This document shows, in pieces, positions 1 to 64,000 of a stretch of 64,000 nt of DNA. The notes beneath the pieces are model-generated. The model was given only the letters and a program-made list of their open reading frames with translations, had not been told where the DNA came from and searched no databases. This DNA comes from Octopus vulgaris (Eukaryota): assembly GCA_951406725.2 (NCBI GenBank), contig OX597833.1, forward strand, positions 36,952,001 through 37,016,000, read 5' to 3'. The position numbers were made by a program, and so were the translations under genes. Every line of letters starts with the position of its first letter. The first letter of the stretch is position 1.

Positions 1-67
1 TGCTCGACTAAAGGCGGTGCTCCAGCATGGCCGCAGTCAAATGACTGAAACAAGTAAAAGAATAAAA
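1..67 (+). mobile_element. 3' end of tRNA-derived SINE family A (CORE-like, octopus OR-type)
   Basis: tgctcgactaaaggcggtgctccagcatggccgcagtcaaatgactgaaacaagtaaaag matches the 3' end of the full copies at 47699-48118 and 53953-54368. Confidence 0.85.
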
Positions 68-1141
68 AAAGAAAAAGAATGTCAGTGGATGTATTTACTG
101 AGTCCAGCAGTTTGACTGCGCCACACTGACCTAACAACATCTACAATATTATTAATCAAACCCTTCCTTTTCAATTTAATGATAATTTCTAATATAGACA
201 GATGGCAAACACATTTAGGGGACAGAACAGTCGGTTAGCTCGATTACAGCATTTGACTAGTGCACTTGGATTGTTATCGAAAGGAGGATGACATGCACAA
301 TCGATGTCTGTAGTATTTGAAAGTAAACAGATGTGAGTATATACAGCAAGATATTTTGCCCTGCACGCTCATTATTCTGCCACTTACCGACTTGATGGTG
401 AGAATATTGAATACTTTTTATGTAAGATGGGTCAGTTGAAACCATTCCACTTCCACTCCACGCTTAAAATCTAAAAAAGAAAAAGATTTAAATGTCGCAA
501 CATATCATTTCCTTCCGCCTTAAAACATGTAGGACTTTTACATAAAATAAGAAGAAGAAAAAGAAGAAACAAATAGTTTTATATAATATATTGATTGATT
601 CATTATTCCTTTGATTTGTTTTTGATGGGGTGCGGAATTTCATCTGAAAGTGAAATTCCTTTTTTTTTTTCCTCCATTTTTAGAGACAAAAAAAAATTAG
701 CTGCAGATTGGGCAGTGTAAGACAGAAATACTTTAGAGTATGGAATAATTTCTATTGGAATTCCAAACAGCATTCACAGACAAGATATTCCTTCACAAGT
801 ACGTTCCGTCTCACCCACTCTCTCTCTAGGCTTGCACTACCTTTGTCTACTTCCGTCCGACCCCCGTCCAAGATCGATAAATTCCGCACAGTCTGGTATG
901 ATGTCGTTGTTTCAGCTGGATTCTATACAGCAAGCTCAATTTGACCTTATTTTCATTTGATAGCGCTCTCATCTTCCCTTACTACCAACTTCCTCTCCAT
1001 CGTCTCCTTCGCCTCCTCCATTCCCCTCTTTCCTTGTTCCTTCATCTCCTCTGGCGCACTCAATTTCCAATTCCTTCCCCCACATCCAACATGTATTCCA
1101 ATTCTCTCTCTTGCTCTCACTCTCTCTTTCTCTCTCGCTCC

Positions 1142-1243
<102 letters not shown>

Positions 1244-1645
1244 CTTCTAACTCTTTTTTTCTCCTCATTCATCATCACTCGTTTTCATATGCATGCGTAC
1301 ACCACCCCGACCCTATTTCATCCTTCTACTCCTGCAAATTTCTTATCACTCTCAACGCCCTCCTTACAACCTTTCACCTCCTCCTACTGTTCCCGAACAT
1401 ATATACTTGCACGCTCTCCTCCCATCTTGTCTCTGATGCTTGCTTGTTCTCCTTTATTGTTTGCCGACTCAATCGTTGCAGTCAAACGTAAAGCCTTCAT
1501 TATTAGTGTTCTCGTAAATTTTCATGGTTATTTACGAAAGCAGGCGAGACACAACGAATTTGGTTCATTTATGATAGGTTGCATAATGTTATTTTTCTTC
1601 CTCCTGAGAGAAATAAAATAATCTCTCTCCACCTCTCTTCCTCTC

Positions 1646-1762
<117 letters not shown>

Positions 1763-1781
1763 GGATATATATATATTCATG

Positions 1782-1821
<40 letters not shown>

Positions 1822-1958
1822 AGTGTATAAGTATATATATACACATATATATACATATATATATTATATCATATTTTATATCATATAATGTATATTATAA
1901 AGTTTCTATATTATATACTTAATATATATAATGTATTATATATCTGACCTTTTATATA

Positions 1959-2262
1959 TTACTTGTTTCAGTTATTAGATTGCGGCCATGCTGGGGCACC
2001 CTCTTGAAGAATTTTAGTCGAACGACTCGACCCCTACTGTTATCTTTTAAGCCTGGTACTTATTCTACTGTCTCTTTTGCTGAACTGCTAAATTACGTGG
2101 ACGTAAACACACTAACAAAAACGCGCGCGCGCACACAAACACACACAATCAATTATATATACATAATCCATTCGCAGGGCTTTGGATGGCCCGAGGCTAT
2201 AGTAGAAGAGATTTGCCTAAGGTGCATTGCAATGGGAATGACCCCGCAGCTATATTGTTCGG
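1959..2262 (-). mobile_element. SINE family A, diverged copy
   Basis: Reverse complement of family A motifs (acttgtttcag, gcggccatgctgg, tacttattcta, ccgaggctatagtagaaga). Confidence 0.75.
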
Positions 2263-2264
2263 AA

Positions 2265-2468
2265 GCGTGGCTGTGTTGTAAAACGTTTTCTTTTCAACTA
2301 TAGGGCTCCAGGTCCAGTCCCACTGCGTGGTGGTTTGGCAACAGAGACCGATAGAATAAGCATCAGGCTTTTAAAAAAATGAATCGATTCGTTCGACTAA
2401 AGTACTACAATGTGGTGCTCCAGCATGGCCACAGTCTAATGATTGAAACAAATAGAAGATAAAAGATA
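2265..2468 (+). mobile_element. SINE family A, internally deleted copy
   Basis: gtcccactgcgtgg, gagaccgatagaataag, gtgctccagcatggccacagtc. Confidence 0.7.
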
Positions 2469-2542
2469 TATCATATAATATATATTATATAAATATTATA
2501 AATATATATGTTTTATATATTATATATTATACATATAATATA

Positions 2543-2726
2543 CCGTATTTTAACGTGTATAAGGAACCCTCGTGTATAAATAAGGAACGCCATAATTTGG
2601 GGGCTTAAAATTTAGAAAAAAAGGTTTTGTAAGGGATCATAATACTATACATGTATAAGAAAGACCCATATTTTTTAAACCTAATTATTGACAAAAAACG
2701 GTTCCATTTACACGTTAAAATTACGA
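2543..2726. mobile_element. MITE, Tc1/mariner-pogo (Tc2-like) type
   Basis: Imperfect ~26-bp TIRs ccgtattttaacgtgtataaggaacc / ggttccatttacacgttaaaattacga, with TA on both sides. Confidence 0.75.
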
Positions 2727-2751
2727 TATATGTCGTATATATTATATATTC

Positions 2752-2885
2752 TTTTCTACTCCAGACACAAGGCCCGAAATTTTGGTAGAGGAGGCCAGTT
2801 AATTAGATCGACCTCAGTACGCAACTGGTACTTAGTTTATCGACACCTAAAGGAAGAAAGGCAAAGTCGACCTCTGCGGAATTTG
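2752..2885 (-). mobile_element. SINE family B fragment
   Basis: cagtacgcaactggtact...gaaaggcaaagtcgacctc is the reverse complement of the core of 52476-52708. Confidence 0.7.
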
Positions 2886-2895
2886 ATATTACATA

Positions 2896-2897
<2 letters not shown>

Positions 2898-2972
<75 letters not shown>
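2898..2972. repeat. (GATA)n microsatellite
   Basis: Direct read. Confidence 0.97.
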
Positions 2973-2973
<1 letters not shown>

Positions 2974-3055
2974 TATACATATATATATTATTTATACATT
3001 ACAAATACTATATATTGTATAAATGTGTGTACGAGCATTTACACACACACACATG

Positions 3056-3091
<36 letters not shown>

Positions 3092-3117
3092 TGTATGTAT
3101 GTGTGTATGTATGTATG

Positions 3118-3149
<32 letters not shown>

Positions 3150-3332
3150 ATTTAGATTCAGACGAATATGGTACTGAAGTTGAAGGCACCAGAATTTAGT
3201 ATGGTATCATCCATATAATTTTAAATAAGGTGATTATAATCAAAACAAGCAGCAAGGATATCCAGAGGTAATGCAGTACGATCGTTTCATGCGACTCCAT
3301 TTAATTGAACAATGCAAATATTACATCAATGC

Positions 3333-3407
<75 letters not shown>

Positions 3408-3751
3408 GTACATAAGTGTGTGTGTGTGAGTGCGTGTGTTGGCGCGTGGCTTAGTGGCTAGGGTATTTTTTGTGATGGTGGTGATGTTCAAGTAAATAGA
3501 AAGGTGAAGAAAAAGGAGCAAAAGTGTTTTTAAATGATTATTCTTGTTTTTATCAGCATTAAAAGGCGGTGCTCCAGCATGGCCACAGTCAAATGACTGA
3601 AACAAGTAAAAGAGGAAAGAGGATTACCATCAAAATCATTGTTTCTGCACGTCTAGCACCGCAATCATCACTCTAACACCACGACAATCACCGCACTAAC
3701 AGCAAAACCACCACCGCCACCACAACCACCACCACCACCACCACCATTATC

Positions 3752-3789
<38 letters not shown>

Positions 3790-4010
3790 AATTCAATCAA
3801 TCAACTGTAGCTAATAATAATTAGTTGAACATATTTTCCTCGTATTTCTTTTCGTGTATAATTGTTTGTGCTTTTCGTATATTTCGTAACCCACCCAGGT
3901 ACATGGCACGTTGAATAGAGCTAGTGGCGTACTTAATGTCTGAAATATATGGCAGATAAAAAGTAACATTTCGAATAAATTAAATAAAGCTTTATACTTT
4001 TCATAATTAA

Positions 4011-6238
4011 CCCTTTGAACCCGCCAGGCCGGTTTTTCAGCCTGTGTATAGTATATACACCCACTAGGCCGATAACTTCTTAACCAATAAAAGACCGTTT
4101 TATATCACAGTTTAGGCTTCTATTCACGACCGAACTTCCGAGAGGAAGCTTCCAGAATTTTTTAGACTTAAATTGCAGAATTTTGATGATTTCTTTTGCT
4201 ATAAACATGAACGGTTAGAAAATGACAACCGATAAACCATTACGAATGATTATGTGGATTCTGATGATAAGAATGGAGAGTCTGATTATGAAAATAACTG
4301 TGATTTTGAGAGCGAAGAGAATGAAGATGATGTTGTCAACAATACAAGTAATAATAATAACACGAGAGCAAACGAAGGAGAAAAAAAAATGATAGTGACT
4401 TTTTTGATAATCACGACCCAGGTGATGATGTTTTACAACCTGTCAGGGGGCGTGGTCGCGGTAAAGGACGTGGTCAAGGTGTGCGACGTATTTCTCAGCC
4501 ACTGTCTGATCAGCGTCAGTGGACAAGTGACAATAGATCGTACACTGAAAAACAATCCAATCCTTAAGAAACACCCAGTCCCCAAAATATTACAGATTCA
4601 ATGAATAATGAGCGCAGCCCTGCTGACTGTTTCACTTTATTCTGAGATGATGATTTGTGGCAGTTCTTTGTCTATGAAACTAATAGGCAGGCAGAACATA
4701 TCAGAGAAGCAAAGCCCTCAAATTATTATGCAAAATCCTTTAGTTCTCAGGCCTTGACAATATCAAAGATAAATGCATTTTTTGGTTGTCGAGTAGCGAT
4801 GGAAATGCTTATTCACAAAGATAACTATGAACAATATTGGCGAGATAAGGAAAAGTTCTTGTCCATCACACTTGGATTTGCACAAGTTTTTACAAGAGAT
4901 AGATTTTTAGCAATGTGGTCTATACTATATAGTGTATATGAACTAAACCCAGAACAAGACAAATCTGACAAGATTTACAAATCCAGGCCCGTGTTCAATC
5001 ACTTGCTAGAAAAATTCAAGTTGCATTACACACCGAAAAGCAATTTGTCACTTGACGAGGAAATGATTCCAATAAAAAAATCCGTCTATAAAACAGTATA
5101 TCAGAGACAGACCGATAAAGTGAGGAATCAAAACATTCCTTGTTTGTGATAGTGAGAATGGCTATATTTCAAAAATGAGAAGTATATACAGGTCGTAGGA
5201 AGGATATTGAAGCAATTGAAAACCTTGATGTGACTGGAAACATTGTTGTTCGTATGTTGGAACCGTTTTGTGACCAATATTACTATGTGTTTACAGACAG
5301 ATTCAACACTAGTGTATATTTGTGTGAGTTCTTGTTGGAAAATAGGAATCTGCTTAGTAGATACTTACAAATCGAAAACTTTTCCCCAAAAATCTCAAAT
5401 CAAAAATTCAAATACGCAGGGGTAAATTTGAACTCATATTCAATGAATTTTAGCAGCGATTGTTTGGTGCCACAAGAAGCCCATTTATTTTGTAACTTCT
5501 GCATCTATAACCCATCTACCCCAGTACAAGTACAAAGGTACGACAGTAAAAAGCACAGAAGACTTCCTGTGGTTTACCCAAAAGCTCTCCAAAATTACAA
5601 TACACACATGCGTGGCACCGATAAAAATGACCAACTTATTAAACTGCATCGGAGCAGACGTCATTACAAATGGCCACGTCGTCTTATCATGAAGTTTTTT
5701 ACGTGGGCCACGTACGTTATCATGGGACATTATAAGCTGCATAATCCCCAGGGGAAAAGTGCGTTTACATTCCATGCGTTTGTTGGAAAACTCTGCCATG
5801 AACTTGTAGGCAATTATCGCCGACTGTTAACGAGGAAAATACATCCGAACACAGACAAACGCAGAGCTTCCCACGCAACTTTGAACAATAGGGTGTAGTG
5901 TGCCTAGGAAAGCAACAAAATTCAAGTGCTGCATATAAAGACCTTTCCAAAAAGTCAAAAACAGTTCACTAGTATAATTATTGTAAAACTATCTTGTACG
6001 TCGGAGTACCACGGCAAAATTGCTGGCACAACTGGCACGCTAAAGTTCAGTTTTGGAGGTAGAAGTGAGAAAATAAAATAAACAACATGAAATAGGTATT
6101 TATTTGTTTATTTATCATAAATAACAACAAAAAACTCGGACATGAATAAAAAATAAATCATAACTGAATTTTTTGCAAATTTTCACTGGGAGATCAGGGT
6201 GGAGACCATGTCAAGATGGGCTCGTAGGGTTCAAAGGG
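4011..6238 (+). mobile_element. piggyBac DNA transposon, full-length but defective (2228 bp)
   Basis: Perfect 12-bp TIRs ccctttgaaccc (4011-4022) / gggttcaaaggg (6227-6238), TTAA TSD at 4007-4010 and 6239-6242, internal transposase remnant. Confidence 0.95.
4222..6062 (+). pseudogene. piggyBac (PGBD4-like) transposase with frameshifts and stops
   Basis: Acidic N-terminus; motifs FTRDRF, DKIYKSRP, LSLDEEMIP, FTDRFNTS and YNTHMRGTDKNDQ in ORF pieces 4655-5149 and 5230-5898; start position approximate. Confidence 0.9.
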
Positions 6239-7179
6239 TTAAGCACTTGTTAGTAAAAAATGTGATAGGAACTGCTTTGCTGACTTTTCGTAAAGAATAT
6301 TTGATTAAAAAGTGTACGGCTTGTTGGTCACTTAAGATATTTGTCACCTTACATTCACATTATTTTCTCGATATTCTGGCATAATTAAATTTAAACTACA
6401 GAATTAAAACGTACTATTAATAGGAATGTGGCTCAAATAAATCCAAAATACAGACCTTCAATGATGCAAGAGTGTTCAAATTAATAAAACATCTCGGTTT
6501 ATATGAGCATCATAAAGTGGAGATAAACTCCAGAAAAGGGTGAATCTGTGATTCACGTTCCATACTATGTCGAACCACTTTTACTTCAATTGCTCTTCGT
6601 AGTCAATACAATGCAAATGAATGATGACCACCAGATTTTCTAAATACCATTCATAAAGACGAAGTTTCTCGGTAGAGGCATAGCATCCAGCGACCATTTG
6701 TGATTACGAAGCGTTTCATTTTCATTTTTTCACAGATCAGCCGAAATAACGTAACTTGGCAGTATTTATAGACAGCTACTTATATCTTATCTTAACTACA
6801 TAATGTGTCCAAAATCCATGCCATCTAATTTTCTAAATGTCAGTTGAAGTTTTACTTTATGTTGTACTACTATTTGTGTGTGTTTATCCTGTGCATGTTT
6901 TGTGATAATGTGTCACAGAGATTTTGTTGTTTATAGTATATTTTCCTTTATTTTGCCGCATATCACATAACATATTTCTTAGAATCATCATAAGATAATC
7001 TGTAATAGAGAAAGGGTGAAGAGAAAGGGAGACAGACAAGCTGACAGACTTTTCAAAAAACACATTCGAGCCGTGATCACCCAATCGTTTTAAGAGTGTG
7101 TTGGACAGCATTATCCGACGTATTCCTCGTGTTTTATGAGGAATTTAAGCACAGACACCCGCATAAACAGAGTCCGGTA

Positions 7180-7575
7180 TGGGTATATGGTTAGGAAGCT
7201 CCCTATGCAACCACGCAGCTTCGAGTTTAGTTCTACTGCACGGTATCTGGGGCTAGCGTCTTTTACTATAGCATCGGGCCGATCAATGTCTTGTGAGTTT
7301 AGTTAACCGGAAACTGTGTGTAAACTCATTGCGTGTATACACACACACACATAAACACACACATACACATATATACATATACACATAAGTATATATATCT
7401 TTGTGTTTATCCACCTCCTACGCATGACAATTAATGTTGGTTTGTTTCCATGCCCGCAATTTAGTGGTTCGGCAAAAAACACTGATAAATAATTTGATTT
7501 GTTCAACTAAACCCTTTAAGGTGGTGCTTCATTATGGCTGTAGTTCAGTGACTAAAAAAGTAAACGATAAAAGTG
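7180..7575 (+). mobile_element. SINE family A, old diverged copy
   Basis: Degenerate matches to the head, tactatagc, ggaaactg, ttagtggttcggcaaaa and ggtggtgct motifs. Confidence 0.65.
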
Positions 7576-7717
7576 ATTAAGTTTTCCATGCCAATTACGA
7601 AAATTAAAACCACTTTTTGAAGAAATCAATGATAAAATACTTACAAAACTTTAAAGATTGGGAATTTCTATAAGTTTAGCTGCTTGATCCATTTTCAACT
7701 TCCCATCTAGCAGTAGA

Positions 7718-7850
7718 GTTTAGGGTTAGGGACAAGAGTAAGGATTAGATTTAGGGCGGTTAGAGTCAGGGTAGAGTTTAGAGTTAGGATTCAGGGACAG
7801 AAGTTAGCGTGTAATGTTTTGTGTTAGGGTTAGGATATAGGATTTTGGTT
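7718..7850 (+). repeat. Degenerate TTAGGG-like interstitial repeat
   Basis: ttagggttaggg, ttagggcggttagagtcaggg, gttagggttagg. Confidence 0.6.
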
Positions 7851-8713
7851 ACAGTTTGTGTTTGTAGTGTATTACAAAATTTCATAGCAAAAACTGATTT
7901 GTTGTTTTCTATTATTCAAAATTTGTATCTTTAAAGGTTACTCTTTTGCTCTTTTACTTGTTTCAATCATTTGACTGTGGCCATGTGTAAATTGTTCTTA
8001 TTAATTTCTCAAAAGATAACAATATTTTGGGATTGTTACAGTCGCGTTTCGAAAATTAAAAAAAAAAAAAAGTGACGCTTTCCATTACATCGTATAGGCA
8101 TAAAAAAAAGTTTGATCTGTTTGGCTAAAATGACAAAAAAACTTCATTCTTTAAAAGTTGTTATCATTGATTTCAAAAAATAAATAAAATAGTTGAGAGT
8201 TTCAAAACTGGCATAAAAAACATCTGTGAAGAAATTTTCAATAAGATCCGCAGAAATTATTTAAACTGAAAAAGATCCAAAAGTTCTAATGAAGTGAATA
8301 TCCCCTTTTAGTTGTAGGGACAGATATGTAGTTAAACTATGAAACATGCACGTGCAGACATTACAGTGACACAAATACATAGTATGCAAACAGACAGGCA
8401 GACAGACAAACAGACAGACAGACATGCAAGCAGGGAGACAGACAGCAAGGCATATGGATGCATACAAACATGTATTCCGCGAGATATGGGGGTCAGTTTT
8501 GCAGACAGAGGATAATAACTAAAAAAAATATTCGACACAATTGCTTGACATTTGCGTTTCAGCAAGGAGTTGAATCTTGAAACAATTGACTCACACATCT
8601 GGTTTCACTAAGTTATATAAAAAAAAATAATAATAAAATAAAAACAGTTGGGTTTAATGTAAACATCAGAGAGATTTGCGTGATATGGTGGTAACGGTGG
8701 TGAAGCTATTTTA

Positions 8714-8915
<202 letters not shown>

Positions 8916-9834
8916 GCACGTATGTACGTACAAAATACATACATACAGACACCCAGACAGACATAATCTGTTTATTATAAACACTTTGGCTACATTTGTA
9001 GATGGGTAAAACAGTTGACACGTCTTACTTGCAATGTCTTTTTACATATTCTGGAAAAACAAAAGCTTTAATCAACATAAACACATACGCATATACGCAC
9101 AAACATACGTATGTATGTAGGTACATACATACATGTATACACTTAATCTGTTTATCAGTTTGGTTACATTTGTGATTGGTTTATTGGTTGAGGAAAGTTA
9201 ACATGTTAACTTGCATATTCTGGAATAACAAAAAATTTAATCAACATAAATACGCACACACACACACACACACACATAAACATCCGATAAAAAGAGTATC
9301 ACTAGTTGTCTATTCTAAATACGTAGGTTGCGTAATGGCTGACTGAGACAATTGATATCGTTCACTTGTAATAATTTCTTTATATTCCGGCATAAAAAAG
9401 TTTGTTTTAAAATGATCTCTATGAAGCTTTAACTGCTAAAAGGGAAACGCGGAAAGAATGAAGCGATGTTATTGCCAATAAGATGGCACAAGCGAATCCT
9501 AGTCTTCAATGACATAACAATGCTAATAATAATAGAATAGGGCAGAGTGATGATTGTATGAAGGAAGAGGCACAAATCAAAAGGCCTGTTATCAGTGACA
9601 TGGCTGAGCTAATAATGATTTATAATCTAGCGGCAAGGCCACAATTTATTGCGGTGAGAGAAGACGATTATATTAAGAGAATATTTAAACGGCTCATATC
9701 TGATCAATTCCTGAAGAATGAAAGGCTTAGTCAGTTCCGACAGAATTTGAACTCATCACGTAAAAGAACATAGTTAAATTTTATTCGATGTTCTATCAAT
9801 TCTGCTAATCTTCCGCTTTGCAGTGATAATAAAC

Positions 9835-10048
9835 CTTTCTACTATAGGCATAAGGCCTGAAATTTTGATGGTGAAGATTGACAATTACATCGACCACAGT
9901 ACTCGACTGGTACTTATTTTATCGAGGCCCGAAGGGCTGGAAGGCAAAGTCGATCTTGGTGGCATTTCAACTCAGAACGTAAAGACAGACGAAATGCCGC
10001 TTAACATTTTGTCTGGCGTGCTAACGATTCTGCCGGTTCGCTGCCTTT
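9835..10048 (-). mobile_element. SINE family B copy
   Basis: Reverse complement of 52476-52708 motifs (gaaggcaaagtcga, actcagaacgtaa, gtgctaacgattctgcc). Confidence 0.75.
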
Positions 10049-11049
10049 TGCAGTGTTGATAATAATTGTTCATAACTGTGCATATAGATGGTTGTCAGAC
10101 AAAATGCCTTGTTGTATTTAGTTACGTCCTGAGTTTGGATCCTTTTGGGTCAATTTTACTTTTTATTCTTCTGGGGTCGATAATATAAATACTGATTAAA
10201 GTACAACTTGAATCAACTGCACCGTCTCTTAAAGTATCTATGTTAGAGATCAATAATTAGTTAAATGGTCAGTATGTGTGTGTGTATGAGAGTAAGGGAG
10301 GCCAAAGAGAAGAAGAAAAAGTGAGAGAGAAAATTTCTGAAAAATTACTTGCTAACTTGATACACGAGTTATTTTTAACTTTTCGTGTAGAGAACGCTGT
10401 GCACGAAACTAATAAGTGTTTATTTCAAGTCAAAGCTTGTGTTTTCAGCTTTCATGAAACAAAACTATGTTGACGTACTCATATTGTTAATATTTCGTTG
10501 ATGTATACTATTCACAACTTCATCCTTATCTAAAAATGAAGGCAAGTTAAAGCCACAAAAAAGTTTTCCTCGGTAGCATGCAGCATAGAGGTTACAATTC
10601 CAATATAAATCGATTACATTTCACATACTATGTTAATGCTTTGAAAACAAAAAGATTAAGATTATACGTAATTCCTCGGTATTCTCTCCTGTAAAATATA
10701 GCTTTTGTACATACTCAAAAGGAACCAAAATTTGCTCTCTCAGTATATGAATAAAACAAGCTATAATAACAAGAATAATTTTAGGGGAGCGTTGAAGATT
10801 AGATATCAACCCCAATACATGAAAGTTAATAGTTTCATCAAGTTTGGACGGAAGAATAAAAGAAGTCGGCTTCAGCGAGATTTGTTTTCAGAACGCCAAG
10901 AAACGTAACTAAATATTTCGTGGTTCAACGTAAAGTGAAGTGAAAGGGATAAAACATATCTTTATGGAAAGGTGGCAAGAGTACAGTGACATTGCCGTAG
11001 GAAGTGGAGTGTTCAAACGTTTCAAATAGTATCCTTCTTTAGCCTTCAC

Positions 11050-11460
11050 TTGGCAAAGGGGGAAAAAAGTAAAGACAGCAGTGTTTTACCTGCTCTTCTT
11101 TGAGCAACAGTTAAAATTTCGAAATATTTTTCAGAACACTTCAAAATTAATTTCTTTCCTGTGAAAATAACTAAAGCAGATGTTTGTTCAATTACAACTG
11201 CAGCTTTATCGTACACCATTCTTCAGTGGTGCTATCACTGGACGATGCTAGCCATTTCAAGTCATATGCTTGCACATGTTTTCCTATATACAGGTTTGGA
11301 AGACGATTTAGTCATCTTCATGAGTAAATTCATGCTCAATGTCATGTATATTGGAGATTCACAGTTGTTCTGTTAGAATTCTTTTGTAGTAAAGCAAGCT
11401 TTATGGGAGTTGGTTGTTCATTTCTTCTGCAAGGGAGGGAATCGTCTTATCAGGAAACCA
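11050..11460 (-). pseudogene. Possible highly decayed hAT (SPIN/GTF2IRD2-like) transposase fragment
   Basis: Broken minus-strand reading gives ...LTEQL... and YDLKWLASSSD, loosely like the hAT 'ITEELL...L.W..LVSVTTDGA' block; very degraded. Confidence 0.3.
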
Positions 11461-11512
11461 TTTTAGCTTTTCGTGAAGTAAAATGAATAAAACATATTAA
11501 GACATCTGTTTA

Positions 11513-11551
<39 letters not shown>

Positions 11552-12026
11552 ACATTCATATACACATAAGCACTTAGATATGAATATGAAGGCATGTACG
11601 TATCCACATGTATAAATTATTGACTTATGATAAGGAACACGCTTGTGTGCGCTCATATTTTACTTTCTTTCCTCTTAATTTCCTTCTTTCATTAAAAGCT
11701 TTCTCTCTATGGTTCATCCTTGCATACATTCACTCTTTTCCTCACTTTCAATGCTATGTATACTCAATTTTTTTTCTCTTGATTCTTCCTCATCACTCAT
11801 TTTTATTTTTCTCTCTTTCCCTTCAGTGCTGTTATCCTTCTACCTTATTTGCACTTTCCTTCATATTCTGTTCCCGTTTTTCTTTCTATATTTCTGTTCA
11901 TTTATTCTTCTCATCTTTCTTTCATGTTTTTCTTTCTTTTTTTTTTTTTTGTATCTTTCTTCCATTGGTTCTGCATTTATTCATTCTTTCTCTTCTCCAT
12001 TTCTGCATATTGTATTTCTTTCTTTA

Positions 12027-12071
<45 letters not shown>

Positions 12072-13119
12072 GCTAAGTTTCTTTCTTTTTTCATCGTTCA
12101 CAGTTTCTTTTATTTTAATTTGTCCTCCTTTTCTCTACACACACACTCCTTTTTTTTTCTCTCCTGTTTTTCTTTTTCTGTTTTGCTTCATTCTTCATTT
12201 CGCCCTTCTTTTTCACTTTTTTATTTATCTGATATTTTCCTTCTTTTTTTCCCCCGCTTTCTTCCCTTCCATCTCACGCCTTCTCTGTCAAGCTCTCTTC
12301 CTAGCTCTATTATTATCGTCTGTATATAACTACATTATTCACACTGTAGCATATCTCTGTCTCATAACACCACCAATGGCAACCAGATGTCAGCCGAATC
12401 AACGAGAAAGTTTCTATACGGTTGCTCAACATGCTGGAAAGAACAAGCAAAATTTCCTCAAATTGCACTCTGCCGTTAAAAGTAAAAGCAGAGAACACAT
12501 AAGATACCGAAGTTCTAGATAAACCATAGAATCTAGCATGTACAAGTCAGCAGTACCTTAAGTCTAATTATTCAGAGTGAGCCTGGGATTATAAAATAAC
12601 AGCAAAAACAGAAACAACAACCAGATGTCAACCACCTTTTCTTTTTCCAACCTAAATTTTGTAAATTACTGATTTAATGTCCTGTTTGTCAATCTTTTTA
12701 CAAGACTTCACCGTTCTCTCTCTTTTTTTCTCTCTCTCTTCTAATTTCACACACACACACACACACGATTTAGCTAGCTACCATTAAGAGTTATGAGTCT
12801 ACTGACAGAGTGAGAGAGAGAGAGAGATAGAGAGATAGAATGTGTGTGTGTGAATATGTGTGGGTATTTGAGTGCAATTGTGTATACGTGTATGTGAGTG
12901 TGAGTGCGCGTGCGTGCGTGCGAGTATTATGCATGGTATCAAAAATATCTATATCTCATATAGATGCATGTACACTCAAATAAATGTACAAGCATCTTCA
13001 CACACACACACATACACACACACACACACACGCACACACGCACACACACACACACACAACGCATATAAATATTCATAGATATATATGTGTTTGTGAATAT
13101 ATGTATATGATACGTATGT

Positions 13120-13690
13120 ATACAAGCACGCATTGCTTTGCATCACAGTCATGAACATGAACTGGGAAAACATCTTCCGATACAGATATGGCCACCAAGT
13201 TTTCTTCAACAGCACGAAGACACAATTATTACATCTCAAACAGACTCACAATACTATATTCCCACTACAGGTGAACTACATAATCTCTACGAGCATTCAA
13301 TGGCTGCCTCACAAATACAGTATTGCAAAAGCTACAGCAGAGAGCATACAATCTCATGCAGCCTTCTACAAAGCTCGAGTGTGACCCACATTAGAGTTCT
13401 GCTGATATAACTGAGATTGATGTTTATGTTACGTACATCTTAAACTGCATAAACAATTTAAAGGCTATTCTACCGATTGGCAAGGATTCACGCGCAAATA
13501 TGTTATTTCATCTCACTTTCCCTCTCTCTGTCTCTCTGTCTCTCTCTCCCTCTTGTAGCATTCTTTTAACGATCATTGCCCCTGATCCTCGTTCATATGT
13601 TATCAGACTGCCGTGAAACTGCACAAACATTTATGGATCCTTTCTTCTAAGATCTATCTGAAACTCAATTTCTGTACAGAGTTTCCTCAA
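13120..13690 (+). pseudogene. Decayed non-LTR retrotransposon RT C-terminal fragment (CR1/L2/Jockey group)
   Basis: VFFNSTKTQ, WLPHKYSIAKA and FYKARV*PTLEFC resemble FN..KTQ, W..HI..I.KA and LYKA.VRP.LEYC. Confidence 0.65.
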
Positions 13691-13868
13691 TTTACAAATG
13701 CGTGCACGCACGCGCATATGTACAAACACACACGCACATGCACACACACACATACATACATACATACATACATACATACATACATACATACATACATACA
13801 TACATACATACATACATACATACATACATACACACGCACATACATACATACATACATACATACATACA

Positions 13869-13900
<32 letters not shown>

Positions 13901-14369
13901 GTTCAAATTTACAGAAAGCAAAAGACGAAGACAGGTGTAGGAGCGACAAGCAGGTGTATTAGTTTAACGCTCGGGAAGACTGGATCAGCTGAGATACTTG
14001 GGTACTTATTAACGGACTTCCCAAGCCTATTACTAATTTTGCCAGATTCGGAAGAGCAGTATTTTCACTTTGGAATGACAGGAGGCAAAGTTTGAGCTCA
14101 GTATGTACAGAACCGTAATAGATATTGCAAGTCATCTCGTATTAACATCCAATTAAACCACTGCTATATTAGTACTGCCAACGATAAGGCAATATAGAAA
14201 AGAAAACAGTTGACGGCACTGAATTAATTTAAAATAACTTATTTTGTAAGTGTATTTTGTAGTATATCATAGCAACAAAATGAAACATTTTTAACACGCC
14301 ATAAAATTGTATGTGTGCGTGTATGTGTACGTGTATGTACAACAAACCACAATCGGACAATGTCTGTGT

Positions 14370-14690
14370 ATAAACTTAGACAAACTTAGATAAACTTAGA
14401 TATGTTTCGACCAAAGATTGGTCCAGGCCATGTCTAACTTAATAGCACCACCTGATAGGATTATTCGAATCCTGTTTAAGGCAAGTTTTGCTTAAGTCGA
14501 GTTTTGTTCAAGTAGTGAGTTCTTGTTGGGTGAGTTGTATCCAATTATGGGTGGCTTATCTGGTATTCTTTGAAGGAATCTATCCAGGCTCCGTTTAAAG
14601 TTGATGGGATCCTTTTCCTCTTTGATCTCCCTCGGGACAATGTTAAATAGGGCAGGGCCTGTTGAGGAAAAGAAATTATGTTGCAGTGTA
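14370..14690 (-). mobile_element. 3' end of a CR1/L2-group LINE (5'-truncated)
   Basis: ORF end FSSTGPALFNIVPREIK...FKRSLDRFLQRIPDKP...NSLLE is typical of the CR1-group C-terminus, followed by a 3' UTR and a short (tctaagttt)n tail. Confidence 0.75.
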
Positions 14691-15088
14691 CATGTAATAT
14701 ACAAAACAGTATACAAAATTTTTTGTGAATTTAATATATTTTATAATTGGGATGACTGTGAGATCCTCTTGGTATAGTAAATTGATTTTAAGCAGTAAGT
14801 ATCTTTACTTCTGATGGATCCCCAACTCAACTGAAGGCAACACACAGCTGATCATGTGTGAACATGTTAGTATTAATACAAAGGAAGTAACTCATCAAAA
14901 TGAAAAAGAGAAAAAGCGTATCTTTATTCATAAGTTTACTTAAGAAAAACTTAAAGAGTGGGAGGTCATAATTTTCTTTCAATTTTGTAATAAACTTATT
15001 CTTTTAAAAGGATTTTAAAAATAATTTTCGAAAGTGACAGCTTAATGCCACATACATACATACATACATACATACATACATACATACA

Positions 15089-15122
<34 letters not shown>

Positions 15123-15525
15123 CATACGTACATACATACATACATACATACATACATACATACATACATACATACATACATACAAAAATACCATCTTGTT
15201 GATGTTGAAATTCCAATGAAAACTGGACAATGACATGCATACAGACAGACAGAGAGACAGACAGAGACAGACAGACAAACAGAGTGAGAAAGAGAGAGTG
15301 GTAGAGCGCTGTCACTGCGTCGCTTACTTCACTTTGTGAAATTTACACCTTCATTCATGACAAATTTTTCAATAGTAAAATGTACTCTAAAATTGCTTCA
15401 AGAAAATGATAATTTAACTGTTTTTCTGTAATGATTGAATGGAGTTAAAATGAAGTGGAGAGTGCTTCTGAAATGTCTAGATTACTTGTGTATTGAGTGA
15501 AAGATTGAGGAGGTAAAAACAATGG

Positions 15526-15602
<77 letters not shown>

Positions 15603-15688
15603 GGATGGATGGATGGATGGATGGATGGATGGATGGATGGATGGATGGATGGATGGATGGATGGATGGATGGATGGATGGGTGGATGG
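15526..15688. repeat. (GATA)n-(GGAT)n compound microsatellite
   Basis: Direct read. Confidence 0.97.
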
Positions 15689-16146
15689 TGAGAGAGAAGG
15701 AGGAAGAGATAGTGAGAGTATAACTTACGAAAACATTCATCAGAGAAAAGCAAAAATTTATTCGTAGGTTTTCTTAAGAGAAATTTAATGAACGGATATT
15801 CATAAATTTCTTTCCATTATGTAATATACTCACATATATTAAAAGATGAATTCTTTTTTCTATTTTCGAAACTGGTAGCTTAATGACATTAACGAACTTG
15901 CTGAAAAATACATATGTCTGTGTCTATGTACATACATACCGAGGGAAAGGTGTAAATCAAACCGGAATTTATGTAACAGACAGATTTCACAAAAATATAA
16001 TTCTATTGATTTGTTGTTTGGTGGCTAACGATAGAGCATGTATTGATAAGGGATTCAATACTGAATGCAGAGTAAAATTTATTGTAAATATTGACTGGAA
16101 TTTTAAGTCTTGCCTGATAATTCATCCAGCTACAGTACACATACAT

Positions 16147-16225
<79 letters not shown>

Positions 16226-16231
16226 CATACA

Positions 16232-16267
<36 letters not shown>

Positions 16268-16866
16268 TATATTATATAATTTATATTTTATATTGCAGGT
16301 TTTCAGACGAAACTCATAAAGGAACAAATCAAAGTTATGGAGAAAAATCCACCCACTTACTCCCAACCCCAAAAGACATGTCGAATAGACTCATATACAA
16401 TAGAAAATTATAAAAATAATAATAGGAAATGGGAATATGATTCGAAGGAGTTGAACGAAAATAAAGCTATGATGAACGATAATAATTTTAGAGAAATATT
16501 AAGGTAAGAAAATGTATTATTTAAAAAAAATTTTGTCAAGTATTTCAAGACTTTCTCTGAAATTATATGGGCGTATCATATCCCTCTAGAGAGATTATAC
16601 CGTTTGTATTCTCAATGTCTGCAATAAACCATCTGGTGATATACGTTGAATCTATAACACCAGATGATTTATCCTGGATGGTGTGCATGGTCATGACGTC
16701 TAAATCTTTTGGTTGTTAGATTTGCATGTTTTGAGTATGCATTATGATTCTAGAATTGTTTTAAGGGAAATTTGGAAACATAATAACATGTATTAATTAA
16801 TGAAATCTATTCCATTGCCTTCCCTAATTTAAAAGTTTTCTCTAAGTTTTGTTTTTGATTAATCTA

Positions 16867-18140
16867 TCAGGTCATTCCATAAGTTCTGTCCGAATTTTCA
16901 ATAAAGAAATCAAGTGGTCAAATGTTATATTTAATTGAAATTTAATCCTCAATATATTCTTCCTGATTATCTATGACTTCCTTCCATCTATTTACAAGCT
17001 TTTTAATCCCATCAATGTAAAACTGTTTTAGTTTCAAAGCGAAGAACTCTGAAATGTTAGTTTCGACCTCCTCCTGGCTTGCGAAAGTTATGTCCACCAA
17101 ATGATTCTGTAAACTACGAAACAAATGGTAGGAGCAAAGTCGGGAAAATAAGGTGGATGAGGAATTTTTTTCCAGCCAAGCTCTTCGATCTTCTGTAATG
17201 TGATCTTTGCAGTGTGGGGTCGCGCATTGTCCTGATGAAACATCACTCCTTTTCGATTCACTTAAGCGGGTCTTTTTTTCTTCAAAGCTTAGTTCAAACA
17301 CTCTAATTGCTGACAGTAGACTTGAGCATTGATTGGTGCATTAGGTGGTGACAATTCAAGGTGAATTACTCCTTTGCAATTCCACCAGATAGAGAGAAGA
17401 ACTTTTTTCTCATAAAGTTCCCTTCTCTGTTGTGGTTGAACTTTTTCCCTTTTATCAAGCCACTATTTACGACGTTTAACATTTCGATAGAAGATCCATT
17501 TTTCGTCACCAGTCACAAGGCTAGCCAAAAAGTATGAAATGAGTTCGCGAGAATGGAGAGAAGAGCAGATGTCAACTCGGGATTTGCGGTTGCTTTCGGG
17601 CAGTTCATGGGGCGCCGATTTTCCAAGTTTAGGTACCTTTCCAAGTTGTTGAAGATTACGATGAACAGCTGTATGGTTTGAACTAAGCTTTATTGCCAAT
17701 TCTTCAACTGATAATGCAGGATTTTCTTCAAGTATTGCCTCAAGGAGCTTATCATCAAACTCAACTGGACGTCCTGTTCGATCTTCATCTTCAAGGCTGA
17801 AATCTCCACTTCTGAATTTTGCAAACCATCTTCTGCAAGTTCTTTCATTCAAGCATTCTTTCCCATAAACTGAGTGCATGTTTCGAGTCGCTTCGACTGC
17901 AGAGTTTCCTTTTTTGTACTCATAAAGTATTATGTGCCTTAAATGCTCTTTGGATACTTCCATGTTAGGAAGGGTTTTAATCAAAGAAATTTTTATTCTA
18001 TTATTCTGTAAAATAATATTTAATTAGCTTAAATGTACACAAATGCATAAAATAATTTTTAATTCCATTAGACATTCCAAAATACTATTAAATTTCATTC
18101 AATTTAAAAAGTAAAGGACAGAACTTATAGGATAACCTGA
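16867..18140 (-). mobile_element. mariner DNA transposon, near full-length (1274 bp), defective
   Basis: 25-bp TIRs tcaggtcattccataagttctgtcc / ggacagaacttataggataacctga (22/25 match); TA on the left, TG on the right. Confidence 0.92.
16942..17963 (-). pseudogene. mariner transposase with stops and frameshifts
   Basis: MEVSKEHLRHIILYEYKKG...RRWFAKFRSGDFSLEDEDRTGRP, PHEL, VTGDEKWI, YHLFRSLQNHL...FYIDGIKKLVNRWKEVIDNQEEY. Confidence 0.92.
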
Positions 18141-18405
18141 TGAATGTCATTGACGTTTATTGCAGGATTCCGATTAACGAATTTCTTTATAACTTATTTA
18201 TGTTTTATTTATTTTTGCTTTGTGAGAATTTATTTATGGAATTATTATGGTATAAAACAGAAATAATTCAATTATAAAGTAAAGAAAAAAACACATCTTG
18301 TTATAACAATGTGTCCTGTGGGTCCAGTAAGCAAACATCCAATCAACTGGGTTCTTTATATCTTTTTAACATCTTGAATACAATCTGTGTGTGATCGCGT
18401 GAGCT

Positions 18406-18474
<69 letters not shown>

Positions 18475-18615
18475 TCCATCATCAGTTGCCCCATGGATAT
18501 CGTTATGGTTCCGACACCAGGGCAGTACCATTCAATCCGGCGGTGTCAACAGCACTAAAATATGTGTTGTTTGGGAACAAACATACGAAACAACCACAAC
18601 TTTCAAATACATTTA

Positions 18616-18690
<75 letters not shown>

Positions 18691-19679
18691 CACATACACA
18701 TATATTTACATATGCACACGTATATATATGTGTGTGTGTGTGTGCGTTTAATACATATATGATATATAAACATATATATAGTACAAATATAATATACATA
18801 CACACATATATTTACACACATAACTATATGCGTGGTATGTGCGTGTGTCTCTATAGATACGTGTTCTCACAAGTATTATGTTTCTGTAAATATATATTAT
18901 ACACAACATCACTAACAATAATGAATAGATAAAACAGAAACAGAGTTGGAATAGAATGAAATAGGAAATATTAATAAAATCGAAATTAAAATTTTTAAGT
19001 AGGAAGATGAAGAACATCAAAAGAATTTACAATTTCAAGGCAGAATAGTAAATGTCAGAAGAAAAAAATTAGAAAGTACGTTATGTAATTTAAAGTGTCT
19101 ACGTGTGTTACTTAGCAAATTTATTGGAGAATATTGAGTGTTCTGTTGTAATTATTGAATGAAGACAACGAAGGGAAATGTGCGTGTAGGGTAGATTCGT
19201 TTACGGAATGTTTATGTATATGTGTGTCTGTGCTTGCGTATCTGTTTGAGTGTGGCTGTAGGTAGGAAATTGGTGACTCAGTGTTCAATAGGCGGTGGTA
19301 AACTGCTTAAGAATCCTTACGATGCAACTGGCCGTCGTATGATGAAGTAAGGTGGCACCACGCATGAATGACTTAAAATGACTCCAAATTTCGTTACCGA
19401 GGATGAATTCTTGCTTTGCACGACGGCAAGAACATTGGTAGATTTTATACACACGCATGCACACACGTGCGCACACGCACGCACACGCACGCACACACAC
19501 ATTCACACACACACTCACACACACACACACACACACACACGTGTGTGTGTATATGTATGTTTGTCTGTCTGTCTGTATGTATGTATGTATGTATGTTTGT
19601 ATGTATGTATGTATGTATGTATGCATGTGTATGCGTGTATTTAGTAAACACACACAAACATATATACTGTTATAAAAAT

Positions 19680-21830
19680 ATCAATGATAGTGACTTCAAT
19701 GTTTTGCCGAGCATGTCGCTTATTCAAACCATTCCAGTCGCAAGAATTCGCAGACAATGTCGAGGAACAACTGAATCGGATTTTTTCAACGTTTGAGGAG
19801 TTACTTGTATCCATATTAGTTGGTGTAATGCATATTTTGTCGTTTTTGTGCAAGATATTTGTGAGAGAACAGTGATACATTTTGAGTTTTCCTGAAGCAA
19901 GTTGTTCTGAATAATCTTTCGGTTTAGAATAAACAAAGTTTCGTTTTGCACAATTGAATTCTCTGACTGAATTTTCATTTGCAATAACAGAAATATCTTC
20001 ACGCACAATGAAATATTTCTACGACCTTTGTCAAGCGCACATGAAGGATCGGATGCCTACCATATGAAGGATCTAATGATTTTTGCAAAATAACGTCAAG
20101 TAATAATGTTATATCATTTCTACTATAAGGTAGTAGTTGAATAAGCTAGCAATATCTCTCTGAATCTGGAGGATTCATGATAGAAGAGCGAAAAAGTGAA
20201 GCGATATGTAGTATGCACTTGCCTTAACGATGCTCAATGTTAGAAAGGTAACCATGAAAACCAACGTTGAACCAATTCACAAGAACTTTTTGTGACTGTA
20301 GATGAAATGAAGTACTTTGTGATTCATCACAGTCGTGAATTGGTACTTGTGCAAACATTTAACTACTCAATAAATGACCGAAACTGCTAAGATAACCTGT
20401 GAATGATTTCGTTCTGTTTTGGACAAATGTCTCGAGATCCATAACACTGCATCAAATCCAAGATGTGACGCTTCTTTTTTTTTGCGCAGAATAGTTATGG
20501 AGACCAGAAACAGTAAAAAGTTCGGTAGATCGGTAGAGTTAGAAGTAAATTAATATGTAATCTGAAAAGTTACGTTAGGCGCAATGGCCCAGTGGTTAGG
20601 GCAGCGGACTCGCGGTTTCGATTCCCAGACCGGGCGTTGTGAGTGTTTATTGAGCGAAAACACCTAAAAGCTCCACGAGGCTCCGGCAGGGATGGTGGTG
20701 ATCCCTGCTGTACTCTTTCACCACAACTTTCTCTCACTCTTACTTCCTGTTTCTGTTGTACCTGTATTTCAAAGGGCCGGCCTTGTCACTCTCTGTGTCA
20801 CGCTGAATATCCCCGAGAACTACGTTAAGGGTACACGTGTCTGTGGAGTGCTCAGCCACTTACACGTTAATTTCACGAGCAGGCTGTTCCGTTGATTCGG
20901 ATCAACCGGAACCCTCGTCGTCGTAACCGACGGAGTGCTTCCATCCAATCTGAAAAGTGGATCAATCGCTCCAGCGAAATTTGGAATAAATCTTGACTAA
21001 TACAGCATAGCACCTGGCATGGAACGTAAGTTACTGAAGTCAGTAGGGTGTGGAGAATTCATTACAGCTGGCAATTGACTGGTTAGATGACATTAGAATT
21101 GACTGCATAAATCAGGCAGAGAATTTGCAAACTACAGAACTGACACATGGCAGTATTGATTTTTGACATTTTGTTTGACCACAGTTTGTACTATTTTCAG
21201 CAAACATTTATCGTGAGCTGGCTCATCAATTGCAGGAACAATTATAACGTTTATGCAAGCAGACCGCACCAGACAATTTACCAGTAATGAAATCGAATCG
21301 ATGGTAGATAGGAATATTGTGCGCGAAACGGATTGTTTAAAAAGCAAGAAATTATGCTGAAGCAGTCCGATCGACATATTGAAAATGGTCAATGATCTAG
21401 ATTCCTCGACTAATAGAATATGAAGAAATTCCTTTCGGATATCGATCTTCCAGAAGTGTGTGGCGTTGTTCAGTTGGTATGTATATTCTCCAGCACTTCA
21501 GTATTACAAAGAGGTTGCAGCGAATGTCCATTTAATATATACGAAAGTCGCCATACACTTGCAAAGTGATACCATCACTCTTCAAGGATGTGAAAATGAG
21601 TTGCCCATTCAACAGACGCTTCTCCCAGTTAAAAGGGAACGAGAACACGTTTGATACGCTAAAATAAACCATAAAGTAAGTCACTACCAACAACAACAAA
21701 ACTTGTGAATCTGCATTTTGTTTAAAATCTGTGAGGGTAAGGAATATGCGTCAATATTTTCGTACAGCCAACAACCTTTATGAGCACAGACATATACCCG
21801 ATGTGATTCACCTTACCAACATTTACTTAT
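19680..21830 (-). pseudogene. Highly decayed Helitron RepHel (Pif1 helicase) coding remnant, interrupted by a SINE
   Basis: Broken-frame motifs in the expected order: DFR.LNG, FRLHINL (rejoined across the SINE TSD), ASHLGFDAV, ANENSVREFN, CLRIL...NIEVTII. Confidence 0.5.
20571..20946 (+). mobile_element. tRNA-derived SINE family C with 12-bp TSD
   Basis: TSD aatctgaaaagt at 20559-20570 and 20947-20958; Pol III A-box tggcccagtgg and B-box-like gtttcgattcc; head shared with 51714, tail shared with 33374. Confidence 0.9.
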
Positions 21831-21852
21831 TTCAACAACAAGAGTCCAGTAG

Positions 21853-22415
21853 TCTATATATATAAAACTGTAGTTGTGTGAGTGTCTGTCTCCTACGATT
21901 TAGATTCCTAACTACTCCCACATTTTGCGGTGCAGTTTAACCAAATTTGGGTATCTTATAGTCGTGATTCATATCGAGCCCGTCTGGGTATTAGCGCGCG
22001 TCTACGATGAGTCTACGATTTTAAAAATAATTTAACATAATTTTTTTTCATTTTAACGCATATTTTTTCGTGTGTCGATGGCGGCGGAGTTGGCGTCCAT
22101 GGTCACACCTGCACCTGTGTTGCTTCTCCCCCTTCTTCCCTCCCTCGTGAAGCTGTGGGGAAGGGAGTGTAAGGAAATCAACGTCGTAAAGCGTTGTCAA
22201 GGAGACCAGCGTTCTTTTAGAACAACGACTTCATGGCTTGAAGACACCAAAACAGAAAATGTCTACGATGAGTCAACGATTTAAAAAAAAAATTACCATA
22301 ATTTTTTTTCCATTTTTAATGCATTTTCTTTGCTATTTTTTGGCTATAACTCTCTAAAAATGCTTTTATAGTTATTTCCCTTACAAACCCGAGCAACGCC
22401 GGGCGATACTGCTAG
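21853..22415 (+). mobile_element. Non-autonomous Helitron
   Basis: 5' TCTATATATATAAAA, 3' hairpin cccgagcaacgccggg (22388-22403) 8 nt before the terminal CTAG|T, no TSD; internal ~60-bp direct repeats at 22000 and 22261. Confidence 0.85.
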
Positions 22416-22723
22416 TTTTTTATAAATTAAAATTTTTTTTATCTTATTTAAAATATGACTCTACGATCTATCAAGCTATGTTTTGATTCTCGATAATTAA
22501 AATACTTTTGTGAAAAATATTAATCGACCAACCGTGGAATTGTTCTGAAACCTATAACGATTCATTCATTTGAGATGTGAGACATCACTGACAAATTCTA
22601 TTATAGCATGTTGATCCGGAAATTTTCAAGCCGATGCGAAAACTTCAATTAAACAAAACAAAACTTCTCTTTATACGAAATCGAACGATTATTCAGAAAC
22701 GTTTGTGGGGGGAGGGAGCGTGC

Positions 22724-22884
22724 AGGCGTTGTGGTTGTCTAATAAGAAACTTACTTCTCAACCACATGGTTCCGAGTACATTCCCAGTGTGGCAACTTGG
22801 GCAAGTGTCTTCTACTATAGTCTCGATCCAACCAAAACATTGTGAGTGGATTTGGTAGATGGAAACTGAAAGAATCCTGTCGTG

Positions 22885-22936
<52 letters not shown>

Positions 22937-23187
22937 TGTATGTATGTATGTATGTATGTATGTATGTGTGTGTGTGTGTGTGTGTGAGTCCCCTTCCCTC
23001 ACTGCTTGACAATTGCTGTTGGTGTGTTTATGTCTCCGTAGCTTAGCGGTTCGGTGAAAACGGCCGATAGAATAAGTACCAGGCTTAAAATAAAAAATAA
23101 AAATAAGTAATGGGGTTCAATCCACACCCACATGACTATAAACTCTTCAGGGCGATGCCCCAGTATGGCCGCAGTCCAACGAGTGAA

Positions 23188-23190
<3 letters not shown>
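22724..23190 (+). mobile_element. SINE family A copy with internal microsatellite
   Basis: accacatggttcc, cttgggcaagtgtcttctactatag, gtgagtggatttggtaga, cttagcggttcgg. Confidence 0.85.
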
Positions 23191-23258
<68 letters not shown>

Positions 23259-23288
23259 TGTGTGTGTGCGTACATATCTGCATGAATG

Positions 23289-23368
23289 GCAAGTGTCTTC
23301 CGCTATTGCCTCAGGCTAACCAAAGCCCTGTGAGTGGAACTGATAGACGCAAACTGAAAGAAACCCGT

Positions 23369-23422
<54 letters not shown>

Positions 23423-23592
23423 CGGGGTTGTCTTTATATCTGTAAGTAACCGATAGAATAAGTAACCGATAGAATAAATAGCAGGCTTTAAAAAAAATTA
23501 AGTGCTAGGGTCGATTCATTCATTCGACTAGAAAGGTTTTTCAAGGTGTTGCCCCAGCACGGCCGCACACTAATGACCGAAATAGAGAAAAG
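23289..23592 (+). mobile_element. SINE family A partial copy
   Basis: gcaagtgtcttc, ccaaagcc, accgatagaataagta, gccccagcacggccgca. Confidence 0.7.
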
Positions 23593-24559
23593 TATAGATA
23601 GATTATTTCTAAAATCTCTATATTCCTATTTGCAGAGTATTATCTTTCTAACTATAGTTTAAAAGAATTTACTCAACTTTTTTCTGTCCTATCTGGGTAG
23701 AATTTCATTGAATTTAAACGAATTAACAATTTTAAGTTTGGAAAAGAATAAGCATTCGTTTTTTTTTTAAGATAAATCAGTTTTTGTTACCTGAAGTAGA
23801 GCACAGTTTACATTCTTTGTTATTTCCAGTATAAGAAGTGACAGATGGTATGACATCCCTGTGTATTTTGCATCAAGTATTCGGAAAGTTAGGATTAGAT
23901 ATGTACTTAGCAAGTCTAGTGGAATTAAGTAATGTTTATTCCTGAAGCGCAGGCATGACTTGATGGATGAAATAAAAATGATTTCTGTGTAAGCATTTGT
24001 GGTTGTCATCAGCTCTCGTATATGAAATAAATCTAAACTTTTTATGTTACTATTTTTATCATACTATTTGTGTTGGATAGTGGTTGTCATTATTTCCTGT
24101 TCAGTTTTAGATGGAAAATCTTTATAAAGTATTTTTTCCCGCAATTGTACATTTTCTTTCTTATTTTGCAAATGTGTATTATTTTGAGCTTCTCATTCTC
24201 AGATACCTAAACTTTAGTTACATGGAGCATTTCTCACAGATGGATCCTTGATTGTTAAACACCCAAGAAAATACTGAAACAACTGGTCCGAACGTAATAA
24301 ATTTAATACAATATTTTATTTCAAAAAATTAATAATATTTTAAAATTTAAAACTCAAAATAATAGGTCTTAATAAAGGATATTGAGAAATACTTTAAAAT
24401 ATAAAGAACTTCTTTAGAAGAAGAATTACGAAGATTTATCACTCGCGAAAAAACGAAATAGGATTTAAACGTCTGATGATCAAGAATAAACACGTAGAGG
24501 AATATATAAAGTGTCTGAAAAAAAATCAGCACACTCAAACATTCCAGCAAATCGCATAA

Positions 24560-25260
24560 AATAAAAAAGGAAGTGAGATTCCTCTGTAGTAATTTAAAGA
24601 AGCTGACAAGGACGTTTAGCGTAATTGTGTTTTCCTATATTTTGTTGATGTCTTGTAGACATCTGATTACTATTATTGTCACACTTTTTTTCTTGATATC
24701 AGATATTATGTTTGGTGCGCTGTGCCTCCATTCCACAGAGGTCTTATGGAAAACACTTTATCAGTTTTCTTTTGTAATTCGAATGTGACCTTTACATTAT
24801 TTTAACTTCTTACATTATAATTTTCAGAGTTATCCTTTCTATAGTTTGCATTGTATAGTGTTTTGGCCACGTAATCATGCTTCATAGGTAGATGGTACTT
24901 TCGGACATGTGCTTGTGATGTGACTTGCATTTTCTGTTAATTTCTTTGTTGGCATCACTTGTCTCGTGTATGTGACTTACCTGTCTCTTTTGTCCATCAG
25001 GCATTTTGTTATTTCTTGTTGCTACATTGCAAGTGCACTCCTCAAAGTAACAGCCAGCATTGAGTGTTGGTCTGAATACATTTTAGTTATTTATATTACT
25101 GTCAATGAATGCATTTTGCAATACGATCATGCATCACATTCTGCTGAGAAGCAGAATGCTTTTCATCTCATGTTGTTTTTGTTGCTTAACTAACAACACA
25201 ATCAAAGGCATTCAAGGTGAGATTATCTCCTCTTTCTGCCATATGCAAGGAAGCCAGGAT
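24560..25260 (-). pseudogene. Decayed R4/Dong-like (RLE) non-LTR retrotransposon C-terminal fragment
   Basis: Broken frames give QQEITKCLMDKRDR, ENASHITSTCPK and LPMKHDYVAKTLYNA (HI.S.C...RHD.V motif); may extend to ~24100. Confidence 0.65.
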
Positions 25261-25833
25261 CATACTATGTGACATATTTTCTTCTTTAAACGGCAGGGTG
25301 AGATTTGAGTGAGATTCAGCTGTTCTTTCTTTTGAATTGGAAGTACAATCAACAGTTTCTATTCAGGTACAAACCTACACAGTTTCAGTCTATTAAATTT
25401 CACTCGCAATGAGTCAACTGGAAGTTATAGAAAACGACATCTGCCCAGGTTGCTATGAAGTGGGATCGCACCAGAACTTTGAGGTTGCGAAGCGAACTTC
25501 TTAGCTACTCCAACACATTTCTCTCTCTCTCTCTCTCTATCTCTATCTCCCTCTCCCTCTCTCTCTTTCCCTCTCTCTCTTTTTCTCTTTCTTTCTTTCT
25601 GTGCATCTTGAAAGTATATATATATATATATATATATATGCATGTATGTGTAATATATATTTACATATATATACATAAATGTCTGTATGTGTATGTGTTG
25701 TTTGTGTGTGTGTGTGTATGTGTGTAAATATACACACACGTGTATATATCTTATATATACATACACACGCACACATTACATATATTATAAATATGTATGT
25801 ATGTATGAGTGTGTGTGTGTGTATGTCTGTGTG

Positions 25834-25909
<76 letters not shown>

Positions 25910-26063
25910 TTCCCGTAACGAAAAATATGTCGACAAACGTGTACAAAACCCTGCAACTTCATGCATTATATATTTTTTTCAAAATTTTGTGTTTTTCGTA
26001 AAATAGTAGCTCCGTTTTTGTTATTGAGAACCCCTCTCGGTCGAAATTCTGGCTACGCCCATG
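25910..26063. mobile_element. One end of a hAT-like MITE
   Basis: Terminal motif ctggctacgcccatg resembles hAT MITE TIRs; the partner end was not found. Confidence 0.35.
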
Positions 26064-26239
26064 TATATATGTATGTATAATGTGTTGTATAAATAAATAC
26101 TTTACAGTTGTACAAATATCCAGATATTGAAACATTTGTACTAGTTATTCTACCCCTTTTTGTATTGAATCCTTTTTAAGTTGTAATCTTCTTGGCATGA
26201 ACTACTTACTACTTCACACTCTTTCTTGCTGCTGTGTCT

Positions 26240-27850
26240 TACCAAATGAAAAGTACGAAACAGTATCGATCATCACAAACTCAAATGCTGGCAATACTTG
26301 GGCACAATACTAGTGCATGTAGGATGGTTTAGTCACCCAATACGCATGTCAGACAGGTTCGGCTCCTAGCATTTCCGTATTTATATACTTTGTCCTGCAT
26401 AGCCTGAGTCCCTGACAGTCTCCCAGAATAGACTGCTTCGACAAATTTTGTCGAAGCCCAGAATCACTCCCTCCAAGTAATTTATGTTGCTAACGTCTAT
26501 TAATCCTCTGTTGAATGCATGGTTTACCTGGCTGTCACTGCGAATTACACTATGAGTCAGGCAATATTACAGGCATCAAATGCTCAACCACGACCTAGGA
26601 GTGCGGGTTGGTTAACGATACCAACTACAGAAAGATATATGCATGAACTACGATCACATCAGTTCGCCTTGTTCGTTGTTGTAGTTGCTCAGTAACTTTT
26701 GAAGGTGAGTCACCCTTAGCATGTGCCAAAACATACAGAAGAAAGGGTTGAGGGTATCCTTGTCGGGCTGAGTGCGCGTGAATGGTCATTTAGTTTGATG
26801 ACTGGACATATGTTGTACAATCTTATTAACTGGTACCAAACAGGGTTCTCTTAGCATGGCCTCCACGTAGCGATGGTCGATCTTTGTAAGCTTTCACTGA
26901 TCTCAGTTAATGGGCATCCCCATCTAAACCAGATTAATTCTCGACTCGTTCTACAATATAGCAAGAGGTAGAGGACATTGTGGACAGATCAGCATGGGGT
27001 TGCAAAAGTTTGAGCGTCTCGGACTATTCGCCAACTTCTTCCCAAACATCTTTGTCAAATTATTCAATTCTGAGTTTAGAGGAGATCATTCCTCAAAACT
27101 TTCACGAGTCCTGGGCTTTATGACTGACAATGTTCTCAGTTTGATGACAGTAGACAGCTACCAAGACAGAAGCGAACGAAGCTGGCAATATAATAAATCT
27201 CTTAGGATAAACCATTTTGTACTGGCAATTTGTCGCTCGCAAATTTCCAGTACAGAATGGTTTATTCTGATAAAATAAAAGACAAAACATTGGCATGTCT
27301 TCATGAACTGGAAGTAAAAACTCACTCCATGGAATGGTGTCACATCTCTTCTCCAAACTCTAAGAGGTTCAAGTGCTAGCAACTGGCACAGAAAGTCAAG
27401 TTGAATAATATTCAAGGGAATAATACTACCGGTTTTTCTGGAACGTTGTTGTACCGTGAACAATGAGCTATACGTTGCTAGACGTGAAACATTAAAAAAA
27501 CTTAGAAAAGCCATTAGAAGGAGGGAAAGAACCATAATCTGAAAGCGATCTACATTCACCATGTCAGTGTGCGAACACACACAACTTCAACAACAAATCA
27601 GGCAATCGGCATACTGACCTGGACATTGGTCCCATGACTATTGTACAGCCCAGATATGATGCCTTCCTGTTCAATCCAATGAAGGGTAGTCTTTGGGTGA
27701 CGATTTGAATCGTGTATAATGGTGCACGCTTAAATTTTTTTGAAAGAGGATTCTTGAGTTGAAAAAGGTCTTATAGAGTTAGATCCAGTGTGGGGTAATA
27801 CATCACCTGAGGTAGAGACTGTGTTGAGGAGGACCACTGTATAGGTAAAG
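26240..27850 (-). pseudogene. Decayed, internally deleted L1/Tx1-clade LINE ORF2 (endonuclease end, RT, CCHC)
   Basis: LNSELNNLTK, YIVERV, DQ*KLTKIDHRYVEAML, RQGYP/LNPFLLYVLA, and zinc knuckle TCLTC...D*TILHALVLCP. Confidence 0.8.
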
Positions 27851-28050
27851 AGTTGCTCTATCAATATGTCTAATTTGGACGACTTATGCTAGCTTTAAAA
27901 AAAATATTCTGCTCACTTTTGCATAGCTTTCATTAGAACCCTTGTTTTCTGTCTCATGAAAATGTAACTTTAAATCAAAATGAATTATATAAAAGAGAAA
28001 TTCATTTACACTGGGAATATACTACAGATTACATTTTAGCTTTGAATAAA

Positions 28051-29283
28051 TTAGGTTGTCTCACATGAAATTTATTTTAAATGGGTTTCTTATGAGTCAT
28101 CTATAAATGAATTTTTAAAGAGTTTCTATGTATATGCTTGGATTTACTCTTAACTCTCTTCTTTCTAGACAATACTATTATTTAAAATTGCTACCCACAG
28201 CTCTTATGACACTGTTGGCAATTGAACAATACCGAGTGATTTTCTTGTACGAATGCAAGTTGGGTCACTTTGCCACCTAAGCTCTACGAAACATCAAGAG
28301 GGCTTTTGGTAACAATTCTGTTGACATTAGAACCGTTCAGAGACGGTTCCAAAGATTTCGTTCAGGAAATGAAAGCCTTAAAATGAAACCAAAATCAGTT
28401 ATTCGGCATGATGAATTGAATGCTTTGGTTAAACGAAATCCGAGAGCAACGGTCCGAAAAATCGGATCAGAGCTCCAGACATCTCCTGCAACTGCTTCTC
28501 GACACTTGAAGAAAACTGGAAAAGCCAAAAAGATGAATAGGTTTGTTCCCCACCAACTTAATGAGATTCAAAGAAACAGACGCCTTACAGTGTGTGTGAT
28601 CCATGTTGATTTCTCGGTTGGAAGGAGAATCATTTTTATATCGACTCATTACGTGTGATGAGAAATGGATACTCTTTGACAACAGCAGGAGGACAGAACA
28701 GTGGTTAGATGCAGAAGAGTCACCAAAACACTGCCCAAAACCACCACTGCACCCTAAAAAGTTGATGTTCACTGTACGGTGATCAACAAAGGGGTTTTTC
28801 ATTATTCATTTTTGCAACAAGGAAAAACTGTAACAGCAACATCCTATTATCAGGAAATTGATTGTAGGCATGAAAAAATTTTAAAAAAAGCAACCCAGAT
28901 TAGTGAATAGAGATGGCTCAATTTTGCTTCATGAGAATGCACGGTCTCACACTTCTCACATTCATGATCCACAAGTTGCAAAGCCTGAATTATGAAATTT
29001 TGGCATATATTCCATATTCTCTTGATATCTCGCCTACTGATTATCGCACTTTGAGCTTTCTATACGCAATAAAACATTCTTAGATAAAGAAGAGGTAATT
29101 GAAGCACTCGAACAGTTTATCGGTGTAAAAGATGACAAATTCTTTGAAGATAGAATATATGCCTTACAGGAACGTTGGATGAAGGTCATAAATGAATAAG
29201 GATCATATTTTAATTAAATAAATAAATGTTCTAAAACTTAAAAAACAATTTCAATGGTCTCTTATTCATGTCAGACAACCTAA
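28051..29283 (+). mobile_element. Second mariner family, near full-length (1233 bp), defective
   Basis: TIRs ttaggttgtctcacatgaa / ttcatgtcagacaacctaa (18/19 match), TA after the right end. Confidence 0.9.
28206..29217 (+). pseudogene. mariner transposase with stops and frameshifts
   Basis: RVIFLYECKLG, RTVQRRFQRFRSG, FVPHQL, TCDEKWI, LLHENARSH, PYSLDISPTDY, LQERWMKVI. Confidence 0.9.
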
Positions 29284-29632
29284 TATCTATATACTTACTT
29301 TCGTGTTCTGAAAATCACATCAATATATAATTATATATAAATGAGCCCGTTAGCATCATAGAACACGCTGCTCTAGCATTCATGGAGCCTGCCTTGAGAT
29401 AGCACTGGTTGCGCATCTAACCTGGCGATGCCTATTTCTCTCAGGCCTTCCGCGGCCGATATCTTTCTAAGAGAGATTGAGAGAAGAAAAAGCAACGGAT
29501 ACTATAATTAAAACGTCAAGAAATGACAGGCAAAGTTAGCTTCAGAGGGATTTGAACGCAGAACTCAGAGTGCCTGAACAAATACCGTAGGAAACTTTAC
29601 CTTACTCTCTGATAGCTCCGTGATTCCCTCAC

Positions 29633-29745
<113 letters not shown>

Positions 29746-29982
29746 AGAGAGAGAGAGAGACTGAGCGATAAATTTGGCAACAGTTTAATACACAAACGCA
29801 TTACTTTCACTCAGTTAAAGTAATCTGTGCGAGTGTATGTGAGTGTGTGTGTGTGAGACAAACTGACATGTCCTATAGTTATAGATTTCAGTTTCATTTT
29901 TTCGTCATACCATTCTATCTTTAAAATATGTTTCTCCCTCCCTCCCTCTTCTCTGTCTGTGTGTCTATCTGTCTATCTCCCC

Positions 29983-30016
<34 letters not shown>

Positions 30017-30750
30017 TTCCTATTTCTTATGTCCTCTCCTACTTTCCGTTTATCATTCCTTCTGTTTTCAGTGTTATATGTTGCTACAGCTTAACTATAT
30101 GTTGGGTCGTTTTTCTATTTCTCTTGGTTTGTCTAGAATTTATCTGCAACTAACGTCTAACAGCACTTTTGCTCGTATACTATATCTCTTTGTGTCTTCT
30201 ACGTCGTCGCGAATCCTATTAAAACTATCAGCCAAATCTCCTTCAAATCTCACTCTTTCTCTTAAATAAATGAAAAAAATTAGACGGTCACAGCTGAAAC
30301 ATTTCAACAAAGCCTGACTTCGACCTTAATAACAACCACTTCTCTTCTCTGCCTAGCATTATTTCTTAGTACTAAACGAATTCGCCTAATATCTGTCTCT
30401 GTTCTGTCTCCATTCACACACCCCTGCCGATCTCAGAATGACAATTGTTTTCCATTTCTTCATCACCACCACCCACATAGACTTTCTATTTTTACGTACC
30501 TCATGACGATGCAACAAATTTTCTTTATAATGTACAAGATCGCGGGTGCTCGGCTGCGTTTAAAATGTATCTCATCATCTTTAGGACACCCCGGAAATAT
30601 ATCACTTCGTTGTATAAAATACATTGTAATTCTGAGTTTCATGCTTATTTAAAATACATACTCAAGCAATCATCAAACAAAATATTGTTTAATTTCTGTA
30701 ATTAACTGCAAACCACGGTTAGAATATATTTTCTATTACGGACTATCTAT

Positions 30751-30786
<36 letters not shown>

Positions 30787-31059
30787 AGAGAGTAAGAGAG
30801 AGAGTATTCACTCTACCAATGTATTGAATTTCCTGTTTTCAAAGCACACACACACACACACATTCACACACACACACATAACACATATAGAAAGATACAT
30901 ACATGCACACATATACATATTGTGAATGTGTGTTCGTGGGGGGGGGGGTGCATTTGAACACGCTAGTTCGACAACTTTCTTTCTTCATTTTTTGTCTTGT
31001 CAACTTTTCACATACTCATGTACATCTAATAAGTCACACCTTTACCATCCTTGTTACAA

Positions 31060-31093
<34 letters not shown>

Positions 31094-31377
31094 CCACACA
31101 CGTACATACTCACACACACACACACACTCAAGAGAACACACACACGTACGTTCGGTTTTCCCATTATTATTTTTGTAAATGCTTGCAATAAAAACGGATT
31201 TACCTTCCAAATTTGGCGTCTTTATTTCAAAATTTGACTGTTATGTCATTTCCTTATATAGTAAAGAAATTATAACTCCACCCATAATATTATATACTCC
31301 CTTTTATCAAAATTATCTTATAATTCTCAGCATTAACCCGACAATATTGTAAACATGAAGCATAATACCATTTCTTA

Positions 31378-31433
<56 letters not shown>

Positions 31434-31446
31434 GTATATATATATA

Positions 31447-31478
<32 letters not shown>

Positions 31479-31499
31479 TGAATGTGTGTGTGTTTGTGT

Positions 31500-32295
31500 G
31501 TGTGTGTTTGTGAGTGTGTGTGTGTGTTTGTGCCTGTGTTTGTCCCACCACCACTGCCTGACAACCGGTGTTATTTGAAGACCCCATTATATAACGGTTC
31601 CACAAAAGAGACCAATCGAAGACTAGCGTAACTGGAGTGTGTCCCACCAGGGGAGGCCCTTCCGTTTCCCGCCTCCGGACCCCTCAAAAGAAAAAAAAAA
31701 CATATTGCCAACACCAGACCCAAAAGTCATGCATTTCCAGTAGTTTTATATATATATATATATATATTGCCTTGACCTTCGAAACGTGGAGTAGATGAAA
31801 TTAAGGCGACTGAAGAAGGGGAATTTTCCTTGTTTTGCATGTCCTGTACTCTATTTTTTCGTTGTTTTAAAAAAATGTCCATTTCCTTGGTTTTGTGTTT
31901 ATGTTTTCGTTTCTCATTGTGTTCGACGTTTTTTTTTGGTGTCCTGTACCCATATATGCATGTATATATACATGTAGAGGTAGGTACGTACATATATGTA
32001 TGTATATATGCATATGTTTTATTTATTTATTAATTTATATATATATATAATATCGGGAATTATCGCATACCGTACTATTTCAATATAATCTATTCTGGTT
32101 TATAGCCTACAGCAGGCTGAAAAGTGCCACCCGGGCAGACCTCCCCTACCAACCACCTCCCTACTCCTTAGCTACGCTAGTGCAATGGAATAAGTATCAG
32201 ACATTGAAAAACAAGAAGTCCTGGGGTTGATCTGTGCAACTAATAATAAAGACGGCACCCAGCATAGACGCATAGACTGAAACTAGTATAAAAGA
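31500..32295 (+). mobile_element. SINE family A 3' half, split by a hAT MITE
   Basis: gtttgtccc...tgacaaccgg...aaaagagacc stops at 31620 and resumes as taagtatcag...ctggggttgat after 32190. Confidence 0.65.
31621..32182. mobile_element. hAT-type MITE with 8-bp TSD
   Basis: TIRs gactagcgtaact / agctacgctagtg; TSD caatcgaa (31613-31620) / caatggaa (32183-32190). Confidence 0.75.
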
Positions 32296-32373
32296 TAATA
32301 TATGTGGCTAAATATAATATAATTTAGTATAATACAATATAATATAATGTGTGTGTGTGTGTGTGTATACAAA

Positions 32374-33572
<1,199 letters not shown>

Positions 33573-33591
33573 CCTTCACACACACACACGC

Positions 33592-33639
<48 letters not shown>

Positions 33640-34364
33640 ATGTATGTATGTATGTATGTATGTATTTATGTATGTACGTATGTATGTATGTGTGCATGTA
33701 TATGCTTGTATACATGTATGCATGTATATGTATGTATATATGTGTGTATATATGTATATATATATAAATATATGTGTATGTATGTATGTATGTATGTATA
33801 TATATACAGATTTATTCAAAACGAAAGAGCAGATTTCAAATTTATTTTTACAACAAACGGTAAGAGACACAAGCACATTCTACATATTTCTTGATAGGAT
33901 AAGGTTTAAAGTTTGTAGTTGAACATGATCAATTGAATTAAGCCTTAAATAAAATAATATTTTAATTCTATTTTAATGTTTCATTTTGTTCATTTTATTT
34001 AAAGTAGTATGTTTTTCAGTTGTGTAATCCTTAGAAAATGTGCAAATGAAACGTGAATTTCGCCGCCAATTAATAAAAATCCAACTCGTCACCAGCAAAT
34101 TTACGAATGGCATAAAAATTTCACAGAAAAAAATTGCATTTGTAAAGGTGCTCATGGCGTTCATGGGGCTCATGTTGAGTGCATTCTACCTAAAAATAAA
34201 CTTTAAACCCTCCGTATCAAGAAATATGTAGAATGTGTTTTTGTCTCTTGCCGTTTGTTTTTAAAATAAATTTAAAATCTGCTCTTTCTTTTTGAATAAA
34301 ACTGTATATATGTATATATATATGTAGCCCTGTGTGGCTAATAAAGAAACATATATGTAATCCT

Positions 34365-34711
34365 TTATTTGTTTCAGTCAGTTGGCTACGGCGATGCTGA
34401 GCACCGACTTTAGTCGAACAATTCGACCCCAGGACTTATTCTTTGTAAGCCAAGTACTTATTCTATCGACCTCTTTGGCCGGGAAACATAAACACACCAA
34501 CATCGGTTGTCAACGATGGTGGGAAGATAAACACAGACACACAAGCATATATATATATATATAAATGATGGGCTTCTTCCAGTTTCCGTCTACCAAATCC
34601 ACTCACAAGGCTTTGGTCAGCGCGAGGCTATAGTAGAAATACGTGCCCAAGGTGCCAGACAGTAGGAGTGAACCCGGAACCATGTGGTTGGTAAGTTACT
34701 TACCACACAGC
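34365..34711 (-). mobile_element. SINE family A copy
   Basis: Reverse complement of the 47699-48118 structure, with a deletion. Confidence 0.85.
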
Positions 34712-34712
34712 C

Positions 34713-34713
<1 letters not shown>

Positions 34714-34769
<56 letters not shown>

Positions 34770-34886
34770 CATATGAATATATATATATATGTATATGTAT
34801 ATATATATGTGTATGTATATACATGAATATATATATATGAATATATATATATATGTAAATGTATATATGTATATATATACATATGA

Positions 34887-34932
<46 letters not shown>

Positions 34933-35096
34933 GGATGTATATATATATGTATATATATATGTATGTATATTTATATATATATATATATATATACATATAT
35001 ATGCACATATATATATATATATATATATACATATGTATGCACATATATATATGTATATATATATGTGTATATATATGTATATATGTATATTTATAT
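34714..35096. repeat. Long degenerate (TA)n-based microsatellite
   Basis: Direct read. Confidence 0.95.
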
Positions 35097-35335
35097 GTAC
35101 ACCTCCTGTCTTCGTCTTTTGTTTTTTTCAGTCGCCATGATAGATCGTTAGCCACTACACACATTTTTTCTCTCCTTATTTCTCTCCTTGTTTCTTCTGT
35201 GTCCGTTTCTGTAGAAGAGCGTAGGCTCGAAATGTAAAAGACTTTTTCTATTCCTGAGCGTTATACTAATACATCTGTTTGTTTTGTACACCACCTGTCT
35301 TCGCCTTTTGTTGTTTTCGTAAACTCTCCCTGTAT
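35097..35335 (+). mobile_element. Penelope-like pseudo-LTR / retrozyme-like unit with degenerate hammerhead motif
   Basis: ~190-bp unit bounded by the direct repeat gtacac(ct/ca)cctgtcttcg; contains ctgtaga-agagcgtaggctc-gaaa-tgta; flanked by (TA)n; homologous to 41180-41380 and 13910-13980. Confidence 0.6.
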
Positions 35336-35382
35336 TTTTATATATATATATGTGTGTATATATATGTATGTATATGTATATA

Positions 35383-35435
<53 letters not shown>

Positions 35436-35572
35436 GTGTATATATATATATGTATGTATATATGTACATATATCTATATATATATATATATATCTTTATA
35501 TATATGTATATATATCTCTCTCTATATATATATATAAATTTATGTGTGTGTGCATATATGTGTATGTATATG

Positions 35573-35630
<58 letters not shown>

Positions 35631-35631
<1 letters not shown>

Positions 35632-35769
35632 TTCTTTACTACCCACAAGGGGCTAAACACAGAGAAGGCAAAGTCGACCTCGGCGGAATTTGAACTCGGA
35701 ACGTAACGACAGACGAAATACGGCTACGAATTTCGCCCGGCGTGCTAACGTTTCTACCAGCTCGCCGCC

Positions 35770-35771
<2 letters not shown>
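35631..35771 (-). mobile_element. SINE family B, internally deleted
   Basis: Reverse complement of the head and tail of 52476-52708. Confidence 0.85.
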
Positions 35772-35822
<51 letters not shown>

Positions 35823-36073
35823 CTTGAAATGAGTAGGACAGCCGACAATCGATGAAGGGTGGTTTTTTTACGCTACTTGTCTTGTTCTCCATTGTTTCAC
35901 TCGTTCTTTGTGTACCCAACGTTATTTTCGTAGTTCATGTTGTTTACGTTTTCTGCATAACTATATACATATGTATCTACATACGTGTGCGTATATATTC
36001 ATCTATATATATATATATATTGCGGACTATATCTAGCGTAAGAGCGTCCATATAGTGGATTCTCTCTTATAGT

Positions 36074-36139
<66 letters not shown>

Positions 36140-36180
36140 CAGGGAGAGAGACAGAGAGAGAGAGACAGAGAGAGACAGAC

Positions 36181-36224
<44 letters not shown>

Positions 36225-37053
36225 TTCATAGATACACACATACATCCCTTTACCTTTTTGCTTTTTCGATTGATTACAATCATCCGAAGATCGGAAACGA
36301 GAAACATCGTGGAAAGATAGCTTCCAGTAAATGTATACACGCATTCAAACACACACACGCACACACACATACACGCATGCACACATGCACGCATACACGC
36401 ACGCATACACACACAAACCCATACACATACAATCCCATACACACACATACACGCTCTCTCTCCCCTCTCTCTCCTCTCTTTCACTTCTCTTCCCCAGCAC
36501 TCTCTCTCTCTCTTTCTCTCATATGTGTGTGCATTTGTGTGTATGTATGTATGTATGTATGTATGTATGTATGTATGTATGTATGTATGTATGTATGTAT
36601 ATATGTCTGCAAGTATGCGGTATGTGCTTATGTTTCACTGTACTGCAACTTCTACCACAAACCCGTTTCCTGCATTTTCTCATTTCAACCTCTTCTTTCT
36701 CCTCTCTTTTTTTCTCCCCTTGTCCTCTTTCTCTCCCTCCCTCCCTCCCTCCACTAATTATTCCGTTTTTTTTTTAGTCTCCTACAACACATTTTTCTAT
36801 TATCTCCTTACATTTCTACTCATTTTCTCTTTCATTCTCCCTATCTCTAATATCTTTCTCCGCCCTCTTCTTTTCATTAGCTTTTCTCCCCTCTCCTTCT
36901 TTTCATTCTCTCTAAATTTTATTTTAAATATCCTATTCTATTTTACCCTCTTTCTTTACCCGCCCACTCTTTCTCTCTGTGTATCTCTCTGCGACATCTC
37001 TGTCTATCGATTCCTATTCTCTTATTCCCACATTCTTCATGTTGTCACTTTAA

Positions 37054-37113
<60 letters not shown>

Positions 37114-37689
37114 TGCTATCAAAATGTCTTATATCACAGTCACTGTATTCCCATTTTTCTTTTCTTCCTCCTCTTTATCTCTCTCCCCCATATGTTTCAT
37201 TACTGCTGCTCTAGCACTCTTTCTAATTTTCTTCTCTTTCTTCGCACTTCTCCGCCAAAAGATATTTGCCATTACTACCGCTCTCCTACTACATCCATTT
37301 TCCTCCTCTTCCTCCGCATACCACTTTCTCTCAGCCTATTTTTCTATCCACGCATCGCTATTACTGAGGCACACTCTCTCTCTCTATCCGCAATATGTTC
37401 CGTTACTGCCTGTGTTTCAACGTAGTTGTTACAGCAGTCATAATACTCACTTTCCTTTCTTCCCATTCCTTTCTCTTGCATCAAACTCAACTAAACTGTC
37501 TAGACGTCTGATGACGTGGAAAATAAAGTAAAAAATAAGCAGACAGGGTTGCTTAAGTTAAGACTGGCGGTATAAAGAAGGCTGGGGAGTAGTAGACTAG
37601 ACGAAACGAGACTAGACTAAACCGCCTGCCTGCCTGCCTGCCTGCTTTGTCTGGTCGGTTGGGCTTGCTAGTGACATAACACACACTCG

Positions 37690-38470
37690 TGGCTGACTGA
37701 CTGGCAAGTTAGCTTGCTGGCTAGCCGGTCATATTAGATAAGAATGGTTGAACGGTCTGCAAAGTTAAAGTAGGATGGCTGGCTCGCTGGTTGGTTATGG
37801 TAGATGATCGAATAGCTCGTTATATTAGATGAGATGGTTGAATAGTTGCAAAGCTAAATCGGATGTCTGGCTGGCCGGCCTGTTATATTATATGACTGGT
37901 TTGCTAGTTATATCATAGATGGTTCATTATATTTAGATGGTTGAATATATAAGGTAGTTGGCTGGGAATTTATTTATATTAGCTAGTAGGTCGTATTTGA
38001 TTGCTAGCTAGATAGCTGATAAGATGCTTGAATGATGTGAAAAGCTAAGTTGGATGGCCTCTTGCTGGTTACAATTATATTAAATGAATCGACGGTTATA
38101 TAAGATGGCAAGAGGACAGGTGGCTGGCTATAACAGATACTGAGTTACATTAGGTGGTTGTTTGGATAACTCGCTAGTTGGTTAGTTAGATTGTTATATT
38201 AGATGGCTGCTAGATTAGTTGTATTAGGTTAATTGATTATATTAGATAAGATGGTTGATGTTTTTGCAAAGAATAAGCCGGTTGATGATGGCTGGTAGAC
38301 TTGTTGGTGGTTAGAAGCTAGGGGCTAGCTATATGGGTAGCTGGATGGTTGAAAGATTTGCCAACTGGTTGCATGATTAGATACCTAGTTATAATGTTGG
38401 CTGATTGGCTAGTTAGCTGGTTGGCTCAGTTTTATTACATGACTGCTTGAATGGGTTCCAAGCTGGTTTG
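37690..38470. repeat. Ancient degenerate tandem repeat (G/T-rich strand)
   Basis: Recurrent tattagat(a/g)agatggttgaa...tgcaaag.taa...ggatggctgg units near 37730, 37820, 38017 and 38238. Confidence 0.6.
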
Positions 38471-38497
38471 GATGAATGAAGCGTATCAACAAGAACA

Positions 38498-39141
<644 letters not shown>

Positions 39142-39917
39142 AAGAATCACTTAATGTGATGTGGTAACAAGTGAGCAAAGGAAAGAGCAAAGTAGTGAGA
39201 GAGGATAGACACAGGTGTGCTAGAGCGTACTGTGATAGTGGGATACACACAAACACACACACATATATATACCTGTATGTGAGTGTGTTTGAAGAAAGAG
39301 AGCAGTGAAGTAGCGAAAATGAATGAGCTTTAAAATGGCGATGCAATATAGGTGGCGGTGGTAATATTTGTAGAGGTGGTAATAAACGGTGCTGGTTACG
39401 GTAAATGGCGGTGTTAGTGGCGGTGGTGATGGTAATAATTCTAGTTATGTTGACACTAGGAAGTATTTATTAATGGTGGTGGATTTTCTTGTAACTACGA
39501 TTTCAGTATTAGAAATTAGTAAAGACGATGTTGGTCATATTTGTACTCGCACTCATGGTCGGGGCGAGTGGTAGCTGTTCTGAGAATGGTAAAGATGCTG
39601 GGTAATGGCTGCTATGATAAAAGTAGTGAAGACATGATATGGAGAGAATAACAGAGACAAAGAGGAAAACAGGAACAGAAATGCAAAGGATGAAAAGGGG
39701 GAGAGAACTATATTAGCGAGAAGAAGAAATTGTATAGACATTAAAAAAGGGAAGCGTTGCGGATACAGAGGTAAAGGCAGAATTCTAAAACTTTAAACCA
39801 GACAGTACTGGTAATATTTTACTTGAGTTTGTGTGTATGTGTGCGTGTTTGCGTGTTTGCGAATGTGTGTGTTTGTGTCTATGTGTATGTATGTATGCGT
39901 GCGTGTGCACATCTATT

Positions 39918-39987
<70 letters not shown>

Positions 39988-40097
39988 GTGTGTGTGTATA
40001 CATTATACGAGTTCACTTAGGCAGAGATACTAATGACCAGTACATATATGTGTGTGTGTAATATATTTCACTTCAAACCCACCACAGAACCTAAATA

Positions 40098-40542
40098 GGA
40101 TCTTTTCGATTTGAACGGCAGTTTTTAACATAATTTCTAGGTAACTAAAAAATTTTCAACTTCATATACTGGTAGAATGTGTTTATAAAACATCTTTTTC
40201 TCTTGGCTTTATTGAGAAAATTCTATAGTTTGTAAGATATTTGTTGTTATTTTTCTTCTATTTCTGCAATTTCAACCAATGACATCCATTGAGGTAAAAA
40301 ACATTCTGTGCCGTGTGAATATGTCCCTCGTTTAAGAAACAGATTGGGTTTATTTACATTTGTGAAGAAAAAAAGATACCCTTCCCCCCACCCCTAGCCC
40401 TAACCCTAATCCTAACTAACCCTAATTAACCCTAACCCTAAAGCAGATAGAAATGTAATAGATCGATACTAGGGTCATAATTATGGGTGACAATTTCATA
40501 TGACACCGCTAGAAAAAACTGCCGTTCAAACCGAAAAGATCC
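40098..40542. mobile_element. MITE with 29-bp TIRs and an internal telomere-like (CCCTAA) tract
   Basis: ggatcttttcgatttgaacggcagttttt / aaaaactgccgttcaaaccgaaaagatcc (1 mismatch); ATA on both flanks; degenerate ccctaa repeats at 40392-40441. Confidence 0.85.
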
Positions 40543-40595
40543 ATATATATATACCGGGAGAAAGAAAGAAAGAAACAAAGGAAAAAAGGAAGGAA

Positions 40596-40646
<51 letters not shown>

Positions 40647-41179
40647 TGAGATATCCAAACATTATTTATTGTTGGTGCCGTTGATTGCTGCTTGCATCCA
40701 AAACTTTCAATTTCTGTGTTCTCCATATATATGAAAATATCAACCGGAAGAAATGCGAAATGGCGTGGATTTGATTACCATGACCTGACTCACACAGTAT
40801 GGTTTCAGGACCATCTTCGGCTGCTTAGCAATATCAGAGAATAAATCACAATGGACGACTGGGGACTTGGTTGTAGTCTTGAATGGCAAGCGCCTTCTTG
40901 GCCAATCTTTCTGGCATGGCTCTCCTCTATTTCAAGCGTTATTCAGATCAACAAATGTTGTTGACATCTGTTTGCCGTTGGAATCTTGGAGATGTGCAGG
41001 TCGTATTTAATCAGCGCTCTCTCCTTCGATCTTATGCTATGGATGGTCTGAACAGGAGTAATTAGATTCAGGAGTAACAGGCGCACTGACATCAGCATTT
41101 TCAGAGTCATTGCATTACGCCAGCCTTTCTCCACGACAAAGTATTACCATATGTATGTACACGTGTGTATATTAGCGTG

Positions 41180-41380
41180 CGTCGCCATGTTGGACCACTG
41201 AACTCAACACGTTTTTTTTTCATTCTCTCTCTCTATTTATTTCCTCTTTTTCCTTTCTGTCGAAGTGCGTAGGCTTGAAATGCAAAGGACTTTTCCATTT
41301 TTCCCGAGCGTCAAACTAATACACTTGCTTGTTGTTCCTACACCAGTCTTCGTTTTTGTTTTTCTATAAATTTGAATTAT
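41180..41380 (+). mobile_element. Diverged copy of the hammerhead-like pseudo-LTR unit
   Basis: gtcgccatg...ctgtcga-agtgcgtaggctt-gaaa-tgca...cccgagcgtcaaactaatacac is colinear with 35131-35335. Confidence 0.55.
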
Positions 41381-41394
41381 ATTTGTGTGCGTGC

Positions 41395-41447
<53 letters not shown>

Positions 41448-41895
41448 TGTGTGTGTGTGTGTTTGGTATAGCAAACAGAATAAGTAGAACTTAATGCATG
41501 ACTATATCATTTTTTTTTAATTAGCAGAAATTACAAAGCAACTGAAATTCCGAGAGTTTCGTGCATGGCAATTGTCAAAATAAATGCCATGCATAAAAAT
41601 CTCGATTGCTATTATCATCATTATCATTTTCCTAACCCCCAAAATTCTTCTCAACACATGGCTATGATGCTCCCCCACTACTTCTAATTGTGATCAGAGA
41701 TGCATATATCGTCAACCACTAAAGGACATACTCAACTGGTTAAAGTCAAACAACTGACAGGCAAATCTGCGGTATTGAGCAGAATATTTACTGTAGCCTA
41801 TTTTTTATGTCAAGACGAAACATACATTATAACATTTCCAGTTAGTTAAAATCAGAAGCCATGAGAGCCATTGCCTGGTACAATATCAAGGCATT

Positions 41896-41899
41896 TATT

Positions 41900-41934
<35 letters not shown>

Positions 41935-41935
41935 T

Positions 41936-42000
<65 letters not shown>

Positions 42001-42025
42001 CATTATTATTATCATTATTATCATC

Positions 42026-42096
<71 letters not shown>

Positions 42097-42140
42097 CATT
42101 ATTATTATTATTATTATTATTATCATTATTATCATCATCA

Positions 42141-42180
<40 letters not shown>

Positions 42181-42224
42181 CATCATTATCATTATCATTA
42201 TTATTATCATCATCATTATTATTA

Positions 42225-42284
<60 letters not shown>
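41896..42284. repeat. (ATC)n/(ATT)n compound microsatellite; (TAA)n tail or target of the adjacent LINE
   Basis: Direct read. Confidence 0.95.
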
Positions 42285-42287
<3 letters not shown>

Positions 42288-42492
42288 TAGTCTTATTTTT
42301 ATCACGTGCTTTCACCGTACTACCGAGCGCAGCACTGTATGCCTTGGGTATGTGCTGTGGTTTGTTATGGTGCTCTTATTTTCACTGTATTGAAAGTGTT
42401 TTACGTAGGATGTGAGCGGTGTCTAGTAGTGCTATTTTCTGCGTTATATATACTGGTGTTTTTGTTATGTATTTGTCTGAATGTCTTTTTTT
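42285..42492 (-). mobile_element. 3' end of an R4/Dong-like non-LTR retrotransposon
   Basis: Minus strand encodes QKIALLDTAHILRKTLSIQ* (R4/Dong QK..LLGTAHILRK motif), then a short UTR running into (TAA)n. Confidence 0.8.
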
Positions 42493-43519
42493 AACATAAT
42501 AATTTGAATTTTTATTTATTCAAGCATCTGTTACTTGCATAACAGATGCTTCCACCGTTTCTGTTTGATATTGTCTATTGAACCTAGACTTTTAACTTGT
42601 AAGTGAGGATAGGGTAGTTAGTCTACTTTTGAACGGTCAATAGACCGTTCGAATGCAGGCTAACCCCTCTCTTGTAAGAAGCTATTGAGTAACTGTTAGG
42701 TCAAGCTTAGTGTTTACAAGCATTATGGACCTTTGTTATTCATAAGTCTAGTTTAGCTGATATTCTGTTATAGGAAACGTATTTACAAACACGTTTCTCT
42801 GTTTCTCATCCCTTCCCATTCCATATATACATATGTTCCTTTTGTCTTAAGATAAAAGATGGATATTCGACTGAGAAACAAATCTCAAACGTTGTATTTT
42901 AAGCAGCAATTAAGAACAGAAACAATAAGAAACGGAAACAACATTGATATTGTTTCGTTCAATAGTTGACATTTCACAATTATCGTATTCATATTATGAC
43001 AGAAAAATAATTCTTTATAACTCAACTCATAAATGCCTTGAGTATACTGTTTCGCAAGTATTACTTTACAGGAATGTAATACAAGCAAATCCAAAGACGT
43101 TGTATTTGGTAAAGCAAATATGTTAATAACAATGATTTATCACAATGGCAAAATGCAGTAAATGTTTGGAGTGAGAAGACATAACATGATAGCAAATCGT
43201 TGGAAATGATCGATCAACAGTATGGGCAAGATACTTATCCATATGTTTAAAATCTTCAATAGAAACCATAATCCGAGTGTATCATCTTTAGATATCGAAA
43301 CATTTGCCAATAAATGATTTTAATAGATATGTTTATAGTTTCTATTGTTTACAACACATTAATGCATATTAGGCCATTCCTCTCGCGGATAATTATCTGT
43401 TGAGGAAAAATCTTAAATGACCAATATGCTTTGTATTGGAACGTGCCAATGAATTCTACATTCTTAGTATCGATGATGCATATGTGTATGTTTGTGTGCG
43501 TGTGGTGTATATAGATATA

Positions 43520-43577
<58 letters not shown>

Positions 43578-44066
43578 AGTATATATACATACCTATATGT
43601 ATGGTATATATATATATATAAATCATTTCTGTATGATAAAGGTAAATCTTTCTGCCCCGCTTTGTAACGATGAAATGTATTTCATCCCGTTCTAAGAGAA
43701 TCCTCTTGTAAACACGTTTAAAGAACGCGTTTGTCGTTGCAAACATTGGTAAAAACATACCTTTAGTTCCTATAAGTGATTTCTACCATTCTATAAAATT
43801 CGACCTTTAACTGTTTTCTTCTATTTCAATTCCACTAAATATATATACTTCCAAGCCTTTAAGCTTTATTCCTGTTCACCTATCGCTCTATATCTCTCTA
43901 CTATTAGTTTTTTGCTAATTTCTTTCTTTCTACTCCTTCTCTTTCTATAAACTGCTTTTGATGTTATATCAACGGTTTAAAAAAAAACTTGCTAGCATTC
44001 CTTTCATCATATACGCAGTCATCACATTCTCTTAAAAATATCTTACTGATGTGTTTGGTTTCTTTC

Positions 44067-44154
44067 TTTTCCTGATGAGAAGATTGCATTGTGCTACATC
44101 ATTTTATTCCTTCCGGAATAATACCAATGTTTTCGTCGAAACATATGTCGGAAG
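44067..44154 (+). ncRNA. Type I hammerhead ribozyme-like motif
   Basis: CUGAUGA at 44072-44078, long imperfect stem II containing hairpin ttattcc/ggaataa, GAAA at 44138-44141, palindromic stem III CAUAUG, UC at 44148-44149, weak stem I. Confidence 0.55.
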
Positions 44155-44191
44155 TAAAAAGATTTGAATAACACCTGCGTTTTTTAACTGC

Positions 44192-44264
<73 letters not shown>

Positions 44265-44282
44265 ATATAAGAAACATTGCAG

Positions 44283-44487
44283 CGTTCGATTGTTTACTAA
44301 CATTTAAGTTTAATTTGTCAAAATATTTTCGTTCGCTAAAATCCGCGACCTGTTCACTAATTTGTCAAAATATTTTCGTCGCTAAAATCCGCGACCTGTT
44401 CACTGACAAAGTCAGTGAACAGGTCGCGGATTTTAGCGACGAAAATATTTTGACAAATTAAACTTAAATGTTGAAGTGAATCGAACG
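44283..44487. repeat. Long palindrome (perfect 50-bp arms, 3-nt loop) with a tandem duplication in the left arm
   Basis: 44358-44407 is the exact reverse complement of 44411-44460; 44311-44357 duplicates the arm; the outer flanks also pair. Confidence 0.95.
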
Positions 44488-44595
44488 GCTTTTGTGTGTT
44501 TCTTAAATGGCTTATAAACACCTTCCACGCTGCAATTGTTTTCGTTTCAGCACACGATCTCAGATCAAATTACTTGCTATGCGAGTACATCTCCG

Positions 44596-44645
<50 letters not shown>

Positions 44646-44657
44646 TATATGTATAAG

Positions 44658-44688
<31 letters not shown>

Positions 44689-44766
44689 GGTATATGTATA
44701 AGTATATATATATATATGATATATATATGGTGTATATATATACGGTATATATATACACATATATAT

Positions 44767-44804
<38 letters not shown>

Positions 44805-44808
<4 letters not shown>

Positions 44809-45010
44809 TAATCCAAACATGAAAACACAAAGAGAAAACACAACAACGCGAGGACGTGGAACAAATATAGTGTTATTGGACTCTCAGGAAGGAAGAGAAG
44901 AAGGAGGGCTTTACGTTTCGAGCGGAGCTCTTCGTCAGAAACATAGGAAAAGGAAAGATCCAGAGAAGGGAAGACGGAGGAAAAACATCGCCAACAGTAC
45001 ACACACGGTC
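44805..45010 (-). mobile_element. Penelope-like pseudo-LTR / retrozyme-like unit
   Basis: Same layout as 35097-35335 (pyrimidine-rich leader, hammerhead motif, T-rich tail into (TA)n). Confidence 0.55.
44908..44942 (-). ncRNA. Minimal hammerhead ribozyme-like motif (PLE type)
   Basis: Minus strand GUUU-CUGACGA-A-GAGC UCC GCUC-GAAA-CG-UA-AAGC: intact CUGANGA and GAAA, palindromic ACGU stem III, 4-bp stem I. Confidence 0.65.
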
Positions 45011-45741
45011 GTTTTATCGTCGTCTCCCTTATACCAGGAAAGAAGAGGCAAGCATAGACATTTTAAGCGAAAAAGAACTTAAAAGTCATTTATGCATTGT
45101 ATTCAATTATGCCTATTCTCCTAGAAATTGAATTTTTATATTTTTATTATTCTAGTTCTAGAGCTTTAACCGCAGTATTTTATCACCAGCAACATTTTTT
45201 ACTTGATATTTGAAAGAAGTTTAGTGACGCTGCTCTCATATGTATAACTTGTTATATGGTCATCTTGGATTATACATAGCATACTGCCCGAACCTTGCTC
45301 GAATCTGGCGTTATCTACTCCATACATATATGTTGGGGCATATTGAAGAACGGAATATAGTACTCACTCGGAATGGAGAAGGAAGAATACTAAACATAGT
45401 GAAGTAGTGTTTACTTTGGGAATTTGCATAACACACAATACGGTAGCGGGAGTTTTTTTTTCTTTCCAGATACATACGACTCATTCACATTCATCCACTT
45501 GCACACACAGGTATGCATATTTATTTACATGCACACATAAACACACTCAGTTTAAACTGTTACTTCGTTTCAGCACCTGGTTTAGCTTCCTGGTTTGACT
45601 CATTTCAAATGTTGCACATGCACAATACAACAGGTGGGTAATTTGGACAGAATAACGAATCTGAGAATTTAACATTTTTTTAAGGAATATATATGCATGC
45701 ACACACACACATACATATAGACAGATAGAGAGGGGGAGGGG

Positions 45742-46128
<387 letters not shown>

Positions 46129-46814
46129 GACACACGCTCACATACATATAATTAAAGAAGTTAAAATCTGTACCGAACCAACAAATTCATTTGGTTGGAA
46201 TTTATTCTGGTCTTCGGCGTATTCTTGGATTGGGTGGCGCACTTCGTTTCATGTTATTCCATTATACTCAGCTAAAACGTATACCAGCATTAGTTCGGGG
46301 ATAACACTGCATTAGACTAGCGCTCCATCCAGCAGATATAAAGAGTAAAGCGATGGACAGATAGACTCTTAAACGCGTACAAATTCTTATAAATATATGC
46401 GTGTTTGAGTGCATATGGCTGCGCATATGTATGTGTGTCTGTACATGTGCGTATGTATGTATGTATGTATGTATGTATGTATGTATGTATGTGTGTGTCT
46501 GTACATGTGCGTATGTATGTATGTATGTATGTATGTATGTATGTATGTATGTATGTATGTATGTATGTATGTATGTATGTATGTATGTATGTATGTATGT
46601 ATGTATGTATGTATGTATACAGATTATACTTCGTAAGGTTAAGTAATTAAACAGCTTTTCAATTCGCCATAACTGATCGCCTGCAGCGATGTATTCGCCT
46701 TAAGATAATAAGCCTGTTTAATGGATTTGAAAATATAAAAAAAGTAACCTAGAAAGTCAGTCTATATAAACAACACAAATTAAACGATCAGGAAGGCAAT
46801 TCAGCCCGTATACG

Positions 46815-47129
<315 letters not shown>

Positions 47130-47215
47130 GTACGCGTGTGTGTGTAAGCACGTGTGTCTTTATATATATATATACACACACACATACATACATCATATAC
47201 AGTCTACACATACAC

Positions 47216-47273
<58 letters not shown>

Positions 47274-47698
47274 TCTCGTTCTCCCGTTTAAATTGCTCAC
47301 GAAATTTCTCTTCGTGTGCACGATCGAAAAGCAGAGAGAGATTCTTGTAAAGAAGTGTCCTGTAGCTTTGAGTCGGTTGATCTGTAACCATAATTTGCCC
47401 CAGCAGTTTGACAAAAGCGAAAACTTTCTGTTCTCTAAGTTTGCTGATCTATCTTTTTTTGTGATTCGCAAAACAAAATGTAATCGTGTAGAGAGTGGGG
47501 GTGAGTGAAAGAGCAAGAGAGAGAGAGAGAGAGAACAAAATTCTACGGGCTGATAGCAGATACTAAGAAATACTCACATGGTGACAAACGCCGATTTGAT
47601 CCCAGAGAATAGGGTTGGACAGTCAATTTTCTTCTGTCTGGAGAAAATCTCTACATTCTACGAACTAGTTATATCAGGGTATATTTCCATAAATTTAA

Positions 47699-47860
47699 GG
47701 CGTAGGAGTGGCTGTGTTGTAAGTAGCTAGCTTACCGACCACATGGTCCCGGGTTCAGTCCCACTGCGTGGCACCTTGGGCAAGTGTCTTCTACTATAGC
47801 CTCGCGCTGACCAAAGCCTTGTGAGTGGATTTGGTAGACGGAAACTGGAAGAAGCCCATC

Positions 47861-47908
<48 letters not shown>

Positions 47909-48118
47909 TTGTGTGTCTGTGTTTATCTTCCCACCATCGTTGACAACCGATGTTGGGGTGTTTACGTTCCCGTAACTTAGCGGTTCGGCAAAAGAGACCG
48001 ATAGAATAAGTACTAGGCATCCAAAGAATAAGTCCTGGGGTCGATTTGCTCGACTAAAGGCGGTGCTCCAGCATGGCCACAGTCAAATGACTGAAACAAG
48101 TAAAAGAGTAAAAGAGAG
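47699..48118 (+). mobile_element. SINE family A, full-length (tRNA head, CORE-like ccttgggcaagt, internal (TA)n, (gagtaaaa)n tail)
   Basis: A-box-like tggctgtgttg and B-box gggttcagtcc; near-identical to other copies in the window. Confidence 0.92.
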
Positions 48119-48129
48119 TATGATGTTAA

Positions 48130-48650
48130 TATTGGTTTCAAACTTTGGCACAAGGACAGCAAGTTCAGGGGAGGGGGGCTAGTTGATAACATCGATCCCA
48201 GTACTCAGCTGGTACTTTCATCGACCCCGAGTATTTTTCCCGGCGTGCTAATAATTCTGCCGGCTCGCCGCTCTATTTCATGTTAATATTGCTTTAAAAA
48301 TTTGGCACAAGGCCAGTAATTTCAGGGAGTGGGTAAGTCGATGTCATCGACTCCAGTACTCAACTACTTTTATTTTATCGACCCCGGAAGGATGAAAGGC
48401 AAAGTTGACCTAGGCGGAATTTTTAATCAGAACCTAAACAGACGAAATGCCGCTATTGCATGTTAATATCCCTGAGTGACGAGTTGGCAGAATCGATCGC
48501 AGCATTTAGTCTGTCATCACGTTCTGAGTTCAAATTCCGCCGAGGTGGACTCTATCACCCTTTCAGAGTCGATAAAATAAGCACTAGGGTCGACATAATC
48601 AACTTCCCTCATCCCGAATTGCTGGTCTTATGCCAAAATTTGAAATCAAT
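48130..48650. mobile_element. Cluster of three SINE family B pieces (-, -, +)
   Basis: tttggcacaagg...tcgaccccg...aaggcaaagttgacc and gagttcaaattccgccgagg motifs. Confidence 0.75.
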
Positions 48651-48789
48651 ATTAACATATAGTTTAATCTCTCTGGCACATGTGATCGTGACCGTTACAT
48701 TATATCGATAGAGGATGCTCTGGGATAAATATAAAGACTACTCTTATTATTGCATATATACATTAATTTTAAGGCAAGGAATATTGGTG

Positions 48790-49300
48790 GAATGTTCCTA
48801 TCAAAGCTTACACCAAGTGAAAGCATAACCAGTCCAGTATAGTTGCTGGTCTGGTTTCCTGACATAAACAGGATGGCAGAAAAGAAAAATCAAGCAGAGT
48901 CATAGAGAACAGTTACATTGCAGAAGTTTTCCACACATACACACCACTGCTTAGACACTTACAGCTTCACAAGGTTTCTGTAGTGCTTTCTTACTTCAGA
49001 CAACACAGCTTATCTATTAAAAGTTGTTCAGTGCATTCCTGCACTCCTTTTTTTGCATTTGCCTGCGCATCAGTCGCTGTATTGTTAGACTCGCAATGGA
49101 CAAGGAGGAATTGGTTCAGACAGCTTGTGTACAAAGTACAGTTTATACAGCACGTTAAAGTAGGCAATGACGTAGTTCTCTGTCAAAGCAGTGATTTTAT
49201 TCGTTTGTGCTTATGGCAAACCAGTTTGGTTATGTCAATTTGGCCGTCCATAGATCCTTGAAATATATAAATTTCCGCAAAATGTCACCGTTTTAAAGCT
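48790..49300 (-). pseudogene. Decayed R4/Dong-like reverse transcriptase fragment
   Basis: NYVIAYFNVLYKL..TSCLNQFLLVHCESNN...AKKGVQECTEQLLIDK...VRKHYRNL matches the R4-clade RT block NYRPITCL...G..GC..QLLI.K. Confidence 0.75.
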
Positions 49301-49509
49301 GAAGGCAACTATGAGGACATTTCACATTACTTTCCGATTATACAACTTTACCATAGTTTTGATTAAAGTCGGTTGTATGGGGTTTTACTATTGATGTCGG
49401 AACCGTGTTCTTGCTTTATTGCTTTATTGTGTCAAGCCATGTATCATTGTGATTTAGATCTTTACTTTGGTTCGAAATATTAAACCAGAATTAAGTTAGA
49501 CTTTTCTTC

Positions 49510-49933
49510 GGTACTTCGGTACTTTCTCACCTGCATTTAAAAATTACCATTAATAAATTGGACTACCTCCCCACTAGAAAATCGAGTTTGTGGCGACAAG
49601 AGATTGGATTAAAAGTGTTAGATCCTTTTGATTCAATACTTCAACATTGTTGACGTTTGGCCTCCTCAGTAGGCATGGTGTGATTTGTTATAAAAATGTT
49701 ATTAGATTCAATATGATGTTTAATTTTTTTAGTTATCCTGTTTATTAATTTTTTTAGTTTTCATGTTTATTGATTTTTTTGTTTTTTTTTTTGTTTTTTT
49801 TTATGTTTTTGTTTTATTGAGGGTTAAAACAATGTTTTTAGGTGAGGGAGATAACCAAAAGTACCGATATTTTTCATAAAACGTGGGGAGATAACCCAAT
49901 TTTTTAATGGAGGTGAGACAACCAAGAAGTATC
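49510..49933. mobile_element. Merlin-like MITE
   Basis: Imperfect TIRs ggtacttc..tctcacctgcatttaaaaatt / aattttttaatggaggtgaga..gaagtatc; 8-bp TSD ttttcttc / ctttcttc; repeated gggagataacc. Confidence 0.5.
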
Positions 49934-50137
49934 CTTTCTTCTTACGAAGATGTTTCTCTTCATCCTCCAGTATTACAGAATGTGGATTATAAACAAACTT
50001 GGGTTGTATGCAGGAATGTTCAAACATCTTTCAAATAATATTTTTATATATGTATGATAGTCTGTAAGCATGTATAAAGTTATGTGTGTAAGTATATGTA
50101 GTATATATATATATATACGTATATATATATGTATATA

Positions 50138-50180
<43 letters not shown>

Positions 50181-50724
50181 CACATCCTACTATCGTACTA
50201 TCATCTATTCTTACGAGCGCGCGCGCGCGTGTGTGTATACATAAATGTATACATACATGTATATTATATTATATTATCTTATATTATACTATATATTAAA
50301 CGTTTGTGTTCGTGAGTACATATTTCTTGGTTTACACGGCAGAATGATTTTGCAAGTTACCCATGCCAACTGTGTAAACTGTAATATGTTTTTAATGATG
50401 ATATTGATACCGAAAAAAAAAAGACTCACACGTATAAAATTCAGAGTTGTTTATTGAAATAAGCATAACAAAACATCATTTATATGCGGTAATTTTTATA
50501 CATGCTCTTTTAATGTACTGTTTATTTTATTGACATCTTTTTCTTTTTTCAACGTTCAATAATCACTGTCTGTTCCATTAAGTCTCTCATCTTTAGCTTC
50601 TCAACGCTTTTCGAGTTAAAAAGTTTTGACTTTCTAATTGCAATTGTTGGCTTGTTTCTGATATTAAGAATAAATCAACAAAGCCTGAATCGTGCACGTA
50701 CTCACTCACTGAAAATCACAAGCC

Positions 50725-50902
<178 letters not shown>

Positions 50903-51061
50903 GTGCGTGTGTGTGTGCGCGGGCGCATGTATGTATAAGTTTAAAATCTGCTTCAAGCTTACACATTCATGAGGTTGGAGCTTATCTAGACTTGGCGTTT
51001 TGGTAACAGAGAGTAAAAGCCTTACCTCCTAATGAGATGCTAAGCACTTGAAGCTTTAACT

Positions 51062-51205
51062 TCCAGCTGTCACAGGTATTCATCATCAGCTGAACGGGCT
51101 AGAGCAACGTGAAACAAAGTGCCTTTTTCAGGGGCACAATATGCCACCCAGTCTAAGTATTGAACCCACGTATCAACAACCAAGAGCCCAAACAACCTAC
51201 CTTTA
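51062..51205 (-). mobile_element. SINE family D fragment (diverged)
   Basis: ctagagcaacgtgaa...ggcaca...ttgaacccac; related to 33534-33572 and 55545-55655. Confidence 0.55.
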
Positions 51206-51271
51206 CTACATTCGCATGCACAAACACATCTACGCTCATATATACATATATATATATGCATACATACATGC

Positions 51272-51302
<31 letters not shown>

Positions 51303-51688
51303 CTCTTTTACTCTTTTACTTGTTTCAGTCATTTGACTGCGGCCATACTGGAGCACCGCCTTTAGTCGGGCAACTCGACCCCGGGACTTATTCTATCGGT
51401 TTCTTTTGCCGAACCGCTAAGTGACGGGGACATAAACACACCAGCATCGGTTGTCAAGCAATGCTTGGGGGACAAACACAGACACAGAAACACACACACG
51501 CATATATATATATATACATATATACGACGGGCTTCTATCAGTTTCTGTCTACCAAATCCACTCACAAGGCTTTGGTCGGCCCGAGGCTATAGTAGAAGAC
51601 ACTTGCCCAAGGTGCCACGCAGTGGGACTGAACCCTGGAACCATGTGGTTGGTAAGCAAGCTACTTACCACACAGCCACTCCTGCGCC
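51303..51688 (-). mobile_element. SINE family A, full-length
   Basis: Reverse complement of 47699-48118, with a small deletion. Confidence 0.92.
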
Positions 51689-51713
51689 TATATATTAATA
51701 TAAATATACATGT

Positions 51714-51993
51714 GGAGGTGCAATGGCCCAGTGGTCAGGGCAGCGGCCTTGCGGTCGTAGGATCGCGATTTCGATTCCCAGACCGGGCGTTGTGAGTATT
51801 TATTGAGCGAAATACCTAAAGTTCCACGAGGCTCCGGCAGGGGGTGGTGGCAAACCTTGCTGTACTCTTTAGCCACAACTTTCTTCCACTCTTTCTTCTG
51901 CTGGCCTGCTCACTTAGCCAGCGGGGTGGCGTCATTTGAAGGCTAAAACAATGCGAAGCGCATTGTGACCAGCGATGTGTAGCAACATCTGAT
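51714..51993 (+). mobile_element. SINE family C head (tRNA-Arg-like) with an alternative tail
   Basis: First ~180 bp colinear with 20577-20745, then switches to the tail seen at 57202-57318. Confidence 0.85.
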
Positions 51994-52435
51994 AACTATA
52001 CATAAATAGATACCTATATATAAACATTCATATATACATACATGTATAACATACATACATACATGCTCGTCCAGAACTTCCATCACGTCGTATAGTGTAT
52101 GCGTAGAAACAATACGGGTAGAAAGTAACAATATTAGAGTGTCGTTCTCAATACGACGGTTCTTGTATCAATTCATTCTAATGCATGTGCAGCAGGCAAT
52201 TGACGTCATTTCCATCCAAAAGCTACATTCGTTTCTCATTTTCAGAAGCTATCCATTTCATATCGTTCTCTTGCAGTATTTCCCATGCTTCATCCATTAT
52301 TTTTGTCTCAGTTTTGGCACGTTTATTTTTTTAACTATGCACACATGCACACTTTCACAAACATGCACACTTTCACACACAAGCACATACACATACACGT
52401 ACAAACTTCATAGATATTAAATGTATGTATACATA

Positions 52436-52466
<31 letters not shown>

Positions 52467-52475
52467 TATATTTTG

Positions 52476-52708
52476 AAGGTGGTGAGCTGGCAGAAACGTT
52501 AGCACGCCGGGCGAAATGCGTAGCTGTATTTCGTCCGCCGTTACGTTCTGAGTTCAAATTCCGCCGAGGTCGACTTTGCCTTTCATCCTTTCGGGGTCGA
52601 TAAATAAAGTACCAGTTACGCACTGGGGTCGATGTAATCGACTTAATCCCTTTGTCTGTCCTTGTTTGTCCCCTCTATGTTTAGCCCTTTGTGGGCAGTA
52701 AAGAAATA
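52476..52708 (+). mobile_element. SINE family B, full-length (Meta-domain-like core)
   Basis: A-box tggcagaaacg, B-box gagttcaaatt, core gcctttcatcctttcggggtcgataaataaagtaccag; several copies in the window. Confidence 0.9.
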
Positions 52709-53952
52709 TATATATATATACACACATACATATATATATGTATGTGTAAAAACACATGTATATTGTGTGTGTGTGTGTCTATATCTATCTATCTATCTAT
52801 ATATACATATATAAATGTATTTACACACATGCGCGCGCGCATACATTTTGACAAGAATGGGTACTTGTGCACTAATTGTCGCGAGTGATTACCTTCGTGA
52901 CTAGGAGCGTCTCGTCCCGTCCGGGTGAGAGATCTTGTATTCTCAGTCGTCGGTTATACTTCGGAAACCGACATAAGCACTGGTATAATGCTCCTGCAGG
53001 CACGAGACTGATTTTCTTTTAAAAATATTAACCCTATGCACACACACACACACACACGCACACACACACACACGCATACACACACACGCACACACACACG
53101 CACGCACGCACACACACACATAGAGTACCATGTGTGTGTGTATTCATATACATTTATATATACATACATATATATATATACATCATATATATATACATCA
53201 TATATATATATACATCATATATATATATATATATATATGTATGATGTTGCAGTGCATTATTGTATCTTTACTGTAAGCACGTCCTACTTAAACAAGCATG
53301 TATACACACACACACACACATACAAGCACACACACACACACATACAAGCACACACACACGCACAAGCACTAACAGTAACATAACTATTTCCCAAATAACA
53401 CTTCCTTTACAATTCATTCTAATTCCTTCTAATAATTGCGTCAAATACTTGTGAACCCTACTTTGACCAATTTACATGATCATATTTCCAAGGTTTAAAA
53501 AGTGAGAGTAAATTGCCCTAAAGAATGAAAGTAAACTGCAATAGAAACTGAAGACGAAAATCATGTCGCTCTGAGGATATTTGAATCATTTACTGGGCAA
53601 CTCGAATACCTCTTATCAAAAAAGAAAAGAAAGGAATTGGCTCGTACAGTGTGAGTGAATCCACAGGAGCAACGTCACCACTTTCTGTCGGTTCTTTCTC
53701 TACAGTTCATTAATCGTTCAGGAGTGTAACGTTACTCATATTAACTGTGGTGACTATCGTATGTGGACATGCAAACAACGGAGCTGTTGTCTCAATGGTG
53801 TTTTTTGCTGAGTTATAGTACGCAGGAACGGTGCACTTCAGCTGCTATTTTTTAAATACTTAACACATCAGTAGAATGTACAATGAATATAGGTGCCTGT
53901 AAGCGTGCATATTGAGGAATTTCTTTATGTTGTTTTAATGAAATTTTGGTAT

Positions 53953-54368
53953 GGCAGGAGTGGCTGTGTGGTAAGTGGCTTGCTTAACAACCACATGGTT
54001 CCGGATTCAGTCCCACTGCGCGGCATCTTGGGCAAGTGTCTTCTACCATAGCCTCGGGCCGACCAAAGCCTTGTGAGAGGATTTGGTAGACGGAAACTGA
54101 AAAGAAGCCCGTCGTATATATGTATATATATATATATATATATATGCGTGTGTGTGTGTTTGTGTGTCTGTGTTTGTCCCCCTAGCATTGCTTGACAACC
54201 GATCCTGGTGTGTTTATGTCCCCGTCACTTAGCGGTTCGGCAAAAAGAGACCGATAGAATAAGTACTGGGCTTACAAAGAATAAGTCCCGGGGTCGAGTT
54301 GCTCGACTAAAGGCGGTGCTCCAGCATGGCCGCAGTCAAATGACTGAAACAAGTAAAAGAGTAAAGAG
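53953..54368 (+). mobile_element. SINE family A, full-length
   Basis: Colinear with 47699-48118. Confidence 0.92.
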
Positions 54369-56107
54369 CATGGCACTGTCATCACTTCCGGTTTCTACTT
54401 AAATTTACTTTTACTCGGAAAATTCATTTTCATTTTCTTACGACAGTAAAGTGCGTGTTAACTATTCGTATCTTTTGAACTGAATGCATATCTTGAACTA
54501 CATTTTCAATCTTATCTGTTAAAACAATGTTTTTTGTTAATGTTTCCCAGAAAACAATTAAGTCTATACTTAATTCTAATATAAATCGACCATCCAATTT
54601 TAATAGTACCTTTTATATAAATAGCTATATGGGTCTTATTTATCTCTCTGTTTCTGATGTTGATGTCTGATGCCTGCCTCTCATTCTGCTTAGCAGGACA
54701 CAAAAAAATTAAAATTTTCGATAATTTTTGATAATTTCCTTTGTGAATTGTAATCTCTGATACTTGGAACATATAATATTCTTACAAAACTATTGAAAAA
54801 TGAAAACAATTTTTTAAAAAGTTACTGAAGGGATACGCTTATTCTAAAAAGTCGTATCGACTTTTCAATAAATAGCACTGCATTATACAATGTGTCCTTC
54901 CATTTCAAAGGTGGTAGGCTGTGACTTGAAAAAATTTAACTGCTGTTTCAGGCAGGTTCAGCAGATACTTTAGTTTACTAATTCCTGCAGACAAGCTTAC
55001 GTCCCTGTTAAAAACACTATCTCCAGGGCAACGTGCATACCCAAAGTGTAAGTGTATGTGGGGTGGTGAGCGAGAGAGATTGTATGTGTAAGTGCGAGTG
55101 TGTGAGTGAGAGGAGTGTGTATGGGGGGGACTGCATCCATACATGCGGATATAACTGTTTGTATATAAATGTCTATATGTATATAGGTATATTAGAAGCT
55201 TTTGTTTTAAAACACGGCGGGACATCGCCATACAGTAGAATTTTGTATGAATAATTATCTGTATTAGACATCAAGTAATAAACGAAAATAAAACTGCCAC
55301 TTCCAGAACAAGTAATCTTGTTTTATTATATATCTTTTTTTCAATATTGTTGCATTAGTCTTATGATTATATGTCTAGCGTAAATAATTATTCTTCCACA
55401 ATGCCTTGACAGAATATAATCTTATGCTTCTCTAATGTGGGGGGACAACGGACTGGCGAAAAATGTAAATAACTACATACATACATACATACATACATAC
55501 ATACATACATACATACATACATACATACGGCCTAACGCAGTATTACCCAATTTTGCCAGTCGACTGGAATGGAGCAACGTGAAATGTACCACCCAGTCCA
55601 GCAATCAAAACCACAATCTTATGATCATGAGTGCACCACTCCTAACCACTAAGCCATACACCTCCACATATACAAATACAGGTATGTATATATATACATG
55701 TATGCATAGGTATATGTGTGTATGTGTGTGCGTATGTGTTTATTATGTATAAATGTGTGTGTGTGTGTGTGTATGTGTGTATTCATACATAAAAGTAATA
55801 ACGTATCTAACCCTTAAAGAGTTGAATTTTTTCTTTTTTTTTTCGAATTTTCATATTCCTTCTTTTTTGTGTGTTTTGCCTTCTGATAACTCTTATTGTA
55901 TAAACAGTCTTTGGTTTAATATTTTCAGACATTTTGAACATTTTGTTTTCTGATAAAGTGGTATTTATTACTGCTACTGAAACAATTGTAAAGGCATAAA
56001 ATTTTAAATAGATATATATTCTCCTCTTGCATTAACTATATGCATGTGTGTATGTAAGTGCCTGTATATGTAGCTCTATGTTTGTTTGTATATGTATAAA
56101 TATATAT

Positions 56108-56316
56108 ACTCTTTACTCTTTTACTCTTTTACTTGCTTCAGTCATTTGACTGCGGCCATGCTGGAGCACCGCCTTTAGTCAAGCAAATCGACCCCGGGAC
56201 TTATTCTTTGTAAGCCCAGTACTTATTCTATCGGTCTCTTTTGCCGAACCGCTAAGTGACGGGGACGTAAACACACCAGCATCGGTTGTCAAGCAATGCT
56301 AGGGGGACAAACACAG

Positions 56317-56369
<53 letters not shown>

Positions 56370-56458
56370 TATGACAGGCTTCTTTCAGTTTCCGTCTACC
56401 AAATCCACTCACAAGGCATTGGTCGGCCCGGGGCTATAGCAGAAGACACTTGCCCAAG
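56108..56458 (-). mobile_element. SINE family A, lacking the tRNA head
   Basis: Reverse complement of 54029-54368. Confidence 0.9.
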
Positions 56459-57139
56459 ATATGTATATATATATAGAGACAAACACCTAGATACATCACA
56501 CACACACACACAGATACACACCACAGACACATACACACACAGGGTGGGAGAGGTAAAATGTGATTGAACTCTTACAATATTAAGGGTAGACGTTCCTTTC
56601 CTGTTCCTCTGCCCTCAATTCTAACGCAGACAATGCTTTCGGGAAAGACGTGAATATTATAACAGCTTTCATTTATTCTAGTCTTTGAGATAAAACAGTA
56701 AGAAAATCTGAATAGTGTAGCTGGAGTATGTTTATTATACAGATATTGTAATTTACCAACCGTTTTCTCTTATGAATTGCTTAGTTAAGCGCAGAACCCA
56801 GTGATATTTGTAAACCGTACTTACTGTTTAGATCATCACAGAAGGATGTTAAGTAAAGTTGGACTCGGTTGGTGTTGGGCTCAGACACTTAAATTCTGGA
56901 AGTAGATAAAAATTATAATAAATATATAAATAAAATTAGAATAAATAAATTAATAAAATGTATAAAAATCCATGATTTATGTCATATATGTATCATATGC
57001 TATGACATACATGTGAAATACACTATATTTTATTAAAATATGTTATATGATATTATACATATCTATTCTATCAGTAAATATAATCAATAGAATGTGATAT
57101 GTGATGTATGCGTATCATATAAAGAATATATCATATATG

Positions 57140-57201
<62 letters not shown>

Positions 57202-57208
<7 letters not shown>

Positions 57209-57316
57209 ATCACGTGACCGACCAGACCATCAGATGATGCTACACATCGCTGGTCACAATGCGTTCGCATTGTTTTAGCCTTCGAATAACGCCACCCCGC
57301 TGGCTAAGCGAGCAGG

Positions 57317-57318
<2 letters not shown>
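57202..57318 (-). mobile_element. Isolated SINE/LINE 3' tail embedded in (TA)n
   Basis: Reverse complement of 51903-51993 plus terminal (cacgtgat)2; (TA)n on both sides. Confidence 0.75.
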
Positions 57319-57415
<97 letters not shown>

Positions 57416-58922
57416 AATGAAATAGATAGTGAGGAAGAGAGAAAGAGAAGTGAAAGAAGTATATCTAGAGATCAGGCTTACGAAGAGAAAGAAATGGTAT
57501 ACTCTTTGAAGAAGTTAAATTGTACAATATTAATATATTTGATAGGAAGATCAGTCTTTCAGGTGTGTGGGTTTACTGTTTTGGTTTTTCGTTCATGCAA
57601 TTTTCCAACTCTGTCATAATTCCTGAAAAAAAAAATAAAATAACGCCTTTGAAGTTAAAAAGAAAAAGTGAGAAGTAGCGATTTTCATTTCTTTCCTTGC
57701 AGTGTAAATGAAGTGAATTGGTTTTAACTTAGAATTCGAATAATAAAAACAACAATTATGCTGACGGAGAAGATAAATGATGATTAGAATATTAGTGATT
57801 TAAGATAATGATTTCTCACAACCTTTCTTCAAGCTATACTGCAAGCCAACATAACACTCGTAAATCTCACGTATTGTCATTGCCTACAGCGGGAGACTGT
57901 TTCTGCCCAGTAATACTTACTCATAACTACATTTGTTTTGCTTCTTATTGAACATGCATTTCTGAATAGCTTCATTTGACATTTTGATCTCAAAGAGATA
58001 TCCAATGGGCCTAATTAGTGGTTCTTTTAGCGGAGTCAGTGGAGTGAGGGTAATGTTTTCTGCCTTTCGGTTTGTGCTGTCCATTATCGGAGATGATTCG
58101 ATTTCGACGCCTAGAAGATTATACTGATGTCTGAGTGGGGTGCTCTACACATAACAGATGCGAAGGCTAACACTCTGGATATCTGAGAGTTAAAGGATAA
58201 TAGGTAAAATTATTGGGTTAGAAATTAGTGATGATGTATGTCAGTAAAATAAATAAATAAAACACGATAAATAAAATTCATAAGATTAAATAAATTTGTA
58301 CCGTGATAAGAAAGGTAGGTGTCTTAAGAAGAAAGGGAGCGTTGTGTTGGCAAAAATCAAGTTAAAAATAAAACACAGAATAGGTTGATTTGTTAACGAA
58401 AACTTGACAAAGGACACTAATCGAAATGTGGTCTCTAATTTACAACAGACATCTTCCATCTCAACTTCCTATTTTCTTATAAAAGATAAGAATGTTATCC
58501 ACGGATCACAAATCTTTTAGCTGGTTGCCTAGCACTCTGTTACTATGACCAGCTGTGGCTTTTTTGTACTTCCGTTAACAGAACTCAAATGTGAAAATAT
58601 ATAGCCTGCATATTTATATCTCAGACTCGCAGATATCCTTCTTGTAATTATCATAAAAAAAGTAACATAAAATTATACTGGCAGATGGTCGATATAGCTA
58701 TTAGATAATATTCACGAAACATCAGCCATAAAGCTAATTATAACATTTAATAATTGTTACTATTTTTGTCATTTTGTTTTATGCTAGCTGAGATAATTTT
58801 TTCTAATTCAGTTTATTATTACCATAAAAAATTATCTTAAAGGTATTTATACATTTAGTCATCAAGAAAGCATGAATATTTTCCCTCTCACATTTTCTCT
58901 CCGTTATAAATATGAACTTTTA

Positions 58923-59024
<102 letters not shown>

Positions 59025-60064
59025 TAACTACCACCATTACATTATCACCACTGCATCATGATCGTTATCATTATCAGCAGCAGCAGAAGTTGTAACGACA
59101 TTTTATTAAAATCAAAACTTCAGTTCTTTGATCATTAAAAATATGAGATCTACGTATCTTTAGATAGTATAAAAACGATGATACAAATTCTGAAGTGCTT
59201 TTTCGCCTTGAGTTCAAAACCTACTGTAATTGACGTAACCAAGGTGAAGGATGGGGAGATGTTTTCAAGCAGACGAAAGTATCTGTTATCTGTTCTACCA
59301 ACAATATGGTGGTTGGACAATAGTTTTCCCTATGTAAAATGGTGCCTTTCGCTGTCGGCTCTTCTTGAGTTCCTACATTATCGTTACATCTGCAGAAATA
59401 GCAGCGAAACTCCCTCAAACTTCATCCTACCGTCTTAAAGGATATATCGTACAATGCAGTTCCTGATATCTGAACCGAAGCATTAAACTTATTATTAATC
59501 TAAGCGAGATACTTGATCACGGAGAGTGCACAATGACTCAGCATGTAGTCAAAACATTCACTTTATGACTATGTGAATTAACCGAACGACAAGAATGAAC
59601 CTCACATATACTACATACAGAAAATTTGGAATATTTACCATAACTTACTTCCCGAATTAGACACCGAAGTATTTCGGCTGCTCATCACCTGATCATTCTC
59701 TGTTGAACTAAAGACGTTTAGCCCTACAATAATAGCTGTTGCGGACATCTTAAGTGGTTGTCATATAAACTGGCTCAGTGACGGGCAGAACAGAAAAATC
59801 CCCTAAAAATAATAAGGATTTCAGAAAAGTAATGGAAAATACCTTACAGAGAGCTTTGATGGAGGAATATTTTTGATTAATGCACGTGAACCAAGGCAAT
59901 ACAATTTTAGTTCACAGAGCGCAAAATAGCTAAAACTATGAATGCATACATATATGCCGGATGCTTTTCCTCGAGATCCACACACAGTAAGCCAACTCAA
60001 AAGCTATCACCGTATACAAATACGTACCTCCCCACCCCGTCTCTTGCTCTCTCTCTTTCTCTCG

Positions 60065-60111
<47 letters not shown>

Positions 60112-60197
60112 AACATCACGTCTACAGTGTACTCTGGTCTTCAAATTTGGAGCTATAGAAAATACACACACACACACATAAATATATCTATCTATCG

Positions 60198-60239
<42 letters not shown>

Positions 60240-61299
60240 TTATCTATCTATCTATATATGTGTATGTGTGTCTTTCCATATGTATTTATATGTACACACA
60301 CACTCATACACATACAGGCAATAATCACTTAAGGGCGTTTCGTTCTGACGTCGGTGTGAAATGATACAAAATCAAATACAGTAAATAAAATTCACCAAGT
60401 GTATACTTTCAAACTAAAATTTCGTTTACTTTTATTATTGTTTTCTTTTGTAACTCGTTACTTTTTGTCCACTTCGCTACAATATAAATAATAAATAAAC
60501 AATGATGGATAACGATAGTAATTATTCATCATTGTTTTTTTTTTCACGAACGTCATTTAAGATACGTCTACCGGCTAATTCAGAGTAGATGCAAGTCTTA
60601 TAAGATACGACAGCGCTTAAAATATAAGAAAGCCAAAGAACAAAATTATATTTAAGAGATATAAATTAGAATAGGCCTTGCAGTAAAGTTTGTTTGATCC
60701 TTCTTAGATGTACTTGGCGCAAAATGTTTCCTTTCAAATTTCCAGTAATAATTTATCTTTAGACATGGTGTTAAATGAAAATTATGAATTGAGCCAAATA
60801 TATAAATAAAGCATTATGAAGTTTGCCTGATTCGGAATTAGTCAGATTTTGTATTTGTTTTGCTTTGAACGCGGTGGTGACCCTTCGAATTTTGACTTTG
60901 CAAATATTTATTGATTTTTTTTTCCTCGTTGAGGAAAGTAAAAGTGAATTGTGTACCACTGCTGTCTGAGGGTTCGTACACATGCAAAATCGTAATAATA
61001 GAGCAACATGTGTAACATTAGAAACTAAATGAGAAGTGTTACAGAGATTCGACTTTGGATAGCAAAGCTGCATATATTGGAAGGGTTCTCGGTCTTCCCT
61101 TAGCAATTGTACAAATAATATACAATAATACCGAAAAAACAAATTAAGTTTGTACTCAGTGTAACACCTTTGAACTAGATATGAAAACCAACATATGGAA
61201 AGACTTTCAAACATGGATAGAGTACACAATACAAATGAAAAATAAGTTTATATGATTATTTAAAAAATGCACAGGGTTTCTTAATGTGAAAACGTCATG

Positions 61300-62460
61300 G
61301 TATGCTGTGGTTGATTGGGATGTTTAACGAATCGTATAAAATTGCATCGTAAACAGATAACAGGAGAATTCTTAAATTCCGACAGAAAACAGCAGCTACT
61401 TTTCCAACTTTACTGGAAAATATTATGAAGGAGGATACTCACTACACCAAATTTTTAACGTTGACGGGACAGGTTTATTTGGAAACAAATGCCAAAACGA
61501 ACTCGGATTTCTAAAGAAGAAAAATCTATACCTAGTTTCAAGGCTGCCAAAGATCGCATGGTGGGAATGCTTCAGGAGATCTAAAGTTGAAGCCTCATGT
61601 TTATCATTCTCTAAATCTCAGCTTCTAAATTTATGCCAATCAAATAAAAAGGAGTAGATCACCAGAACAGCGTTCCAAATTGGTTTACTTTATGTTTTGG
61701 TCCAACTGTCAAAGAATACTGTCAGACGAAGATCCTTGAAAATAAAACCTTGCTTCTTGCAAACAATGCTATCTAATCTGGATGAACTGAAAGATAATGA
61801 TTCAACTTATGAATCAACCTGACTGATTGTGTTTAGACGTAAAGAGTTAAGGGATTATTGCTACATTCAGAGCCTACTATTTGCGGGGCACCTTTAAGCA
61901 AGTACTTAAGACTTTAGATAGAAAAATTAAACTACCAGTAAAAGAATTTTGACGGGGCTACCATATTATGAATACCATTGAAAATTTGACAGTGATATGG
62001 CAAGAAGTGAAAACAGCCACAATGAAATTTGTCTATGATAAAATCTGTCCAGATTGTATTGCAGACTTCCCGAGTGACAAAGAGTCAATAAAAATGTTCA
62101 ATAGGAGATTACTGAAATAGCATAGCAGGTCGGATTTAATGAAAGGAATCAAAATATTGAGGAATTACTTGAGCCACATGATAAAGAAATATCTAATGAG
62201 GATGCCGTGGAGATGGAACAGCACCAAGCTGAAGAAAGTGACAAGAGTGAGAATGCGAAACAACTACGAATTTGAACAACTAAAGATTTGTCTAAAGATT
62301 TACAGCATTTTGATAAAGCTATGTCCATCTTTACCGAGAGATATCCTCAGGGAGTGAGGGAGAGAGAGAGGGGGGAGAGAGAGCTGGTTAATGATTCGAT
62401 GCAATTGTTACAAAAATTATACGAAGAAAAGAGAAATAATGTATGACAAACTATGGACAT
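61300..62460 (+). pseudogene. Decayed pogo/Tigger (TIGD1-like) transposase
   Basis: QITGE, GGYSLHQIFNVDGTGLF, KQMPKRTRISKEEKSIPSFKAAKDR, GDLKLKP, FQNWFTLCFGPTVKEYC, GIIATFRAYYL; element may span ~60315-62680. Confidence 0.85.
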
Positions 62461-63455
62461 ATTCTTCAAGTTAACAATTCTTATTGATTTTTATTTATCT
62501 TTAATATATTCATAATACACAAACATATATCAATGTTTTGATATTAGAAGTGTTCTGAGTTTTAATTTAGAAATAGTTATTGTGACTAGAAATATATGGT
62601 GGAAATGTAACTCCTGTTTATATCATTAAAGCTAAGAGAAAATTGACTTTGCTTTACGTCATTTCACTTAAAGCCGACATACACAAATATACGCGCGTGC
62701 GCGCAAGTACACACACACATTCATATGCATAGGGATAGATGGATTTACGCATTATGTATGAATGCATCTATGTATACGATGTGGGATCGAATTATTAGTG
62801 TGCCGACAAAGATATCTTATAAATTCTGTTCCGCGGCAGTTAACGTCATTTAGCCGAGGATGACTTTGCTTCTATCTCACGGTGTTTGCAAAGTGAGTGA
62901 GTACTAAACAAGTACCGTGTCCGATATAATCGGCAATACTCCTGAAAGTGATGCCCTAGCATAGCCATAGTCTAATGACTGAAACAAATACACTCCAATC
63001 ACAAACCCGCAGACATAAGACAGCCAAATTATCAAAACTAAAACAATAAAAACTGAATATAGCAAGAATAGTGAGTGGAATAAGGTGAGAAGAGGTTGAG
63101 AGAGAAAAAAAATGAGGTCAATTCTGCTTACTTTGCTACTGTTATGAAGCGCAGCTGTTATAACAACTGGAACGATAGAGTAATTAGCACGCAGCCGGCC
63201 ACACGTACACACATACACGACACATTAGTGAGATTCACACACATAGACATTTAAATAAACATGCATGTACACACGCGTCCCTACTACCCACACTCGCATG
63301 CACTCATGACATAAGCACATGCATACACATAGTGTATACACACGCACACACACATATGCACGCACACGCAGTAACATTCATGTTCATGTGTGCGCGTAAT
63401 ATGTGTATGTATGTATGTATGTATGTATACATACGCGCGCGCACATACACACATA

Positions 63456-63490
<35 letters not shown>

Positions 63491-64000
63491 GTAATCTGTA
63501 AATAAAAGGGATGGAAGAGGTAGTCGAGTACTACAGCTGTTTCAAAAGCACATCGGGTGCATCTTACGTAACATTACGAATGTCTTGTACCCGTATTATG
63601 TACTTTTTCATCAGGTACATGCGACTGCTTAGTTGAAAATAGTCTATCGTAATGGAGAATGTAAAAGAAAGTCAGGCTAACAAAAAGAATTTTTAAAAAA
63701 AGAGTGGAGATTGGAATAGGGGAAAGAACCAACGGCGTGCCCTACTCAAGTAACCTACTACCGTTACCTTACTTTGAACGTATTTTCCTTTTTCTTTATC
63801 TTCTTCTTTCCTCTTCCCTGTTTTTCCCCATATGAACTTTTATTACTCATATTTATCTACCCTAAGCAATAAACATCACAGCTTCTACCGCTCCGGTTGC
63901 CCATTATTGACGCCACACACACATTTTAATGAAATTATAATCTACTGCAGCCATTGCAATAATTTGAGTATGCTGATAACAAAATGTAACTACATCTTGC

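Follow-up and report, generated by a model that had tools for sequence, protein, structure and literature searches.

Minimal type I hammerhead ribozymes have been described in the pseudo-LTRs of Penelope-like elements (PLEs) (Cervera and de la Pena 2014, PMC4209133), where U3-A8 is the only covariation reported in the sections drawn on here, and natural U3-A8 hammerheads are known (PMC3088659). For this and the other papers cited, our comparisons draw on selected sections. In the laboratory, G8C alone lowers the cleavage rate 10^5-fold, with only partial rescue in the double mutant (PMC8495972); for a PLE hammerhead dependent on the element's protein, C3G/G8C double mutation brought back part of the cleavage (PMC11167929). 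Cutting by the anole PLE hammerhead requires protein, and unprocessed RNA is the main template (PMC11167929). An inverted 5' copy and an optional tail are PLE structures described in PMC8557442 and PMC11167929. For octopus, the supplement of Craig et al. 2021 (PMC8557442) includes Hydra-1_Obim, a PLE with a hammerhead and a (TA)n preference that represents a family other than A, B and C below. A survey of octopus repeats (PMC13282606) gives 190 Penelope-like families, hammerheads not being mentioned in the sections used, which makes it probable that a repeat library already contains A, B and C.

Here we analysed a 64,000-nt stretch of the Octopus vulgaris genome (hereafter the window; GCA_951406725.2, contig OX597833.1, positions 36,952,001 to 37,016,000), in which a sequence-only reading had placed three hammerhead-like motifs, A, B and C, beside (TA)n tracts. 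We consider it highly probable that these are three different PLE 3' ends, each with a minimal type I hammerhead and likely inserted successively at (TA)n, and that the natural G3:C8 swap in B yields what is predicted to be a weak but working ribozyme.

Layout of the stack and elements A and C

The three motifs were found at their proposed places, and each is tied to a different PLE, in agreement with the proposal of three separate families (Table 1). The description of the motifs as abutting (TA)n tracts holds for the elements and not for the motifs, as the 3' ends of the elements adjoin the tracts and the motifs themselves lie 40-150 nt away. All four 3' ends of the stack face the two inner tracts.

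Table 1. Features of the hammerhead stack (positions in the window).
Feature	Position	Strand	Remarks
(TA)n tract	43508..43620		Element A is 5'-truncated at this tract
Broken C-terminal remnant of a Hydra-like GIY-YIG ORF (CxxC..E..N..CxH)	43620..43779	+	Frameshift and stops; from translation; other copies have longer pieces
Motif A, type I hammerhead	44067..44154	+	C3:G8; stem II arm long, stem III an 8-nt palindrome; predicted cut after 44149
(TA)n tract	44195..44269		Separates the 3' end of A from the 3' end of the inverted B copy
Inverted tail-less B copy	44270..44410	-	Internal 46-47-nt duplication
Complete G3:C8 hammerhead inside the inverted B copy	44410-44361	-	G3 44403, C8 44398; predicted cut after 44368
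B end-piece (pseudo-LTR) with tail of ~60 nt	44410..44597	+
G3:C8 hammerhead of the + strand B end-piece	44411-44454	+	G3 44415, C8 44420; predicted cut after 44450
(TA)n-rich tract	44598..44804		Borders both B and C at their 3' ends
C end-piece, solo pseudo-LTR of a Neptune-like PLE	44805..45010	-
Minimal hammerhead of C	44942-44908	-	C3:G8; predicted cut after 44912

The palindrome at 44.3-44.5 kb is an ordinary inverted PLE end. An inverted partial copy lies at the 5' side of 21 of 30 B copies in an unbiased set, and since such inverted 5' copies occur in described PLEs, the palindrome is explained. The 46-47-nt duplication has left a third, partial copy of the B motif at 44311-44357. A transcript through the palindrome is predicted to fold into a long hairpin (-102 to -108 kcal/mol), in which the + strand motif is fully sequestered, while stems I and II of the - strand motif persist at its tip. 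Because the palindrome would fold back on itself, the + strand motif at this locus is unlikely to be active, whatever the rest of the family does. Elsewhere in the window, a fourth type I hammerhead was observed at 63528-63614 (-), with a C3:G8 core, a long stem II arm and a ACAGCUGU stem III, and two more PLE ORF remnants lie just past the right end of the window (L123:2448-3194 and 4535-5248).

Motif A is composed of stem I (44067-71), CUGAUGA from 44072, the long stem II arm, GAA and the palindromic ACAUAUGU, followed by H17 (C44149) and stem I' (44150-54). Stem II carries one mismatch in this copy; most other copies read GAAGA/UCUUC. The predicted fold is only weakly better than shuffles (z -1.2). 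The exact pattern gave 125 matches and 0 in the reversed control, such counts being lower bounds for all three families; 85 of the first 100 have C3:G8, and no A site was present in 400 kb of background. An endonuclease piece lies upstream of the motif in 15/29 loci, the window's own included. The longest reaches the GIY-YIG region, in which the two inner cysteines are absent and CxxC and CxH flank a conserved E and N, features matching those of Hydra-clade endonucleases (PMC8557442, section 11). A thus appears to be a truncated Hydra-like PLE, a clade name given by motifs rather than by a tree; no full-length A ORF was recovered among the loci examined. A is likely the oldest of the three, its copies being 84-90% alike compared with best matches of 94-99% for C and B.

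Motif C reads CUGACGA-A, stem II GAGC/GCUC, GAA and ACGU, with H17 at A44912, and its fold is likewise only weakly better than shuffles (z -1.8). Exact matches numbered 2,475, with 0 in the reversed control, and 400 kb of background held 7-8 C-like sites. In two of the 30 copies that reach further 5', a broken RT/GIY-YIG ORF lies 1.1-1.7 kb upstream; its CX4CxxC-type endonuclease we take to be Neptune-like. The C end-piece would accordingly be classed with a Neptune-like PLE, the ORF link coming from these two broken loci and the clade name from motifs instead of a tree. Cores of 30 unbiased copies comprised 14 CCGACGA (U4C), 8 CUGACGA, 6 with other changes and 2 without a match. Fourteen of 30 copies begin 10-13 nt before one motif, the starts lying at a TCATT-like site. 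Two candidates for full-length C elements (L257, L291) were rejected, having no PLE ORF inside, and a PLE N-terminal coding fragment was noted directly 5' of another C copy (L240:1330-1490). As hammerheads, A and C are ordinary for PLEs.

Family B: core, relatives and coding element

The B core reads GUGAACA with one extra G, followed by a 5-bp stem II, GAA and a palindromic AAUAUU stem III, with U as H17. In hammerhead numbering, it carries G3 and C8, the reciprocal of the usual C3:G8 pair, so that the CUGANGA core present in A and in this copy of C is absent from B. The motif stands on both strands of the palindrome, with a stem I of 4 bp on the + strand and 7 bp on the - strand; in the predicted fold of the - strand copy, stems I and II are closed around an open core (z -3.4, 0/200 shuffles as good). 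We obtained 4,939 exact pattern matches for the family and 0 in the reversed control, and among the first 100 matches, 96 carry G3:C8 and 0 carry C3:G8.

Conservation was assessed in 30 copies picked by upstream sequence, four of which were omitted as too short. Among the remaining 26, the core letters were G3 in 26, C8 in 24, A13-A15.1 in 26 and G12 in 25. GAAA and a UH ahead of the predicted cut are present in the motifs of the stack. Minor letters amounted to 3.2% in the core, 5.7% in the stems and 5.0% in the 3' flank, and neither core nor stems were significantly better conserved than the 3' flank (p 0.20 and 0.52; 26 copies). Most of the variation fell in loop 2, where 5/8 columns were variable versus 0/12 in the core. 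Assembled contigs from four sequencing runs of three organisms displayed no variant of at least 5% at position 3 or 8. G3:C8 cores with an ACGU stem III were not enriched (9 matches versus 19 in the control), and two of those nine are old B relatives. Two diverged, single-copy relatives of this age (L376:1500, L379:1500) keep G3:C8, differ in loop 2 and at position 7 and have an ACGU-type stem III. The G3:C8 pair of B, which had escaped the sequence-only reading, is the unusual part of the locus and is best regarded, from sequence, as a well-supported natural core variant of a known hammerhead kind. No natural G3:C8 hammerhead was found in the literature searched; figures, supplements or papers outside the search may show one. 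An Rfam scan of 42000-47000 returned 47 matches at E<=10, none of them a hammerhead.

The closest relative of B in the genome, a sister family with at least 150 near-identical copies, shares 54% protein identity over 814 aa. It has the same hammerhead scaffold with the core CUGAUGC, and C3:G8 in 30/30 copies. The differences from B are paired throughout, in stem I (CCA/UGG versus GUCA/UGAC in B), stem II (GUCAC/GUGAC versus GUCGC/GCGAC in B), stem III (AGAACU versus AAUAUU in B) and at 3:8. These compensatory changes, together with the topology, bear out the earlier assignment of the motifs to PLE-type minimal type I hammerheads with a palindromic stem III. The sister family is itself off consensus: in 30/30 copies core nucleotide 9 is C and the stem III palindrome is imperfect. 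The B lineage may thus have relaxed its core. Its loci (L217:8085-8130 and L342-L371) contain a 1312-aa frame, with copies 98-100% alike.

A descriptor that leaves positions 3 and 8 free gave 13 matches in about 480 kb (40 arbitrary 10-kb stretches, or 400 kb, plus the window and flanks) and 1 match in five shuffles of background plus window, which places the occurrence of such motifs beyond chance. Twelve of the 13 have a Watson-Crick 3:8 pair; the descriptor is too strict for this A copy, given its stem II mismatch. In 1.68 Mb of fetched loci, eight distinct families with at least two copies were all paired at 3:8 (5 C:G, 2 U:A, 1 G:C), and two shuffles gave 2 matches, neither paired at 3:8. 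Since A, B, C and related ORFs guided the choice of these loci, match numbers are not genome proportions, and the distinctness of families is the analyst's call; two further multi-copy descriptor groups are B variants and were excluded from the eight. U3:A8 cores occur in two young PLE families (L156-L159: C7, C8, C11, C6; L160-L167: C2, C1, C3, C4) that have numerous intact 784-aa frames, and one of them, N1, also has GCA in place of GAA.

By walking upstream through 423 B copies with a longer 5' side, we reached the ORF of the family. In 11 of the 12 best loci, the G3:C8 motif lies on the same strand as the PLE ORF, about 1.0-1.1 kb behind the stop; in the twelfth it falls outside the locus and is seen in L199. 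One locus has an open frame of 1025 aa with DKSG, YVDD, a CX3CxxC linker and GIY-YIG (Pfam 1.8e-5), and the closest named homologue (57%) is labelled Octopus. B is therefore read as the end-piece of a coding PLE. With the endonuclease remnant of A and the broken frames of C, this accords with the expectation that autonomous RT/GIY-YIG ORFs share these ends. The first partner candidate, a GIY-YIG ORF in L114 belonging to N1 (many 784-aa frames), was rejected, as B stands behind it in only 3/30 loci and N1 has an end of its own; a B piece is present in 4/30 N1 loci. L198, a candidate for the full-length B element, has no PLE ORF inside.

The families had been described as non-autonomous. This applies to most B and C copies, which are solo end-pieces of ~210 nt with a preferred 5' start, and not to the families, each of which is linked to a coding PLE. 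The start lies 1-4 nt ahead of one motif in 17/30 B copies, and 3' ends are of two kinds about 60 nt apart, 14/30 with the tail and 16/30 without. Read against the branch-point and splice-site consensus, the region just upstream of B (L168-L197), where most short copies start, shows an ACTAAC resembling a branch point, then a pyrimidine run and a YAG that is CAG or TAG depending on the subfamily; this arrangement could be a splice acceptor or an initiator-like start. Directly behind the 3' end of one B copy, an uninterrupted 182-aa dCMP-deaminase-like frame was observed (L102:1594-2139, +), possibly a retrocopy. The 400 kb of background contained 7 B sites; at a density of about one B and one C site per 55 kb, a 2.8-Gb genome would hold some 50,000 copies of either family.

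Insertion at (TA)n and competing readings

The proposed association with (TA)n was upheld: (TA)5 occurs at the 3' end of 22/30 B, 23/30 C and 18/30 A copies, versus 2-4/30 at 1 kb and 13-18% of background tiles. In a set of A copies chosen by BLAST and scanned over a shorter interval, no (TA)5 excess was seen (8/29 versus 6/29). Since 13% of 160-nt tiles contain (TA)5, targets are common, and with A copies of the order of 2,000 (a figure assumed from 2,205 first-look candidates and not a copy number), a small number of A-B-C stacks is to be expected by chance. It is most improbable that the three motifs make up a single composite unit, or that they mark the insertion hotspot which had been suggested. 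That all four 3' ends face two inner tracts is in keeping with such a unit, as is the presence of C no more than 700 nt from B in 3/29 BLAST-chosen B loci; against it, 6/147 anchored loci had a second of the three families at most 700 nt away, where background densities predict about 4.6, and the A-B-C order recurred in none of the other fetched loci (90 loci). The stack is incidental, and nothing out of the ordinary in a genome where PLEs and (TA)n abound.

In PLEs, AT-rich DNA is nicked by the GIY-YIG nuclease, and reverse transcription of the RNA begins at either of two internal sites. The stack most likely arose by three independent target-primed insertions into (TA)n, A first. Uncleaved RNA would have been the insertion template; that copies keep the whole hammerhead fits unprocessed RNA as the main template (PMC11167929). 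Most B and C copies would derive from short RNAs with a fixed 5' start, moved in trans by coding elements. The hammerheads may cut only as dimers via the palindromic stem III, or with the help of the element's protein, and the swap in B may have been fixed because the Watson-Crick 3:8 pair was kept.

An undescribed retrozyme system, in which tandem non-coding hammerhead repeats spread via RNA circles, is very unlikely, even though B and C are represented mainly by short non-coding copies sharing a favoured 5' start and a preprint argues for an origin of animal retrozymes from PLE ends (10.64898/2026.07.22.740005). Copies in the window and in the sampled loci are solo or inverted and not head-to-tail, the one-off 46-47-nt duplication being the only repeat of this sort here; the motifs are minimal, with an extra nucleotide after A9 in B and C; and A, B and C have coding partners. 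With Hydra-1_Obim already listed as an octopus PLE with a hammerhead and (TA)n, the sequence-only reading is not supported on this point.

More weight attaches to the possibility, which we regard as rather doubtful, that the locus holds the same three PLE ends but that the B core no longer cuts, the fold being kept as a protein-binding or folding signal or hitchhiking with a successful family. The core is not significantly more conserved than the flank among copies, and the uncleaved motif is present in all of them; for the anole element, hammerhead mutants inserted in vitro as before, and the cleavage site yielded no RNA ends (PMC11167929). Relatives also depart from the consensus, with C9 in the sister family, GCA for GAA in N1 and U4C in 14/30 C cores. 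On the other hand, both partners of the pair have changed reciprocally and the other core letters of B are all kept, 3:8 is Watson-Crick in 8/8 families when the positions are left free, and the double mutant is partly active in vitro. We put forward, tentatively and as somewhat short of an even chance, that B is a naturally evolved functional G3:C8 hammerhead on a recently active retroelement, one whose copies number in the tens of thousands and which searches based on CUGANGA do not see.

Comparison with described systems

With the G3:C8 family, nature provides a test of the C3-G8 tertiary pair, until now backed by laboratory double mutants and natural U3-A8, and a close C3:G8 sister together with near-identical coding copies provides a ready comparison of what PLE hammerheads do and whether cutting is needed. 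Standard descriptors and Rfam miss an element that is present about once per 55 kb. If B is functional, hammerhead censuses overlook whole families, and, taken with U3:A8, A9C, U4C and GCA-for-GAA in its neighbours, PLEs here may tune their ribozymes down to slow dimer-gated or protein-gated switches.

Element A resembles Hydra-clade PLEs including Hydra-1_Obim (Craig et al. 2021, PMC8557442) in the CxxC/CxH around E and N, the lack of the two GIY-YIG-internal cysteines, the (TA)n preference and a hammerhead with a longer stem III; relative to the hammerhead of Hydra-1_Obim, that of A differs in sequence and carries a long stem II insert. With Nematis and Neptune EN+ PLEs (PMC8557442), B shares a C-terminal GIY-YIG with two internal cysteines, a CX2-5CxxC linker, a pseudo-LTR, a tail and an inverted 5' copy. 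Its endonuclease resembles the Nematis rows of Fig. S2, a placement made from motifs and not from a tree. B differs in a ~1-kb (CATA)n-rich 3' region ahead of the hammerhead and in a tail of ~60 nt, longer than the 30-40 nt in print for EN+ PLEs. Non-LTR retrozymes (Cervera and de la Pena 2020, PMC7229834) have in common with the A, B and C ends that they are short, non-coding, hammerhead-bearing animal repeats; theirs are 150-450-bp tandem repeats with canonical hammerheads and RNA circles, whereas those here are solo or inverted PLE ends with minimal motifs.

Among the described systems close to these are the minimal type I hammerheads in PLE pseudo-LTRs (PMC4209133), with which the present motifs share the topology, the short palindromic stem III, G10.1-C11.1 and, for B and C, the extra nucleotide between 9 and 10.1; they too are mostly solo copies from truncated elements, with opposite-strand pairs near each other. 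The rows consulted of that 56-motif alignment have only C3 or U3 cores and no cephalopod, whereas B has G3:C8. The laboratory C3G/G8C double mutant (PMC11167929, PMC8495972) exchanges the same two core letters as B; by contrast, B, known from sequence alone, is natural, the swap being fixed both across thousands of copies and among coding elements that are near-identical.
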